This document shows, piece by piece, positions 1 to 64,000 of a DNA stretch of 64,000 nt. The position numbers were made by a program, and so were the translations under genes. This DNA comes from a virus: IMG/VR virus record IMGVR_UViG_3300027899_000008; one strand, written 5' to 3'. Under the pieces are notes generated by a model. It searched no databases, was not told the origin of the DNA, and was given only the letters and a program-made list of their open reading frames with translations. Positions within the stretch are counted from its first letter, which is position 1. Each line of letters begins with the position of its first letter.

Positions 1-387
1 ACAATCCTGAGAAGTTCCAAATAAACATTTTGGATTGTGTAGTAGTCCATCATCTTCATATCTTGTTATTGTATAGATTTCATCATCTGCTATATCGTCT
101 GCTAACTTTAATGTTTCATCGAATAAAATATCACTATTTGCTATAACATTGATGCTGTTAGAATCTGTGCGATTTTCTATAAATCGCAGAAAATCACTTA
201 ACATATCTAGATTTAATTCATATTTTACAATATCAGACTTAACAATGTTTGGCATATCATCACCAACAAATATATAAATTTCATCAAATAATTTTGATGT
301 TATATTTGTATTGATCGTAGTTATTATCTCATCATTTCTAACATCGTTTGGCGATTTCCAATATGAAATAAACAATTTATATTTCAT
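1..387 (-). CDS. Partial ORF running off the left edge; putative glycosyltransferase-like protein
   Basis: Not in the ORF track. Manual translation from ATG 387 (ATGA overlap with the stop of 384..1052) gives MKYKLFISYWKSPNDVRNDE...VIANSDILFDE...TITRYE...GTSQDC, open to position 1. IANSDI resembles a GT-A nucleotide-sugar motif, and the gene lies in a GT cluster. Confidence 0.55.
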   Translation of the reverse strand, partial: MKYKLFISYWKSPNDVRNDEIITTINTNITSKLFDEIYIFVGDDMPNIVKSDIVKYELNLDMLSDFLRFIENRTDSNSINVIANSDILFDETLKLADDIADDEIYTITRYEDDGLLHNPKCLFGTSQDC

Positions 388-1052
388 ATAAACCACATTC
401 CTTCTTCTTTGAATTTATTCATCTTAGTTTCAATTCCAACCATATGATTGTTATGAACCATAATTGCCTTGTCCTTTATTCCTTTGGTATAATACAGATG
501 CCCATTTGGAAAATACTCTATAGGTAATAATGCCACAATGGTTGAGTATTCTGTCAGAGCAATTTGATTGATGAGAATTTGGTCATCTTCTGTTTCATTC
601 AATCCACACTGCTCAATCATCTTGGAGCACTCTTCAGTGTTGTTGAATACCATAAGACCAGAGCAAATCATACTACCTGGAACATCAGTCTGAAACAAAA
701 CATATTTAGAATTAGCATTAAAGAAATCGATTGGATTCTGACAAAACACGATATCAGTATCAACCCAACAAAGTCTCTTGTGATTTCTGTATGTCTCGGA
801 TATCAACTTCCACTTTGACTTCACAATCTGCCTAAAGTTACTACTCTTGTCAAAAGACCATTCCTGATATTCAGTATATTTCTGATTTTTATATAGAAAT
901 GCTGTTGGATATTGCTTCATCTGTTCATACGCAGTAGCATCCAAACAAGCAATGATGAAGTTCTCTGAACCAATGCCCACATTCTCTGCGGACTTCAACA
1001 TGTTCTTACATATCTCTACGCAACCACTATTCAGTTGTGTTAAAAATTTCAT
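384..1052 (-). CDS. Nucleotide-diphospho-sugar transferase (GT77-like, GT-A fold)
   Basis: WVDTDIV DxD motif, CSGLM, DDQ and HNN motifs. Confidence 0.75.
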   Translation of the reverse strand: MKFLTQLNSGCVEICKNMLKSAENVGIGSENFIIACLDATAYEQMKQYPTAFLYKNQKYTEYQEWSFDKSSNFRQIVKSKWKLISETYRNHKRLCWVDTDIVFCQNPIDFFNANSKYVLFQTDVPGSMICSGLMVFNNTEECSKMIEQCGLNETEDDQILINQIALTEYSTIVALLPIEYFPNGHLYYTKGIKDKAIMVHNNHMVGIETKMNKFKEEGMWFI

Positions 1053-1714
1053 AAATTCCTCGCTAGATTATAATCTATACTTTCCTGTGGCAATCCCATC
1101 TCGCGAAGCGATTGTTCCTTGGATTCGTTGTCTGAAATTCCCATGGTAATCATTGGATTCATTCCTTGTGGAATATGAGTTCCAGGCCATATGGCATAAT
1201 TGATTGGAAGAGCAGCGATCTTTAGTTTTGGAAGATAGATGGGAAGAACAAATGCCATCAATATTTCATGGTCGAATACTTTTCGTTGAGTAGTTGATTT
1301 TATATTTTCCTCACATGAGGTAATCCAAAAATTCAAGAACTCAATCACCAGTTCATTGTAGGAGACATATATGGGAGATGCTTTTGGAATTGATAAATTT
1401 AAATTGGAAATAATTGCTTGATAGGCAAATCCAATATCGCAATTTCCTTCCATCTCATCAAACACCTTCAATTCATCATGAAGTATAGAATCAACATCCA
1501 TCCACACGAATGGTTTCTTCTTTTCCATTAATACATCAAGAATGAACTTTGGTTTTGCTAGACAATTTAATCTATATTCGCCAAGAGATGGCAATTCCCG
1601 TATATCATGAGGCATATTATATTCATTACAATTTATACGCAATCGTCGTGCGTGATCGCTATAATATGTTTTATCGCCAATGTCACAATAAAAAGATACA
1701 ATTTCAGTTTTCAT
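1049..1714 (-). CDS. Putative GT-A glycosyltransferase
   Basis: KPKFI...VWMDVDS DxD motif, DH motif; located in GT cluster. Confidence 0.65.
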   Translation of the reverse strand: MKTEIVSFYCDIGDKTYYSDHARRLRINCNEYNMPHDIRELPSLGEYRLNCLAKPKFILDVLMEKKKPFVWMDVDSILHDELKVFDEMEGNCDIGFAYQAIISNLNLSIPKASPIYVSYNELVIEFLNFWITSCEENIKSTTQRKVFDHEILMAFVLPIYLPKLKIAALPINYAIWPGTHIPQGMNPMITMGISDNESKEQSLREMGLPQESIDYNLARNL

Positions 1715-1715
1715 A

Positions 1716-2561
1716 TTAAAGTTGCTTTATTTTAGAATAAAGATAATCGTCTGCCATTTGTAAATCAATACATGTTTGATAATTTTTCAATGCTGATTCA
1801 ATCTTGGATTCAAACAATTCTTTGGTCAAGATTGTAACATCAAAATTAGGTGAAAGCAATACAAATCCATTGATATCAAAAATATCACCAATATCAGGAG
1901 CACCCCAATAGATTGGAATGGTTCCAACCATAAAGCAATCAGTTAATTTTTCTGTGTAGTATGTGGTATAGCTATCATTCTCAACTACAAAGGAGAACAT
2001 GTAATCCTTGAGTCCTGGTGTCTTATCCCAAGCGTCAATGCCAGAAATTCTTGGAGAGTCATTTACCCCACCATAAATGTCAATGACATCCTTGAATGTT
2101 GTAGCAATCGCATTTCTCAGTTTGTGTCCATATGCGTAATTCTTAGAAGAAGCAATTATAGAACACTGCTTAGTCTTCTCAATGGACATATCTTCCGATA
2201 GGGGCTTAATCCATGGGAGATTACTACCAGCATATGCAAATTGTATCTTTGGGTGAATGGAGAGCAATTCTCTTTCGGAGGTGAACACAGCATCGTAGTG
2301 TTCACAAATTTTCTCCAGATTATTCATCCATGTATCGCGAGGAACATGCATGGTGTGAAAAATGGTCCTAGATTCGCAAACCCATGCGACCTTTACCTCA
2401 CCTTCCTTTTTCACATATTCAATACCAGACATAATAGCACCATCAATGAATACCTTGATGGGACAATCTTCCAATGTCCATTGAAATCTTTTTGGTTTTA
2501 AATCAGAACAAGATGAATGTTCTATAACAAACGGCGCACCAATTGCTTGCACTTTTTCCAT
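1716..2561 (-). CDS. GT10-like (alpha-1,3-fucosyltransferase-like) glycosyltransferase
   Basis: YMFSFVVEN...YYTEKLTDCF..GTIPIYWG matches the GT10 signature. Confidence 0.8.
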   Translation of the reverse strand: MEKVQAIGAPFVIEHSSCSDLKPKRFQWTLEDCPIKVFIDGAIMSGIEYVKKEGEVKVAWVCESRTIFHTMHVPRDTWMNNLEKICEHYDAVFTSERELLSIHPKIQFAYAGSNLPWIKPLSEDMSIEKTKQCSIIASSKNYAYGHKLRNAIATTFKDVIDIYGGVNDSPRISGIDAWDKTPGLKDYMFSFVVENDSYTTYYTEKLTDCFMVGTIPIYWGAPDIGDIFDINGFVLLSPNFDVTILTKELFESKIESALKNYQTCIDLQMADDYLYSKIKQL

Positions 2562-2582
2562 AATATAGACCTTTCTTTGGTA

Positions 2583-2993
2583 TCACTTACCTATATGGTA
2601 TTTAGGTATCAGTTCCCAGTTGTGTTTCTCTTTATGGGCAATTATCTTTAATCTTGCCAAAGAAAGTTGAGGTTCTGCGTATCTAACAGGATCGACCGCT
2701 GTCGCTAGTCCCCATTCAACCAAGAGTTTAACGATGGTGTTTCGTCGTGCGATGTCGTCAACTGATATATCGCTTTCGAGATTATCAAGAATAAACATCT
2801 CCTTAAAATGCATAATCGCATAGCGACCTCGCTTATGCAGTATATGACAACTTTGGTATAGTTTGTTCTCTTTCTTTGAAGAGACACCTAATCGGGTTAG
2901 GGTTTCCTTTACCTTAAGGAAATCCTCCTCTGATTTTAATTTAATTTCCACGCCCAATCCCTCAAAAATATCTTCAAGCATGATATACTCCAT
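2583..2993 (-). CDS. regA: RegA translational repressor
   Basis: DFLKVKETLTRLGV...LYQSCHILHKRGRYAIMHFKE; follows gp62. Confidence 0.95.
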   Translation of the reverse strand: MEYIMLEDIFEGLGVEIKLKSEEDFLKVKETLTRLGVSSKKENKLYQSCHILHKRGRYAIMHFKEMFILDNLESDISVDDIARRNTIVKLLVEWGLATAVDPVRYAEPQLSLARLKIIAHKEKHNWELIPKYHIGK

Positions 2994-3006
2994 GTTACTT
3001 AGAAGA

Positions 3007-3014
3007 TATTTATA
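3007..3014 (-). promoter_or_regulatory. T4-type late (gp55) promoter TATAAATA upstream of regA and the GT cluster
   Basis: Exact TATAAATA on the minus strand, 13 nt upstream of the regA ATG. Confidence 0.65.
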
Positions 3015-3017
3015 GTT

Positions 3018-3404
3018 TCACCTTTTTTGCCCCCCTTTTTGAGTGAGTTCACGCAATTTGTCCATGGGAAGCAGGTCGATCACCTCGCGAGCTCGAGCGT
3101 CAGAATACCCATATACCTCTTTGATAGTATCCAAATCTGCGTGTTGTTCAGGCTTTATCCATTTGGAAAACCTCTTACGCTTGGTTATTGAATAGACATA
3201 ATAGTCATATTGTAATTTTTTGTCTAGACAGGTCAACTGATTCATACGATTGGCATAGAAAATGGTATCAGTAAAGTAAGAAAAACACTTGTTGATGACA
3301 AAGGGAACATAATCCTTCTCTAGACGGGGGTCTTTGGATAGGAGATTTTCCTTGGTCTGATTGATTGAGTTTAGGATATCGGAAAGCATATTATTTAAAA
3401 GCAC
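3018..3404 (-). CDS. gp62: Clamp loader small subunit gp62
   Basis: YVPFVINKCFSYFTDT...KRKRFSKW; synteny 45-44-62-regA. Confidence 0.92.
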   Translation of the reverse strand: MLLNNMLSDILNSINQTKENLLSKDPRLEKDYVPFVINKCFSYFTDTIFYANRMNQLTCLDKKLQYDYYVYSITKRKRFSKWIKPEQHADLDTIKEVYGYSDARAREVIDLLPMDKLRELTQKGGQKR

Positions 3405-4338
3405 AGGACATCATGAGTTGAACAAGACACGCTACAAGATTAATCTCTTGGTCAGCAACGAACGCAGAGCGATACTGCGCTTCTCCAATGATGAGAATTG
3501 CCTCTGGAATGGTCTGATTCTCCAAACAATCCCCAAGAGCATCGTAGATTTTCCTATAGATTTCCTGTGGGGATGTCTCAGCATTTAACGCTGCCCAACG
3601 ACGGACCACGGCAAAGTCCTTATTACGCAATGCTGTCATGAGATTCTTAATCTCAATCTCTGACAAACTCGATAGAATGCCCACATCAATCGTTCCAGAT
3701 ACTCCATATCGCTGTAGTTCATTTAGAATTCTACGCATATCGGGAAAGTGCTTGAGAATCAATTGACCAAGAACCTTCTTATCTGCCTTGACTCCTTCCT
3801 GCGCAAGAATATAGGAACACCTTTCCATCATCTTTGCGGCAATGGTTGGTTTTTCGGAGGCAGTAAGACTGAAGTCAATACAAGTGCAACGAGAGTGAAT
3901 TGGCTCAATAATTCTTGATTTATAGTTACATGTAAGGATAAACCTGCAATTATTTGCAAACTCTTCGATAGCACCTCGCAGAGCAGGTTGAATGCTATTG
4001 GCATTGGAATAATCAAACTCATCTAGAATAACCACCTTCTTGGTGTCGCCGATCAAAGATACGGTGCTAGCAAACTGACGAATCTTTGTTCGCAGTGTGT
4101 CAATGTTTCCTTCTTCAGAGCAATTAATGATAATCCAATCACACCCCATTTCATTACAGAGTGCTTTGGCAACCGTGGTCTTACCAACACCAGCAGTACC
4201 AGAGAAGAGTAAATTCTGTGGTTCTCCTTTAGCAACCATGTCGCTGAAGGTTGACTTCAGCGACATGGGGAGAACACACTCATCGATGGTTGCGGGACGA
4301 TACTTTTCTACCCACAGGAAATTTTCAGGTTTCATCAT
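3391..4338 (-). CDS. gp44: Clamp loader AAA+ subunit gp44
   Basis: LWVEKYRP, GTAGVGKTT Walker A, ILDEFD Walker B, SRC motif. Confidence 0.96.
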   Translation of the reverse strand: MMKPENFLWVEKYRPATIDECVLPMSLKSTFSDMVAKGEPQNLLFSGTAGVGKTTVAKALCNEMGCDWIIINCSEEGNIDTLRTKIRQFASTVSLIGDTKKVVILDEFDYSNANSIQPALRGAIEEFANNCRFILTCNYKSRIIEPIHSRCTCIDFSLTASEKPTIAAKMMERCSYILAQEGVKADKKVLGQLILKHFPDMRRILNELQRYGVSGTIDVGILSSLSEIEIKNLMTALRNKDFAVVRRWAALNAETSPQEIYRKIYDALGDCLENQTIPEAILIIGEAQYRSAFVADQEINLVACLVQLMMSCAFK

Positions 4339-5021
4339 TTAGATCCATACTTAGAGGTGTTAGCTTCCATGGCAAACCAATAAGTCAGCGAAATAGTCTT
4401 ATGTACAAATTCGCCAACAACATTTTTCGCGAAATTAATCTTGTAATCTCCAGGAAGAATCTTGATATTCTCCATTTTGAAATTGAACAAAAACTCAGTT
4501 CCATTGTATTTCTCCTCAACTACCACTTTATAGGTATTGGTTGTTGGATCGCCAAGATCCGACACCATTGCTACAATCTGTCCATTGTCAGTGGTAAAGG
4601 ACAAATCGGAAAGTTGCATTACCGACGCTGCTTTTTGTAATTCTGAAAATTGCTTATCAGTCATTGTGATGCTGACATTCACTTCTGGCATGATGACATC
4701 CTTGGTGGGAACCGAAAGAAGTCTTGGTTCAGAATAATAGTAATTCACTACTGAATTGCCACCATTCTTAATCTTCATGCTTTTTTGACCAAAATCAAAA
4801 CTAGGAGTGGAGAATAAACTGATAACTCCAAGAAATTTATTCAAATCCCAAATTCCAAATTCGACATCAAATTTCTCATCTACCTTGGCAATTGCCATTC
4901 CATTTTTGGAAGGTGTGATGGTCTTGATAATATCACCTGGTTTAATCAGGAGATTTGAATTTAGACTGGAAAAGTTTTTAAGAATTGATAATGTATTTTT
5001 CGAAAAGGTCACAGGTTTCAT
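4335..5021 (-). CDS. gp45: Sliding clamp gp45
   Basis: TLSILKNFSSLN, FGIWDLNKFL, KILPGDY; synteny. Confidence 0.93.
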   Translation of the reverse strand: MKPVTFSKNTLSILKNFSSLNSNLLIKPGDIIKTITPSKNGMAIAKVDEKFDVEFGIWDLNKFLGVISLFSTPSFDFGQKSMKIKNGGNSVVNYYYSEPRLLSVPTKDVIMPEVNVSITMTDKQFSELQKAASVMQLSDLSFTTDNGQIVAMVSDLGDPTTNTYKVVVEEKYNGTEFLFNFKMENIKILPGDYKINFAKNVVGEFVHKTISLTYWFAMEANTSKYGSK

Positions 5022-5031
5022 ATTTTATCTT

Positions 5032-5211
5032 TCATTCAAAAGTTTCATCAGAGATTTCATATCTGTCGTCACTATTTCTATTGATATATTCTCGTAGAGT
5101 TTGTTTATTTTTATTCCGTTGGGAAATATTTTCCTGTTTTTCAACGGACTTTAGTTTAAATTCCTTACGCTTCTTTAACTTATCGCGATCTCTGTCATAA
5201 TCCTTATTCAT
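5032..5211 (-). CDS. Small charged hypothetical protein (likely start MNKDY at 5211)
   Basis: AGGAG SD upstream of ATG 5211; lies downstream of a sigma70-like promoter. Confidence 0.55.
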   Translation of the reverse strand: MNKDYDRDRDKLKKRKEFKLKSVEKQENISQRNKNKQTLREYINRNSDDRYEISDETFE

Positions 5212-5226
5212 GTTTTCTCCTGTAGC

Positions 5227-5254
5227 ATTATACCACAATTATTTTATAATTCAA
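5227..5254 (-). promoter_or_regulatory. Sigma70-type promoter for the gp45-44-62 block
   Basis: TTGAAT-16 nt-TATAAT with extended -10 TG (TGgTATAAT). Confidence 0.65.
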
Positions 5255-5567
5255 CCCAAATCATATCAGTTTCTTGTTTAATTAAAGTATATAATACAGA
5301 CACATCTGGTCTATACCAACGATCTCCTTCAGTAGCCGTACCTGGTAGAACATCTTGTATATAGAAGTTTCCACCACCCGCACCTAGTGCTTTCCATGTA
5401 GATGTTGCTGTGCTTGTAGTTGGAACAATAGAGGAAGTAGAAGTTAAGGCAACATATTTTGCTCCTTTATACTCTACTACATCTCCAATGCGATACAAAT
5501 ATGGTTTCCCATCTGCATCATATTGTCTAAACTTACCTCTAAAATTTAGATTGTCTGCATTGTTCAT
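5244..5567 (-). CDS. Hypothetical protein with a CBM5/12-like small beta module; probably late-expressed
   Basis: YRIGDVVEYKGAKYVAL...P.....WK pattern; ATAAATA at 5574-5580, 6 nt before the ATG. Confidence 0.55.
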   Translation of the reverse strand: MNNADNLNFRGKFRQYDADGKPYLYRIGDVVEYKGAKYVALTSTSSIVPTTSTATSTWKALGAGGGNFYIQDVLPGTATEGDRWYRPDVSVLYTLIKQETDMIWVEL

Positions 5568-5568
5568 A

Positions 5569-7299
5569 TCAGTTATTTATCATTCTACTGAAATTATTCT
5601 TCTTTTCAAACAAGATTATATTAGAAAATTTATCAACAAGTTGGTCTGCTTTGTGACTAATTACATATACATTTGCCCTATCCGACACTATCTTTAGCAA
5701 CTTCATCAATTCATCCATTCCCATTCCATCCAAGGAAGAATCAAATACCTCATCCAAAATGAGAAGATTACAACTAACGCTATTCTTCATTCTTGCTATT
5801 TCTCTCCATGCGAGAAGCAGTGCTAAATCTATGCGCATTTTCTCACCCTCGCTGAAGTTCATATAGGAGAATTCATCGCGGTGACGAGATTTAATCTGTT
5901 CATTGAATTCCTCATCCATATGAAATTGAACATAGAAATCCATAGATGCTAGAAACTTATTGATGAACTTATTCATGTATGGGAGATAATGCTTGATTAT
6001 CTTAGTTTTAACCCCACCATCTCTCAGAAGTTCATTTGTAAGTTCATGATACATCAGGTCTTCTGATTCAGTTTCCTTTTGAAGAACAATAATGGAAAAG
6101 GATTCTTCGAATACCTTCAGTTTTTCCTTTTCCTCTACAATGCCATCCTTAATTGATGACTTCTGCATAGTGCCACGAATGCGTTCAATTTCTTTCTGAT
6201 ATGCTTCGATTTCCTTGTTGAAGGAATTTACTTCATGAATCGTATTGATTATATCCTGAATTTGACTTTCAAGTCTAGTGACATCATCCTGAAGACTATT
6301 ACTATGGTCTTTGGTCTTAATAATATCATCTTCTATATTAGAAATCTCGTAATTATTCATAAGCACCTTTTCCTTCTTGACTTTATCCTCAATTGGTTGA
6401 GTGCAAGTTGGACAGGTGCAATTTTCCTTAAAGAAGTGTATTTCCTTCTGCTTTTGTTCTTTTGAATTATTAAGTGTGGCGATATGTGTGCGGCAATCCT
6501 GAATTCTGTTGGTTTTGTCCTTTAGAATTTTCTTTCCACCATTCATATCTTCTTGTAGTTTTCCAACCGAAAGATTTTTGGATACTAAATCAAATTGAAT
6601 TGTTTGAATCTTTCTCTCTAGTTCAGTAATTCTTTCATTCTTCACATCATCATCTTCGTTGTTCTTTTTCTCAAGAGTAGAAATATAACTTCTCTGAACT
6701 TGAATCTTGTTCTTTTCAATTTCAATCTTTGTATTCAGTTCTCTAATTCCTTCCTTCAACGAAAAAATCTTACCCTTAAGAACAACATTCATTGTGCTGA
6801 AGATATCAATGTCAAGAATATTTTCAATTACACTTCTGCGGTCAACAGCACTCAACTGCATGAATGGAACAAACGACGAACTACCAAGAATCACCACTTG
6901 AGTGAATGTCTTGTAATTCATCTTTAAAATCTGTGTCTCTAGCAATTCCTGATAATCAAGACTCTTCGCATCTTGATTGATTAATTCAGTATTCTTATAA
7001 ATTTCAAACAACCGAGGATTGATTCCTCTCTTGATTAAAAATTTATCAACACCCTTGGTGAATTCAACCTCTACTAAACAATTCTTAGTATTAATCGAAT
7101 TAGGCAATTGTGGAATATTAATCTTCCGAAATGGTTTTCCGAACAAAGCAAATGTTATAGAATCGAGAAAGGCAAAAGATTTTCCACTTCCATTATTACC
7201 ACAAATAAGAGTTGTGTTGTTTACATCAAGAATAATTTCTGTTAATGTATTTCCAAACGAACCAAAATTCTTGAATCTTACTTTCTCAAAACGAATCAT
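5569..7299 (-). CDS. gp46: Recombination nuclease ATPase subunit gp46 (Rad50/SbcC-like)
   Basis: GNNGSGKS Walker A, CPTC zinc hook, FSEGEK signature, LILDE Walker B. Confidence 0.96.
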   Translation of the reverse strand: MIRFEKVRFKNFGSFGNTLTEIILDVNNTTLICGNNGSGKSFAFLDSITFALFGKPFRKINIPQLPNSINTKNCLVEVEFTKGVDKFLIKRGINPRLFEIYKNTELINQDAKSLDYQELLETQILKMNYKTFTQVVILGSSSFVPFMQLSAVDRRSVIENILDIDIFSTMNVVLKGKIFSLKEGIRELNTKIEIEKNKIQVQRSYISTLEKKNNEDDDVKNERITELERKIQTIQFDLVSKNLSVGKLQEDMNGGKKILKDKTNRIQDCRTHIATLNNSKEQKQKEIHFFKENCTCPTCTQPIEDKVKKEKVLMNNYEISNIEDDIIKTKDHSNSLQDDVTRLESQIQDIINTIHEVNSFNKEIEAYQKEIERIRGTMQKSSIKDGIVEEKEKLKVFEESFSIIVLQKETESEDLMYHELTNELLRDGGVKTKIIKHYLPYMNKFINKFLASMDFYVQFHMDEEFNEQIKSRHRDEFSYMNFSEGEKMRIDLALLLAWREIARMKNSVSCNLLILDEVFDSSLDGMGMDELMKLLKIVSDRANVYVISHKADQLVDKFSNIILFEKKNNFSRMINN

Positions 7300-8027
7300 T
7301 CAATAATGCTTTCTGGTACAATCATTGACCTAAACTGAAGAGAATCTATTGAATTTTTGCCACATGTAGTACATGGAGTTTTTGTCATAGCCTGAGTGAA
7401 TGCTGCTGGCATTCCCTCTGGAATATCAGACCTAGGATGTAACTTAGATATATCTTGAAATCTCTTTGCCATTTCTTTTCCATAATACCAAGTGATTTCT
7501 TCATCTTTGCGAATTGTTCGCAAAGCAATCATCTTGACTCGTTTGAATGGTTTTTCAAGTTGAATATATGCGTTTGGAGTATTGGAATGATTATATACCA
7601 AACCATTTCCTGTTGGCATATACATGGTATTTCCATTCATATTACAGATATCACAATCGCAATCCCAAACCCATGCGTATCTATTCAACACCCAATCCTT
7701 ACAGGACTTAGTTGTCGTGTCAAGAATAATAGTTTTCATTTCCTCAATACATTCTCCGGAAACAAAATCTTTAGCAGCAAATACTCCATGCTCATGAATG
7801 TTTGATTTACTCACATAACACTTGGGTGGCGCATATAATGCGGTATGAGAATATACGGATTTGCCATCTTCTGTATCTAATCGCATTCCAATATAATTGG
7901 AGTGTGAAGTACGAATCGGTAATCCCCGTTCATCAATTTTTAGTTTTTGATTATCCTCTGAGTTTTTATCCATTGTAAATTTAACTTGTTCTTCGTTTTC
8001 GATTTCAATTTGTTCATTATTATTCAT
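7296..8027 (-). CDS. SET-domain protein (putative protein-lysine methyltransferase)
   Basis: SNIHEHGVFAAKD, YNHSNTPNA (NHS motif), ALRTIRKDEEITWYYG (ELxxxY-type motif). Confidence 0.85.
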   Translation of the reverse strand: MNNNEQIEIENEEQVKFTMDKNSEDNQKLKIDERGLPIRTSHSNYIGMRLDTEDGKSVYSHTALYAPPKCYVSKSNIHEHGVFAAKDFVSGECIEEMKTIILDTTTKSCKDWVLNRYAWVWDCDCDICNMNGNTMYMPTGNGLVYNHSNTPNAYIQLEKPFKRVKMIALRTIRKDEEITWYYGKEMAKRFQDISKLHPRSDIPEGMPAAFTQAMTKTPCTTCGKNSIDSLQFRSMIVPESIIE

Positions 8028-9085
8028 AGTTTTAAACTTTCCATATACAAGTCTTTGATAATGTTTTTAAGTTTTAATTTATCAATATCTCGTTCAATCG
8101 CATCAATCTCGCGATTGATGATGCTCATTGTATCTTCGCCTTCGTCAAAGTCAACCCCTTCACTAGGAGTTAACACCGACATATCATCCACAATAGATAT
8201 GTCTTGAACTTGTTTACCCCACAATGCGTCTAATAATTTATCAAACATATTTTGTTTCGTTTTCATTCGCACAAAAATACGAACAAATCCACCCTTGAGG
8301 TCTGATTTGGAAACAAAATTAGCAATGTTCTTGATGCCTTGTTCTGTGGAATCATCATAGGTAAAGGTATGAAATATATCATTTTCGTTTTGAATAAATT
8401 CAAGTTCCATTGTCGATGTGTCGAGAACATGAAATCCCTTTTTGGAATTCACATCTCCAAAATTCATCTGATATTGACTTCCAAGATAAAATATATTACC
8501 TTCGTTTTGCTTTATGTGGAAGTGACCAGAAAGAACCATTTCAAATTTATTGAATTGCTTGGATGTAAGACCATGGGTGTGCTTCACTCCACTCATTACT
8601 TGAAATCCAGCAATCTCTAAATGACCACAAAGAACCCTACACGATGAGTTCTCTATGAATTTCAATGTATGTTCTAGGTTATCGGGAGTAATCCAAGGAA
8701 TGATTGATAAACATAGGTTATCAAATTTCATTTCAGTTGGTTTTTCGACCAATACAAAATTACTATAGTTGGCAAATAATTCCTTAATCGAATTAATTTC
8801 ATTTGTATTTCTATAGTATGTGTCATGGTTTCCAAGCGTGACATACATCAGAATATTATGTTGTTGTAAAGGTTCAACAAATTGTTTGCGAACAGAAGCA
8901 AGAGTATTGAAATTTACATACTTCCGTCGGTCAAAGAAATCGCCAAGATGAATGATGGTGTCTATTTTATTTTCTAGTAGATATGGTATGAATGTATGCT
9001 GTAGATAATTAAGAATATGCTGTAAGAATAAAGGTGAATCATTTCTTACACCGAAATGCGTATCATTCACAATGGCAATTTTCAC
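8024..9085 (-). CDS. gp47: Recombination nuclease subunit gp47 (Mre11/SbcD-like)
   Basis: DTHFG, GDFFD, GNHD, SGHFH phosphoesterase motifs. Confidence 0.96.
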   Translation of the reverse strand: MKIAIVNDTHFGVRNDSPLFLQHILNYLQHTFIPYLLENKIDTIIHLGDFFDRRKYVNFNTLASVRKQFVEPLQQHNILMYVTLGNHDTYYRNTNEINSIKELFANYSNFVLVEKPTEMKFDNLCLSIIPWITPDNLEHTLKFIENSSCRVLCGHLEIAGFQVMSGVKHTHGLTSKQFNKFEMVLSGHFHIKQNEGNIFYLGSQYQMNFGDVNSKKGFHVLDTSTMELEFIQNENDIFHTFTYDDSTEQGIKNIANFVSKSDLKGGFVRIFVRMKTKQNMFDKLLDALWGKQVQDISIVDDMSVLTPSEGVDFDEGEDTMSIINREIDAIERDIDKLKLKNIIKDLYMESLKL

Positions 9086-9651
9086 TTCTTCTTCCTTTTC
9101 TTTTTAATTTTCTTCTCGGGTTCCATGTTTTTAACATCGGTTTCGCTCAGAGAGAAGTGTTTGGATAAAAAATCAGAATATGATGTAACATCTGGTTGTG
9201 ATTTTAACCAATTGACTATTTTACCATCAAAATCATTCATCTGTAAGCATTTATATTTAACATATGCTTGTTTCTTTTCTTTTTCTATTCTTCTCAAGAA
9301 CGCATAATAAATTATCTGAGTAAAATAAGAAAATGGATTTGATGATTTATCTGGATCAAAATTGTGAGCATATAATACGCAATTTTCTATTCCATCTCCA
9401 ACCATATCTTCCCTAAATGGGTAGTTTATAAAGTTGGGACGATGAGACAGATGTTCTGCGATTTTTATAAAACATTCAGCAATATAATCGGTAAGAGGTG
9501 GTTTTTTCTCTTCTCCAGATTCTTCATATTCTTTTAAAGTTTTCTTCCACTCTTCCATTGATTTACAAAATCTTTTATTGTCAATATAGTGCTTTGCAGT
9601 ATTGACTTCTTTTTCAATTATTGAATCTTTATCGTCTGGAGTGTTTTTCAT
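9082..9651 (-). CDS. gp55: Late-transcription sigma factor gp55 (likely start at 9651 rather than 9690)
   Basis: HYIDNK, LSHRPNFINY, NPFSYFTQIIYYAFLRRIEKEKKQ; the upstream part of the track ORF is occupied by a consensus promoter. Confidence 0.93.
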   Translation of the reverse strand: MKNTPDDKDSIIEKEVNTAKHYIDNKRFCKSMEEWKKTLKEYEESGEEKKPPLTDYIAECFIKIAEHLSHRPNFINYPFREDMVGDGIENCVLYAHNFDPDKSSNPFSYFTQIIYYAFLRRIEKEKKQAYVKYKCLQMNDFDGKIVNWLKSQPDVTSYSDFLSKHFSLSETDVKNMEPEKKIKKKRKKK

Positions 9652-9658
9652 ATACTTG

Positions 9659-9686
9659 ATTATATCATATCTAAAAAATTTGTCAA
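9659..9686 (-). promoter_or_regulatory. Consensus sigma70 promoter for gp55-gp47-SET-gp46
   Basis: TTGACA (9686-9681)-16 nt-TATAAT (9664-9659) with extended -10 TG. Confidence 0.8.
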
Positions 9687-9725
9687 GCATTTATACAATT
9701 TTTATAAAAAATGACTGCTGTACCC

Positions 9726-9755
9726 TTGACAAGAGTTGGAACATGCGAGTATAAT
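9726..9755 (+). promoter_or_regulatory. Consensus sigma70 promoter pointing antisense into the upstream genes
   Basis: TTGACA (9726-9731)-18 nt-TATAAT (9750-9755). Confidence 0.6.
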
Positions 9756-9794
9756 CTCTGTGTGGGATTGAGAAGAAAAGAAGTGTTAAAGAAC

Positions 9795-10532
9795 TTACTT
9801 ATACTCTTCTGAGCTAGGGTCAGGATTCCAATCACTATACTTGGAACCAAAATCCTTACGATCCTTCTCATCTCCAGTAAACCGATTCTTTCGCTTTACT
9901 TCCTTAATCATTCTTAAAATATCTTTTGGATCAAGAAGTCCAGCAGTTATTAGATTCATAATTGCTTCGGATGGAAGCATCATACTTACATATATGCCAT
10001 GACGATCCATTTCTCTTGGATTCATTTCAGGAGATGGCATTTCATTATTATGTGATTTTCTTCTTCGTGGTCTTGGACGAGCAGACTCATAAGGATCAGA
10101 TTCCTTTTCAGTCTCATCTGAAATACCACCATGTAATAATGAATTAAGAAAATCTTGAAATATATTCTCAGAACCAGTCGGGGCTTCTGAATTCGAAGCA
10201 GGTTCTTCAAAGGATGAATCGTCCCCATCCATCGAAACAACCTTTTCCTCTAATGTCTTTTCTGTTTCTATTTGAAGATGATATAATTTTTCTGTGTCTT
10301 TCTTTGGATCACATTGAGTTACAATATGATTTTTAGGAATTTCCATGGTTTTATTTTCAGTGTGAATCAACCAATCACGCAATACCGTCATGTCATATGT
10401 GCCATTATGGTCTGCCATAGTGGAAGTGCGAAACACAAAAGGATTAGACACTATGAATTTAGTTTTAAATTCATCGATAATTTGACCTATAACTTCTTCA
10501 CCGCTTCGAAGTTTGAATATTTTTAAATTCAT
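9795..10532 (-). CDS. Hypothetical protein with an Sm-like N-terminus and acidic linker (T4-like gene between uvsW and gp55)
   Basis: IFKLRSGEEVIGQI N-terminus; position. Confidence 0.6.
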   Translation of the reverse strand: MNLKIFKLRSGEEVIGQIIDEFKTKFIVSNPFVFRTSTMADHNGTYDMTVLRDWLIHTENKTMEIPKNHIVTQCDPKKDTEKLYHLQIETEKTLEEKVVSMDGDDSSFEEPASNSEAPTGSENIFQDFLNSLLHGGISDETEKESDPYESARPRPRRRKSHNNEMPSPEMNPREMDRHGIYVSMMLPSEAIMNLITAGLLDPKDILRMIKEVKRKNRFTGDEKDRKDFGSKYSDWNPDPSSEEYK

Positions 10533-11986
10533 TTAGTTTCTCCTAAATTTATTCGAATCTTGTCAAATTGGAAACTCTCATTAGTATATATGGTAGTTCG
10601 TTCATCTAGATGTCTGAGAGCATGATTGCGATAACTCTTCCAACTCAGGTCATCGCCAATGTCATATATCGTCACTTTGCTCTTGGTATCTGATTTTCTC
10701 AAACCCCTTCCGATGGATTGTAATACTCGAATTACTGATTTAGATGGAGAAGCGAAAATAATGGCATTGATATTCTTAATATTGATACCAGTGCTACATG
10801 TGCCAAATGATGCGACAAGAACGCTGTTATTGCTCTTATCAATGATTTTTCTTATTTGTTCTCTCTCTTCGATTTCTGTTTTACCACAGATAAGATACGA
10901 CTGCTTTTTATTAGTTTTTGAAATCTTCTGATATAAAGGTATTCCATGCTTTTCCACAAAGTTAAACAGAACAAGCACATTACCAGGAATACTAGTTGCG
11001 AGGTCTGTAATAAATTTATTTCGTGTATCGTTGAGAACCAACCATTCAATTTCGTCAATGTATTTTGCACGCTTGATCTCCTGTACAGCTGTATTGGAAT
11101 ATCTAAGAATCAAACACTCTATATTTAATTGAGCTAGAACCTCTTTATCTATAAGTTCTTTGGTGGATGTCACTTGATGAACTGCTCCAAATAATCCCTC
11201 AAGCACCAATTTATGGACTTGTGTGCCATCAAGAGTTCCTGTAGTGCCAATTTTATACTCACAAGTTTTTAGTTTATGCATAATTTTAGTCAGTGATTTT
11301 GCTTTGAACAGATGAGATTCATCACCAATGATGGCATCATATTCTGAGAAAAACTCTTCTGGTTGGTCATGTAGACTTTGCCATGTTGAAATTACCACTC
11401 TTGCGGTTGTTTGTTTTTCCTGTCCACCATATATCAAATGAATGCCCTTTGAAATTTCAGATGTATTAGCATAATCCTCAAAATCAGATTTTAATTGAGT
11501 CACAAGTCCTGTAGTTGGCACAACGATTAAAATCTTCTTCTTGGTTCGCTTCAGCAATTCTAAAATTATAAAATAAATGATAAGACTTTTACCAGAACCC
11601 GTTGGAGATATCAACATACATCTTTTGTTACTCAAAGCATGATGGACTGATTCTTTTTGATAATCATGAGGTTCAATTTGCTTTCCACCAGAGAATACTT
11701 TAGGAAATGTAATTTCACTGGTGTCTTCCAACAACGATGATTCATATTCCACCTTATATGCTCTATCCTTGGCAAACTGAAGAACATATGGAAGAAGTCC
11801 TTTGTATATTCTCTGAGTTAGAAGATTATATAATCGAATCTTACCATCCCATTTCTTCTTGCGAAATGCTGGATTATATTCAGAATTAGGAACTTTGAAG
11901 GTGAAAAACATGCTCAATTCTTTTGAGATGGATTGTTCACAATCTATTTCGATGTGAACAGAATCTATGTTTTTGATTTTTATCAT
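10529..11986 (-). CDS. uvsW: UvsW SF2 helicase
   Basis: WDGKIRL, SPTGSGKS, DESH, QSIGRGLR. Confidence 0.95.
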   Translation of the reverse strand: MIKIKNIDSVHIEIDCEQSISKELSMFFTFKVPNSEYNPAFRKKKWDGKIRLYNLLTQRIYKGLLPYVLQFAKDRAYKVEYESSLLEDTSEITFPKVFSGGKQIEPHDYQKESVHHALSNKRCMLISPTGSGKSLIIYFIILELLKRTKKKILIVVPTTGLVTQLKSDFEDYANTSEISKGIHLIYGGQEKQTTARVVISTWQSLHDQPEEFFSEYDAIIGDESHLFKAKSLTKIMHKLKTCEYKIGTTGTLDGTQVHKLVLEGLFGAVHQVTSTKELIDKEVLAQLNIECLILRYSNTAVQEIKRAKYIDEIEWLVLNDTRNKFITDLATSIPGNVLVLFNFVEKHGIPLYQKISKTNKKQSYLICGKTEIEEREQIRKIIDKSNNSVLVASFGTCSTGINIKNINAIIFASPSKSVIRVLQSIGRGLRKSDTKSKVTIYDIGDDLSWKSYRNHALRHLDERTTIYTNESFQFDKIRINLGETK

Positions 11987-12417
11987 GATCCTTGAGTGAA
12001 TCTAATCCAGTCAATAGTTGACCGAATATTCCAAATTTTATTCGCAATGATTTTCACTACACTCTCAAGATATGATACTTTTTCTTTTTGTACGAATATC
12101 TTATTTCCTAGAGTGATAACATCGATGTCGCTTTCGATAAATCGATCCAAATCTTGTTTTAATATGGATAAATCAAAAGGTTCCCATGCTCTTTTAGTTA
12201 GTTCTTCTTTGGACATTTTACCAGCATAATACAACCACTTATCTCGTTTGAGAATCTTTAATTTGGAATCCAAGGTTTCATAAATTATCTTCTCATCCAT
12301 GAGAATACAGAGATATTTGTTATGTAATTGAGGAATACGACTAGATTCATCGTCTAGATGATTGGTGTCAATGATAACATCCAATTCCGCTTGTATTTTA
12401 ATGTCAGTTAGAGTCAT
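11983..12417 (-). CDS. uvsY: UvsY recombination mediator
   Basis: IPQLHNKY, KWLYYAGK, IDWIRF; precedes uvsW. Confidence 0.9.
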   Translation of the reverse strand: MTLTDIKIQAELDVIIDTNHLDDESSRIPQLHNKYLCILMDEKIIYETLDSKLKILKRDKWLYYAGKMSKEELTKRAWEPFDLSILKQDLDRFIESDIDVITLGNKIFVQKEKVSYLESVVKIIANKIWNIRSTIDWIRFTQGS

Positions 12418-12423
12418 AATATA

Positions 12424-12451
12424 ATAATACCTTAAATTAAGGATTTGTCAA
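12424..12451 (-). promoter_or_regulatory. Sigma70-type promoter for uvsY-uvsW
   Basis: TTGACA (12451-12446)-16 nt-TATTAT (12429-12424), 6 nt before the ATG at 12417. Confidence 0.65.
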
Positions 12452-13021
12452 TACATTGATTTCATAATGGGTATAAGAGAATGTACATGTCGCGACTACT
12501 GCGTCAGTATCAGTCAATGCGCTATCAAAATCTATTCCAGATAGGAATGTAGGAAACATATTCTGATATGTTACAGAGATAATTGGTTTATACTTGCTGT
12601 CTGTTATCAACATCAATCCAGTCGCTACTTTTTGATGTTCTTCAATATGTTCACCTGTTGTATCATAAGAAATTCCAATTTGCCTTATCCATTCATATAT
12701 CTCTAACCAATTTGCTAGATTTTCATCAACTATGAATCCAACTTGAAGGTCTTCGTAGTTATATGCTGTTCCTGGTCTTTTAATGACCACACCGCCAGGT
12801 TGAGATTGAATGGAAACACCAAAACTAAGTGAAGGAATATTTGCTCGTTGGCAAAAATAAGTGACCGTTGGGCAACGAGTTATTCTAAATTGAAACTTAT
12901 TGTTAGTAAGAAAATTAGTATTGGTTGGTTGATTTGGACTTGTAGTATACAAATCGCCTGGAGTCCAAAATCCAAGTTTCTTAATAATATCATCGTATGT
13001 CTGAAATTCTGATTCTGCCAT
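12437..13021 (-). CDS. gp3: Tail completion/sheath stabiliser gp3 (likely start MAESE at 13021)
   Basis: NFLTNNKFQF, YFCQRANIP, FIVDENLANW, FPTFLS; follows gp23. Confidence 0.88.
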   Translation of the reverse strand: MAESEFQTYDDIIKKLGFWTPGDLYTTSPNQPTNTNFLTNNKFQFRITRCPTVTYFCQRANIPSLSFGVSIQSQPGGVVIKRPGTAYNYEDLQVGFIVDENLANWLEIYEWIRQIGISYDTTGEHIEEHQKVATGLMLITDSKYKPIISVTYQNMFPTFLSGIDFDSALTDTDAVVATCTFSYTHYEINVLTNP

Positions 13022-13026
13022 ACTAG

Positions 13027-13034
13027 TATTTATA
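13027..13034 (-). promoter_or_regulatory. Late promoter TATAAATA for gp3
   Basis: Exact match, 5 nt upstream of ATG 13021. Confidence 0.7.
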
Positions 13035-13068
13035 AAAGAAAACCCCACAGAGTTTAGTCTGTGGGGTT
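13034..13068 (-). terminator. Rho-independent terminator after gp23
   Basis: 11-bp stem AACCCCACAGA/TCTGTGGGGTT with a 6-nt loop, followed by TTCTTTT on the minus strand. Confidence 0.85.
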
Positions 13069-13092
13069 CTAGGTAGTCTATTTCAGACTAGT

Positions 13093-14511
13093 TCAGTTAC
13101 CAGTGTTACCATGGAGATTCTTTACTGCAAAGAGTCTGTAGTAGGTATTGCTGTTGCTTGTAAGACCATCAGTATCGGTGGTGATAGCATCACGACCCTT
13201 ACCGAATGGATTACCAACTAGACCATAACGAGTCTTGAAACCAATCTTCGGTTGGAAGGTGTCTTGACCAACAGCGCGAACCATTTGTAGTGGAACATAT
13301 GGGCAGTAGAACATACCAGCGTCATATGGGGATGTACCCTTATATCCAACGGTAACGAAGTTGGTGTTATTCTTGATGAATGGATCGATGTAGACCTTGA
13401 ACTTACCATTAAGAACACCTGCAAAGACATTACCAGTATCATCAACATTCATTTGAACATTGAGTGCTGGTGATATATTGAGGAATCCACCCATTGCCAA
13501 TGCTGATGCAACATCAGAAGAGCAAAGAATGAAATTACCACGACCTCTACGAGTTTCCTTGGCAATTTGATTTGCTTCGCGTTCAATCTGGAACATCAGA
13601 CCACGGAAGCGTTCTGCTGACCAACGACCATCAGAGTCTGCAACAAGGTCATATACACCCTTGTTTGCAAGGTCGGTTTGTTGAGCACCAGTCTTAGCGA
13701 TGGTGTACATTGCGCGAAGAATCTCGCGGTTGATTTCATTCATGATTTCAACTGAGAGAATATTAGCAAGTTCAGACTCAGCGTCAAGACCATGTACTGC
13801 TTTGAGATCCTGAGCAAGTTCAGTGGTATATTCTGCTTTGAGAGCACGCGAACGAGCTTGTACTGCGATACGCTCAATGCTGAATCCCATTTCACGGAAG
13901 AAAGCTGATCCAGCAGCATCTCCGAGTTTTTCGGCAGTGCCGGTAAGCATTGCGCGGAAATCAGTGAAGAGATCGGTACGAGTTGCTGATTCATCAATTG
14001 GAGCAACACCAAGAGTGTGTCCAGAAAGAATACCAGTTTCGCCGATACCAACTGCACTATTTATTGCTGCACCTGATGCACCAGAGAACTTTGGATATGC
14101 TTCATCGAATAGTGCTTCTGGACCATCGATGCCATTATACTTAGCACGCATTGCAAAGATAAGACCTGTTGGTGCGCTCATGGGTTGAACACCAGCAATA
14201 TCATATGCAACGATGTTCGGCATTGCGCGGCGAACAAGACTAATCAGAATTGGGTCATAGCCAGCGAAGTTACCTGCTGGTGTTCCAGCTTGTCCTGCTG
14301 CAAATGCACCACCCATATTCATGGTTGGTGCAGATTCGAAGAGATTTTGTGCTCCTCGTTCTTCTGCCATTGCTCGTACTTGATTCTCAAGAAGAACAGC
14401 AGTGACGCGCTTCTTGTGTAAATCGGTCAATTCGGGCATGTCAGCGTGATCAAGCACTGGGCTCCACTTTTCAACTAACATGTCATATGGGGTAGTTCCG
14501 TTAAAATCCAT
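13093..14511 (-). CDS. gp23: Major capsid protein gp23
   Basis: DPILISLVRRAMP, GVQPMSAPTGLIFAMR, YCPYVPLQMVRAVG..FQPKIGFKTRYG. Confidence 0.98.
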   Translation of the reverse strand: MDFNGTTPYDMLVEKWSPVLDHADMPELTDLHKKRVTAVLLENQVRAMAEERGAQNLFESAPTMNMGGAFAAGQAGTPAGNFAGYDPILISLVRRAMPNIVAYDIAGVQPMSAPTGLIFAMRAKYNGIDGPEALFDEAYPKFSGASGAAINSAVGIGETGILSGHTLGVAPIDESATRTDLFTDFRAMLTGTAEKLGDAAGSAFFREMGFSIERIAVQARSRALKAEYTTELAQDLKAVHGLDAESELANILSVEIMNEINREILRAMYTIAKTGAQQTDLANKGVYDLVADSDGRWSAERFRGLMFQIEREANQIAKETRRGRGNFILCSSDVASALAMGGFLNISPALNVQMNVDDTGNVFAGVLNGKFKVYIDPFIKNNTNFVTVGYKGTSPYDAGMFYCPYVPLQMVRAVGQDTFQPKIGFKTRYGLVGNPFGKGRDAITTDTDGLTSNSNTYYRLFAVKNLHGNTGN

Positions 14512-14534
14512 TTTTCTCTCCTTGAGGTCTTTTG

Positions 14535-14541
14535 TATTTAT
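14535..14541 (-). promoter_or_regulatory. Late promoter ATAAATA for gp23
   Basis: ATAAATA upstream of the AGGAG SD. Confidence 0.6.
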
Positions 14542-14554
14542 TACTTTTGATATT

Positions 14555-15646
14555 TCAGATATACTGATCTGATACGATGTTGGTATTAAGCATGTTTAGA
14601 AGTCTTCCTGCGTTGGAATTTTCTTTAGCATTCACTTGTGGTTTTGGGATATTTTTGCCAAATCTAGTCATTGCATTAACCAATGCGCTCATTTCTGGAT
14701 TTGCTGCATCTCTCATAGAATTCGGATTGGTTGTTTCTTCAACAAGATTTTGCTGAGAAGCGATTCTATTTGAATTGATTCTATTTGAAGATGACCTGGT
14801 GAAATATGATTCTCTGAGAAGTTTGACTTTTTCCGTATATTGATTAACATTTTGAAATTCAATTCCTTCCGCAAGAGTTGCAAGTTTTTCTACTTCGGTA
14901 TCAGTCAATCCACCTGATATCTCCATGAATGATTCTGCACATTGACGAGCAGTATTTTCATTCATGAGTTCCACATTCTTACGAATCTGGTCATTTAATT
15001 GATTCTGAAGATCTTCGTTTGCCTGTGCCATTTCATCTAATACATCATACTTTTCGTCTGGAACATCAATGAATGTTTCTTCTAATAGTTCTTTGATTCC
15101 AATCATAAAGTGTTCTGCGATTTCGGTGCGAAGACCTCTCTCGACAGCAACGGAATTATCTTCCATCCATTCAGTGATGACATAGTTGAGATAATTATCA
15201 AGTTTTTCAGTTAGAAATTCAGTTTGTTCTTCAACTTGTTCTTCGATGAGTTCTTTGCTAGCTTCGAGAATTGCTGCTTCGATAATAGTTACTTTTTCAT
15301 GAATTGCTGCTTCGAATATCGTAGCTGCTTTCATCATGAATTCTTCAGTGAGGTTTTCACCATTGAATAGACTCTCTAAGTAGTCTACTGAAGTTTTTGC
15401 TTGTAATGCTTCATTATCATCTTCATCAGTTTCAATTGATTCTGATGCGTCTGCATTTTTGACGACTTTTCCAGGACCACCAGGAAGTTGAACATATGCT
15501 GCTCCACCTGGTCGTAATGTTTGTTGATTTGCCATTGCATTTTGTGGAGTAGCGACTGATTGGTTAATAACCGCACCTCGTCCACTGCCATCATCATATA
15601 ATTTTGGGTCTGAATATAATTGTTCGTTTGCCATAAGGTTCTCCAA
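14555..15646 (-). CDS. gp22: Prohead core scaffold gp22
   Basis: KAATIFEAA, YLNYVITEWMEDN, IDVPDEKYDV, LRESYF. Confidence 0.93.
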   Translation of the reverse strand: MENLMANEQLYSDPKLYDDGSGRGAVINQSVATPQNAMANQQTLRPGGAAYVQLPGGPGKVVKNADASESIETDEDDNEALQAKTSVDYLESLFNGENLTEEFMMKAATIFEAAIHEKVTIIEAAILEASKELIEEQVEEQTEFLTEKLDNYLNYVITEWMEDNSVAVERGLRTEIAEHFMIGIKELLEETFIDVPDEKYDVLDEMAQANEDLQNQLNDQIRKNVELMNENTARQCAESFMEISGGLTDTEVEKLATLAEGIEFQNVNQYTEKVKLLRESYFTRSSSNRINSNRIASQQNLVEETTNPNSMRDAANPEMSALVNAMTRFGKNIPKPQVNAKENSNAGRLLNMLNTNIVSDQYI

Positions 15647-15690
15647 TTTTTGTCTATTTCTATTTAGAATAAAATAATATTACATATTAT

Positions 15691-16470
15691 CTATACAATT
15701 GTTCGTAAATCATCCACTGACTTTTGGAATGTTCTTTTAAGTATTCGTTTAAATCTTTCCTTTGGTGCAATTCCTCTTGCCAATGGATCCGGCATACTTG
15801 CTCGGGTGAGAGCAAGATCTCGTTTTTGTTGTTGACGATCTGCTTCTAATGGAACCGCTTTGTTCTTAAGAAATTGAGGACTATTTGCAATTTGTGTTGT
15901 CAGTCTCTCTCGTGGAGCCTGTTGTGGCGCAAATATCCGTGTATTCATGTCTTTTCTAAATCTTGCTGCTGTTGGATTTGTAAGATCTTGTAGTTCAAAA
16001 TCAGTTGCCATATTAGCATGATGTATAGCACTATACCTAGACCTAGGCGTAGGAACACCATGCTGTGTAGGTCGTCCCGCTATAACATTATCCAAATCGT
16101 GAATGTGAATATCTTTACCAGATGTCGATTTACTTAAAGCTTCTTGCGCTTTTGCTTTAGTATTCTGTTTTATAGATGCATCTGCATATGCTCTACTACT
16201 CATTCCATATGCTGTTGCTATTTTTTCGTGCGCATCTGTTTGCATTTTATCGCTATACTTCATTAACGCTTCTCGTCCATTATTTGCTAATTTTTCACCA
16301 ATTCCAGTTTTTAGTCTCTCTCCCACACGAAATCTTAATCCAGTTCCTTTGGCAGCACCAGCATCTAATTGTTTTTTTGCTCCATATAATCCACCAGCAA
16401 TAGCACCAATAGCAAGTGCTGTTCCTATGAATTCATTTAATACTAATTTTGTGTGTTGTCGAGTTGTCAT
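15691..16470 (-). CDS. Basic hypothetical protein between gp21 and gp22; candidate internal head protein
   Basis: Overlaps the gp21 stop; N-terminal LNE motif followed by a hydrophobic Gly/Ala segment. Confidence 0.5.
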   Translation of the reverse strand: MTTRQHTKLVLNEFIGTALAIGAIAGGLYGAKKQLDAGAAKGTGLRFRVGERLKTGIGEKLANNGREALMKYSDKMQTDAHEKIATAYGMSSRAYADASIKQNTKAKAQEALSKSTSGKDIHIHDLDNVIAGRPTQHGVPTPRSRYSAIHHANMATDFELQDLTNPTAARFRKDMNTRIFAPQQAPRERLTTQIANSPQFLKNKAVPLEADRQQQKRDLALTRASMPDPLARGIAPKERFKRILKRTFQKSVDDLRTIV

Positions 16471-17114
16471 TTAATTCTTCTCAAAAAATCAGAAAACAAT
16501 CTAATTGCGTTTTCTTCTAAGTTTCTTTTTGATGTTTTCTTTAATGCGTGTTCGTATCTAGCAATTTCTTTTTCGACTAAAAGACCATTATCCCATATCC
16601 ATTCCTTGCCCTCTAAAATGCCATTAACAAAGGCATTTGGAGCAGATGGATCGGCAACGATATCAATGGCAGCAAGAGTAAAGTCATTTTGAACAACATT
16701 TACTCCATTTTGGGACTTCAAAGACCCCATGCCACGAGAAGAAACTCCAAGTTGAGCACCTTCATCAATCAAGTTCTTTACAATTCTACCCATTGGGGTG
16801 TCTATAATTTTGGCTTTTCCATGAATTTGTCTTCCACTTTCGGTGAGATTGACAATCATATGAGAAACCCGATCCAAATTGACCGTTGGTCCAGTTGGAT
16901 GATTTAACTCCCCAAGTGCTCTATTTTTATTTACATATTCTGCGATATACCGCTTTGTTTCGGTCTTTAGAACATCTTCATTATATAATCTTTTATTACG
17001 ATTAACCACGCCAGCTTCCATCATAACACCCTTTATGAAGTAGTTTTTAGCACCAGCTTCATTGGATTCCACAATTGTTTGTACGTCTTCTACGGTTTCT
17101 GTTATGAGTCTCAT
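16467..17114 (-). CDS. gp21: Prohead protease gp21
   Basis: MRLITE, ALGELNHP, GVSSRGMGS, DIVADPSAP. Confidence 0.96.
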   Translation of the reverse strand: MRLITETVEDVQTIVESNEAGAKNYFIKGVMMEAGVVNRNKRLYNEDVLKTETKRYIAEYVNKNRALGELNHPTGPTVNLDRVSHMIVNLTESGRQIHGKAKIIDTPMGRIVKNLIDEGAQLGVSSRGMGSLKSQNGVNVVQNDFTLAAIDIVADPSAPNAFVNGILEGKEWIWDNGLLVEKEIARYEHALKKTSKRNLEENAIRLFSDFLRRIK

Positions 17115-17129
17115 CTGAAGTCCTATCTG

Positions 17130-17528
17130 TTATGTGGTTTCTTCTGAAATATATTTGAGATATTGTTCGCCAAGAGTTTTGATTTCTTCATCACTAAGTT
17201 CTTCGCCTGTTTCTTCTTCAATCTCTTCTACAATTTCTTGAATTTCGTCAACAAATAATTCATACTCTTCATCTAGTTTACTATCTTTTTTATCTTTTTT
17301 GGCAAAGTCAGTGACTGCTCTCTTTTTCTTGAGAATCTTATTTTCTTCTTTTTCTTTGCTTTCTGGTGCTGGATCTCTCTTTTCAGAAATCATGCTCGGA
17401 GCAACTTCTTCAATCTTGGATTCAAGCATAACACCGATTCGTTGAATGAGAGTTTGCTTGATTAATTTTTTTGTATCTACAAGATTATCTTCCATAAGAT
17501 TTTTAATTATATTTTTTGCGTTTGACAT
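17130..17528 (-). CDS. Prohead core protein (gp67/gp68-like)
   Basis: Small, highly charged, between gp20 and gp21; TATAAATA at 17545-17552 and AGGAG SD. Confidence 0.6.
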   Translation of the reverse strand: MSNAKNIIKNLMEDNLVDTKKLIKQTLIQRIGVMLESKIEEVAPSMISEKRDPAPESKEKEENKILKKKRAVTDFAKKDKKDSKLDEEYELFVDEIQEIVEEIEEETGEELSDEEIKTLGEQYLKYISEETT

Positions 17529-17552
17529 TTTAATCTCCTAGTCGTATTTATA

Positions 17553-19115
17553 TTATTTTTGTTCTGGTTCAAGGCCCATTTGCTGCATTCTAATTTGTTG
17601 CTGCATTTGCTTCTGTCTTTCCTCGTCCATTTCCTTATCCATTTGTGCTATTTCTTCATCCGTTTGCTTTAAAATATGCTTTCGAATGTACTTATTAGAA
17701 AATAATGTACCGCTATAAGCTGCTAATGTAGTTAACATTTCAACTTTTTCTCTTAGTATTTCATTTTCCTTGAGTTCAGTAAAATATGAATCCTTGGAGT
17801 AATCAAATCGAACATCATGATATATGACACTCCAATCATCAGCGGTCATTATTCCCTTTAAGATACATTGTTTCTTCAGTATATCCATGAATAAGTATGA
17901 AAATTTACTTCGGAGTCTTTCTATGAACTTATAGAACTTGACTTCATCTCTTGTAATTTCACTACTTCTTCCTAGATTAAACCCTGTTTGAACTTCTGCA
18001 CGGGTGAGTGGAACATTCAATGCTCTGTATAATTTACGAAGTAAATACTCGACATCTTCCATCTCTCCCAGATTTTGTCCACCTGGAAGAGTAGTGATTT
18101 CGGTTCCTCTTCCACCTTCTCGGCGGGGAATCCAGAAATCTTCAAGCATGGACATATGGTTTCTGCTATCTTTAATCTCACCAGTTGCAGAATCATATAC
18201 CAATTTGTTTCGATATCGATTCATCAAATCCTTGATGTATTGCTCTGCTTTTTGCTTTGGTAGATTTCCAACATCGACATAGAATATTCTTCGCTCTGGC
18301 GCTCTTGAAATTCTATAAATGACCACAGCATCCTCAATTTGACGAAGCATATTTAATGGACGAATTCCCTTGTGGAGATATCCAACAACTCTTTTTGTGG
18401 TCTGATCCATATATCCAGAATTACAATAGGCAATGGAATCAGTGCTGATTTTAATACCAGCAGCGGTTGTGGAAGTGATAGAACTAGTGCTTAAGTCGCA
18501 ATAGACATAATGCTCATCAACTTTCTTGATGAGAGGAACCTGCATAGATCCCACTTTCTTCATTTCCTTTTCAATTTTTCTAACCTTGGTAATCTTAGTT
18601 GGATCGATTGAACGGAGTTCCAATATACCTTTTTCTGGTTGTTCAGTGTCTATGATTAATTGATAATATACTTTACTTTCAATATACCATCTTCGGAATA
18701 TCTCATATCCCTTATTCTTGAAATCCAACATCTTCATAATATCTTCAAATTCATTATAAACTTTACTTTTGATATTATCAGATAAGTCTACATTATCTAA
18801 ATTCAACTTGACCGCTACACCATCAGAATCAAACACAATCGATTCAGTGACAATATCTTCAATCGCCATATCCACTTCAGGATAGAGAGACATAGAACGA
18901 TATTGATGAATCAATGAGTTCTCATTGAGGAACGATCCACCAAAGTCATAGACGGAACTCATGAATCCGCCTGTCTCTAGTACATTGGTTCCGTCAAAAT
19001 TATCTGGTGCTGCAAATGACAAAGTAGAGGGAGAGCCTCCTGAAAGGCCCTCCCCCGTACTTGTTATTTCATTTGACTTCTTATTAAATGAAAATCCAAA
19101 CAATTCAAATGCCAT
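17553..19115 (-). CDS. gp20: Portal protein gp20
   Basis: IYRISRAPERRIFYVDVGNLPK, EDFWIPRREGGRGTEITTLPGGQNLG. Confidence 0.98.
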   Translation of the reverse strand: MAFELFGFSFNKKSNEITSTGEGLSGGSPSTLSFAAPDNFDGTNVLETGGFMSSVYDFGGSFLNENSLIHQYRSMSLYPEVDMAIEDIVTESIVFDSDGVAVKLNLDNVDLSDNIKSKVYNEFEDIMKMLDFKNKGYEIFRRWYIESKVYYQLIIDTEQPEKGILELRSIDPTKITKVRKIEKEMKKVGSMQVPLIKKVDEHYVYCDLSTSSITSTTAAGIKISTDSIAYCNSGYMDQTTKRVVGYLHKGIRPLNMLRQIEDAVVIYRISRAPERRIFYVDVGNLPKQKAEQYIKDLMNRYRNKLVYDSATGEIKDSRNHMSMLEDFWIPRREGGRGTEITTLPGGQNLGEMEDVEYLLRKLYRALNVPLTRAEVQTGFNLGRSSEITRDEVKFYKFIERLRSKFSYLFMDILKKQCILKGIMTADDWSVIYHDVRFDYSKDSYFTELKENEILREKVEMLTTLAAYSGTLFSNKYIRKHILKQTDEEIAQMDKEMDEERQKQMQQQIRMQQMGLEPEQK

Positions 19116-19141
19116 ATAAAAATCACTTTCTTAATTTAAAA

Positions 19142-19786
19142 TTATCGGGTATTAGCAGCTGCATCATATCCTGGAATTGCTGGAGAACCTTGAAGATCCT
19201 CAAGTGGAACCCAGTAATCGAATCCTAGGGTAACTGGAAATACTGAGAAACTATCTGCAAGATCGTAATCCATCTGTAGAGTACCAATATTAATTGGGAA
19301 GCAGTTCTTGAGTTTAATTCCTCTTGTGAAACCAGCTGGATTGGTGACGGTGTCATTTTGCTTGACATCGTTGTACCAAACTTCCCAGTCAGCAGTTACA
19401 TTGTAACTGATGTTGTGGGTATTTCTGTTATCCATTGCTTCCATCCAGATTTCGAAATTTCTGCGAAGATCTGCGATAGAGTTATTTGACTCATAGATTT
19501 GGATAGACCAATCAACATATGTTCTTTCGCCTGAGAACTTGATTGCTCTGCCCATCCAAGGTACGGTGATAACACCGATGCTTGATTCTGGAATATCTGC
19601 TGCCTTGATATAGATTGAGGTTTCATTTGGATTTTCAGAACCGCCGACGATACCACCGCCGCCGCCGCTGTTTGCTCCGCCTGTTCCTAGAGTTGGCCAC
19701 TTGACTTTGACCAAGAATCTATTCTGACGAACACCTTTGAAATTATCTCTAAAGGTTTTTAGTGTATTTGGTTGAATTTCTGGCAT
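19142..19786 (-). CDS. gp19: Tail tube gp19
   Basis: RQNRFLV, VPWMGRAIKFSGERTY, FPINIG, FDYW; follows the sheath gene. Confidence 0.88.
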   Translation of the reverse strand: MPEIQPNTLKTFRDNFKGVRQNRFLVKVKWPTLGTGGANSGGGGGIVGGSENPNETSIYIKAADIPESSIGVITVPWMGRAIKFSGERTYVDWSIQIYESNNSIADLRRNFEIWMEAMDNRNTHNISYNVTADWEVWYNDVKQNDTVTNPAGFTRGIKLKNCFPINIGTLQMDYDLADSFSVFPVTLGFDYWVPLEDLQGSPAIPGYDAAANTR

Positions 19787-19851
19787 GTTTTACCTCTTAT
19801 TATTTGTAATTGCTACTGTCTAATTTATTTATTATTTACTTTAGTTTAAAC

Positions 19852-21144
19852 TTAATTCAATTTTGTTTCAAGATCAACATTAGTTAGGGTAATGGTGATA
19901 AAATTGATGGAAGTTAGTGGTTTGATGAGAACTTCTGCATAGAATTCGTTTGCTTCAACTGTTGATGCTGGATTATTTGATTCATCACATATTACTTTAT
20001 AATCACTAATGCCATTCTGAGATTGAACTGTTTCAAGAATCTTATCCGCAGTAGATTTGAAGGAAGAACGTGTAGCAGCATTATTGACTTCAAACAGAGT
20101 TCTACGAGCAACTGCTCCAAGAGTCTTCTTAAGATTAATGAAGAGTCTAGCAACATTTACTCTAGAGAGTGTAGAAGTATTTGAATAGGTAGTCTTATCG
20201 CCGAAGAGGAATGTTCCTTCTCCTGGGAATGTAACTACTGGATTGATACCAGCATCATAGAGGTAATCTTGTTCTGCTGCTCTGAGAGTTCTAGCGAGTC
20301 TGGTAACATTGAGAATCTTACCTCTCTTTGTACCTGCTGGAGAGAACCAAGGATAATAATCTCTATCGGTTCTTGCCATACATCCAGCAATATCTGGAGC
20401 AAGAATGGTGGTAATTAGAGTTTCATTCGCACCATTGGCGCCAAGATGTACCTTCTCACCATAGACAACGGTCAAGTGATAATCATCATAGGTAGCACCA
20501 TTAAATCCTGTTGGTGCAGTTGCAATTGAAGCAGTTCCTGATGGTGTATTTAGGATACCCATGACTGCGAGTTCATTTGCTTTCTTAGCATCAACGACTT
20601 TGATGACATTGGCAACAGCATCAGCAGAAGAAATACCTTGGAAGATAACATCATAGATTGCGTTATCGGAAATTGCTTGGAATCCGGAAATACCACCGCA
20701 AAGACCATTACCACCAATACCAACATAACATGGTGATCCATATTGTAGATAATTGTTAATCGCCCAGAATTGTTGAGCGAATGCTGTTCTACCACCGGTA
20801 AGGCCTGCACCAACATTGGTAACTACGCCTCCCTCGAATGCCGTGCCAGTATATGTATTATTAATATATCCTGCTGCGCATTCGCCTTGAGAATATAAAG
20901 TAATACCTGCCATAAAAGTAGCACCACCTGCAAATTCGACGATCATATTAGAAAGTCTAGCATATAGATCGTTGGTGTTTGGCATATACATCAGTCCAGC
21001 AGCTCTTTCTGGCAATGTTGCGAGTGCTCCCATGTTAGCATCATCTGCCAACATAGCAGCAACGAGTTTAATACTGGGTGATTCGGACACGGGTCCAACG
21101 ATTGAAAGATCGTTTAGTTTGAATGTTACATTTGGTCTGGCCAT
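19852..21144 (-). CDS. gp18: Tail sheath gp18 (short, 430 aa)
   Basis: PWFSPAG, INPVV, FGDKT, RVNVARL, FEVN, VICDESNN, IKPLTSINFI. Confidence 0.93.
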   Translation of the reverse strand: MARPNVTFKLNDLSIVGPVSESPSIKLVAAMLADDANMGALATLPERAAGLMYMPNTNDLYARLSNMIVEFAGGATFMAGITLYSQGECAAGYINNTYTGTAFEGGVVTNVGAGLTGGRTAFAQQFWAINNYLQYGSPCYVGIGGNGLCGGISGFQAISDNAIYDVIFQGISSADAVANVIKVVDAKKANELAVMGILNTPSGTASIATAPTGFNGATYDDYHLTVVYGEKVHLGANGANETLITTILAPDIAGCMARTDRDYYPWFSPAGTKRGKILNVTRLARTLRAAEQDYLYDAGINPVVTFPGEGTFLFGDKTTYSNTSTLSRVNVARLFINLKKTLGAVARRTLFEVNNAATRSSFKSTADKILETVQSQNGISDYKVICDESNNPASTVEANEFYAEVLIKPLTSINFITITLTNVDLETKLN

Positions 21145-21214
21145 TTATCTCTCCTTTTAAATGAGTTACCTATTGAATATATAGGAAATTTTATTTTTGG
21201 CAAAATACATACAT

Positions 21215-24091
21215 TTAAAACAAACCACTATAATTATCCATGTCTTTAATATGTAGATTAAGTGATATTTTGATATCTTTTTTATCTTGTATCAACCATC
21301 TGTCTACTCCATCTCCGGTCCAATTATCCTCTTCTTCTTGAATTGAGATGTCTTCAGAACCATCATCATAATATCCAAATGGCAGCAAATCATCTTCAAT
21401 CTTTTCGATTTCGCGAGAATACATCGCAAGACGAACATCCATATCGGTTAGATTCTTAAAGAAGTCCTGTCGTGTACACCAAGCAAACATTGTGAGGCAT
21501 GATACTAAATCGTCATTGTGTCCATCATCTGCTTCATAACTATTTTTTCTAGCAACGAATGTCGTTAATTCATTGATGATATCAAAATCTTCAATGATTA
21601 ATTTATCTTCTTCAACTAGATTCTTTAAAACTGCACATCCTACCTTTTTAGTAACTACAGATGCCTTCAATCCAAGATGATTTTGTTTTGCGCCACCAAA
21701 TCCTTCGGTGATGACCTGTCCTTTTCTTCCTAGGAAACTTGTCTTGATTATATGTTCATATTCCAAGTCAGTATGTAAAATATCAGCAACCTGAGAACCA
21801 ATGTCATTTATCTCAACCATAACATACGCATTGTTATACTTCTTGGCAACGGTCTTTATCATCGATGGGTATAGCAATGGAGATATTGTATTATTTCTAT
21901 ATGTAGCAACTATTCTGTAAGGAAATTGAGTGACATCAACGACTACGAATGCGCTATAATCCTTTCCCTGTCCCCGAGCAGTATCGACCGTTATGAAATA
22001 AATATGGTCGTGAGTCTTGGCATCTTCATTTTCCCGTATTGGTTCTTCATAAATGGTGAGTCCTTCCTTTGTTCTCAATAAGGGTTTGGAAAAAACCAGT
22101 GTGTGTAATTTTTGGGAAGATATGAGTGTATTGGATGAACCTACGAAATCGCACTCAAACTCGCTCTGAAATTGCTTTTCCGAAGTCTTGCTAATCATCT
22201 CTTGTTTCCACTTGTCTGTTCTAAGTGGACCACCTGGATATAATGGAACCTGACTCCAGTGAACTTCTACTGGAACATAACCATTTTGTTTGTTGATAGC
22301 ACCCTTCCAATAGTAATAGAACATATTCAACCCATTTGGGGTTGAGATTATAAACATCTTGGTTGATTGACCCGATGTAATCGTAGGATATACGGATGAA
22401 AAGAAGTCTTCGGCAATTTGAATGGGAATGTGGGCAAATTCATCGAGCAGGATACAATTGCTGATTCGAACTCCATTTGCATAATATGATGTGTGTTCTT
22501 CGACTTCCATCAAATCATAGACATCCACTACACCCCAATCTTCAACACCCAATACACAAACATCACCATCACATCCATCAACAAATTCTCCAACCCTCAA
22601 AGACATAGCAGAAACAAAACCTCTGTCTGACGACATTATTTTGTGATCCGATGTGCAGATTAGTTCTTCATTGTTTTCAAATGTTACTTTAATAGTTTTT
22701 TGATTTGGTGCTTTACTTATTCCGTGGAACTTTTTAAATCCTGTATGAGTAAGTACTTCCCATCTACCATCTTCGTCCCCTTGTTCCAAGCACCACCTTG
22801 TCGCTCTATTCGAGCAATCGCTGCTAATCGCATCTTCTCTTTTGCTTCGGGAGATCGTTTCATTCCACGATGCTTTTCTGCTGTCTTTCGAATTTTCTCT
22901 GGATTCTTGTTGATTTTGTCGGAGTGTTCTTTGGTCTTCTTTACTCCCTTGAGGAGTTTCGATATATGTTCCCCAAATTCCTTTGGCCGAATCATCCCCA
23001 ATAATCGACCTTTGTTCGCATCTGATATTTTCTTTCTTGTTGCTTCTGTATTTTTCTTGCCTTTGTGTCGCTCTGAAATTTTTTGCTTGGTTTCTTCGGT
23101 GTGTTTCATTCCTGTTCGCATTAGTCTTCTTGCTTCCGAATAGTTTTTCTTGACTTCCAACAAAGCACTCGGTGGTAATTTTACTTGGGTTCCCTGTCGT
23201 CCAGTTACCATCTTGTGATAAGCATGACACATCTTGGCCTTCTCTATTCCATCCAAGAAGTGCGGCAGAAGTCGATGTGCTAACAAATGTTCTCGTATTG
23301 TCAGAACTACTATGTTCGCCTTGATGTTTGCTCCACCCAATGATTTTGGAATTATGTGATGTTTCTCTGTTGATATCAAATCTACCATAACACGATTTTG
23401 CCCATTCTCCATAAGGGAAAAGTACCACTTCTTGTATTTGTTGTCTATCATTTCCATATTCATATATATGATTATGGTTATTTCTAGACGAGTTCGCATA
23501 TAACTCTCCGATGGTAGTGTGAATCACCTCATCAGTAAGTGTATTTTTAATTATCAGTTTACTATTAGCAGATATACAATTAAAGGAACCGCCACGAATA
23601 GCAGAGGAAGAAGTAGCACTTGCTAGAATCTTGGAACCATTCTCCAACATAATGGAACCTTTGTTCCATTCGACTACGCCCTGCTGTAACCATTTGGGAA
23701 GATATTCAAATGCCATCTTGATTCTGCTTAGAATTTCAATAGCGGTTGCTTGCTTATTTGCTAGAATCGCAACATTCACATTTTGATTAAATAGAACATA
23801 ATGAAGAAGATACGACCCAACCGTAGTTGTTTTTCCAGTTTGTCTTGGAAGTTTTCCAATTACGAATCGATTATCATGTAATGTCTTAATTAAAGATTCC
23901 TGATAATTATACATGTTGAAGGGAACTAATCCCTGATCGACAGCAACAATCTTAACATAATTCTTAATGAAATATATTGGGTCATTTGAGCATTTTATAT
24001 ATTCTTGAACTTGTTCTGGAGTAAATTGCTGTTGAACACCAACAGGTTTAAGATTTGGGTTACCTAAATATCCATCTTTATGTTTCGTCAT
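21215..24091 (-). CDS. gp17: Large terminase gp17 precursor containing an intein (584 aa after splicing)
   Basis: YLGNPNLK, PRQTGKT Walker A, ILLDEFAH Walker B, ISTPNG, nuclease VDTARG and DDLV motifs. Confidence 0.97.
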   Translation of the reverse strand: MTKHKDGYLGNPNLKPVGVQQQFTPEQVQEYIKCSNDPIYFIKNYVKIVAVDQGLVPFNMYNYQESLIKTLHDNRFVIGKLPRQTGKTTTVGSYLLHYVLFNQNVNVAILANKQATAIEILSRIKMAFEYLPKWLQQGVVEWNKGSIMLENGSKILASATSSSAIRGGSFNCISANSKLIIKNTLTDEVIHTTIGELYANSSRNNHNHIYEYGNDRQQIQEVVLFPYGEWAKSCYGRFDINRETSHNSKIIGWSKHQGEHSSSDNTRTFVSTSTSAALLGWNREGQDVSCLSQDGNWTTGNPSKITTECFVGSQEKLFGSKKTNANRNETHRRNQAKNFRATQRQEKYRSNKKENIRCEQRSIIGDDSAKGIWGTYIETPQGSKEDQRTLRQNQQESRENSKDSRKASWNETISRSKREDAISSDCSNRATRWCLEQGDEDGRWEVLTHTGFKKFHGISKAPNQKTIKVTFENNEELICTSDHKIMSSDRGFVSAMSLRVGEFVDGCDGDVCVLGVEDWGVVDVYDLMEVEEHTSYYANGVRISNCILLDEFAHIPIQIAEDFFSSVYPTITSGQSTKMFIISTPNGLNMFYYYWKGAINKQNGYVPVEVHWSQVPLYPGGPLRTDKWKQEMISKTSEKQFQSEFECDFVGSSNTLISSQKLHTLVFSKPLLRTKEGLTIYEEPIRENEDAKTHDHIYFITVDTARGQGKDYSAFVVVDVTQFPYRIVATYRNNTISPLLYPSMIKTVAKKYNNAYVMVEINDIGSQVADILHTDLEYEHIIKTSFLGRKGQVITEGFGGAKQNHLGLKASVVTKKVGCAVLKNLVEEDKLIIEDFDIINELTTFVARKNSYEADDGHNDDLVSCLTMFAWCTRQDFFKNLTDMDVRLAMYSREIEKIEDDLLPFGYYDDGSEDISIQEEEDNWTGDGVDRWLIQDKKDIKISLNLHIKDMDNYSGLF
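22457..23578 (-). mobile_element. Intein, 374 aa, in gp17 immediately before Walker B
   Basis: Starts with Cys (CISANSKL, block A) after GGSFN; block B CTSDH; block F VYDL; ends GVRISN; +1 residue is Cys of CILLDE. Excision restores IRGGSFN-CILLDEFAH. Confidence 0.93.
22717..23499 (-). CDS. HNH homing endonuclease with NUMOD3 repeats, overprinted in the +1 frame inside the intein
   Basis: EKHHIIPKSLGG.N...NIVVLTIREHLLAH HNH core; HTEETKQKISERHKG / NTEATRKKISDANKG / RSPEAKEKMR NUMOD3-like repeats; GGAG 6 nt before ATG 23499 (alternative ATGs at 23463 and 23457). Confidence 0.88.
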   Translation of the reverse strand: MRTRLEITIIIYMNMEMIDNKYKKWYFSLMENGQNRVMVDLISTEKHHIIPKSLGGANIKANIVVLTIREHLLAHRLLPHFLDGIEKAKMCHAYHKMVTGRQGTQVKLPPSALLEVKKNYSEARRLMRTGMKHTEETKQKISERHKGKKNTEATRKKISDANKGRLLGMIRPKEFGEHISKLLKGVKKTKEHSDKINKNPEKIRKTAEKHRGMKRSPEAKEKMRLAAIARIERQGGAWNKGTKMVDGKYLLIQDLKSSTE

Positions 24092-24575
24092 TTAATAACT
24101 CTTCATGATTTATATGCTTTATCTGACTTCTAGATTGATTGATTATATTCTGTAAATCTTTAGTAGAACCAACAAATATAGAATTATTCGTAGTGTTCTT
24201 GATTTGTTTTGTTATTTCTGGTTCTGCCTTGTTTGCTTTTTCGTGTAACTCAACCAATCCAGTATTCATCTCTGTAATCGTTTTGAGTAAGATAGAAACC
24301 ACCTCATATGCTCGCGGAGAATCACTAGCAGTTGCGACTTTCATCATTCCATCTATAGCATTGAAGCCAGTGGATATGAGTTCTTTCATATTTTTTCTTG
24401 CTTCTAGAAAATCCTGTCGAACAAGGTCTTTCTTTTCTCTCTTTATTGATTTGACTGGTGATATCACGATATCAGCATCGACTATAGTCTCACTCACAAC
24501 CTGCTGAAGTTCTTCTTTAATGGGTGCTGGAATATCCAGAATATTTGCTAAATATGTGTCACTATCTTCTTTCAT
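24078..24575 (-). CDS. gp16: Small terminase gp16
   Basis: SDSPRAYEVV, NNSIFVGSTKDLQ. Confidence 0.92.
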   Translation of the reverse strand: MKEDSDTYLANILDIPAPIKEELQQVVSETIVDADIVISPVKSIKREKKDLVRQDFLEARKNMKELISTGFNAIDGMMKVATASDSPRAYEVVSILLKTITEMNTGLVELHEKANKAEPEITKQIKNTTNNSIFVGSTKDLQNIINQSRSQIKHINHEELLNDET

Positions 24576-25295
24576 TTAACCCTCTGTATTTATTACATAA
24601 ACTGGTTCATTATAATCACTCACATACATTGAATTTCCTGTAAATCCTTCTGCTGTAATTCCTATATCCAAATCTATATTCTTGATGATTCCTGTTGTCG
24701 GTTCACAGAATTTATTATAAACATAACCCTTTACCGTGAAGTCAAAAAGACTGGTAACGGATCGCCTGACATCATATGAACCTTCATAATCCTCATTCAT
24801 GGCAACACTATTCAATGTGATTGGTATGTCTACCGATGGATATAGTTCATCTATATTTATGGATATCATAAATTCTGGCGCAAAATACGGAAGTATTTGT
24901 TCTACAATCTGTAGGTTATCATCAATGTTTCTAGTGAATACATACAGACCAAAACTAATATTGTAAGGCACTTCAGAATAAGAACTTCTTCCTTGCTGAA
25001 CTTTACGAGTTAATCTATTAATTTTTCTATTAACATCATACATTATGCTAGTCATATCAAATCCCATTAAAGGTAATGTGGTTTGAACGTGGGTTTCATC
25101 AGATATCTGACTTTCATTCTTCAATCTGTATATGAATTTTTCCTTTGGTCCATACATCAATGGAACTCTTAACTTCTCCGTTATTTGTTGATTTTCATCC
25201 TTACGGATAATATAAATTGAATTAAATAACGCACCAAACGCAGTTACTAGTTTTCGTATCGATTCGTTGTAGTATGTGTTTTCTATTGATAACAT
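24576..25295 (-). CDS. gp15: Tail terminator/sheath stabiliser gp15
   Basis: VPLMYGPKEKF, LQIVEQILPYFAP, DYEGS. Confidence 0.94.
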   Translation of the reverse strand: MLSIENTYYNESIRKLVTAFGALFNSIYIIRKDENQQITEKLRVPLMYGPKEKFIYRLKNESQISDETHVQTTLPLMGFDMTSIMYDVNRKINRLTRKVQQGRSSYSEVPYNISFGLYVFTRNIDDNLQIVEQILPYFAPEFMISINIDELYPSVDIPITLNSVAMNEDYEGSYDVRRSVTSLFDFTVKGYVYNKFCEPTTGIIKNIDLDIGITAEGFTGNSMYVSDYNEPVYVINTEG

Positions 25296-26173
25296 TAGCA
25301 GTTCTCAGAAAATGGGTTGTCTGATGAAAATTCAATGGCAAATGATTGCTTTTGGAGTGTATCGTTGTTTCTCAACGCACTATTGACTGGATCTTTAGTG
25401 ATATTAATATTTGTTGTGGTAGAACTGAATGCGGTATATACTGCGCCAGATTCTACGCCAGCAAGAGTCATTCCTGATGTAATTGCTCCTGTGATATTCG
25501 CAAGATAAAGTGTATTTGGTTTTCCTGCGGATGAAATCTCTTCAATGACCAACGCAGAACCATTTTTCTGCGTTACTATTTCTCCACCAATATAATGAGT
25601 AACTCCAGATATACTAAATCCAGTAAGTCCAATCATTGTTGCGTAGTCTGTACGTTTTGTAAATACGCTATCAATTTCTGAAATACCAGTATCCATTTCT
25701 TCGTGTGAATATGTGAAGAGTTCACATGTTACGGTAAAAGTTGTAAGGATGCCAAATTGGTAGAATGGTTCCTCATCCTTTACATAATTTATTTCAAAGA
25801 TAGAACCAGATAGAGGATAATAGATTAAATCACCTTCTCTTGGTCTGTTTATCTCTGGTTGCTTTGAGGTTACTTCATCAAAGAATCTGGTTTTTGCAAA
25901 TTCCATAGTCAATCTATCGGTGATGGCGATACCAAACTTGGTTATGATATCCTTGTTTCCACCAAACTTCAAAGTTTCAACTACATACATTTCAAGAGTA
26001 TATCCATTTTTAAATGAACTCTTGGGGTCTTCTCCAAATATCGTATCAAGATTCAGATACTCTCTTGGTAAATAGATATGGTCCCTACCCATTGCCTGTA
26101 TGGTTTCAATGGTAAGGTCGTTGAGTAATCTTTGCTCTCCTGAATAATCTTTGAAGTATGGATTTGTTGCCAT
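25295..26173 (-). CDS. gp14: Neck protein gp14
   Basis: MATNPYF, YLPRE, RPREGDLIYYP, PFYQFG, DNPF. Confidence 0.94.
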   Translation of the reverse strand: MATNPYFKDYSGEQRLLNDLTIETIQAMGRDHIYLPREYLNLDTIFGEDPKSSFKNGYTLEMYVVETLKFGGNKDIITKFGIAITDRLTMEFAKTRFFDEVTSKQPEINRPREGDLIYYPLSGSIFEINYVKDEEPFYQFGILTTFTVTCELFTYSHEEMDTGISEIDSVFTKRTDYATMIGLTGFSISGVTHYIGGEIVTQKNGSALVIEEISSAGKPNTLYLANITGAITSGMTLAGVESGAVYTAFSSTTTNINITKDPVNSALRNNDTLQKQSFAIEFSSDNPFSENC

Positions 26174-26176
26174 ATG

Positions 26177-26983
26177 TTAACCTAACATGAAATTCACTGG
26201 CAGTTCGTAGGAATCTCGAAGTTCTTGTTCTATGAAGTTCAACTCATTCATTGCTTCCTGATATATCACAGCACCCTTGAATGTGATGCCACCTGGTAAT
26301 TGAACACCATCGTATTTTGACATATTCGCACCCCATTGCTTCTTAATGAGTGCGGTTACATATTTCTTCAGCAGACGATCATTGTATATCTTTGGATAAT
26401 CAGATGCGTCAAGAACAGCATATGCTTCAACTATGACATATTCTCCAGCAACAATTCCTGCCATATCTCCATCAATGTATATCTTATCTGTTACTTTGCT
26501 GAATCTTATTGCTTTCTCTGGATCAAAGAATTGCTCAATAAGACTAATATACTGCATGGTCGAATCGTAACCAGCTAATGGTATAGAAGTGTTTCCCTGT
26601 AATCCTCTGTTAATGCCAAAGTAATCAGTCAATGCCATTTGATACTTCACATCAAACATATTGGAACCAGTGAGATTGCCAAATCTAAATAATTTGATGA
26701 CACTCACTATATCAGTTCCATTTGGACGATCAATTCCACCTATTGGCGATTGAATGTTATTCGTCGATATATACCGCCCGTCGATATCCTGTTGAGTGAG
26801 TTGATAACGAAAGAAACATTTTTGCACTCCATCAAAGTGATATTCTGAAAAGAATTGAAGTGCTTCTTCGAGACGATCTTCACATTGCTGCCAATCAACA
26901 TTCACCTGGACAACGGGATGTCCCAAGGAGCGAAGAGCATACTCAATAAGAGTTTGTCTTGAATTTGGATTTTGTGATGACAT
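26177..26983 (-). CDS. gp13: Neck protein gp13
   Basis: YALRSLGHPV, YHFDG, ALIKKQWGANMSKY.GVQLPGG. Confidence 0.95.
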   Translation of the reverse strand: MSSQNPNSRQTLIEYALRSLGHPVVQVNVDWQQCEDRLEEALQFFSEYHFDGVQKCFFRYQLTQQDIDGRYISTNNIQSPIGGIDRPNGTDIVSVIKLFRFGNLTGSNMFDVKYQMALTDYFGINRGLQGNTSIPLAGYDSTMQYISLIEQFFDPEKAIRFSKVTDKIYIDGDMAGIVAGEYVIVEAYAVLDASDYPKIYNDRLLKKYVTALIKKQWGANMSKYDGVQLPGGITFKGAVIYQEAMNELNFIEQELRDSYELPVNFMLG

Positions 26984-26986
26984 ATG

Positions 26987-27019
26987 AAAATCTCCTTATA
27001 TTATTTATAAGGAGATTTT
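26987..27019 (-). promoter_or_regulatory. Perfect 14-bp hairpin sequestering the gp13 SD, with an embedded late promoter (27002-27009)
   Basis: Minus strand reads AAAATCTCCTTATA-AATAA-TATAAGGAGATTTT-CAT-ATG; contains TATAAATA and AAGGAG. Confidence 0.8.
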
Positions 27020-27022
27020 AGT

Positions 27023-27598
27023 TTAAGGATTGGAACCAGTGTTTCCTTGATTATTCTTTACTTCTGGTGGAGGGTCAAATACATTGACTGATATCTTCTC
27101 TAATTTTTCATATGGATAGTTTTCAATGTAATGTCTTCGAGTAATCGGAGTAATTGCCTCATCTGGTTTGGATTGCTCGTAGTTTGAGAATCCTGGCATC
27201 TGTAAAGGACATGCCAAACGAGGATAATCTAATTTAGAATACTTATCACCATCAGAGATTAACCAAGTTCCTTGACGATCTCCACACCCGCATCCAGCAC
27301 AGAAGGACTTATTCTGTGTCTTGCTATTCTTGAGGTGTTCGCAGGGAGGAAGAACACCTCCAGTTTCTTTATCGCCGAAACAAGACAAAACCCTCAATTG
27401 TTTTATGGGTTTTGTAACTTTTTCGTTCTTGAATCCTCTAGAAGTAATCGCAGACGCAAAACTCTGCATCATGTTTAATTTCTTCTTGATTTCACCTTCG
27501 GGTTGCTTAATTTCTTCTTTTCTGAATTCAATATTTTCATTTTGCATAGAAGCACCTTTGCATTTGCATTTTATATTTTTTCCACAAGCACACGACAT
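27023..27598 (-). CDS. Small Cys-rich hypothetical protein (putative metal-binding)
   Basis: MSCACG, PCEH...CAGCGCG...ACPL; AAGGA SD. Confidence 0.6.
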   Translation of the reverse strand: MSCACGKNIKCKCKGASMQNENIEFRKEEIKQPEGEIKKKLNMMQSFASAITSRGFKNEKVTKPIKQLRVLSCFGDKETGGVLPPCEHLKNSKTQNKSFCAGCGCGDRQGTWLISDGDKYSKLDYPRLACPLQMPGFSNYEQSKPDEAITPITRRHYIENYPYEKLEKISVNVFDPPPEVKNNQGNTGSNP

Positions 27599-27623
27599 GT
27601 TACATCCTTATTATGTAGTATCA

Positions 27624-29210
27624 CTATTCAATTACAATTCTTCTAAAAAAACTAAATTTTGCTTTTGTATTTTTTGGAATCAACAGAGTATTATATGTCA
27701 AGGCATATGTGCTATATTTATATTTCTTCTTCAATGATTGAGCATATATCATTCCACTATTGTTGATTTGAACTTTATTGCTATTGTTATTTATATAGTT
27801 TGAATTGAACATTGTGGAAGAATAATAATATCCATTCATTTCATCAGAAAATGTTTCTTCATGAGTAGTTAAATAATTTGCGTAGAAATATAATTCATAT
27901 AGAGATGGAATATAATAATCAATGAATCCATTTCTAGGTTTATACTTTATGGTATTTGTCAACTTAGTCTTGATTCCACTAAATGTTAGATTATTTCCAT
28001 ATGTGTTGTAATATCCATCCCACAATGATGTATTATAATAGATGTCATTTTCATCTTCCTCAACGAATGGAATATTGATATTGTGAGTCATGTCAACGAT
28101 GACTGCCCACTTCTTATCAGTTCCTCCTACTCCAATATTCTGAGGATAATGAGTAGATGCTAGGTCAAAATCAATATTTCCATATAATGCCGACCCCTTT
28201 GGATTAACTGGAGAACCAGGTTCATATATTCCAATATAGATTCCACCTTGATATTCCATTCCTATTTCCAACTTCAGAGAATCAAAATCTTCCTGTGTTA
28301 TTCTCTGTGAATCGTATGTATTTTGAATCTTTGTTGGATTCGTCGGTGTATAGGTATCATTACAGAATGGATTTATTGGATACTGAGATTCAACCCAATA
28401 TCCAGTAGCACAAAGCGATTCTGGTGTTATATTACAGGTATATTCATATGACTTTGTATCACTTGATAACTCCAAGGTATAGCAGGAACCAAAGGGTGAG
28501 TTCTTGTATGCCGTTGATTTGTTCATCATTTGTGCTAGTGATCTGTTTCCCGAGCAATTTGCCATTCCCCCAGTACCACCATTCAATCTATATAAAGATT
28601 GATTACATGCTGCTGTAACTCCATAGATTGCGGGATTTGATAATGAACCTAATGCTGCGCATTCTGATGAGAGACAGACATTATCACAGATGACATCAGT
28701 TGGAAATCCTGTCTCTGGATCTCGTGATATGTGGCAACATGCTCTTGGATATCTCGCATCAATCACAAGATTGTCACCAAATTCTGGTGCTGGTTTATAG
28801 CAATACTCTGCTATATTATTAACATTCAAGGTTATACTTGTTTCTGATGTTGGAGTGAACTTTCCCCTTATTCGTTCACATTCACATCGTGATACATTAC
28901 ATACCACTCCAGAATCAAGATATAACCCTCCTGATGCTGTAGGACTTGTTGTGAAATCCCACGGATATGAAAGAAGAGAAGTATCATCCACGAATGAACA
29001 AGCACAGCAACAACCCCTTTCAGTGACGACTCCTGGACAATTTACCGCATCAAGGTTTTCTCCTGGAAAATAATTTCCACCATCATCAAAGCAATCATAG
29101 AATGCCTTGAGTGATTTATTTCCATCCTTATCGCAGCACACACCAATTCCATTCAAAACCTTTGAATAGTCTATTGTTGATTTGATTCGTGAACGAAATT
29201 GAATGGACAT
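27624..29210 (-). CDS. Cys-rich repeat protein with a C-terminal DUF1566/Lcl-like domain; putative tail appendage
   Basis: GVCC/GCCC/RACC repeats; IGMEYQGGIYIG; DYYIPSLYEL...YYSST...FFRRI. Confidence 0.6.
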   Translation of the reverse strand: MSIQFRSRIKSTIDYSKVLNGIGVCCDKDGNKSLKAFYDCFDDGGNYFPGENLDAVNCPGVVTERGCCCACSFVDDTSLLSYPWDFTTSPTASGGLYLDSGVVCNVSRCECERIRGKFTPTSETSITLNVNNIAEYCYKPAPEFGDNLVIDARYPRACCHISRDPETGFPTDVICDNVCLSSECAALGSLSNPAIYGVTAACNQSLYRLNGGTGGMANCSGNRSLAQMMNKSTAYKNSPFGSCYTLELSSDTKSYEYTCNITPESLCATGYWVESQYPINPFCNDTYTPTNPTKIQNTYDSQRITQEDFDSLKLEIGMEYQGGIYIGIYEPGSPVNPKGSALYGNIDFDLASTHYPQNIGVGGTDKKWAVIVDMTHNINIPFVEEDENDIYYNTSLWDGYYNTYGNNLTFSGIKTKLTNTIKYKPRNGFIDYYIPSLYELYFYANYLTTHEETFSDEMNGYYYSSTMFNSNYINNNSNKVQINNSGMIYAQSLKKKYKYSTYALTYNTLLIPKNTKAKFSFFRRIVIE

Positions 29211-29217
29211 ATGTTAG

Positions 29218-32200
29218 TTACTCGCAAAGTTCATAAGCATCGCAATTATCTACACATAGAATGGGAATACAGGTATCTAGATTATTTAGAGAAACTTTCA
29301 CTAGTACTATATTAGAATCTTTAAATCTGTTTACGGGAGGAGGTATAATTGTATCTGTAGTTTGAATTCCAAGAATTCCCTCACAATCTCCAGCATCTGC
29401 TCCTTCAAATCCTTTTGGAGTTCTCTTTCTATCTGATGGATTCTCTATCCATTGTTTATCAAGACCAAGACGAGCCGGCCGATAAAACTTAAGAGGTATA
29501 CACAGAGTGTCATACGGATCCCAAGTAGAGGGCGCCGATGGAATACCCAATCCTGGAATATATGGAATCCAGTAGTCACCAGTGTTGGTTTCACCGAAAT
29601 CACCTGGAAGACGATCATATTTACCTAAAATCCACCAGTTTCCATAGATATCTTGAATCCACCAATGTCCTTCATGCTGATATATTTTAGTGCATCTATC
29701 ACATACATATTCTAATAATCCAGGTTGATTAGGAAGATCAAGTTCAATACATTTTGGATTTTCTGGATCTAAAGTACAAAGCTTACATAAATTGCATTCA
29801 TCACTTTTATATACTGGGCATTTTCCTGCTGATACTGGATCTAGATCTGGAACTTTAAATGTTGGTGCTCCATCGATACCATCATCTGGAAGTTCAGGCA
29901 TTACATACTTTGGAGAATAGAAAAAGCATGGTTTATATCCTTCAATCTCTATTTCTGGACACCATGGAAGTATTCCTGGATATGCTTCTGGTGTATACCA
30001 AGACGGCATAGGCGAACATTCGACTGGATCGATTGTTTGAACTTCTTCTATTAGAGCATTAATGTTTTCAATTTTATCTATTTGTCTGAATACTCTAAAT
30101 GATGATGCTGGTGATGGTGTGAAAATAGGATCAACTTCAGAATCTGGACATCCTCTATATCCTCTACCAGGTATTGGACATCCACAACCAGAATATATCC
30201 AAACTCCTGGACATGGATATATTCCTGCTAATTCGCATTCGTGTTTTCTACACACATCTCGTAAAGCAATACATTGGGCAAGACATGGATCTACTGCATG
30301 AAGAAAATCACATTGATTAACACCATTGATTGTTCGACATGTTCCATAATCAACCCAAAATCCCTGTGAAGGTGATGGTGATTCGGGTGGTAATGTTCCA
30401 GAGTTTATGCATGTAGCACTATTTGCAGGTATAGTTTCAACACTAGTGGTGTTATTAGTTTGATTTGTGCAAGGAGTACCATCATATGTACACAGAGAAG
30501 TTTCACATGATGGGTTACAACAATATAAAGTTCTATCTAAATTAGCCTTAGTACAACCACTTGTGGCGGATTCGCATAAAGTGGTTTTCAATCTTAAATA
30601 TTGTTCAGCTTCAGTATTTGTAATGCTTGAACATATAGTCCAATCAATGTCCGTATTATCACAATCTATTCCGCACTTATCTGGACTACTAGTATCATTA
30701 GGATCAGAATTTGTACAGATGATGCCGTTGTTTCTTCTATAACAGCATCTTACAAGATCAGATAGATCTTCATCTTTACATTGCATAGCGGTAACTATCT
30801 GACATAAATCTTGTGGAGGAGTGCCACCTACCTGATTACAAATTCTTCTAGTAACATCATTCCATACTGAGACATAACCATTTGGACCATTTTTTCTCTT
30901 ATCACACCATCCAAAATTTACACAACAACAAGTACCAGCACCCCATTCTGCACAACCACTATTGTCTGGTCCTCCACTACCTCCACCTGGAGTTGTTGGT
31001 CCATCTGGTCCACCATTTCCTCCACCTTCATCGCCAGCACCTGTATCTGTTGGTGGTGGATCCACGAGACACGCAGAAGTACATTCAGCTTGAGTAACAA
31101 CAATTCCACCATCAACTGGACCTTCGACACATGTTCCACTTCCATTACAAATCCATGTTGTTGTTGGTACGCCATCACAACCAACACAAGACCCAGTGTT
31201 TTGTCCACTAGTGTTTTGTATAACTCGACACACACCATTGTCACAAAAAGAATGCGATCCTGGTGTACCACCGCCACCTCCACCGCCACCTCCAACCTGA
31301 CAACCTTGAAGACAATCATTCAATTCATAAATACCATCTGGTGAAGCAAAACATTGTCCTGTAGTAGTATTACAACTATATTTTTGTGGTGATGTGCCGT
31401 TACACAAACACCCACATGAAATTTCATTACACTTCTCATTCTCACCCATGAATATACCACCCAGAGTAGTACATGCTGTTTTTGATGTATCTGGCAAACA
31501 AGTTGTTGACCCAGTGTTACATATACAGCAAGCACCTGTGGTTGTCGTAAAATCACAACAATCTATAGTCTCACATGTAGATTCATCAGTAGCAATTCCA
31601 CCTAGTATTTGTTCACATTGAATTCGTGAATATAATCCAAGGCATTTGCCATCCTTACAGCAGGAAACAGATGTGCTACATGGATCGTAACAAAATCTTC
31701 CAGCAGTGATTGGTTCTGCCCAATTCTCTCCATCTGGATTGTTTGGATATGTTCCACATGTAATTCCGCTATAAAATACACCACCAAAGGTATCACATTC
31801 AGAAACTGATGTGGTTTCTAAACATTTACCATTTGTGCAGCATATTCCATTTCCAGAACCACATGTATCTTTACATGATTTCAACGGAGAGAAATTACCA
31901 AAATAAAAATCACATTCCCTCTTTGTTGAATAATCCAAACATTCAAGTGTTCCATCAGCATTTTCATAGCAGCATGAACCAAAAAAATGATTGGGAACAC
32001 ATTGAACATCAGGATTTCTGATGTTGTGTCCTCGTTGAGCAACACTTGCTAACCAAGTTGCGCCTTTATCATAAGACATGAATCCAACGATATTTCTACC
32101 ACAAGTCAGATAATTTTCACCTTGTTCAAAATAAACATTCTGTGGAAAATGCCAAACATTATCAGATTCAAATACAATTGTAAAGGAAATGATTTCATTT

Positions 32201-32952
32201 ATTGAAAATGAACTCATTCCAGTGAATCCACGAATACCGATTGGAGTCTCTGCTAAAAATGTTCCTGCCTTTGATATATCAAGAGTGATTGTGTCTTCAA
32301 ATGGTTGAACTGGACCAATGTTTGAAATCAAAGATCCAGAATTCAAATGATATCCATAATCACCAGATGATCCAGAATCTTTTGTTGTTTTTATGAAATT
32401 AATGGAACCTGTATGTCCAAGAAATCCTTGATTCTGAAATATCTTTACAGGAACACCAGATGCCATCGTGTTCGTTGACAGATAAAGTAACCCATAATTG
32501 TAAAGAGATGCGGTATCTAATGAACCTTGAATATTAGAACCATAATATATGCTGTCTATGGAGATATATTCCTGATTGGGTCCAGTGTATGAAAGATAGA
32601 TAGATCCAGTTGCTGTTAATCCTCTGAAGTAGAAGGTTCCACCAACAACTTGACTAAATAACTGATATCCCGTTCCTGCTCTATTTGAACCAGTGACTGC
32701 TGCTGTATCAAAGTATGTGAACCCCTTAAAGGAACCTACTATTTCAGCAGTGCTTCCATCAGAAAATTCAAGAATTAAATTATTTCCTGTAGCACCAGAT
32801 GATATGAAATATTTACCCCTAGGTCCAGTGCCTCCAGTTATTCCAGTTGCTCCGGTTGCTCCGGTTGCTCCTGTTGGTCCTTTTGGTCCGCGTGGTCCCT
32901 GTGGTCCGTATAGATTAATTGATGAAATCGCACTGCTGCTCATTGTTGACAA
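29218..32952 (-). CDS. Large collagen-like, Cys-rich repeat virion/tail-fibre protein
   Basis: N-terminal Gly-X-Y run (GPQGPRGPKGPTGATG), GSCC/GICC/GACC repeats, poly-Gly linkers. Confidence 0.6.
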   Translation of the reverse strand: MSTMSSSAISSINLYGPQGPRGPKGPTGATGATGATGITGGTGPRGKYFISSGATGNNLILEFSDGSTAEIVGSFKGFTYFDTAAVTGSNRAGTGYQLFSQVVGGTFYFRGLTATGSIYLSYTGPNQEYISIDSIYYGSNIQGSLDTASLYNYGLLYLSTNTMASGVPVKIFQNQGFLGHTGSINFIKTTKDSGSSGDYGYHLNSGSLISNIGPVQPFEDTITLDISKAGTFLAETPIGIRGFTGMSSFSINEIISFTIVFESDNVWHFPQNVYFEQGENYLTCGRNIVGFMSYDKGATWLASVAQRGHNIRNPDVQCVPNHFFGSCCYENADGTLECLDYSTKRECDFYFGNFSPLKSCKDTCGSGNGICCTNGKCLETTSVSECDTFGGVFYSGITCGTYPNNPDGENWAEPITAGRFCYDPCSTSVSCCKDGKCLGLYSRIQCEQILGGIATDESTCETIDCCDFTTTTGACCICNTGSTTCLPDTSKTACTTLGGIFMGENEKCNEISCGCLCNGTSPQKYSCNTTTGQCFASPDGIYELNDCLQGCQVGGGGGGGGGTPGSHSFCDNGVCRVIQNTSGQNTGSCVGCDGVPTTTWICNGSGTCVEGPVDGGIVVTQAECTSACLVDPPPTDTGAGDEGGGNGGPDGPTTPGGGSGGPDNSGCAEWGAGTCCCVNFGWCDKRKNGPNGYVSVWNDVTRRICNQVGGTPPQDLCQIVTAMQCKDEDLSDLVRCCYRRNNGIICTNSDPNDTSSPDKCGIDCDNTDIDWTICSSITNTEAEQYLRLKTTLCESATSGCTKANLDRTLYCCNPSCETSLCTYDGTPCTNQTNNTTSVETIPANSATCINSGTLPPESPSPSQGFWVDYGTCRTINGVNQCDFLHAVDPCLAQCIALRDVCRKHECELAGIYPCPGVWIYSGCGCPIPGRGYRGCPDSEVDPIFTPSPASSFRVFRQIDKIENINALIEEVQTIDPVECSPMPSWYTPEAYPGILPWCPEIEIEGYKPCFFYSPKYVMPELPDDGIDGAPTFKVPDLDPVSAGKCPVYKSDECNLCKLCTLDPENPKCIELDLPNQPGLLEYVCDRCTKIYQHEGHWWIQDIYGNWWILGKYDRLPGDFGETNTGDYWIPYIPGLGIPSAPSTWDPYDTLCIPLKFYRPARLGLDKQWIENPSDRKRTPKGFEGADAGDCEGILGIQTTDTIIPPPVNRFKDSNIVLVKVSLNNLDTCIPILCVDNCDAYELCE

Positions 32953-35900
32953 AATCTTTCTAATTTATCTATACACGAAGCGCATTTATTATCCGGATCA
33001 GTGTAATACAATCCATTCATAATATCTTCGTTGTAGAAGAATCCATCGCAAGTGACTACCAATGGTATTCTGCGAACAGGTCTTAATGCTGCTCCCTTTA
33101 TTCTTCTATCCTTGCTGTTCATTCTTCCCATATCGGTTGGATTTGATGAGTTGAATGTCTGTGTCAACATCTTCTGACCATTACAGACTGACATGGTGAA
33201 TTTATAAGCATCGTCAGATGTGAATTGAAATGTTTGATTTGAACTGGTCAATCTGCTTGTAGCTAAATATGGTTCTAGTTTAGCATCTATTTGTTCTAGA
33301 CGATAATAATCCTTGTTCTTGAAGTCTTGTTGGTCCCATGATTGTAATCTACCTACACTAGTAGAACTCCAATATTCCTTTTCTACAAGAGGTTTAGAAC
33401 CATCAATCATCAATCCATTATTCAAATCTTCTATATTGTTGTAGATATAATTCAATTCAGTTATACTTGGAATATACCAATCCCCATAACCATACAATGA
33501 AGATGAATTTATATTTGATATGACTCTCAGAGCAGAATCAAATGGATTGTTATCTTGCCAAACTTGAGTATATGCTTCTTTGAACTTTTGCTTATTTGTT
33601 GTAATTTCTGTTTGATTTACAGAAGGATTCCAGAATGAACCAGAACCAGTTGAGAATCTTAGATACGCATATTCATCAACGTCATTTCCATCCATATCAC
33701 GAAACCATAATCCTGGTGTCTGTGTTGAGGTTTCGTCATAAATTCTTGTAGTCAATAATCCATCAACGGGATATGTTGTGACTTCCTCAAGTAGTGCCTT
33801 TTGTGGGACTCCACTAGCATTTGCCTTGTGTCTTCCTTCTACCATTCCCCATCTCAAGTTTCTACTTTGACCAGATGTCGCATCCTCGGGAGCAACAATC
33901 AATGCCCACATGATATGAATGTTATTAGCACCATATACTTGTTTTGCGAGATACTTGTATAGATTATTGCTTGCTTCAAAATATTCAACAGCAAGTCCAG
34001 TGTCAATTAGATTATAGGAATATGTTCCATTATTTGCGCTGTATGCTATAGTTCCCTTGAACATCACATCTGCTGGCCAGGAAACATTACCCAATTCAAA
34101 TACTTGTTGAATGAATGGAACACCAGTTTTCAACAAGCACTTTGTCTGTAACGCTTCAACTGGAAGAATCTCTGGATAGGTTCTCGCAAAATACTTAATG
34201 GAACCATTATTCGATCCAGTGGCATTTCCAATACAAGTCTTACATCTCCATCTTGTATCTAAGTAATTTGCGCCTCTTGGTTTAATCAAGCATTCCAATG
34301 GTTCTCCAAAAGCAACATTTGGTTGACTGAAATTGGAACATGGATTTGGCATACCGACAAATCCTGCGAAATAACCACCTGCGAGTTTATCACCAATATT
34401 CAAGCAATTGAAATTTTGATTTTCCCCATATGCCTTACAACTATTTGCGCACACTCCTGTGAAATAATTATCTTGATATACTTGTCCACAGCAACTCTGT
34501 GTGCCACATGTTGTACCAGAGCCCATGAATGTTCCAATATCATTACAAGCTGCTGGCATTGTGTTCTCACAATTACCACCAGTTAAACAACAAGCACCAA
34601 ATAAATTATTTGCTGCGCAGCACACAGCATCATCTAATTCAGAGGTACATGTCGCTCCTGCTATAAATAATGACGATGGAATTCCAGAGCATTCTGCTTC
34701 TGTTAATTGAAAGCATCGTCCCTTTACACAACATTTACCTCGTTGATTTATAGTACAGAAATTTGTTGGGCATGAGAAATATTCTTCACCTTCCCATAGA
34801 TTACAAACTTTTCCAGGAAAGAAATATCCATTGTATAGAGAACATTTTTCCTGAGTTGTATTCAAGCACTTGGATTCGTTTGTTTCATTATCGTATATAC
34901 AACAAGAACCTTCAAAGAAGCAATCGCTTCCAGTGGTTCTATTATCGCATGAATTTGTGTTGAATATACCTCCAACAGAAATACAAAATTCCTGTGAGAT
35001 ATAATCAAGACATGTCTTTTGCTTAGAATCATCATCGCAATAGCAGCAAGAACCTATCTTGGTTCTGTCGAAATTCTGTGGTGTGAAAGTATCACGAGCG
35101 GTATAACCACTCAATGGCATGAAGTTGATTTGATTAACCAACGACCCACCAGTCACTCCAAAATACATTGTCAGATTTATCTTGTTTGGAATATTGGCAG
35201 CAGAACTTGCTGGATTCAGAACATATATCCCACTTGAATTATCAATAAAATCTGGTTCGAATGTGGTAGCAAAACTACCAGTTCCATTCGTAACTCCACC
35301 TACATTACCGGTATTGTAGAATATAAATGATGTTGGATTATCAAGATTGCGATATGATTGAAATTCAAATGACCCACTTACACCAACCCCATAATTCTTA
35401 TTCCATTCCATTGGTTCGCGCATGGAAACAAAATCAAGATACATCTGATTTTGTTTTGGGTCCCATTTAGTGTTTTCAGCACCTCTCGCTTTTGTGATAT
35501 CCTGACTTGAGACATATAATAACTCTCCGGTATTCCCAAGAACAAAAATATTGCCTAGGGTAGAACCAAATAAACTTAAGGTATTGTCACCTTGAGTACC
35601 AGTAAAAGTTACTAGATTTGATGTGAGATTTAATCTGTCAAATACAACAGAAGGATCTGACTTTAAATAATCTGTTTCGATATCTGAACCAATATTATTG
35701 GAAACATCTTCTTTATACACACCCATTGGTTTAATTGTGAAGAAGGATGTGGTATCATTCGCACCATCATCAAATAGTCCCTTTAGCGACACAAAAGCAA
35801 ATGAAAGTCCATTTGCGAAGAACTTAATAGCGGTTGAAAGACTACCATTATCACCAGTTGCTCCAGTGATTCCATTTCCAGTTGAACCAAATACAGAATT

Positions 35901-36014
35901 AGAGCCTGTTGGGCCTGTTGGTCCAGATGGGCCTGTTCCTCCGGTTGGTCCTGTTATGCCAATGGCGTTTTTGAAACTTACATTTGTTTGAAATGATATT
36001 CTTGATGAACTCAT
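32940..36014 (-). CDS. Collagen + Cys-rich repeats + DUF1566-like putative receptor-binding protein
   Basis: GPTG repeats; GSCC/GKCC/GACC; IGDKLAGGYFAG; DWYIPSITEL...YWSST...RPVRR. Confidence 0.65.
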   Translation of the reverse strand: MSSSRISFQTNVSFKNAIGITGPTGGTGPSGPTGPTGSNSVFGSTGNGITGATGDNGSLSTAIKFFANGLSFAFVSLKGLFDDGANDTTSFFTIKPMGVYKEDVSNNIGSDIETDYLKSDPSVVFDRLNLTSNLVTFTGTQGDNTLSLFGSTLGNIFVLGNTGELLYVSSQDITKARGAENTKWDPKQNQMYLDFVSMREPMEWNKNYGVGVSGSFEFQSYRNLDNPTSFIFYNTGNVGGVTNGTGSFATTFEPDFIDNSSGIYVLNPASSAANIPNKINLTMYFGVTGGSLVNQINFMPLSGYTARDTFTPQNFDRTKIGSCCYCDDDSKQKTCLDYISQEFCISVGGIFNTNSCDNRTTGSDCFFEGSCCIYDNETNESKCLNTTQEKCSLYNGYFFPGKVCNLWEGEEYFSCPTNFCTINQRGKCCVKGRCFQLTEAECSGIPSSLFIAGATCTSELDDAVCCAANNLFGACCLTGGNCENTMPAACNDIGTFMGSGTTCGTQSCCGQVYQDNYFTGVCANSCKAYGENQNFNCLNIGDKLAGGYFAGFVGMPNPCSNFSQPNVAFGEPLECLIKPRGANYLDTRWRCKTCIGNATGSNNGSIKYFARTYPEILPVEALQTKCLLKTGVPFIQQVFELGNVSWPADVMFKGTIAYSANNGTYSYNLIDTGLAVEYFEASNNLYKYLAKQVYGANNIHIMWALIVAPEDATSGQSRNLRWGMVEGRHKANASGVPQKALLEEVTTYPVDGLLTTRIYDETSTQTPGLWFRDMDGNDVDEYAYLRFSTGSGSFWNPSVNQTEITTNKQKFKEAYTQVWQDNNPFDSALRVISNINSSSLYGYGDWYIPSITELNYIYNNIEDLNNGLMIDGSKPLVEKEYWSSTSVGRLQSWDQQDFKNKDYYRLEQIDAKLEPYLATSRLTSSNQTFQFTSDDAYKFTMSVCNGQKMLTQTFNSSNPTDMGRMNSKDRRIKGAALRPVRRIPLVVTCDGFFYNEDIMNGLYYTDPDNKCASCIDKLERFCQQ

Positions 36015-38998
36015 GATGGACCATTTATGATATTATTTATTGCCAAATTTGGAACTTTCCAGAATCTATAATATTTAGATGGATTACTATTCGTATCATA
36101 ATATCTACCATCACATCGCATCATTCTTACAGGTCTAACTTCATTTTTATCTAATCTATCCGCTTTCTTGATCTTCACAGAAGTTAGATTTGTTGTATCA
36201 ATCTGAGTTGCCCATGCTTTAGTGCCATGTGATACTGGAAAGGTTTGATTACCTTCAAGTGTAATTCCTAGAGGATTTGTGGTTTGCCAATATTCACCTG
36301 TATTACCTTCATTAAATGTTCCAGTGGACGACCAAACCCATCCATTAGCACCCAAATTAGGTTCGCCAATTGGAACACCTCCAGCATTCACTATAAATCC
36401 ATTCAAATCTTCACTTGCTATTTTATCGGCAATGAATGAAAGCTCATCCATACTTGGAATATACCAATTAGATATTTTTGGAAAATATATACTAGATTCC
36501 ATTGTTTTTATGTTGAATGCCGATATTGCTTCTCCAGCACTTTGCTGACTTGTGTTCCATGGTGAAGGATTAAATGTAAATCCTTCACCAAATGTATAAC
36601 TGAGTCCATAACCAGCATTAAATGCTGTATCAGTATTATTCGCATGTCTTTCAGCACAAACCATTCTTATAGTGTTGTATAGTCCCCAACTTGGATTCCA
36701 TTTTCCATTGAATGTTGTTCTTCCTCTTTCTAATCCGTGACCACTTCTATAGAATGGATTTGAATCATATTTCTGAACACAAGTTTCAAACGAATAGGCA
36801 TTTCCATAATATGTCAATCCACTTGGCGTATTAAATACATACCAACCTTCATCTCTAGTTACATCTCCTGGAAATGGTTCATCGCCAACTGGTATGTTTT
36901 CGTTATAGTCTGCGAAACCACCAGTATCAGTCATGATGTTACCAAAATATGTTCCACCATGACTCCATGTGAATTTCTTAAGATTGGTTTTATCGAGAGT
37001 ATTTGTTGATATTATATTTTGGGCATCATTATTCAACATCACTGGATACTTGGAAACAATCAACAACCAGGAATCTTCATCACAACTAGTTTTAGTAAAT
37101 CCATAACCATTATTGTTATACTTGCTAAAATAACGTTCAGCAACTCGCTCATCTCCATTTGTCAATAGATTGAAAATAGATGAATTGGTATCAGTAGATC
37201 CCAGAACACCACCAAATGCTGTATTTCCTAGGCATATAGAACCATTTGGATTGAAAATACCAACTACAATTCCACCCTCAATCTCTTCTCCATATTCTAC
37301 CAACGGAATACCTGGAATTGGATTCCAACATGTCTTCACACAATCAAACTCGCCACAAGTACTACATTTGCCAAAATATAGATGTCCTTGCTGTATACAG
37401 AGATTTCCATTCACTGCTTCTGTACATGTTTGTATTGAAGGGTCACAACAACCACCAGACCCACCAACACATCTTTCTGTTCCATTTATTAAATCACAAT
37501 TATAACCATATCCTTGAAAATAACCAGCACTAGCTGTACACGCTTCTGGTGTAATATCTGGTTCACAACCTCCACGACCATCACAACATGGTCCAAGACC
37601 AAGAAACGCATTTTCACAATTTATATCTTCCACAGCATCAAAATTACAATTCCTTGGACTCCAGATATACTCAACACCATCATGTGATTTTGCCAGCGAT
37701 GCGCACGCGCAAGAAGTGACAAAATCATTGATTCTCTCAATTGAATTATTTGTGTGTTTGATACAACAAACTCCAAGTTCGCCACATAGTGTATCGCAAG
37801 TAGCAAGAGTCATTCCTTGGTAGAATGTGCCATCACATAATACTTCTATTGTTTCAAACGCGGAAAGACCGCAATCAGTTGGACAGCAGACACCAAATAT
37901 ATTTACACCAGATGCGCATTTATAGTTTACATTTCTGATGTCAATTATTGTTGGAATTTTACCAACTATTCCAGTTTCATCTGCTGTTGATGCGCTGAAG
38001 GTAAATCCAAGATGACTGAAATCAGCGTGCCAGACATCTCCAATTGAAATTAAATTCAATATATCAACATGGTCAGTCAAGCATGGTGGAAGTGATATTG
38101 GCCATGATATTCCATACTCTAGATTGTCAATATCCGGAGTTGCTGTGATATCATCTGTAGTCGCATATAGTGTGCTGAATTCCATCGAAGAAGTCACACC
38201 ATCAGGAACAATTATAGTCAATCCTCTAGATACCAATTCATTTGCTGGTGAGCGAATATTGATTATTTGACTCACCACATCTTTTCCAACAGAATTGTAA
38301 CTATTGAGTCTAAATATATTTCCTTTTTCCCAGTCAATATTCCAATAGTAAAATCCTCTTGTAGCATCAGTTCCAAGCGGAGAAAACTCCGCATTGACAA
38401 ACAAAATCTTTTCTGAATAATTTCCAATTTGAGTGTTTATTGTTTTTGTTGCTTCATCATAGAAACTTCCAGTATGACCATATTGTTTATCACCTGGTTT
38501 GTTGTATAGAATCTGATTGGATGACCCACCAGATACTCCAATATAAGCAAGATTGAATATGGTATAATCTACTTTAATATTTCCAGATGTATCATCTCTT
38601 ATTGATATGATATTTGGAGAACCTGTGGTCAGTCCTCTCAACTTGATTAGATTATGTGGACCCTTATTGTCATTGGGATTATTATATTGAGCAGAAACCC
38701 CATAGACTATATTGAAGCCAAGAGATAATACATCTGCTCCCGCTTGAATATAGTAATTGCCTGTCGCTCCTCTTAACTTATTGATTGAAGTTGCTACAAA
38801 CCCATCATCATACTGCGTAGCAATAAATCCTGAAGCATTGAGAGTCATTCCAGTTATAGAAGGACCCGTTGCTCCCGTTCTTCCTGCGTTGCCTGTATTG
38901 CCCTGTGCGCCTGTAGGACCGATAGGACCAGATATTCCAGTCTTTCCTGTTAATCCGGATATCTTTGGATTTATTAATGGACTACTTCCGTAAATCAT
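36011..38998 (-). CDS. Collagen + Cys-rich repeats + DUF1566-like putative receptor-binding protein
   Basis: GLTGKTGISGPIGPTG; GVCC/GPCC/GGCC; YGEEIEGGIVVG; NWYIPSMDEL...WSST...VRPVR. Confidence 0.65.
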   Translation of the reverse strand: MIYGSSPLINPKISGLTGKTGISGPIGPTGAQGNTGNAGRTGATGPSITGMTLNASGFIATQYDDGFVATSINKLRGATGNYYIQAGADVLSLGFNIVYGVSAQYNNPNDNKGPHNLIKLRGLTTGSPNIISIRDDTSGNIKVDYTIFNLAYIGVSGGSSNQILYNKPGDKQYGHTGSFYDEATKTINTQIGNYSEKILFVNAEFSPLGTDATRGFYYWNIDWEKGNIFRLNSYNSVGKDVVSQIINIRSPANELVSRGLTIIVPDGVTSSMEFSTLYATTDDITATPDIDNLEYGISWPISLPPCLTDHVDILNLISIGDVWHADFSHLGFTFSASTADETGIVGKIPTIIDIRNVNYKCASGVNIFGVCCPTDCGLSAFETIEVLCDGTFYQGMTLATCDTLCGELGVCCIKHTNNSIERINDFVTSCACASLAKSHDGVEYIWSPRNCNFDAVEDINCENAFLGLGPCCDGRGGCEPDITPEACTASAGYFQGYGYNCDLINGTERCVGGSGGCCDPSIQTCTEAVNGNLCIQQGHLYFGKCSTCGEFDCVKTCWNPIPGIPLVEYGEEIEGGIVVGIFNPNGSICLGNTAFGGVLGSTDTNSSIFNLLTNGDERVAERYFSKYNNNGYGFTKTSCDEDSWLLIVSKYPVMLNNDAQNIISTNTLDKTNLKKFTWSHGGTYFGNIMTDTGGFADYNENIPVGDEPFPGDVTRDEGWYVFNTPSGLTYYGNAYSFETCVQKYDSNPFYRSGHGLERGRTTFNGKWNPSWGLYNTIRMVCAERHANNTDTAFNAGYGLSYTFGEGFTFNPSPWNTSQQSAGEAISAFNIKTMESSIYFPKISNWYIPSMDELSFIADKIASEDLNGFIVNAGGVPIGEPNLGANGWVWSSTGTFNEGNTGEYWQTTNPLGITLEGNQTFPVSHGTKAWATQIDTTNLTSVKIKKADRLDKNEVRPVRMMRCDGRYYDTNSNPSKYYRFWKVPNLAINNIINGPS

Positions 38999-39004
38999 GA
39001 GTTA

Positions 39005-40363
39005 TTATGGAATCCCTGCGTTGTCTAGTCTTGATTCTAGGTCTGCTATCTTTGTTATCAAGTCATAGGTTGGAAGAGTGATGGTATCTGCGGTTATCGT
39101 ATCTGCGGTTATGTTCTGAGGAACAACTACGCTAATACCTCTATTCTTTACCTTCATGAATATCTTAGAAAATATTCCAATTATTTCTGGAGTATTGTCA
39201 GCAAATGGGTCATACCTAGTAGTAGCACTGAAAGGACCAAGTGATCCACCAGATTCACCATCCCATCGGAACCATGGCATTAAATAACCAACAAATTGAA
39301 TTGCTGTATCAGTTGCGTTTATTTCTATGGTAGGTCCTGAACTATCTGGTGTGCTTCCATTATTTACTATTAATGGTGATGTTCTCTTTGCTAATAGGTT
39401 ACCCAGTAATCCAGTTTTAAGTTCAGCATTCCATACTGCTGGTCTTTCAATATACAAATACCTAGTTGCTGAATCCCAATATCTTATTATTCCATACCAA
39501 GTTTGTTGTGCTGGAGCAGGCGAATAACTCGGATGAGATAATTGTTGAATAGATCTGTCGATATACGAATCATCAACTTGATAATCTGTATCAACTTTTA
39601 CTCTTTCAATCCATCCTGAATTGAACATTGGAAATACTTTTTGAGTCATTTCTGGAAAATCTATGCTTCTGAATACTTGAAAGTCAGCATCATCATCAAT
39701 TCTAATATGTTCGAATTTCCAATCAACTGGTGTCGATGCTTCCAAATCATAATACTTTGTATTTCTAAAAGTTGTAACTTCTGAATCGTAATCAGATTCT
39801 ACATCTACCCCTTCAAATACAAATTGTAGACTTCCCACCCGAGCAAGCATATTTATTGTGTCTAATGTTGCTTGAACATCTCCACCCATCTTATATCCAG
39901 AATAATTCACAACACTTCCACTATAGGTTCCGTGTGGAGCTCGTTGATATATTGGTTTGATGACATGATTAATATCTGATGGAACTAAATTCTGAAGAGC
40001 ACCAGCGGTCGTTCCACTTAGAAAGTAAATATCATTTCCACCTGACGCTCCTGTTGGATCCAGTGGTAGATTGACTAAATTTGTATCGCTGATATTAATT
40101 GAACCATTCATTACAACATTTAGTTTATTCAATACTATATTATGAGATTCAATTATACCAAATACCTCTGCGTGCGCTGGAGTATCTGCTTTTGATCCAG
40201 TATAACCAGATGTAGGAACATCATAACGAATAACTTGACCAGTGGTTAATCCAGCAACATATGGTATAGAAATCAAAAGTCTAGACCCACCAGAACCTTG
40301 TGTTACGTTCAGTGAATTTATTGTTGATGTTATATTTGAACTATTGCTGCTACAACTTGGCAT
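39005..40363 (-). CDS. Virion structural protein (baseplate/tail-fibre associated)
   Basis: N-terminal module (SKADTP..AEVFGII...IYFLS) paralogous to the neighbouring gene; C-terminal coiled-coil-like KIADLESRL. Confidence 0.5.
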   Translation of the reverse strand: MPSCSSNSSNITSTINSLNVTQGSGGSRLLISIPYVAGLTTGQVIRYDVPTSGYTGSKADTPAHAEVFGIIESHNIVLNKLNVVMNGSINISDTNLVNLPLDPTGASGGNDIYFLSGTTAGALQNLVPSDINHVIKPIYQRAPHGTYSGSVVNYSGYKMGGDVQATLDTINMLARVGSLQFVFEGVDVESDYDSEVTTFRNTKYYDLEASTPVDWKFEHIRIDDDADFQVFRSIDFPEMTQKVFPMFNSGWIERVKVDTDYQVDDSYIDRSIQQLSHPSYSPAPAQQTWYGIIRYWDSATRYLYIERPAVWNAELKTGLLGNLLAKRTSPLIVNNGSTPDSSGPTIEINATDTAIQFVGYLMPWFRWDGESGGSLGPFSATTRYDPFADNTPEIIGIFSKIFMKVKNRGISVVVPQNITADTITADTITLPTYDLITKIADLESRLDNAGIP

Positions 40364-40375
40364 AGACTACCTCTT

Positions 40376-42637
40376 TTATAGTGGATATGTTGAATCTGCG
40401 ATTATATGATAACTTATATTGTCAAACGGAACCACACCATTTACTAGATTTACTCTGAAACTTGTAGTATCAGCAGTAGATGAAATTGTCGTTGAGTTCA
40501 ATGCTGCTGTTCTAGTCTTGCGGTCATATCCAATAGTTCCAGAAGTCTGCCGCATATCGACATTCGCAGTCATGTTATAGGCATCATTTAGTGCTCCAGT
40601 TGATGGAGAATATAGACTGATTGTTGGAGTTGTTCTCATCTTAGTTGGAAACTTTTCAATTGCGAATGACGCATTTGGAATAGATTGAAGTATGTATGAG
40701 TTAAGTGCTATTTCACCATTCGCAGCGAGTGTGGATGTTCCAGATACCTGTGAATCTGTATATGATGTAAAATAAAATCTCTTTGCTTTGAGTTGCTTGT
40801 CTACTATAGATTCAAATAGGTGCTTGGGATTTGAATATGTTCCCTTATATACACACATAGACGCAAAACTTACAAATACATTTGTTCCTGTCGCAACACT
40901 ATTAGTGTTTGCTGTTTTAGTTAATGGTCGTAAATCAAAACCAATTTCAACAAAATCATTTGAATATGATCCAGCACTCAATGCTGGCATAGTGTAACTG
41001 ACCGCATACTTATCCCAAGTTGTAGTTGGAGAAATATTATCAATTATTGCTTTGCTTACCAATGTTGTTCCATTATATCTGGCAACATATACATCTATGT
41101 TGTAGTTATTGTGTGAACATTTAGCATAGAAGCTAACGGTAATGTCAGAGTTATTGAAACTTTCAATTCCTGGAATAACATGACCAAGAGAGTAATAATC
41201 ATTTGAATTATATGATATTCCAGGAGTCACAAGACATTTAGCATTGATATAATATTCTGGAGAACCCTCTACTAGTATTTGTGTTTTATCAAAGGATTGT
41301 CGTTCAATATATTGTGACACATTGGAAGTCTTGGATGTTCTACGAATCCATTGGTCAGCGAAATACATCTTACTCGTATTGGTGGTATATTGAGTATCTC
41401 TGCCAGTGTCTCTCTGCCATACACTGAAATCACCATTGAATGTTTCGTTGGTGATAGCACCGAGAGATTCTGAAGATTTTGGAAGAAAATTTGATGCTGT
41501 TGTGCTAGTTATACTTCGTATTTGTGGTCGTATATCAACAACGAATGAAGTGTTATTGTAATTAAAACCAACATACAATCTTTCAGAATCATTTTCAGCA
41601 ATGTTATTTGACGACAGATATAACTGGTCCGGTAGTTCTTGTGTGCTTTGCAGATACCACCAACCAACATCTCCTCCAGCTGAAGATACACTACTAGGTA
41701 ATATTTCAGTAGCACCTTTTGTCACAATCTGATAGATTTTATCAGTTCCATATGTTGCGGAAGTTTCAATCATTCCAACTACAAAATCCTCTTCATATGG
41801 AAGTGGTGAAGGAGCACTAGTTGATGTTGAGAGACTTGGAAACCATCCGTCATAGGCAGTTCTTCCCGTTGCTACAAGATAATCATTGAAACTAACACCT
41901 TTAGTGCCTACATTTGGTAAATATGAAACAAATGTACCAAGTTCAAATCCATTACTTGCGGATGCAGTGGGAAGTATCACATACAATCTATTATTACCAG
42001 ATAATCCAATGGTAGATGACCCATTTAGATAATTTCCTCTATATTGAAGAATAATACCAGCATCCGCACTCAATCCCATTATCATTGGTTTTGAAACCTG
42101 ACCAACGGTGACTGGTTCTGTTGTTGTAATTTTTCCAGCAGTGGTCGGATCCAGAAAGTAAATACATCCTGGAGATAAGGTAGCACCAGATGTTGTTGTA
42201 AAATCGCCAGTGATTTTACCTAAAATAGTTACAACAGAATAATTAGAATTCATGGAAGATATAACGCCAATGGATTCTGCGTTGTCTGGATCATTTGCCT
42301 TTGCCAATGTAAATCCAAAATCATTCGACCGAATTACAGACCCAAATGTATATCCAGAAGTTCCTAGAGTAATACCAGTTATCTTGAATGAAATATTTGG
42401 CATTACCGCTTCACCTGCGAACGATACATTTCCTGTAAAGGTCAATCCAGAGGATATAGCACCAAGTGTGCTTCCAAGAAGAGCAGTTAAGACATTAGAT
42501 GATACATTTAATCGTATATCATTACCACTGGTTGCTCCGTAGATATTCATTTGATTCAATTGGTCAATGATATCATCGTTGGTCTTTAGATACCAATCGT
42601 AAAATGTTGATGTTCCTGTAAGTGGTGAAATTGCCAT
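40376..42637 (-). CDS. Putative tail fibre/baseplate protein
   Basis: N-terminal TFYDWYLKTN seen in T4-like fibre/baseplate proteins; NGDFSVWQR...ADQW module. Confidence 0.55.
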   Translation of the reverse strand: MAISPLTGTSTFYDWYLKTNDDIIDQLNQMNIYGATSGNDIRLNVSSNVLTALLGSTLGAISSGLTFTGNVSFAGEAVMPNISFKITGITLGTSGYTFGSVIRSNDFGFTLAKANDPDNAESIGVISSMNSNYSVVTILGKITGDFTTTSGATLSPGCIYFLDPTTAGKITTTEPVTVGQVSKPMIMGLSADAGIILQYRGNYLNGSSTIGLSGNNRLYVILPTASASNGFELGTFVSYLPNVGTKGVSFNDYLVATGRTAYDGWFPSLSTSTSAPSPLPYEEDFVVGMIETSATYGTDKIYQIVTKGATEILPSSVSSAGGDVGWWYLQSTQELPDQLYLSSNNIAENDSERLYVGFNYNNTSFVVDIRPQIRSITSTTASNFLPKSSESLGAITNETFNGDFSVWQRDTGRDTQYTTNTSKMYFADQWIRRTSKTSNVSQYIERQSFDKTQILVEGSPEYYINAKCLVTPGISYNSNDYYSLGHVIPGIESFNNSDITVSFYAKCSHNNYNIDVYVARYNGTTLVSKAIIDNISPTTTWDKYAVSYTMPALSAGSYSNDFVEIGFDLRPLTKTANTNSVATGTNVFVSFASMCVYKGTYSNPKHLFESIVDKQLKAKRFYFTSYTDSQVSGTSTLAANGEIALNSYILQSIPNASFAIEKFPTKMRTTPTISLYSPSTGALNDAYNMTANVDMRQTSGTIGYDRKTRTAALNSTTISSTADTTSFRVNLVNGVVPFDNISYHIIADSTYPL

Positions 42638-42657
42638 TTTGAATCAAAACTCCTGAG

Positions 42658-43395
42658 TTATACTATTTTAATTAAATAATTATTTGGAAATCTAATAGTT
42701 CTTGTTGCTATATCTACTACAAATATCTGAGCAAATTCATCATATTCAATAGTAGAACCTGTTGAAATATTATATGACTCAACAAGGACTCCTAGATTTA
42801 TCTTAAATCGCGAAGCACCACATGTGAATTCCTGATAAGATGATTGAGAAGCATCTCGCAAGGTGGGGTCTTGACCAGTACATGATTCATCCGTCTGACA
42901 ACAATCAGCATATTCTGTTGTCACATTGATACCAAAATATGCGGTGTTATTTGAGATTACATTTGTTGGACCGAATGTGGTTGGATTCCATATCCAAAAA
43001 CTCATCTTACTAAGGCTATCTGTGTATAGATACCATCCTTGAGATAATGTATATGTAAATTCTACAATAGGAGCATTAATTGCACTAGTAAGAGTAACAC
43101 TAACATAATCTGGACTTAGTGGAATCAATCCTTGCCAGAAGGGTGCGGTAAATGCTGTTGTTTGTCCACTATTGATGCGAATCCAATTGGCATTCATTCG
43201 TTGTGTTAAGTTTTGATTAACAAAGAACAATTCCTGAATTTCATTCAGTTCTGCTGCTTGTAGAGCGTATCCAGGATTAAATGCGAGCATGGAGTAATTC
43301 TTACCAGCTTCAGCATGAGTTGATACCCTGCTATGATATGGTGTTTTATTTAGTGGAAAACTATTAGATGCTGTATTCAGTGGTAACAATGCCAT
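42658..43395 (-). CDS. Short DUF4815/VrlC N-terminus-like structural protein
   Basis: AFNPGYALQAAELNEIQ resembles the F.PG..QARELTQLQ motif; follows gp8. Confidence 0.6.
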   Translation of the reverse strand: MALLPLNTASNSFPLNKTPYHSRVSTHAEAGKNYSMLAFNPGYALQAAELNEIQELFFVNQNLTQRMNANWIRINSGQTTAFTAPFWQGLIPLSPDYVSVTLTSAINAPIVEFTYTLSQGWYLYTDSLSKMSFWIWNPTTFGPTNVISNNTAYFGINVTTEYADCCQTDESCTGQDPTLRDASQSSYQEFTCGASRFKINLGVLVESYNISTGSTIEYDEFAQIFVVDIATRTIRFPNNYLIKIV

Positions 43396-43398
43396 AAT

Positions 43399-45141
43399 TT
43401 ACATTCCTTTAACCATATTTATACGAATGATTGCGGTATCTACATCCTGTATATCAATTGTTGTGGTTTTATTTGCTGATAATACTTTACCTGTATATTG
43501 AACTAGATTTGGAGCACTAACCGATGTTATCGTATAATCAACACCATCTACAGACAAATTTCCACCAATCAATTGAGTCGATTCGGAATATTCAAGATGC
43601 TTGAGTTCCAATTTTGCTTCCGTAAGAGGAGCAAAAAACGCGACATCAGTAACATCAGTAGATGTGGCAATTTCTATTCCTGTTACAATTGTTCCAACTG
43701 GTTTTGTGATTGTAGTTATGCCATTCTTGGAAGGTGGTTGCTTTCCGTCCAACGCAACCAATACCTTTGTTGTCGTGCGATACAAAGTTGATTGATATTT
43801 ACTTTCAGTAGTTCCAGCGATATATTCAAAGTTAGAGTTATTTCCATATTTTGGATTTTGAATCAAACTATAAAAATTAATAGCAGTTGGAATTGATACA
43901 TCTGAGTTGAAAAGAGTTTGCTTGTCTACTTTAACATCAATCATGGTATGCTGAACATTTAACACCTTCATTGGGTCAAATCCAAGACCATCTATTTCAT
44001 CCAAATTAACTTGTATATTGGAGATAATGTCATTTGCTGTTCTAGTTCCTAACAGATTGGCAGATGTCAGAGAAAGAGAGATATCCTTATATCCCTGTCC
44101 ACCTGATATGATTTGTATTCCACTCACATAATGATTATTATCATTACCCAGATAAGTCCTCAAGATGATGGAAGCATCCGTTCCTGTGTTGCTGGTAATA
44201 GTCAATTCTGGATTTTCGCTGCTTATCTTACGATCAACAAGGTCAAAGGAAGACAAATCTATACTAGCAGATACAATATATCCTTCGTTTGGAGAAGTCT
44301 TATTTGCTTGATACAGGTAAAAATAAGGAGAGGATGTTGAAATCTTATTAGCATTTACTAAATCTGCTATGGCATCATACGCATCCTGTATCTCTATCTC
44401 CGAATCAGATTCATTGGAGTTGAATCGTGAGACATATGTGGGATGGTCTTTGAATATATTATAGCATTCTGTACAAGTTAGAGTTGTAAATATTGTATTC
44501 AACGACCCCTTGGCAGCGGATATCAGTTGTCCAGATTGCCCATAATATTTTGTATTTTCTTTAAAGTAAATTGCGCATTTTCCACTATCTGATGTATTAT
44601 ATGGAGAACAAAATGTTTGAATTTGACTAAAGGGAGAGGTTTTATCTAATCCTTCAAACATATCAAAGGATATGACCGGAATCCAAATTTCAGATACAAA
44701 TTTTTCTAAACCTGGAGTTATCTTATATAATGCCTTCCAAGTATAACCATCATCGTAGGTGTAATCTCCAGCTACATGTGATGGTATGTTAACAGACCCT
44801 TTATTTCCAGATAAATCAGTACGATTATCTACATCATCTGATAGGCAGAGATAGACATATCCATTAATGTCATTATAGACATAATAATTTCCAGTATTTT
44901 GTGTATACGAATTCCACGGAGCATACGATCTACCTCTCACCCACTTTATCTTAGGAGCAACACCAATTACGCTGTCCTTTCCTACCTTGATTGAAAAATC
45001 AGAATTTTTCCAAGCATCGACCTCTGCCTTTGTTGAATTCGAATCTGCTTGAACTTCACTATATCCAACAAATAAAAACAATTGGTTTTCTTTTCCAACT
45101 TGATTTAAGAAAGTCTTAACATTTTCTGTTTTAGTGCTCAT
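43399..45141 (-). CDS. gp8: Baseplate wedge gp8-like
   Basis: YYVYN...VYLCL, P.H...DGYTWKALYKI; synteny; ATAAATA at 45161-45167. Confidence 0.8.
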   Translation of the reverse strand: MSTKTENVKTFLNQVGKENQLFLFVGYSEVQADSNSTKAEVDAWKNSDFSIKVGKDSVIGVAPKIKWVRGRSYAPWNSYTQNTGNYYVYNDINGYVYLCLSDDVDNRTDLSGNKGSVNIPSHVAGDYTYDDGYTWKALYKITPGLEKFVSEIWIPVISFDMFEGLDKTSPFSQIQTFCSPYNTSDSGKCAIYFKENTKYYGQSGQLISAAKGSLNTIFTTLTCTECYNIFKDHPTYVSRFNSNESDSEIEIQDAYDAIADLVNANKISTSSPYFYLYQANKTSPNEGYIVSASIDLSSFDLVDRKISSENPELTITSNTGTDASIILRTYLGNDNNHYVSGIQIISGGQGYKDISLSLTSANLLGTRTANDIISNIQVNLDEIDGLGFDPMKVLNVQHTMIDVKVDKQTLFNSDVSIPTAINFYSLIQNPKYGNNSNFEYIAGTTESKYQSTLYRTTTKVLVALDGKQPPSKNGITTITKPVGTIVTGIEIATSTDVTDVAFFAPLTEAKLELKHLEYSESTQLIGGNLSVDGVDYTITSVSAPNLVQYTGKVLSANKTTTIDIQDVDTAIIRINMVKGM

Positions 45142-45172
45142 TTGTATTATTCTTTATTCTTATTTATTCTAC

Positions 45173-48100
45173 TTATGATTCCTCAAATCCAGTTGCTCCC
45201 CGCGCGTAGAGAGATAAAAACAATTTATTAAAGTGTAAGGAGTTCAATCCCATTGTAATTCCACCCTTCATACATGTGTATAGAAGTTCAAATTCAGATT
45301 GTTCTGGAGTTCCATTCCAATAGTTCTGAGGTGGAGTTAATGGACTTCTTCTGTTTACGAATGGTGTGTTGGAAACTACAGGGTGATATGTAGTTCTTTC
45401 AGTAGTTATTGTTATTATTCCAGTAGCAGTATTAGTTGTTGCTATTACCTTGGAATATAAATCAGTAGTCATCCACATACCACCATCATCCATATGTAAT
45501 ATGACACCATTGCTATCTACAAGAGTTGTGCTTACTTCCTGTGGAGTGACTCTCCATAGGATGGTTCCATTTGTTGTTGGAGCACCACTAATAAGAACCC
45601 GTTTAGTAAAATTAATTCTACTAGAATCAATAGTTTTGGATATAGCACCACCAAGACGAGCATTCACTTCAATCATCAAAGTGTTCAATTCGTTTACTGC
45701 GGTAGTTCTATCTGTGGTGTTCCCAAAATTATTAAATAGCAAAAATGCTTCAATTCCAGTCAAGCAACAATGTCGTATCATTTCATTATATAATTTACGA
45801 GATTGGTCCGACGTATTCCACTGAGGGTGGAATCCAGTATCACCACTCCAATATTTATTACAAATCCATGGACGTAGTTTTCCTGTAGTGTTTCTTCTGG
45901 CAGTTCTCAATGTATGAATAGAAATCAATAAGTTATTCCATGCAGTATTTGTAAATGGTGTGGTGTCGTCATAACCTATTCTTACAATTCTGGTTGGATC
46001 TGATGTTAATACACCATAAGCATCTGGAAAACCCCAAGAACCAAATATTTCTGGAGAAGAGGCATCTCCCGAAATAGTCTCCTGCATGTATGGATGTCCA
46101 TTATGATTATATGCTTCTTGCGTAGTTCCTGGATGAATAATTATATCTCCAAAATTAGACACACTGGCATGTTGCCAAATAGCATTTGTTGTAGATGTTA
46201 ATGTATCCTTGATTAATGCGGATCTAATGCCCCTCATAGCTCTATCCCAATAGAGAAAATTCTTATCTATCTGTGGATGATATGCACCATTTACAATATG
46301 CGTTATACCAAAAGGATAGTTTCCATTATCTGTAAGTAATGATGAGAAAGTGGCGCCCTTCCACATCGAATTATAATTTGCATTACTAGTAATTCCAAAT
46401 ACTTGCGCTGTCCAATCGGGGGAAAATGGTGTTACAGCACCAGCTAGACCATCACCCTTATATTTGGAGAAGAAATCCCCACTTTGCTCTAAGTCTAAGG
46501 TGATATAATCTGGATTTGCTCCTGACTCAGCTAGAGCATTCGCAACAATATTCCAGTCATTTGTTAATGTTATTCCAACAGCATCTGCCCATGGAGATTG
46601 TTTTCCATTTGCAAATCTATCCGCAACCTCATCATAAATCGGACCCTGGTTGTATCTAACAAGATAATACATTCTCTTTCCAGCAGTAATGGAATTCAAT
46701 TTGCTAACTATGTTTGTTATTCTTGCAAGACACACACCATTACCATTTACAAAATTCTGCGCAGTGGAATTCTCATATCCACCATCACCAGCACAATCGA
46801 ATACCTTGACCATAGGTTTGACATATTCGTATATGTTGACATCTCCCATATCTTCAGCAGCAGACACGTCTGCGGCAATTGTTGGATCAGTTGGTGCTAA
46901 ACTTGCTACCCATATGCTATTTCTTGGTGCGTATATGGTTCCATCATATGGAGCAACATTATCTTCCATGCCCATCATATATGTTAATCCAAGAGTGCGG
47001 TCATACCAACCAGAATGTGGTGTGCTGTATGGTGGTGCAAAATATGCTAACCCATTATGAATATAATCTAATATACTCATATTCAACGCAAGTAGAGTTG
47101 GATATAAGTAAAATAATCTGAATCTTCGGTCATAATTCCATGGAACTCCACCATTGGTGTCGAAATAGGTTCCAGATATTTTCTTATATCGCAATATACC
47201 AGCATTCAATTCAATGAATGAATTATAAAAGAATGGATATCCATCAAGCGTCTGCGCTTGCGCTGCGCGTGGGTTCTCTGATGCAAATATTTCTCCAAGA
47301 TCTGAAGTCCCGCATACTCCTCGTTTCCAAATGGAATCCGAATATGTGAATCCTCTTTTTCTTTGCCCAAGAAGCATCTGACTTGAATTAGACCACAAAT
47401 CTGCGGCAATATTATCATCCAAGCACCAATGCCTTGGATTTGGATCTCCGAGATATCTGCTTTGGTCTGTGTTCGTTGGATCGGTTCCATCTGCCACAAT
47501 ATCATGTTTGAACATATATTGACCAAATGTCTCAATACCCATTATTACACCACTATTAGCATTTGCCGAGGATCCTCTTGTATAATTGTATTGATCCTTA
47601 AACCAAGTTACTGGTATATTTTCAACATAACTAATTCCAGATGGTGTTATATTACGCCAAGCAGTATATCCTGGAGCCTGATATAAATGGAATGTTCTTT
47701 CCAATGGAGCAGATGCGTCCATGAATATATGCGCAAATCCATCATGTGGAGATTTAAATTTATCTTTCCAGTGAGAAACAGAAGCATTCAATCTCCAGTT
47801 AAAATATTCAACATTGGAAGGAATTGTTGGATCTTTGTATAACATCCATGGAATTGTGTATTCTTGTATTGGTCCGTATGGTAGATTTCCAAGATAAGCG
47901 ATAAATTCAATTTTATCGTTCCAACCATTTGATATTCGGTCTAAATCATCAATTAATCTTTGACCCAATGGATATGATAGTCCAATTTGATTGCTTGACA
48001 ATCCATTCCAATATCCAGCTGGTATACCTGTCACAATAAAATCGCCAACTAAATTAGGTGGGGTTTTGCTAAATGCGTTACCATTATTCATCACCATAGT

Positions 48101-50149
48101 TCGTTCATTGAAATTCAAAACAAGTCCGGATCCAAACCATCCATTAGACCAAGTTATTCCATCTGTATAAGGAATCCATGGGGAACCTACTGATACTGCT
48201 TGAGTATATCCAACCTGTCGTGTATAAGATGGAAATATAGCAACATATCCAGCAGGATATGTTAGTTCAGAATATGTGGTATTTAAATGGATGTCTCCAA
48301 CTCCATCAACCAATATTCCGTTATTCTCAATGCGTGTCTTAGTTGGATCCGATAATAAATCTCGTAATGTTGCCTTTTCATTTATAATTAAATATTGATC
48401 AAATCTAAAATGATCACCAGCATAGTTTCTAGTCATCCATGGAAATGATCTCCATTTTCCTTCTCCACTACCGCTAGTGGTTTGTGGAGTTTGAAAATAT
48501 CCATAAGGATTATATATGACATATCGTTGAACGCCGTTTGCGTGTGCGGTAGTAAGATTCAATGAAATTATTTTGGAAATATGTCTGTCTGGATCATTAA
48601 ATTTATCTTGATATCTAAAGTTTTTGCTAAGATCAAAGAATGTATTCGCTGGTCCACCTATATCATAATATACATCTTGTGCTATTGTTGAATCATACCA
48701 CTCTACAAATTTTAGATTTGCTTTTTCTGGACTTCTTGCTCGTTCAAATGGTCTATATGCGGTTCTCACAGCTGTAGCATATGTTCGTGGATGTATGATT
48801 GGGTTAAACCAACCAGCAGACGCTCCCGAAGTTCCTGGATGTGCTACAAATTGGAATGCATTCATGACAGCACCACCAGTAGTAAATGGATTAGCAGCTG
48901 CTGAGATACCGAGCAACTCTAGAGTTGCTGATCTTCCTGCGGTTTCTGTTGCGGCAGACCAACCTGGTTCGTAACGATTGATTAAATATTTGAATGTGGT
49001 ATCAAATTGTGTTGTGAATGGAACATTACACTCAGTGCAGGTAAGTCCAGTATTTGGACTAGTTGTTTCGATATTGTCATAACACAGGTCAAAAAAGTAG
49101 CTCAATGGTATATCCTTGAAGTTATATCCTGTTATATTACTATTCGCCCAGTTTGGAAATGCGAATGTTGGAGAAGCAAGAGTTCCATATGATGCGCCAT
49201 CACATCCAACACAAGGTTCTAATCCATAAATTGCTTTTCCTTGTGTAAAATCTATTTCATTATTTGTATAATCGTATGAAAATCCATATGGAGCATAGTT
49301 TCTTATGAATGTTCTTTCACATACCTCAGATAAATCATAATCTGTTTGAGAACCACTATAGTCCTCAAGAGTTTTTTCATATATCACCTTAAGACCAGCA
49401 GGATGTGCCAATGTCTTGTAGGTGTCCTTATAATAACTAGACTTAATTCCTACCTTGAGCAAATATGAATAATCTTGATAAAAATTACCATCCTGCATTC
49501 TAGAGAAGTTCAGACAACTTCCGCTAAGTGTTTGTAATACATCATAGGAACCAGTTCCACCTGGAAATGAAAAAATCTCATTATAGAATCTACCACCATT
49601 TAATCTCAATAGATATTTTTTAGGTAATTCAACCTTGACATCTTCTTGAGGAATAGCAAACAAGGTCTTGAAGAAGTATCTTATTCCATCAATGGTTGTT
49701 TTCTTCTGATGAAAGTTCTTTCTTACACCATGAATGAAATTTCTAGCATTGTCTACCTCTATCTTGCCACCATATGGAACAAGACTGCTAGATGACAATC
49801 CATCAGCGTATATTCCAGCAAGTCTTCCAACATACGCTTCTCTGGTCTTGTCTATATCGATTAGATCCAGAAGTTTAAGTCCTAATTGATATTCTGATCC
49901 ACCTTCAGCGTCACAATATAACCAATCATAGTATTTTTGAATCAAATCAAAGATTGATATTGGATTTTTCCCCGCATCTTCCAATTCTTCTTTTTCAAAA
50001 ACAACCCACAATGGTATTTGATTTGTTATATCCTTCTTGGTATCACATGTGTCTGTAAATAAACCAATTAAAGACTCAGCATCAAATAACCTTGATAATT
50101 TGTTAGTAACTGAGTTGGTATCTGTGGATTGTGGTATAAAGGGTATCAT
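45173..50149 (-). CDS. gp7: Baseplate wedge gp7-like N-terminus fused to about 1280 aa of uncharacterised aromatic-rich sequence
   Basis: QDGNFYQDYSYLLK...HPAG motif; lies between gp6 and gp8. Confidence 0.7.
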   Translation of the reverse strand: MIPFIPQSTDTNSVTNKLSRLFDAESLIGLFTDTCDTKKDITNQIPLWVVFEKEELEDAGKNPISIFDLIQKYYDWLYCDAEGGSEYQLGLKLLDLIDIDKTREAYVGRLAGIYADGLSSSSLVPYGGKIEVDNARNFIHGVRKNFHQKKTTIDGIRYFFKTLFAIPQEDVKVELPKKYLLRLNGGRFYNEIFSFPGGTGSYDVLQTLSGSCLNFSRMQDGNFYQDYSYLLKVGIKSSYYKDTYKTLAHPAGLKVIYEKTLEDYSGSQTDYDLSEVCERTFIRNYAPYGFSYDYTNNEIDFTQGKAIYGLEPCVGCDGASYGTLASPTFAFPNWANSNITGYNFKDIPLSYFFDLCYDNIETTSPNTGLTCTECNVPFTTQFDTTFKYLINRYEPGWSAATETAGRSATLELLGISAAANPFTTGGAVMNAFQFVAHPGTSGASAGWFNPIIHPRTYATAVRTAYRPFERARSPEKANLKFVEWYDSTIAQDVYYDIGGPANTFFDLSKNFRYQDKFNDPDRHISKIISLNLTTAHANGVQRYVIYNPYGYFQTPQTTSGSGEGKWRSFPWMTRNYAGDHFRFDQYLIINEKATLRDLLSDPTKTRIENNGILVDGVGDIHLNTTYSELTYPAGYVAIFPSYTRQVGYTQAVSVGSPWIPYTDGITWSNGWFGSGLVLNFNERTMVMNNGNAFSKTPPNLVGDFIVTGIPAGYWNGLSSNQIGLSYPLGQRLIDDLDRISNGWNDKIEFIAYLGNLPYGPIQEYTIPWMLYKDPTIPSNVEYFNWRLNASVSHWKDKFKSPHDGFAHIFMDASAPLERTFHLYQAPGYTAWRNITPSGISYVENIPVTWFKDQYNYTRGSSANANSGVIMGIETFGQYMFKHDIVADGTDPTNTDQSRYLGDPNPRHWCLDDNIAADLWSNSSQMLLGQRKRGFTYSDSIWKRGVCGTSDLGEIFASENPRAAQAQTLDGYPFFYNSFIELNAGILRYKKISGTYFDTNGGVPWNYDRRFRLFYLYPTLLALNMSILDYIHNGLAYFAPPYSTPHSGWYDRTLGLTYMMGMEDNVAPYDGTIYAPRNSIWVASLAPTDPTIAADVSAAEDMGDVNIYEYVKPMVKVFDCAGDGGYENSTAQNFVNGNGVCLARITNIVSKLNSITAGKRMYYLVRYNQGPIYDEVADRFANGKQSPWADAVGITLTNDWNIVANALAESGANPDYITLDLEQSGDFFSKYKGDGLAGAVTPFSPDWTAQVFGITSNANYNSMWKGATFSSLLTDNGNYPFGITHIVNGAYHPQIDKNFLYWDRAMRGIRSALIKDTLTSTTNAIWQHASVSNFGDIIIHPGTTQEAYNHNGHPYMQETISGDASSPEIFGSWGFPDAYGVLTSDPTRIVRIGYDDTTPFTNTAWNNLLISIHTLRTARRNTTGKLRPWICNKYWSGDTGFHPQWNTSDQSRKLYNEMIRHCCLTGIEAFLLFNNFGNTTDRTTAVNELNTLMIEVNARLGGAISKTIDSSRINFTKRVLISGAPTTNGTILWRVTPQEVSTTLVDSNGVILHMDDGGMWMTTDLYSKVIATTNTATGIITITTERTTYHPVVSNTPFVNRRSPLTPPQNYWNGTPEQSEFELLYTCMKGGITMGLNSLHFNKLFLSLYARGATGFEES

Positions 50150-50150
50150 A

Positions 50151-51854
50151 TTAACTTACTGCTATTTGTTTAATTGAAAATGTTACTAGATTATTCAACC
50201 CAATTCTTATTACTTTTCCCTTGAATGGTATTATGAACTTAACAGGACTAGTCATTATATTGGATTTGATGGTGACAGAACCAGCAGTTATATTTGCCGT
50301 TCCAACAGAAGTATTATATGTAGTGAGTAAATTTGGACTTGTAAGTATGACAGGTGCTACCGATTGTGATCTGGTGTTCTTAATCACATAAACCGCATCA
50401 GTAGTTGTTGCGGTATTTGCAAATGGTTCCGATATAATTATACTTTGACCAAGTGGTATATCTAATTCATTTTGTAAATTAAATGTGTAATCTGATAGAC
50501 TAGCATTTATTTCCTGCTCCACAAATAACTTGAAACTATCTGAAGACATTTGTATTTCAGGATATATGCTGTTGATATATGTGATAAATTCATTTGCGCT
50601 GAAATATAGATTATATCTTCTAGTGATTCCATATTTATCAGCAAAGAGTGATTTTATTGAATTGACATATCCTTGTTTCTGCGCAGTTGTTCGACCAACT
50701 CCATCATTAAATCCAAAGGAGAAACTCACATACACATTCAAAGCTATTGAATTGACATATTCTGGTAAAATCGTTATTACACTACGCTGCTTGATAAATT
50801 CTATCAGGTCTGTAACCTCTGCTGATAATTTCTGTGATGTGACAAATACTCTTCCATATCTTTTTGGAACAATATCCTCGCCACCATATACATTGAATTC
50901 ATTTTCATCTGCGAAGAATCCAGCTTCCATTATTAGTGCTTTATAATCATTCACCGTGACCGCTCGCTCCTGCGAGGCAAACCACTTTGGTGCTAGAAAT
51001 TTGATATTATCTATTGATGGATCATTCTTTCCACCAAATGATGGGAATCCATCATTTACTAATACATTTCCTAATGTAGAAGAAAATAATGATATATTAT
51101 TTCCTTTTGCTCCACTTGTCTTGATATAGCGAACACGAATAGACGCAACATCTGCTGGTACATTCTTTCCTACAGAATTAACCAATCCAAACGAAATCAT
51201 GAAACCAGTTTCTACTCTCTCTACAAAATATATCTTTTCCTCAATTGTATTAGAATATCCAATGTTATCAATTCGTTTCCATATCTCATCTGTATCGGTC
51301 AGTCGAACTTTAACTTCTAGAGTTTCCAAATCAAAATCAGTATCTGCGAAAACAATTCTTTGTCTTTCAACATCAAGTTCATTGGATACCTCTATATCAA
51401 TCAGAGACTTTCCCTCATAGATGTAGAACTTATCTGTCTCCGAATCGACAACAGGAATGTCTTCCAAACTATAAAATTTATATTGAGTTCCTTCAGAATC
51501 AGAACCAAAGAACACAGAATGTCTTGAAATAGTGGGGTTCAATGCTCCAGTCATAAACACTTTCGCTTTTGCTGCGGTTTTAGATGGAATCGTATACCCC
51601 AATGGTTTTGTAAGGGAAATCAAAGATTCGATTCGCTGTGCAGAATCCAAAAACGCTTCAGATGTAATCATATTTGAATAGAAGGCATAGTAATATGAAT
51701 TATAGGCAAGTAAATCTATGATGGTTGATAACGCTGATCCTTGAAAATCGTATCCAGCAAATACTGGTTGAGTTTTCAGATAATCTGTTAAACTATTTTT
51801 GATATCCGCAAACTCTAAATTCGTAAGTGTAGTTGGAACTATTTGAGATGCCAC
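50151..51854 (-). CDS. gp6: Baseplate wedge gp6
   Basis: LEFADIKNSL, DLLAYNSYY, EAFLDSAQ, QERAVTVNDY. Confidence 0.92.
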   Translation of the reverse strand: MASQIVPTTLTNLEFADIKNSLTDYLKTQPVFAGYDFQGSALSTIIDLLAYNSYYYAFYSNMITSEAFLDSAQRIESLISLTKPLGYTIPSKTAAKAKVFMTGALNPTISRHSVFFGSDSEGTQYKFYSLEDIPVVDSETDKFYIYEGKSLIDIEVSNELDVERQRIVFADTDFDLETLEVKVRLTDTDEIWKRIDNIGYSNTIEEKIYFVERVETGFMISFGLVNSVGKNVPADVASIRVRYIKTSGAKGNNISLFSSTLGNVLVNDGFPSFGGKNDPSIDNIKFLAPKWFASQERAVTVNDYKALIMEAGFFADENEFNVYGGEDIVPKRYGRVFVTSQKLSAEVTDLIEFIKQRSVITILPEYVNSIALNVYVSFSFGFNDGVGRTTAQKQGYVNSIKSLFADKYGITRRYNLYFSANEFITYINSIYPEIQMSSDSFKLFVEQEINASLSDYTFNLQNELDIPLGQSIIISEPFANTATTTDAVYVIKNTRSQSVAPVILTSPNLLTTYNTSVGTANITAGSVTIKSNIMTSPVKFIIPFKGKVIRIGLNNLVTFSIKQIAVS

Positions 51855-52250
51855 TTATCTTGTCCTTTCTAACGATATTGATAAACTATCTGTAAACCCA
51901 GTTGTCGTTATAGAATATACCACAACTATGTTCAATTTATTTGGATTGATTGGACTTACCTGTAATCCAATATCCTTTAATATTACTCTGGGTTCAAATG
52001 TATTGATTGCGTTTGCTATTAGATGCTTACATTCAAATGAGGTCATTTGACTTAGATGGTCGAACAGGATGTTTCTTGGATTAGCACCAAATGTCGGAGT
52101 AAATGGTCTTTCTGTCTTTATGGTCATCACTATGTTCTTTAATGCTTGCTTAATAGCATTTACATCCTTCACCACATTTGTATCGTTGGTGAATGGATTT
52201 TTAGTAATAAAGAAAGGTATATCCACATATGATGTTGTTTTCTGTAACAT
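51855..52250 (-). CDS. gp25: Baseplate wedge gp25 (likely start MLQK at 52250)
   Basis: AIKQALKNIV, ERPF.P.FG, FEPRV; ATAAATA at 52256-52262. Confidence 0.9.
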   Translation of the reverse strand: MLQKTTSYVDIPFFITKNPFTNDTNVVKDVNAIKQALKNIVMTIKTERPFTPTFGANPRNILFDHLSQMTSFECKHLIANAINTFEPRVILKDIGLQVSPINPNKLNIVVVYSITTTGFTDSLSISLERTR

Positions 52251-52251
52251 A

Positions 52252-55200
52252 TTAGTATTTATCGTAAATATCCGGATCAAATATAGATTTAGGTTCCTTG
52301 AATTCATTAATATCATAATCAATAGAATCTCTTACCAATGAAAGTGTCATGACATAGTTTTTCAAAGAGTTAAAGTGATGCTGTATGCCAGACACTAACC
52401 ATTTACCAGATACTCTTTTGAATTTTTCTTCTAATAACGGACTATTGTTTACAAATACCTGAACCAGAGAACCAATAAACACATTATCGTTACCACCAAC
52501 GGTTATGGTGATTGCCTGTGCTTGAAGAAGATTGACTTGCGCTTGTCTCAACAGAGGTGCTTTATGACTTGTATCCCAGAATGTAGCATAAGTTCGTGTA
52601 TATTCCAGATATTTAGCAAAGTTCTTTCCCTGTTCAGGACAATTACAACTACATGTCGAATCTGGATTTGACCATTCACATCCCAACCAATCCTTACCCA
52701 GAACCTCTTCTATCAACTTACACTCAGATAGGTCATTATATAACTTATAGAGTTCTAGGTATGTTGGTTCTGCTTCAGTTGGCATTCTATCCTGCGCAGG
52801 GCAGTTACAATACGGGCTAGCAGTACATCCCTGAGATGATACCAGTGGTGGAGTATTTGGATTGGCACACTTCAATCCTAATTCCTCGCACGATCTGGTT
52901 CCTCTGGCAAATACCATGAACTGAAGAGCAAAATTACGATCAAAGAACTCGTATTCTGTATCTACTGGTGGAGTGGTAAGACCATATTCAGTTTCACCAC
53001 TCATGTCATACTTCCACACATCTTCTGTCACCAATGTTGGTCTGTAAAGAAGAGCAGAACCAGCAAGATAGTGCATCAGGGAATCGTTGAAATATTTCTT
53101 GATTCCATCTGGTAGAGTATTCTCAGTATTTGCGGAAATATATGTATTTGGATCAGCATCTTGTAGGAATACTGATAAATCACTATCGCCGAGAATATTC
53201 TCTATATCAATTGTTCCCTTGTTCGCAAGGGTAATCCAGTCTTGGAATTCTGTGCCATACCATGATTTCCAGTATGACGGATTTGCCGTAAATACACCCT
53301 TACCGCCATATAAATCTCTTGCCTTTGTTCTCAAAGATTTAAACATATTGGCAAATCGAATTGGTATGAATAGATTTCTTGGAACAAATATAGACCACCA
53401 AGAACGATGTGGTTTGAGTTTTCTATAACTATTTGGCAGTATGGAAGACCCAACCGCAGACGACCTATAGAGTGGGTCGAACTGCTTTCCCGAACTCATT
53501 CCATAGTGATATAGTGATTCCATCCAATCCTGTGACGGATCTTCGAAATTAAAAGCACCACCATTGTGGAAATCCTGATCCCTGTTTCCTCCATGAATAT
53601 CTTCTTGTGAGTGGTCATATGCGTAGTAGGTATATTGTGTCTCGAATATTGGTTCTGGCCATAAATCCATTCCATTATAATCATTGCTTAAATATTGGGT
53701 CTTTGACAATACAGAGCCAGTATCATGATTCCACCAAGAATAGTAATTTCCACGATCAATTCCAGCAAGTTTGCGGTTAACAGGAATGTCATCCTTGATT
53801 TTTTTAACAGCGACATCAAATCCATATGGGTCCATTCCTATAACTGCTGTGTTATATTTGACCGATTGTCTTCCAAATGGTCCAGGAGTTAATTGTACGA
53901 TATATGGCAAGAAGTATTCTGTACCAGCATCGCGCACAAATCCATCTGGAAATTCTTTAATACGATCCATTCCAATTGGAGTATTGAACTCAACGCGAAT
54001 GTATGAAGTTATTTCTTCCTTCTTCACATTTGGAGGTGTGCTTGTTGCTCCAGTTTGGTAGAAGTTAAAGGTATCTTTCAGGGTTAAAGCAGAAATTGGA
54101 TTCAAATCGCCTTGTGCGAATTCAGTAACCGAAGTCGCAATACCACCAGCAAAATTACCAACATTTGTTATATTTCCAAAATCTGTACTTGGAATATGAA
54201 GCAATCCTACCTCGACATGTTCTTTTCCCCTATATTCCGGACCATACTCCCCCCCCATATTTCTTATTTCTGATCCTAGTTGAAATGCTGGAGAATCTGT
54301 AGAATCTGCGTCTTCAGCACTATACCAGTTATAGGATTCTCTAGAAGTTATGAATGGGTTTTCTTTATATTTCTGATCGTAATATGGATGTGCTGTAGAT
54401 CCTGGATTATTTCCAAAGAAAATGCTATGAACCCATTCACCAGCAGATGCTCCAGTTATACCTTTAGATTTAGAAAGAATTTCATATCTGCTTCCACGAA
54501 TTTCTTTTCTGGTTATCTTTTTAATATTTTCAAGACTTAAATGAGTTTTGGTAACCAATCCCGTTTCTGTATGTGGATTGTTAAATACATTCTCTCCAGG
54601 TTTCTTTGATTGAAAGAATGCTTTTCTATCAAACCATTCCTGATATGAATCAATCCATATTTGCTTGTATGTATTCTGAACATTATCCATCAAGGATGTA
54701 AGCAATTCCATCTCAATATCAATTAATTGTAATTCAGCAATACAAGTCCTTGCGAGTGCTTCAAGAGCAGTTGAACTCAAGCATGTAGTATTATAGCAAT
54801 TTCCAGTAGTAATACATGCTTTGGTAGTGTCTCGAATAGATACATCTACAATTCCAGGAATCAATACATTATTTGTTCCATAATCATAGAATGACGGAAC
54901 AGAATCCTGCGCTGCCCAAAGATATGGAGCAGCATAGACATATATTGGAGAATATGATGCAACTGATGCATCATTGATATGACGAATATATCCACGAACG
55001 ACAGGATCGTTAGAACACAATTTAGGAACATTTAGTTGAACTATATCCTCTTCTGTGGGGATTCCTGAAGGTCCAGTTGGTCCTGTTGGTCCTGTTGGTC
55101 CTAGTATACCATCAGGGTAGATACAATCATTACAACTCTCTACAATAATTCCACCGGTGAATAAACACCATTGGTCATTGATATTTGCTGCACATAGAGG

Positions 55201-57594
55201 AACTCCGGCGCTGATCAGGGAAAAACAACACGAATAAGGATTATCAGGACAAGTAGGACTACTCACTCCATTATAACATCCTGACTGCATACATTGATTT
55301 AAGCTATCAAAGATACACCTAGCATTACCTTCTTCAGCACAATCAGTAGGTACACACAGATTGTTTGTACACGAAAAACACCCAGCGGGATCCGCAGCAC
55401 CACCACCCGCACCACCACCCGCATCACCTGGATCGCTTAATGCCCTGAATTGAGGTGGAGAGTCAGAAGATAAAGCTTCACCTGCTCTAAATGTTATTTG
55501 ACTACTTGTAGGAGTTGATGCTGTTCTAAATTGAGGAATTCCTATACCTTTACCATTTGGTATAGAATTAGATGGAATCATTCCAAATTCATATTCTGTT
55601 ATTGGCCAATCCAGTATGGTTTCTCCTGGAATCGCATCACCCACATATTTGTATCCTTGAACCAAATCAATTGGGCGTTTATGGTCTGAAGTCTTGGGTA
55701 TTAATGATGAAAGTAATATACCATCAGCAATGGTTTTATATGAACTTACATTATTCAGAAAACTCTTAAGTGCTGTTTTTCTGCCATCTAAATGTGTTAT
55801 GAGTATCTGATATTGATTAATAGAACGATCAATCACACCACTAACATAACTAGTGACATCTTCCTTTAGATTAAAGAAGTCTCCGATTGATTCATTGTAT
55901 GGTGATTTAGTTAAATCGTAGGATTGAGTTAACCCATTGAGAAATGTTACTCCAGAATCATAATTCAACTGATCAGTCAGCGATCCTGCTGCTACTATTT
56001 TATATTCCTGATTGAATTCTGCGAACATTCCCGTGGGACCAAACAACATCGTGTATGTTGTTCCTGTGTTTGGTCCTGGATTATTGAACATTTCTATGTC
56101 AGCGGTTGATCCCAACGCACCATCTTGATGGCAGCAGACCGTGCATCTGTAGGTTTCCCATTTTCTCTTAATGTTCTTCTTGCGATTATACTCATCTCTC
56201 TTTTTCTTGAGAGGTTTTCTAATCAAGTTGTGTATCTTATGAAATTCTTTAATCTTTAGATTGCTTAGATCGTATTGTGGTTGCCATGCGATAGAACTCC
56301 AAGGTCCAGATTGTGTATTTCCAATATGATCCCACCATTGAGGAAATGGTGTATTCATTGGTTGTTTGCTCATATAACCATATATCGCGTCATCGTATTG
56401 TTGTGTGGATGGTTTAACCTTTCCAACTTCATTCTTATTTGTGGAATCTATAGTCTTGCTTAGAAATTTCTTATCTCCAACATGATGCCATGAATCATAA
56501 TCCGCATTGTAATCAAAAGTTACATCAGAATATATTAATCCATAGTTGGTGTCAATGAAATCTAGATAAGGGTCATTATAATTTGGATCCACTCTGACAT
56601 ATTGAGCATTTATAGCACCAGATTCATTCAATTCCGTTATATTAAATTGTTTGTCTATATTTAATTGATATATTCTTTTTGGATTAAATGTATCTAGAGT
56701 CACCAAAAATCCATCTACCACTTTGCCTTTTTGATCGCGAATCAACTTATCTACACTCTCAAAGTGCCATCCCTTACGATCATGCCAGAAACTATAATTG
56801 ACAGCATTCGGATTTTCTCGTGAAACCGCATTCTGCGCAATGTAATTTAACAATGGCAATAATCTAAGTTGACCTTTATGCTTCATCCATGGCCATGAAA
56901 CATGGTTATATTTCAACCAAATGCCATTACTGGTAGGTTCGATAAATGATGGAGTTAATTCAAACTTGGCAAAGAGTTCATCGACAAGTCCTTTCATAGG
57001 CTCGGATGTAGTAGATGTAGTGGGTGTGACGGGTATGGCAGGTGATTCTTCTGTTCCACCAATATAACCAACAAAATCTTCCATATTTTCAAGATATGTT
57101 TGCTGATAATTTGAAGTTAGAATATCATTGCTGGTAAATTCAATCTTCCAAATCGAAGAAGTTTCCACCTTCTTCATCTTAATATCTAATTGGGCATCAT
57201 CTGTTACTTTTATTATATTGAATACTCTAAACTCATACATCATACATACGGATTTATCTTCTTGACCTACTAGAGTCTCATTACATCCTAATGTTATCTT
57301 TTCCGTTCCATTTAATACAAATTCATCTCCCCAATTCAAATAATCATAAATGAACAAAACACCATACATGAATGGTGAATTTAAATTCTCATTATATGCC
57401 ATAGATATGAATGGATTTCTAACTCCACGATCACTCCATGGAACCAAATCAAATGTAATGGTTTCTCCCTTATCGTTCACCTTAGAAAACGATAACATTC
57501 CAATCTTGCCCTCAAGAACTGATATACCAATCTGCGTGCTTGAGCTCTCATTGATTCCACTACTTACAAGTTTGTTATATAACTCAGCGTCCAT
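52252..57594 (-). CDS. Giant gp27-like baseplate hub protein with large insertions (Cys-rich, collagen)
   Basis: N-terminus (ENLNSPFMYG, FWHDRKGWHFESVDKL) and C-terminus (GNDNV.IG...SGKWLVSGIQH...LVRDS) resemble hub proteins; follows gp53. Confidence 0.6.
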   Translation of the reverse strand: MDAELYNKLVSSGINESSSTQIGISVLEGKIGMLSFSKVNDKGETITFDLVPWSDRGVRNPFISMAYNENLNSPFMYGVLFIYDYLNWGDEFVLNGTEKITLGCNETLVGQEDKSVCMMYEFRVFNIIKVTDDAQLDIKMKKVETSSIWKIEFTSNDILTSNYQQTYLENMEDFVGYIGGTEESPAIPVTPTTSTTSEPMKGLVDELFAKFELTPSFIEPTSNGIWLKYNHVSWPWMKHKGQLRLLPLLNYIAQNAVSRENPNAVNYSFWHDRKGWHFESVDKLIRDQKGKVVDGFLVTLDTFNPKRIYQLNIDKQFNITELNESGAINAQYVRVDPNYNDPYLDFIDTNYGLIYSDVTFDYNADYDSWHHVGDKKFLSKTIDSTNKNEVGKVKPSTQQYDDAIYGYMSKQPMNTPFPQWWDHIGNTQSGPWSSIAWQPQYDLSNLKIKEFHKIHNLIRKPLKKKRDEYNRKKNIKRKWETYRCTVCCHQDGALGSTADIEMFNNPGPNTGTTYTMLFGPTGMFAEFNQEYKIVAAGSLTDQLNYDSGVTFLNGLTQSYDLTKSPYNESIGDFFNLKEDVTSYVSGVIDRSINQYQILITHLDGRKTALKSFLNNVSSYKTIADGILLSSLIPKTSDHKRPIDLVQGYKYVGDAIPGETILDWPITEYEFGMIPSNSIPNGKGIGIPQFRTASTPTSSQITFRAGEALSSDSPPQFRALSDPGDAGGGAGGGAADPAGCFSCTNNLCVPTDCAEEGNARCIFDSLNQCMQSGCYNGVSSPTCPDNPYSCCFSLISAGVPLCAANINDQWCLFTGGIIVESCNDCIYPDGILGPTGPTGPTGPSGIPTEEDIVQLNVPKLCSNDPVVRGYIRHINDASVASYSPIYVYAAPYLWAAQDSVPSFYDYGTNNVLIPGIVDVSIRDTTKACITTGNCYNTTCLSSTALEALARTCIAELQLIDIEMELLTSLMDNVQNTYKQIWIDSYQEWFDRKAFFQSKKPGENVFNNPHTETGLVTKTHLSLENIKKITRKEIRGSRYEILSKSKGITGASAGEWVHSIFFGNNPGSTAHPYYDQKYKENPFITSRESYNWYSAEDADSTDSPAFQLGSEIRNMGGEYGPEYRGKEHVEVGLLHIPSTDFGNITNVGNFAGGIATSVTEFAQGDLNPISALTLKDTFNFYQTGATSTPPNVKKEEITSYIRVEFNTPIGMDRIKEFPDGFVRDAGTEYFLPYIVQLTPGPFGRQSVKYNTAVIGMDPYGFDVAVKKIKDDIPVNRKLAGIDRGNYYSWWNHDTGSVLSKTQYLSNDYNGMDLWPEPIFETQYTYYAYDHSQEDIHGGNRDQDFHNGGAFNFEDPSQDWMESLYHYGMSSGKQFDPLYRSSAVGSSILPNSYRKLKPHRSWWSIFVPRNLFIPIRFANMFKSLRTKARDLYGGKGVFTANPSYWKSWYGTEFQDWITLANKGTIDIENILGDSDLSVFLQDADPNTYISANTENTLPDGIKKYFNDSLMHYLAGSALLYRPTLVTEDVWKYDMSGETEYGLTTPPVDTEYEFFDRNFALQFMVFARGTRSCEELGLKCANPNTPPLVSSQGCTASPYCNCPAQDRMPTEAEPTYLELYKLYNDLSECKLIEEVLGKDWLGCEWSNPDSTCSCNCPEQGKNFAKYLEYTRTYATFWDTSHKAPLLRQAQVNLLQAQAITITVGGNDNVFIGSLVQVFVNNSPLLEEKFKRVSGKWLVSGIQHHFNSLKNYVMTLSLVRDSIDYDINEFKEPKSIFDPDIYDKY

Positions 57595-57597
57595 ATG

Positions 57598-58545
57598 TTA
57601 AAATCCAATTGATATTCGTTTGCCTATGCTATTGCTTGTTAGCAATTGCTCCATGAGAGTCAGTGCGGGACCACAATATTCTGGTTTTAGAATTCTCAAT
57701 TTTTGCGATCCTCTATATTTATCCAATTCATAAGCATAGTATGATAACTTCTCCACTCCAGGTACACTTCCTCTGTTGGTCATATACGAATAGAGTAATG
57801 TTCTAGCAAAATTCTCACCAGTTAGAGCAAAGTCGTCTGTGTGTATTGTGTCTTTACTAATGCTATCACTGGTTATTGAAGAATTTTCATACACTACATT
57901 TGGTGGTATTACCAAATCGCTATTAATGGTCTTGAAGTGAATGGGACTATTCTTTTTACTTTCTATGAATTTAATATCAGTGTATTCTGTAGTATTTGTT
58001 ATATTGATGCTGCTAATAAAATTCAACTTTGTTGCGCTTCCATTTGGATTTTGTCGAGCAAACATGATGTTATCACCAATTGAGAATTCACCAGAACCCC
58101 CATGTCCCCAAACACTTCTGAAATTTTTATCAAAATCTGTGACTATTCGATAGAAATCATCATCAATTTCAATCACACCATATTCAGAATTCTGCGTGAC
58201 TTTAACCATCAAGTCTCCAGGTTTTAAATCTGGAAGATTAGTTATATAATATGCTTCTCCACTATATTTCGTATTAAGGCGTTCTAGAAAAACATTATCA
58301 CCACTATACCATTCATCTTCACTAATAATATTATTAGTCATCAGCACTAACCAACTATAATACTCATTTCCATATACACTCCGCGCTACATCTTCTGGAT
58401 CTTCACCTTCCTGTATATAATAGTAATCATATGCTCTTTCTGAGGTATAATCGTTTAGAAATGTAACTCTTGTGAAAATATCACGAAGTTCTACTTCCCT
58501 ATTTCCTATTGTATATAATATTTTTTTATAATTATTAAATAACAT
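57598..58545 (-). CDS. gp53: Baseplate wedge gp53
   Basis: LRDIFTRV, YYIQEGEDPEDVA..YG...YSWLVLMTNNI (LysM-like), RILKP. Confidence 0.88.
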   Translation of the reverse strand: MLFNNYKKILYTIGNREVELRDIFTRVTFLNDYTSERAYDYYYIQEGEDPEDVARSVYGNEYYSWLVLMTNNIISEDEWYSGDNVFLERLNTKYSGEAYYITNLPDLKPGDLMVKVTQNSEYGVIEIDDDFYRIVTDFDKNFRSVWGHGGSGEFSIGDNIMFARQNPNGSATKLNFISSINITNTTEYTDIKFIESKKNSPIHFKTINSDLVIPPNVVYENSSITSDSISKDTIHTDDFALTGENFARTLLYSYMTNRGSVPGVEKLSYYAYELDKYRGSQKLRILKPEYCGPALTLMEQLLTSNSIGKRISIGF

Positions 58546-58554
58546 GGATATCCT

Positions 58555-59508
58555 TTAAGTGGTAGCTGCTCTAACAGCGGCTACCTGTAGTTGTAATCCC
58601 GCTCCAGACCTATTTTTAATTCCAAAGGATGTATTACCACCCACACTTGGTGTTCTTACTGCTGCTTCGATTTCCACAAAGTTCAAAGTAACACTATAGG
58701 CAACTGGTTTGATGTTTCCATCCAACGCAGTAAAGGAAGACGCATCTATTGCTGTTCTACTTACAGCAATATTTGTCAAGACAGATGCTTGAGGTTGACT
58801 AGTCCATTCTATATCATTCTTAATGTCATCTAAAGCACCAGCTGCTATAAACCACATTGGAGGATGAAAGAAGAATTGAAATCCTAAAGCACTTCCTGCT
58901 ATACTTTCTCCAAGTGTAGTTGGAAGGGCTAATGCTTCAAATGCGCTAATAATTTGTGATGCTCTTTTAGAATCAGCTGCGTTGAGACATGGCATATATA
59001 ATTGAACCTGGAAACTTCTTTTAGATCCAGATTGAAGTGTAGTTTCGTGAAAATCAGAATCTATCAATTGACTGAATTGTTGAATTGTTTGTTTTGCTCC
59101 AATTGCACTTCCTATTCCAATAAGTTTTGCTAATTTACTATTACCAGCAACTAAGTTCATCAGTTTAGGTAATTGCTTTTCTGCAAGTTTCTTAAGTCCT
59201 TCAGCGATTGCCTCATTTCCAATAGGAATGACATTTGGATTTTCCTCTTGCTTATATCTCATAGCGGTTTGTGTTGTCAATTTTGATGGCATGGGAACAG
59301 CAATAACTGCTTTAACATTTCCATATCCACCAACATTGACTACAGCACCAGCTCTAAACAATCCATTTTGACTATACTCTACGCAATTGAATTTTAAATA
59401 TAATGGTATCTCAGATGCTACACTCGAATCTGATGGAAATACAAGAATTTGTTTGCTTTCCGATAAACTTATCGGATTAACTCCCCATCCTTTATTGTTT
59501 AATCCCAT
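58555..59508 (-). CDS. gp48: Baseplate tail-tube cap gp48-like
   Basis: IAVPMP, KRSFQ, PVAYSVTLNFVEIE; upstream of gp53. Confidence 0.7.
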   Translation of the reverse strand: MGLNNKGWGVNPISLSESKQILVFPSDSSVASEIPLYLKFNCVEYSQNGLFRAGAVVNVGGYGNVKAVIAVPMPSKLTTQTAMRYKQEENPNVIPIGNEAIAEGLKKLAEKQLPKLMNLVAGNSKLAKLIGIGSAIGAKQTIQQFSQLIDSDFHETTLQSGSKRSFQVQLYMPCLNAADSKRASQIISAFEALALPTTLGESIAGSALGFQFFFHPPMWFIAAGALDDIKNDIEWTSQPQASVLTNIAVSRTAIDASSFTALDGNIKPVAYSVTLNFVEIEAAVRTPSVGGNTSFGIKNRSGAGLQLQVAAVRAATT

Positions 59509-59521
59509 TTTTAAATTCCTT

Positions 59522-59529
59522 TATAAATA
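59522..59529 (+). promoter_or_regulatory. Late promoter TATAAATA for gp4
   Basis: Exact match, 6 nt upstream of ATG 59536. Confidence 0.7.
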
Positions 59530-59535
59530 TTTCAT

Positions 59536-59967
59536 ATGCCGTATAAAACAAAATATTTTCCAAAAAATCCTACAAAATATATAGGCGATCCGTCTAAGAT
59601 ATTATGTAGATCGTTATGGGAAAGAAGATTTTGTAAATTTTTGGATGAAAATTGTCATATTTTAAAATGGTCATTTGAAACGCTAAAAATACCCTATATC
59701 TCTCCAAAAGACAATGATATACACATATACTACCCAGACTTTATAGTCGAAAAGAAGAATAAAGATGGGAATATAAAGACCATAGTTGTCGAAATAAAAC
59801 CATACAAACAGACACAAGAACCAAAAAAGAAAAAATCAACCAGAAATATGTTGATGGAATCCTTAACTTTTTCGATAAATAAAGCTAAGTGGAAAGCTGC
59901 CAAGACATTTTGCGAAAAATATGATTGGGAATTTATAATACTTACAGAAAAGGAATTATTTAAATGA
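59536..59967 (+). CDS. gp4: Head completion nuclease gp4 (TnsA-like PD-(D/E)xK)
   Basis: PKNPTKYIGD, RSLWERRF, YYPDF, VEIKP, NKAKWKAA. Confidence 0.93.
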   Translation: MPYKTKYFPKNPTKYIGDPSKILCRSLWERRFCKFLDENCHILKWSFETLKIPYISPKDNDIHIYYPDFIVEKKNKDGNIKTIVVEIKPYKQTQEPKKKKSTRNMLMESLTFSINKAKWKAAKTFCEKYDWEFIILTEKELFK

Positions 59968-60590
59968 ACTTTGCAAAAAGTATGCTTGCAGCAAGAACTA
60001 GTATTCTTCAACAAGGAATACAGCAAACCAATAGATATGTCTTTAAAGAAAGCAATAGTGACCCCGAATATCCATATTCAGTGGTTTTACCTGGATATGG
60101 ATATGACCTAATCGACCACTCTATTTGGAGTATAATACGAAAAATACCATTCAGAAAAACTTATACTGAATTACAAGTTACCTTTATTGTTGGAAGTGAT
60201 AATTATAGCAGATACATCAATAAGTGGCAATCTGCCATATCAAAACCCGTTCGTAGTAATGGAGGAGTGAGTAGCGCAGCAAATTTCGCACAACTGAATG
60301 GAATAGGAACAGGTGGATTCGATGCTGATGTTGCTCTATTAACAGACGAGACTTCAAATGGTGCTATAGACATACTAGGAAGTGGTGGTGCGGTGAACTA
60401 TATGGATAAATTTTACACCAACGATGTTACTATTTCCTTGTTAAGTGAATCTGACAACAGCACCAATGCTATGTTTATATTCCATGAAGCATTCATATCT
60501 CAAATCGCCCCTATCCAACTAACCTCAGTAGAAACCGGATATTCAACATTTCAAGTCAATTATAAATTCGCATCAGTAACAGCAATATGA
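59964..60590 (+). CDS. Tail-tube-like baseplate protein (gp54-like)
   Basis: TNRY, IPFRKTY, FQVNY tube-like pattern; precedes gp26. Confidence 0.5.
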   Translation: MNFAKSMLAARTSILQQGIQQTNRYVFKESNSDPEYPYSVVLPGYGYDLIDHSIWSIIRKIPFRKTYTELQVTFIVGSDNYSRYINKWQSAISKPVRSNGGVSSAANFAQLNGIGTGGFDADVALLTDETSNGAIDILGSGGAVNYMDKFYTNDVTISLLSESDNSTNAMFIFHEAFISQIAPIQLTSVETGYSTFQVNYKFASVTAI

Positions 60591-60597
60591 GTTAATT

Positions 60598-61314
60598 ATG
60601 AGTAATATTATAAACCTATTAAAATCATCATCCCCAAAATATAGTATAGTTCAACCCTCAACAGGTAAACTTCTTTCATATCGCCCATTCAATGTCAAGG
60701 AAGAAAAATCCTTGCTAGTGGCAAAAAATACTGGATCCTATACTGATTTTCTATTAACGATATCATCTATAGTTGATTCTTGCTTTGACACCACCATAGA
60801 ATCAAAGAAATTACCAGTATTTGATGTTGAGTTTATGTTTCTTAAACTCAGAGAGAAATCAGTATCTGAAGTTGTGAACATATCCTTTACCTGTCCAGAA
60901 ACGAATGAAAAGATAAAAAACGTTGAAGTATCTTTAACGGATATCGTTGTCAAACAGAATCAAAACAGCAATAGCATTAAGATATCACCTGATATTATCA
61001 TTAATATGAGGCATCCAACATACGAATTCTTGATTGAAAACTCAGCGACTTCTGATACAGGAAATATTGATTTATTTGACATGGTGCTATATTCGATAGA
61101 ATCCATTCAAACAACATCGGAACTCCTCACCAACGAGATGCTGACCAAGGACTTTCTCAACGAATTCATTGAAAACCTAACACGACAGCAATATCAAATG
61201 ATATTAGATTTCTTTGTATCAGCACCAAAAATAGAACACGAAGTAAAATATAATACATCCGACAATGTTCAACGAAGTATCGTATTAAGGGGAATCAAAG
61301 ATTTTTTTCACTAA
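60598..61314 (+). CDS. gp26: Baseplate hub assembly protein gp26
   Basis: YRPFNVKEEK, FDVEFMFLKLREKSV, GIKDFF. Confidence 0.92.
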   Translation: MSNIINLLKSSSPKYSIVQPSTGKLLSYRPFNVKEEKSLLVAKNTGSYTDFLLTISSIVDSCFDTTIESKKLPVFDVEFMFLKLREKSVSEVVNISFTCPETNEKIKNVEVSLTDIVVKQNQNSNSIKISPDIIINMRHPTYEFLIENSATSDTGNIDLFDMVLYSIESIQTTSELLTNEMLTKDFLNEFIENLTRQQYQMILDFFVSAPKIEHEVKYNTSDNVQRSIVLRGIKDFFH

Positions 61315-61325
61315 GCCTTAGTTAT

Positions 61326-61514
61326 ATGAGTCTCTACTCGCTTTACGAGTTAAATTTTAGTCTTTTGTATATACACAAACTATCTTTAACTGAAGTAGAA
61401 AGCATGATTCCGTGGGAAAGAGACTTGTATGTTGAAAGACTAGGGCAGTACTTAGAGAAGCAGGAATTGGAAGCAAGACAAGCAGTATTAACGCGCAACG
61501 CAAGAAGAAGGTAA
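61326..61514 (+). CDS. gp51: Baseplate hub assembly catalyst gp51-like
   Basis: NFSL...HKLSLTEVESMIPWERDLYV. Confidence 0.88.
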   Translation: MSLYSLYELNFSLLYIHKLSLTEVESMIPWERDLYVERLGQYLEKQELEARQAVLTRNARRR

Positions 61515-61517
61515 CAT

Positions 61518-64000
61518 ATGGAAGACAAAAGACAACAAACAGATGAAGCATTGGGTGGATTGTTTGGAAATTCATCCTTATTTTCTGGTCTTCCATCTGG
61601 AGTAGATACATCAACAATACAGAAAACCCCAACCAGTGATATTGGTGATTCTGGACCCATGTCGGGAGAAAATTCTTCTGACAATTATAATATTAATGTA
61701 AATGTAACTCAGAATCTGGTTCAAAAGGAAGTTGAAAAGAAAGTAAATGGCATACTAAACACAACATCAGATGCCAATCAGATAAAAAAAAATTACACAC
61801 AAGATTCTCCAATAGGAAATATTGAATCGAATCTGATACAACAACCAAATATAAGTGGAAATTCATTTAACAATATAAAACTAACCCAATCATCAGATGA
61901 CTCACAATTAAATCCAACTACATCAATATCATCAGATACGATAAACAATAACACATATGCAAATTCATTTGGTGATAATAGGAATTCCCTATTCACATCA
62001 TCTGTGAATGATTATAATCCCAAAACAGATAATACTACTACATTAAATACTGCTCCACAAGAGGGTCAGTTTTTCATTGAAAATGCTCCTGGTAATATGT
62101 CATCATATGAAGCAAGATCCAGATTAACAGATGATTCGAATCCAAATTATCTAAGATTTGATACAACAGAACAAGCAAATCAAGCAACAAGACTTGAATC
62201 TGCAAATAGATTGATGGAACAAACTAAAGATTTAAATTTAACAGATAGACAAAGAGAAATAATACAACAAAGACCAGAATTATTTGATCGTTACATGTAT
62301 TATGAAAATCCAGGTCAGGCAAGATTTGTGGATCAGGGAAATGGATTCAGCGTAAATGCAAATTCACCAGATCAATCTCCATATTTACCAAGTCCAGAAA
62401 AAATACAAAAAACAATAGAAAGTGGAGATAGAGAAGCATTAAAAATGTTACTAGATGATCATTTTGGTCAATTTGGAACAAGTGATAATAATCCAGTATG
62501 GAGACAATATGGAGATTTTAATGCTGGAGATGTAGTGTCTGGTAGTGTAAATTCAAATGTAACTAAAAATACATCAAATAATACAAGAGCAATTAATAGT
62601 GCAACAGAAAGTCAATCTGCGTACATAACACAAACAGAGGATGCAAGACTATTATCGGACTTTTATGGTCTTGATAATTATTTTGATTTTGCTGAAGATT
62701 CCAATTATTTATTGGCAACAAAATCCACAGGAGTACAAAAAAATAGAACAACAAATATAAACGAAGATGGTAGTGTGAATAAAACCACATCATCAAAACT
62801 TAATAGGTTGCCAGCAGCAAATATAACTCCAATATCAAGTTTGCCTACTTATCTGAGTGCAAATATTTCAGAAAACACACAACTCGAAACATACAATTCA
62901 GACAATTATGATACTGTTGAGAAAATAAGATCTGGAAAAGGATTTGGTGCAAATAATCCTAATAGACCAATATCTGATGAAGATATACCAGAAGATATTA
63001 TTGGTGATGCTAATACAAATGTATCATTTAATCCAGTTTACATTAAAAATGATGAAGGTTCTAATGTTCTTATTCCTAGAGAACGTGACAGAACACGAGT
63101 TCCTATATCTTCAGAACCACCACAACCATCTATACCCCAAACACCCATAGATCTACAGGGAGCAGAAACAAACTATAATACATCTCAATTAAATCAAACT
63201 AACGAAATGACAACTAATGTGTTGCCTGGTACTCCCGCATCAATGATTTCTCAGTTGGCATTTGCCTCAATATCTCCAACTGAATCTTCTATATCATCCC
63301 AACAAACATCAAGTACATATAATACTACTGAAATCTACAATCATACCTATGTCAATCCAAACTCACCAGAGGGTAGAGTTACTGGAGTAGACAAACCAGA
63401 ATTTAGTATTGGAACAAGTTCGACTGGAACTCCAATGGTAACTGGAGGTTCTTATAAGAATCCCAATAGTCCAGAAGGCAGACTACTAGCAGACGACACC
63501 ATTAATACAGATGGTTCTATGAAAGATACCGATAAGTTTGGACCAAAGACACTTGATGCTGCTAAACGATTGGCAAAGGAAGATACCGCAAAGGTGGAAG
63601 GTGAACTAAGAGCAGCAGATATTAAGCAAAATGGTCCAATGCCAATTGATATCGCTGGCGTTGAAACTGCTACACCAAATATTTCAGCGACTACTAATAA
63701 TGATAATAATGAAACCAACAACGAAACTAATAATCAATCAACAGCAAATACCCCTTCTTCATCTCAAACTACTAATATAACCAAAGAGGTTACCAATCAT
63801 CATTATGTAAATCCGAACTCACCAGAGGGTAGGATTGCTGGAGTAGAGGTGAACAAAAATAGTTCAATAACCACCAATACCTCTAACAATACCGCTAGTC
63901 ATAGCAATACCTCTAACAATACCGCTAGTCATAGCAATACCTCTAACAATACCGCTAGTCATAGCAATACCTCTAACAATACCGCTAGTCATAGCAATAC
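61518..64000 (+). CDS. Long N/S/T-rich low-complexity ORF (>827 aa, truncated by the window); at the position after gp51 often held by a tape-measure/gp29-like gene
   Basis: Not in the ORF track because it has no stop in the window. Manual translation from ATG 61518 (MEDKRQQTDEALGG...) found no stop in the stretches read, and the frame matches the terminal repeats. Confidence 0.75.
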   Translation, partial: MEDKRQQTDEALGGLFGNSSLFSGLPSGVDTSTIQKTPTSDIGDSGPMSGENSSDNYNINVNVTQNLVQKEVEKKVNGILNTTSDANQIKKNYTQDSPIGNIESNLIQQPNISGNSFNNIKLTQSSDDSQLNPTTSISSDTINNNTYANSFGDNRNSLFTSSVNDYNPKTDNTTTLNTAPQEGQFFIENAPGNMSSYEARSRLTDDSNPNYLRFDTTEQANQATRLESANRLMEQTKDLNLTDRQREIIQQRPELFDRYMYYENPGQARFVDQGNGFSVNANSPDQSPYLPSPEKIQKTIESGDREALKMLLDDHFGQFGTSDNNPVWRQYGDFNAGDVVSGSVNSNVTKNTSNNTRAINSATESQSAYITQTEDARLLSDFYGLDNYFDFAEDSNYLLATKSTGVQKNRTTNINEDGSVNKTTSSKLNRLPAANITPISSLPTYLSANISENTQLETYNSDNYDTVEKIRSGKGFGANNPNRPISDEDIPEDIIGDANTNVSFNPVYIKNDEGSNVLIPRERDRTRVPISSEPPQPSIPQTPIDLQGAETNYNTSQLNQTNEMTTNVLPGTPASMISQLAFASISPTESSISSQQTSSTYNTTEIYNHTYVNPNSPEGRVTGVDKPEFSIGTSSTGTPMVTGGSYKNPNSPEGRLLADDTINTDGSMKDTDKFGPKTLDAAKRLAKEDTAKVEGELRAADIKQNGPMPIDIAGVETATPNISATTNNDNNETNNETNNQSTANTPSSSQTTNITKEVTNHHYVNPNSPEGRIAGVEVNKNSSITTNTSNNTASHSNTSNNTASHSNTSNNTASHSNTSNNTASHSN
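63875..64000 (+). repeat. Perfect 30-bp tandem repeat, at least 4.2 copies, encoding NTSNNTASHS
   Basis: Unit CAATACCTCTAACAATACCGCTAGTCATAG repeated to the window end. Confidence 0.95.

Follow-up and report, generated by a model that had tools for sequence, protein, structure and literature searches.

The window analysed here is a 64,000-nucleotide stretch of the viral record IMGVR_UViG_3300027899_000008 and consists of a T4-like structural gene block. [quoted passage not shown] An earlier note, made from the letters alone, had proposed a 374-aa intein in this gene, and this was recovered as described: positions 23578–22457 are stop-free and extend from Cys1 to Asn374, followed by the +1 Cys and Walker B (Table 1). 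The insertion is in frame at a conserved site and is missing from homologs. The 80 closest exteins in viral_contigs are all intein-free, with an insert length of 0, and the intein-free allele L280 is identical across the insertion site.

Table 1 Features of gp17 and of its insert, in window coordinates
Feature	Positions	Strand	Remarks
gp17 (TerL) N-extein, 171 aa, with Walker A	23579..24091	-	Pfam Terminase_6N; 94% identity to intein-free L082
Intein N-part, block A, residues 1–29	23492..23578	-	pLDDT 73–90; Cys1 invariant
Inverted, wobble-degenerate copy of Walker B target codons, candidate operator	23481..23501	+	reads FLDEFAY on + strand
Candidate T4-type late promoter box CATATATA	23463..23470	-	13 nt before ATG 23457
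HNH-NUMOD3 homing endonuclease gene, +1 frame	22717..23457	-	probable start ATG 23457 (246 aa); alternatives 23451 or 23499
Intein-frame filler, residues 30–269	22772..23491	-	pLDDT <50; stop avoidance; dN/dS; 154 codons missing in natural alleles
Segment deleted in natural 804-aa allele, ~462 bp between short direct repeats	22774..23235	-	
Intein C-part: blocks N2, B (TxxH), F, G, terminal Asn	22457..22771	-	phmmer 6dsl_B E 1.8e-7; Hint fold
gp17 C-extein: +1 Cys, then Walker B and nuclease domain	21215..22456	-	Pfam Terminase_6C

AlphaFold gave a confident model for intein residues 1–29 and 270–374, which together form a complete Hint fold, and predicted residues 30–269 to be disordered (pLDDT <50), in agreement with the earlier description of a Hint core carrying a domain-less filler. 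The confident part superimposes on VidaL (6vgw_A; Z 19.6, rmsd 2.0, 137 aligned). C1, T309, H312, and N374 are invariant across the intein alleles and the +1 Cys is present, as in class 1 inteins; the penultimate intein residue is Ser here and His in most relatives. By its residues, modelled fold, and insertion, the gp17 insert is a class 1 Hint intein that is predicted to splice. Among PDB sequences, IntC is best matched by CatC (phmmer, 6dsl_B), which represents the C-fragment of the consensus intein of the atypically split TerL type, while a PDB search with the 32-aa IntN, a query too short for this purpose, yielded no match. Atypically split TerL inteins have an IntN of 25–37 aa (PMC11766414), and AceL-TerL, GOS-TerL, and Cat break after block N1 (PMC2677866). 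Since the window's IntC matches CatC and the insert follows block A, the insert is located at the break of the atypically split inteins. Its placement between blocks A and B had been noticed before and stands: where the canonical layout has an in-frame endonuclease domain between blocks B and F, the in-frame insert is disordered and sits after block A.

Profile searches on both frames identified the +1 ORF of the filler DNA (23499–22717, 260 aa) as the HNH-NUMOD3 protein that had been proposed for it, with matches to Pfam NUMOD3 (E 3e-8), PHROG 655 homing endonuclease (E 2e-30), and Pfam HNH (E 0.003, under the curated cut-off). Across the HNH alignment the E-H-H-I-x-P motif and two later His are invariant, including the catalytic-type His residues, and the Asn is conserved at 90% or more. 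Solved HNH domains matched the ORF weakly (E 0.002). The top rows of a Foldseek search with the HNH model were HNH domains, none of them significant (E 0.065 or higher), and VIA-align with the same model returned helical matches only. At its 3' end, the nuclease gene extends over the first codons of IntC. The exact ORF product was absent from the protein collection searched. A 147-aa ORF on the plus strand (22700–23143) was taken as a by-product.

Searches of viral and metagenome contigs provided 29 full-length contiguous alleles, window included and some of them near-duplicates, of which the most distant are ~30% identical in the intein frame. All 29 encode the nuclease in the +1 frame and keep the intein frame open, in support of the proposed dual coding. 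This consistency bears on the most trivial explanation, an assembly or sequencing artefact that frameshifted an ordinary in-frame HNH intein. Nothing was found in its favour, and its probability is practically negligible, because every one of the 29 alleles, although assembled independently, would have to contain a pair of errors that compensate each other. An assembly slip is further excluded by the occurrence of the identical 958-aa protein on four contigs and by its 90% cluster, whose 23 members derive from ENA, JGI, and Logan.

The intein frame of the window has no stop at 48 at-risk codon junctions, i.e., those where a silent HNH change could create an intein-frame stop, compared to 18.6 expected (P ~6e-11). 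The probability of having no stop was 3.5e-9 or lower in 25 of the 27 alleles tested and 7.5e-9 in the other two, and 64 free-standing HNH relatives have 8–28 stops per 150 codons in the corresponding frame. Median dN/dS in the HNH frame is 0.13 (38 non-independent pairs), with substitutions concentrated at HNH third positions, and IntC has a dN/dS of ~0.40 in its own frame. Both frames are kept in all of nine near-identical alleles, in which 23 sites vary; the changes are synonymous at 15 of these in the HNH frame (P 8e-6) and at 5 in the intein frame. Purifying selection on the HNH frame and stop avoidance in the intein frame had both been anticipated in the earlier note. An intein-frame dN/dS of 2.6 was rejected as a sign of positive selection because it is a mechanical outcome of the frame offset. 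As judged from these substitution patterns, the filler is kept stop-free in the intein frame without sequence-level selection of its own.

Strong stop avoidance indicates that the intein frame is translated. It thereby argues against the insert being removed from the RNA as a group I intron, and against a split intein whose IntC has an internal start of its own, in both of which the open frame would be incidental. Phage group I introns often carry HNH-NUMOD3 genes, and split alleles are present at the gp17 site; yet the window has no Rfam match, the ORF fills the insert and leaves no space for a ribozyme core, and no conserved start codon precedes IntC, with neither ATG nor GTG there in the window. 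We consider removal at the RNA level or splitting of this allele very unlikely.

The earlier note had assigned the nuclease its own GGAG-ATG at 23499. The GGAG-N6-ATG is present but is not conserved as a start, as an in-frame ATG occurs there in only three of the alleles compared and others have stops between this position and the conserved start. The likely HNH start, 23457 or 23451, follows a late-promoter-like box. In 14 alleles a TA[A/T/C]ATA box lies 28 nt before conserved N-K-Y codons with an ATG 13 nt past the box start, and most of the remaining alleles have a TAAATA box further upstream. ATAAATA is ~19-fold enriched upstream of this phage's genes, and the T4 late promoter box starts at -13 (PMC2988020). 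From this spacing, the enrichment, and the position of the T4 box we infer a nearly leaderless late transcript; most likely, the window's box drives an HNH transcript that would begin at or near ATG 23457. Most relatives have TATAAATA or CATAAATA in place of CATATATA; the window's box has one mismatch, and this variant is not clearly enriched upstream of the phage's genes. A sigma-70 promoter scan remained at chance level. Counting TAAATA upstream of free HNH genes was discarded because the N-K-Y codons of these genes contain the motif.

The imperfect box, the good Shine–Dalgarno sequence before 23499 in the window, and natural in-frame fusions of IntN to HNH (L015/16, L189, L258) would fit a nuclease that lacks its own promoter and is translated from the long gp17 message, by initiation at 23499 or re-initiation, or made as an extein-IntN-HNH fusion by +1 frameshifting. 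This is unlikely given the rarity of the 23499 ATG, the stops before the conserved start, and the box-to-ATG spacing conserved in 14 alleles. A hairpin that covers the downstream starts in the window's read-through RNA (z -2.7) also argues against it, with the stability of the start-region hairpin being significant in some alleles only.

Next to the promoter box, the conserved DNA that encodes an N-S-S-R peptide corresponds, in reverse complement, to the L-D-E-F codons downstream of the insertion site. This inverted target copy was found in none of the 64 free-standing HNH genes. A scoring matrix built from intein-free targets alone has its best match at this minus-strand spot in 17/22 overprinted and 6/6 GIY-YIG-fused alleles. 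The window scores 18.5 bits (shuffles: mean 0.6, maximum 14.9), and since many single-allele scores are within the shuffle range, it is the recurring position that serves as evidence. No copy was found in L013, L246, L015/16, and most of the split alleles whose GIY-YIG gene is free. We propose, with the chances evenly balanced, that the copy is an I-TevI-like operator bound by the HNH protein for self-repression. Alternatively, it could be a relic of the cut site of the first insertion, one arm of an RNA hairpin masking the ribosome-binding site, or simply the N-S-S-R codons. Hairpins over the start region of several alleles would agree with this, as would the hairpins and late promoters typical of such genes (PMC2677866). 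However, the motif has been maintained across codon phases 0, 1, and 2 and beside two nuclease types, HNH and GIY-YIG. It also varies freely at the wobble positions of the target codons, its flanks, which the search pattern does not cover, agree with invariant columns of the target, and it follows changes of the target (IDE in L210, L205, and L214). Further arguments against a non-operator origin are that pairing with downstream RNA is no better than in shuffles (mean helix 6.0 vs. 5.8) and that the wobble bases do not track the allele's own exon (15/28, 16/28). We regard such an origin as a serious possibility, though not a probable one.

Intein-free, internally deleted, and full gp17 alleles occur in near-identical phages as proteins of 584, 804, and 958 aa, respectively. 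The intein-free alleles have C-exteins that are 98–100% identical and an intact site. The internally deleted allele has lost 154 codons, including the DNA-binding part of the HNH, while both frames stay in register; the last A of its promoter box is also changed. As the terminase frame is kept despite the loss of 462 bp, most of the filler is dispensable. Two further alleles, L231 and L237, are mini-inteins derived from the overprinted clade. Trees placed both the Hint domain and the HNH of the window as sister to those of L163, whereas the window's extein nests among intein-free exteins, far from L163, and a single extein clade for the element was rejected (p-AU 3e-86). Because the intein-free exteins were chosen for their similarity to the window, and because L163 is on a long branch, the tree reveals incongruence, not direction. 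The patchy distribution fits mobility but could partly reflect loss. At the level of sequence, we regard the element as a real dual-coding mobile intein.

The same gp17 site also carries split inteins with an HNH of the same clade. IntN and IntC are on separate ORFs in the relatives L014, L015, L189, and L258, in contrast to the single open frame of the window, and IntN is fused in frame to HNH in L015/16, L189, L195, L258, and L259. Further split forms are an IntN-GIY-YIG fusion and a free nuclease located between IntN and IntC. All TerL-associated HNHs form one clade (starred) apart from the free-standing HNHs, and a single clade of the overprinted HNHs was neither rejected (p-AU 0.39) nor demonstrated; neither the Hint nor the HNH tree revealed an order for overprinted and split alleles. 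The earlier suggestion that a free-standing HNH gene invaded a contiguous mini-intein is accordingly reduced to one possibility of what may have happened, since the HNH clades with those of split alleles and the trees give no direction. How ~18 expected stops came to be missing at the origin is a matter of guesses, such as an invading gene poor in codons that end in T or a gradual lengthening. A doubtful but conceivable reading derives the atypically split TerL inteins, which find use in protein chemistry, from the overprinted form, and lets this form hold a full I-TevI-like circuit of late promoter and inverted target operator inside intein DNA. If so, which we hold to be just as tentative, this one site would preserve overprinted-contiguous, IntN-nuclease split, free-nuclease split, deleted, mini, and empty states.

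Overall, the element is very probably a dual-coding selfish element, in which a cis-splicing intein is combined with a separately made HNH endonuclease. The open frames, the selection on HNH, the stop avoidance, the patchy distribution, and the decay by in-frame deletion can be read from the allele comparisons themselves; the steps that follow are the proposed mechanism. Ribosomes on the gp17 message would read through the filler, and the Hint halves (residues 1–29 and 270–374) would fold around a disordered loop. Class 1 splicing in cis, with Cys1, TxxH, the terminal Asn, and the +1 Cys, would then release a normal 584-aa terminase. The HNH-NUMOD3 protein would be made separately from the +1 frame, presumably via the internal late-promoter transcript at or near ATG 23457, and would nick or cut gp17 genes that lack the intein, close to their conserved Walker B codons, allowing the element to be copied into such a gene during mixed infection. 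The HNH might also bind the inverted target copy beside the promoter and, like I-TevI, repress itself, a step for which the case is about even.

The earlier note had set the out-of-frame nuclease against the usual in-frame domains, but such layouts had already been described (bioRxiv 10.1101/2025.01.02.630785 and 10.64898/2026.09.14.751524). Actinobacteriophages have non-canonical contiguous inteins with out-of-frame EndoVII-like nucleases, which likewise combine an open intein frame, a same-strand nuclease in another frame, and an unstructured in-frame region; their hosts include TerL and the same invasion model was put forward (bioRxiv 10.1101/2025.01.02.630785). In contrast, the nuclease described here is of the HNH-NUMOD3 type, is encoded in frame 2 (+1), and follows block A rather than occupying the usual HEN region, and the element is found in a T4-like phage with a candidate late promoter and operator and with split alleles at the same site. 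HNH plus NUMOD3 also differs from the published out-of-frame types (EndoVII-like, LAGLIDADG, and VSR-like). A cyanobacterial dnaX intein, according to the available part of its description, resembles ours in its overlapping splicing and nuclease ORFs, frame-dependent dN/dS, and full, mini, and empty alleles side by side, but resides in a cellular host gene and encodes a LAGLIDADG nuclease; that part describes no split alleles or operator (bioRxiv 10.64898/2026.09.14.751524).

The atypically split TerL inteins (AceL-TerL, GOS-TerL, Cat, and 6DSL) share the TerL host, the IntC match, and the break after block N1, and in fractured genes the nuclease 3' end likewise overlaps IntC, with a late promoter and hairpin upstream (PMC2677866). 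The window's intein, however, is contiguous, and its nuclease is overprinted on a linker that is read through, not placed between two genes. The ShiLan out-of-frame HNH in phage methylases (PMC11855218) is similarly encoded in another frame of a stop-free insertion and has signs of homing, but no intein is involved there, whereas the filler described here could, as predicted, be spliced out. Autorepression of I-TevI from the T4 td intron (PMC2988022) involves a comparable target-like site beside an internal late promoter and a hairpin that hides the ribosome-binding site; that system is a group I intron with a GIY-YIG nuclease, while the candidate elements of gp17 are within protein-coding intein DNA. 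In our literature search, no HNH-NUMOD3 nuclease turned up at the site of the atypical split. The basic layout is thus known, and what this element adds seems to be its position at the split site, a candidate promoter of its own, and a candidate target decoy.

Although the basic out-of-frame layout is no longer surprising, the gp17 alleles provide a well-sampled natural same-strand overlap of ~245 codons within an essential gene, in which one frame need only stay open. Annotation pipelines miss the overprinted nuclease. The inverted target copy predicts the recognition sequence of this nuclease, and a Cat-family intein that, as predicted, accommodates a loop of 240 residues where the atypical split lies could serve protein engineering. 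With better sampling, the allelic series at this one site would make the origin of split inteins and the gain of endonucleases by inteins testable.

The phages represented by contigs L270-L272 (proteins P0011-P0016) are near-identical to that of the window and carry a natural allele of the intein-bearing terminase gene gp17 with an in-frame deletion of 462 bp. This allele retains the HNH catalytic core and has lost the DNA-binding part, and its candidate promoter box is altered. Elsewhere in the window, at 13021-13034, TATAAATA begins exactly 13 nt upstream of a start ATG. The gene concerned, at 13021, is likely a leaderless late gene and shares the spacing inferred for the HNH gene of the window.

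Antisense ORFs similar in size to that over the HNH gene recur in many alleles and are probably a by-product of lysine-rich codons. A Pfam search of the three large structural-region proteins yielded zero matches. The two-frame N-extein of contig L192 is a frameshift or an assembly error.

Features in the window and in other contigs
Feature	Location	Strand	Remarks
Deleted stretch, L270-L272 allele	window 22774-23235		flanked by short direct repeats
Antisense ORF over HNH	window 22700-23143	+	147 aa
Large structural-region protein	window 27624-29210		528 aa, very Cys-rich
Large structural-region protein	window 45176-50149		1658 aa
Large structural-region protein	window 52255-57594		1780 aa
IntN-HNH fusion, split allele	L259:1992-2782		internal deletion, decaying
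GIY-YIG gene, split allele	L213:1143-2715		interrupted by stops, decaying
Second intein-like match	L208:2663-3370		near first, same region; tblastn
Second intein-like match	L195:2500-2800		near first, same region; tblastn
gp17 N-extein match	L192:1171-1682		split over two frames

The split terminase inteins of eight contigs (L181, L202, L209, L210, L244, L248, L251, and L253) encode an in-frame fusion of the N-terminal intein part (IntN) with a GIY-YIG nuclease. Because several of these fusions have an INKNPEK-type C-terminal module in common with the HNH nuclease of the window, sequence comparison suggests that nuclease domains have been swapped on one DNA-binding module.

Follow-up and report, generated by a model that had tools for sequence, protein, structure and literature searches.

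A homing endonuclease gene nested out of frame in a terminase intein of a freshwater phage, with the terminase frame kept free of stops

How can two genes that overlap on the same strand both keep their frames open? The question is raised by the terL gene and the HNH gene nested within it on the minus strand of freshwater-lake phage DNA (IMG/VR record IMGVR_UViG_3300027899_000008; the window is the whole 64,000-nt stretch analysed). A preceding sequence-only reading had placed two simultaneously open frames at 22763-23497, a span that falls within the overlap of the terL ORF and the 22717-23499 ORF. Its proposal, that the intein frame is translated through the insert, is supported by the chance tests, the conservation among relatives and the absence of a separate start codon described below. 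The answer we favour, with considerable confidence, is that a composite mobile element resides in the terL of a T4-like freshwater phage: a class-1 intein that belongs to the AceL/GOS/Cat-TerL family and has its endonuclease encoded separately in an overlapping frame, not as an in-frame domain, the terminase probably being produced by read-through and cis-splicing.

The precursor ORF of the T4 gp17-type large terminase (21215..24091; this and all following features lie on the minus strand) encodes 958 amino acid residues, intein included, and matches Pfam Terminase_6N and Terminase_6C (1.4e-17 and 2e-16, respectively). As delimited from the translation and the intein borders, the N-extein (residues 1-171; 23579..24091) ends with ...RGGSFN immediately before the Walker B segment, and alignments to intein-less terL break at its border with the intein. 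The C-extein (21215..22456), beginning with CILLDEFAHIP, carries the Walker B residues DE after the +1 Cys and shares 52-54% identity with the terL of Synechococcus myophages. Between them lies an intein of 374 residues (1122 nt; 22457..23578) with Cys1, a TxxH motif (TSDH) in block B, a terminal Asn and the +1 Cys in the extein. It comprises an IntN-equivalent (intein residues 1-30, block A, CISANSK...IGELYANS; 23489..23578), a 239-residue hydrophilic spacer without a stop, which is the terL-frame reading of the endonuclease gene (residues 31-269; 22772..23488), and an IntC-equivalent with blocks N2/B/F/G (residues 270-374, WEVLTHTGF...VRISN; 22457..22771). The Mob-type HNH + NUMOD3 homing endonuclease ORF (260 residues; 22717..23499) is read in a frame one base off that of terL.

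Sequence and structural modelling both point to an intein. Cys1, T309, H312 and N374 are invariant in 11 relatives, and the +1 Cys is invariant too. As a point against, the residue before the terminal Asn is Ser in the window, most relatives having His there. In the PDB, the IntC part is best matched by 6DSL_B ('Consensus engineered intein CatC'; E 2.2e-8), over residues 5-101 of 105 and from the same starting point, with further sequence matches to the solved inteins 6VGV and 6QAZ. In the AF2 model of the intein, only residues 1-30 and 270-374 fold, as beta-strands (pLDDT 78-95 overall, 78-92 and 82-95 for the two parts, respectively). The insert has the features of a class-1 intein with a predicted Hint fold and would be expected to splice. 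The endonuclease insert sits after block A and before N2/B, not between blocks B and F, where intein endonucleases usually lie. By sequence, the intein is a member of the AceL/GOS/Cat-TerL family of atypical split inteins and, given its homology to CatC and its contiguous ORF, it is to be regarded as a homolog within that family yet not as a split intein.

The relation between the two frames makes their joint openness open to quantification. Position 1 of a terL codon is position 3 of an HNH codon, each terL codon being composed of HNH position 3 and the first two positions of the next codon, so that a stop in the terL frame can arise only where an NNT codon precedes one starting with AA, AG or GA; the same rule had been stated in the sequence-only reading. 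Across the insert the terL frame has 0 stops and the third frame 25. When its synonymous codons were redrawn 20,000 times from the usage of 40 window ORFs, 26.6 stops arose on average (sd 3.8, never fewer than 12), the exact probability of no stop being 3.8e-17, and the initial judgement that the pattern is unlikely by chance was thereby borne out. With the codon frequencies of the HNH ORF itself this probability is 8.5e-8, and shuffling its own synonymous codons (3,000 shuffles) yielded 13.3 stops on average and never fewer than 5. The footprint lies where the frame relation places it: T-ending HNH codons occur at 0/56 positions before AA/AG/GA codons vs 47/122 (39%) elsewhere, while their share before AA/AG/GA is 44.8% in the other genes of the window and 48.3% in 68 free-standing or split homologs. 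In 13 nested sequences, all within ORFs of about 945-956 codons (L082, found later, is left out of this count), T stands at 0/734 dangerous junctions vs 694/1454 harmless ones. The codon runs quoted earlier as examples are all present in the HNH frame, namely CAC ACC GAA GAA ACC AAG at 23103, CAC AAA GGC AAG at 23067, TCC GAC AAA ATC AAC AAG at 22923, GGG GAA at 22974 and TCG AAA at 22962, as are the T-ending codons in harmless contexts (CAT CGT at 22872, ATT CGA at 22893 and CAT ATA at 22968). Clearing the terL frame of stops has zero amino-acid cost, while in the other frame a minimum of 5 stops would remain; the purging is free for the endonuclease because in such a relative frame synonymous choices avoid all stops. 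Neither chance nor composition can explain the stop-free terL frame.

The same state is found well beyond the window. The terL frame is stop-free in 13 further full-length contigs and one fragment, with HNH identities of 44-99%, these nested relatives being drawn from 13 different metagenome samples in all. An assembly error or frameshift artefact is ruled out by the identical layout in 14 contigs from 13 samples. Comparison with homologs, which the sequence-only reading had suggested, revealed no free-standing homolog with the corresponding frame open: free-standing or split homologs contain 13-69 stops each. An in-frame HNH domain with compensating frameshifts is likewise ruled out, the other frame of the homologs being full of stops. 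A near-identity DNA search of phage records gave no match.

Close relatives of the locus (L013, L014/L015 and L085-L087) are split at the same site, the terL of the cultured coliphage kaaroe is in two ORFs with the same kind of break, and the AceL/GOS-TerL family is known to trans-splice (PMC11766414). The terminase of the window might accordingly be functionally split in the same way, its halves separately translated and trans-spliced and the open frame being recent or incidental. This is improbable, however, considering that in each of 14 nested loci a stop-free frame has a probability of only 1e-7 to 1e-13 under the ORF's own codon usage, despite HNH identities as low as the lower end of the range given above, while split relatives, with 23-65 stops, display the outcome once the constraint is lost. 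Moreover, the nested loci have no ATG for an independent start of the C-terminal intein part, and the split relatives have one exactly there; in the nested loci, therefore, the C-terminal half of the terminase could only be made by translation through the insert. The relative L013 fits the layout of the unusual fractured gp17 locus described by Dassa et al. (2009; PMC2677866), with the host gene in two ORFs and a free-standing endonuclease gene between the split-intein halves, whereas the window locus is one ORF without this two-ORF layout. From these observations we infer that terL is translated through the insert and that its intein splices in cis.

Removal of the insert as RNA, by an intron carrying the HNH gene and making the open frame irrelevant, would also restore the terminase, and one RNA-library contig, nearly identical to the window, does join 22451 to 23574, skipping 1122 nt, exactly the insert. 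This contig is a single one, of 154 nt and depth 2.5. Intein-less terL was found in the DNA of related phages (L083/L084), with alignments breaking at the intein borders, and the joined contig is therefore most simply an empty-site allele or carried-over DNA. An intron has, in addition, no need of an open frame, and yet here one has been preserved (P around 1e-8 to 1e-17); the insert matches no Rfam intron family, and its borders bear protein-splicing residues and the predicted Hint fold, all of which makes an intron very improbable. Short contigs from RNA libraries cover parts of the insert; as such contigs are uninformative on expression level, transcript ends and strand, may derive from DNA carry-over, and mean nothing where they leave parts uncovered, transcription is not claimed.

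Protein splicing with read-through leaves the question of which frame is selected as protein. Between the window and L002, differences at HNH codon positions 1, 2 and 3 amount to 0.24, 0.19 and 0.48, respectively, and identity is 0.72 in the HNH frame vs 0.44 in the terL frame; between relatives in general, conservation of the terL-frame read-through reaches only 30-44%, against 50-72% for the HNH frame over the same part. Purifying selection thus acts on the protein encoded in the HNH frame, whereas in the insert the terL frame is maintained merely as an open one. A selected functional domain in the terL-frame reading, so that both frames would code useful proteins, might be suggested by its constant openness and by a few conserved columns in its alignment; these columns are conserved because the HNH codons there are conserved. 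Given also that its identity lies far below that of the HNH frame, that changes fall at its own first codon position, and that the 239 residues have no secondary structure in AF2 (pLDDT < 50) and no family match in Pfam or PHROG, such a domain is quite unlikely. The spacer, with a hydrophobic fraction of 0.23, is predicted to be disordered and to be removed with the intein.

The endonuclease itself was identified by NUMOD3 (33.8 bits in two stretches; Pfam cut-off 20.4), by PHROG 655 'homing endonuclease' (1.7e-30) and by homologs in 783 phage records, some of them annotated as mob-like homing endonucleases. The Pfam HNH score of 18.1 bits is just below the cut-off of 21.4 and no solved structure was matched, which might suggest a decaying remnant within a locus where only the terminase frame matters. 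A remnant can hardly be credited, however, when the ORF is intact in 14/14 loci, substitutions are biased to the HNH third position, H47, H48, H71 and H75 are invariant and N62 is nearly so across 27 homologs, and the AF2 model is confident (mean pLDDT 82.5) in addition to the PHROG 655 match. Structure searches with this model yielded no more than weak HNH-domain rows from the PDB with Foldseek (best E 0.09) and generic helical matches with VIA-align wide (Z < 7); a PDB sequence search found nothing. These negatives do not bear on membership of the endonuclease family.

For the start site of the endonuclease there are several candidates. A Shine-Dalgarno-like GGAGAG (23504..23509) places GGAG 6 nt before the first HNH ATG (23499); this GGAG is not conserved in relatives, whose common start lies further down. 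A conserved ATG-GAn-ATG provides ATGs at 23457 and 23451, with no obvious ribosome-binding site. The window RNA at the start site folds better than shuffles (z -2.9), and RNAalifold with 8 relatives found no consensus pairs in this region; a conserved start-site structure is therefore not claimed. The GGAGAG also codes for Gly-Glu within IGELY of the intein.

According to the read-through explanation, ribosomes on terL would continue without a break across the endonuclease gene, reading it in the terL frame and producing a hydrophilic, probably disordered spacer between the 30-residue N-terminal and 105-residue C-terminal Hint parts. These parts would fold together, the whole 374-residue insert would be spliced out, and the ATPase centre beside Walker B would be restored. 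The 260-residue Mob-type enzyme would arise from internal initiation on the same message. Its activity and target we infer: it presumably cuts intein-less terL alleles, whereupon intein and endonuclease would be copied in together. Such alleles do exist, which is only circumstantial evidence for homing. Free-standing endonuclease relatives directly adjoin intein-less terL in L019 and L037. All NNT|AA, NNT|AG and NNT|GA junctions would have been purged because translation of an essential gene has to cross the insert. A point against this picture concerns its origin: had a free-standing gene landed in the intein, some 25 stops would have come with it.

The arrangement is rare but has been described before, the present locus being a new version of it. 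Inteins that harbour an endonuclease in another frame have been documented (Gorbalenya, 1998; Gogarten-lab preprints, 2025-26), and the window locus shares with them an endonuclease ORF inside the intein in another frame, an open host frame, stronger purifying selection on the endonuclease frame and an in-frame reading without recognisable structure. It differs in having a Mob-type HNH/NUMOD3 enzyme, positioned after only about 30 intein residues and not between blocks B and F, in its host, a T4-like terL of freshwater phages, and in the split versions of the locus available for comparison. The atypical split TerL inteins AceL, GOS and the consensus 'Cat', as far as set out in the accounts of Thiel (2014), Bachmann and Mootz (2015) and Stevens (2018; PDB 6DSL) and reviewed in PMC11766414, have the same host protein, a homologous C-terminal part and parts of about 30 and 105 residues; the IntN length of AceL/GOS-TerL (25-37 residues; PMC11766414) is matched by the 30 residues here. 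The window endonuclease is placed exactly at their break point, but the window intein is contiguous and not two polypeptides. As in the ShiLan type, an HNH endonuclease hidden within the DNA methylase of a phage (PMC11855218), the window gene is an out-of-frame HNH gene in a stop-free host ORF; ShiLan, however, lacks a splicing domain and its host protein retains the read-through peptide, whereas here a complete Hint domain flanks the insert, which should be spliced out. With T-even Mob homing endonucleases it shares the combination of HNH with NUMOD3 and a location within or next to conserved T4-like genes; one of them, mobE, interrupts nrdA of phage Aeh1 (Gibb and Edgell, 2007, cited in PMC2677866). 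Those enzymes are free-standing or gene-splitting, and none is known to be read through in a second frame.

Tentatively, the contiguous dual-coding form may be a missing link to the atypically split TerL inteins, a possibility that we rate somewhat below even. An out-of-frame endonuclease after block A would fix the break point, and one nonsense or frameshift mutation in the read-through frame would lead to an AceL/GOS-type split, after which the constraint would be lost and stops would accumulate. In the split L013-L015 and L085-L087, stops have accumulated, as this scenario expects. The reverse order, a split first and re-joining later, is compatible with the trees, although about 25 stops would have to be removed at once. 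In the FastTree phylogeny the nested forms make up one clade with the split lineages outside, whereas IQ-TREE does not resolve the base of the clade associated with the intein, and we make no claim on which state came first. The related inteins of phages kaaroe and vB_VmeM-32 are inserted 6 codons downstream of the window intein's site.

The locus offers a clear natural case of selection confined to one gene's synonymous sites, by which a second frame stays readable, with split relatives that have lost the constraint as a built-in control. It joins two literatures, that on out-of-frame intein endonucleases and that on the atypically split TerL inteins of protein engineering, offers a testable route by which a split site gets set, and supplies relatives of the Cat/AceL inteins, predicted to splice in cis, that would tolerate a disordered insert of 239 residues at the split point. 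Gene callers will usually miss the nested endonuclease, or will label the intein 'degenerate'.

The window has a G+C content of 36%, and its minus strand carries packaging and tail genes in T4 order. The large-terminase (terL) ORF (958 codons; 21215–24091, minus strand) encodes Terminase_6N and Terminase_6C domains and is interrupted by an intein which, judged from the translation and the intein borders, extends from Cys172 to Asn545 (374 aa/1122 nt; 23578–22457, minus strand). The flanks read ...RGGSFN before and CILLDEFAHIP after the intein, the Walker B acidic pair directly following the insertion point. The C-extein is 52–54% identical to Synechococcus myophage terL, and DNA near-identical to the window is present in freshwater and lake metagenomes from at least nine studies. 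Inside the intein lies a 260-codon ORF (23499–22717, minus strand), whose codon position 3 corresponds to terL position 1. Its NUMOD3 repeats score above the Pfam cut-off, its HNH match falls just under it, and PHROG 655 'homing endonuclease' matches at 1.7e-30; homologs were found in 783 phage records, part of which are annotated as mob-like homing endonucleases. On the basis of these matches, the ORF is a predicted homing endonuclease. In several relatives sharing this nested arrangement (L003:2170-2190, L004:2870-2899, L007:2400-2429 and L008:4008-4037), the T4 late-promoter consensus TATAAATA occurs a few bases 5' of a conserved ATG-GAn-ATG endonuclease start; the window has CATATATA in its place (23463-23492), and, in addition, a GGAG preceding an ATG further upstream (23499). 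In the window, the endonuclease ATGs are covered by a local hairpin (z -2.9), and no consensus RNA structure at the endonuclease start was found across 8 relatives.

The sequence-only reading had claimed that endonuclease codons ending in T are avoided before codons starting with AA, AG or GA, a junction that creates a stop in the terL frame. All codon strings quoted in its support were located at the expected places in the endonuclease frame, and the claim was confirmed: T-ending codons account for 0 of 56 codons before AA, AG or GA codons versus 47 of 122 elsewhere, and the terL frame contains 0 stops across the full overlap, with 25 in the third frame. In the same dangerous context, T-ending codons reach 44.8% in the other genes of the window and 48.3% in 68 free-standing or split homologs; there is thus no general avoidance of such junctions, and that seen in the endonuclease ORF is context-specific. 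Synonymous resampling, with codon usage taken from 40 other ORFs of the window (18,533 codons), yielded a mean of 26.6 terL-frame stops, none of the 20,000 draws being stop-free (minimum 12), and the exact probability of no stop was 3.8e-17. With the ORF's own codon frequencies, a test in which part of the effect is already absorbed, the outcome was nonetheless extreme (8.5e-8), and shuffling its own synonymous codons gave a mean of 13.3 stops (minimum 5; 3,000 shuffles). According to dynamic programming, synonymous choices alone can clear all stops from the terL frame (minimum 0), so openness is cheap in that frame; the other overlapping frame retains at least 5 stops under any synonymous choice.

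Scanning IMG/VR with the endonuclease as query recovered 80 loci. Zero terL-frame stops were found in 12 full-length contigs (L001-L012, 44–99% endonuclease identity) and in the fragment L027, which sit in ORFs of about 945–956 codons with N-extein, intein parts and C-extein as in the window; L082, a later addition, has the same layout, and these nested contigs come from 13 different samples. Across the window and L001-L012 (13 sequences), T was found at 0 of 734 dangerous junctions versus 694 of 1454 harmless ones. All homologs outside the nested group carry 13–69 stops each in the corresponding frame, against the possibility that this frame is commonly open in such genes. Differences between nested pairs concentrate on endonuclease codon position 3, with frequencies at positions 1, 2 and 3 of 0.24, 0.19 and 0.48 (window and L002) and 0.024, 0.020 and 0.114 (L004 and L007), respectively. 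Amino-acid identity is 0.72 in the endonuclease frame versus 0.44 in the terL frame, and 0.50 versus 0.29 in more distant pairs. AlphaFold2 modelled the endonuclease with a mean pLDDT of 82.5 (27 homologs), whereas in the terL-frame intein (11 relatives) only residues 1–30 and 270–374 fold, as beta-strands with pLDDT of 78–95. Residues 31–269 are hydrophilic, have pLDDT <50 and no secondary structure, and matched no family in a PHROG search. The position-3 bias, the identity gap and the fold models together indicate that selection acts on the endonuclease as a protein; read in the terL frame, its gene yields a spacer, required only to stay open.

The C-terminal 105 residues of the intein best match 6DSL_B (E 2.2e-8), the solved 'CatC' fragment of the consensus atypical TerL split intein, in an alignment that sets in at the same WEVLT/KVLT point. 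AceL-TerL and GOS-TerL have N-fragments of 25–37 residues and a C-fragment of ~104 (PMC11766414), and a single gp17 locus had been noted by Dassa et al. (2009; PMC2677866) as 'fractured at an unusual point'. The match point and these fragment sizes place the endonuclease gene exactly at the break point of the atypical TerL split-intein family, rather than between blocks B and F, where endonucleases usually sit. An ATG precedes the C-terminal intein part in split loci but is absent from nested ones. This absence, together with the footprint and the nested relatives, supports the earlier proposal that the intein frame is probably translated through the insert.

Endonuclease genes lying out of frame or antisense within inteins are a rare kind that has already been described, including by Gorbalenya (1998), in actinobacteriophage inteins whose hosts include terL (bioRxiv 10.1101/2025.01.02.630785), and in a cyanobacterial dnaX intein (bioRxiv 10.64898/2026.09.14.751524) that shares the frame-dependent selection pattern of the window. 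A methylase also hides an HNH gene (PMC11855218), but it lacks a splicing domain, whereas the HNH gene of the window sits inside an intein. In the literature examined, no description was found of a Mob-type HNH/NUMOD3 gene out of frame in an intein, of an out-of-frame endonuclease at the atypical split point of TerL inteins, of a nested arrangement maintained in a divergent T4-like phage clade from freshwater, or of split, fused and endonuclease-free versions side by side. The locus is relevant to the fields of inteins, homing endonucleases and overlapping genes.

Other states of the terL locus were also recovered. L013 is a classical fractured gene, in which the N-extein and a 33-aa N-terminal intein part (IntN) end at a stop, the endonuclease gene is free with 23 terL-frame stops, and the C-terminal part (IntC) is provided with a separate ATG, which overlaps the endonuclease gene at its end. 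In L014 and L015, N-extein, IntN and endonuclease share one frame and IntC lies in another; the locus is likewise broken in L085-L087. In L085 (1100-4712), one terL appears to hold three intein-like inserts, located close to the P-loop, at Walker B and within the C-extein; the reading frame shifts from piece to piece, so that multiple fractures of the gene are possible. The split intein of L087 lies at the Walker B site, and an extra ~1-kb insert (4097-5154) interrupts its C-extein, between about residues 100 and 104 of that of the window. In the cultured RB49-like coliphage kaaroe (MN850574; 745-3856), terL is divided between two annotated ORFs with a 20-nt overlap, a 583-aa 'hypothetical protein' (N-extein, IntN and a Cys-rich endonuclease of another type) and a 459-aa 'terminase large subunit' (IntC and C-extein). 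By this layout, the isolate kaaroe contains an atypically split intein; its insertion site is IYIDE|C, six codons downstream of the site of the related window intein. Vibrio phage vB_VmeM-32 (KU160494; 1102-3216) has a contiguous Cat-like mini-intein without endonuclease at the kaaroe site; its terL, as annotated, starts within what seems to be the C-terminal portion of a second intein, at the P-loop site (…NIASHN|TTVT).

The intein-associated endonucleases form one clade apart from free-standing ones (97–99% support), within which the trees give no resolution of the branching. One mutation converts the nested form into a split one, and the reverse requires the removal of ~25 stops through intermediates without benefit; these mechanistic considerations lead us to prefer an older or intermediate position for the nested form.

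Intein-less terL genes in L083 and L084 (72–80% nucleotide identity) align with the window up to the intein borders and again past them. A lake RNA library contains a 154-nt contig that is near-identical to the window exteins (one mismatch) and joins 22451 to 23574 (8 ambiguous letters). Because it skips 1122 nt, exactly the insert, RNA splicing of an intron could be envisaged, but this is unlikely, as an intron-family search gave no match, the borders bear protein-splicing residues and an intron would have no need of an open frame. Most simply, the contig represents an empty-site allele of the population or carried-over DNA, and the empty-site allele seems to co-occur in nature with the occupied one. 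Free-standing Mob-like HNH genes directly flank intein-less terL, on the upstream or the downstream side (L019:3995-6186 and L037:298-2542), consistent with a family that targeted terL before it joined an intein.
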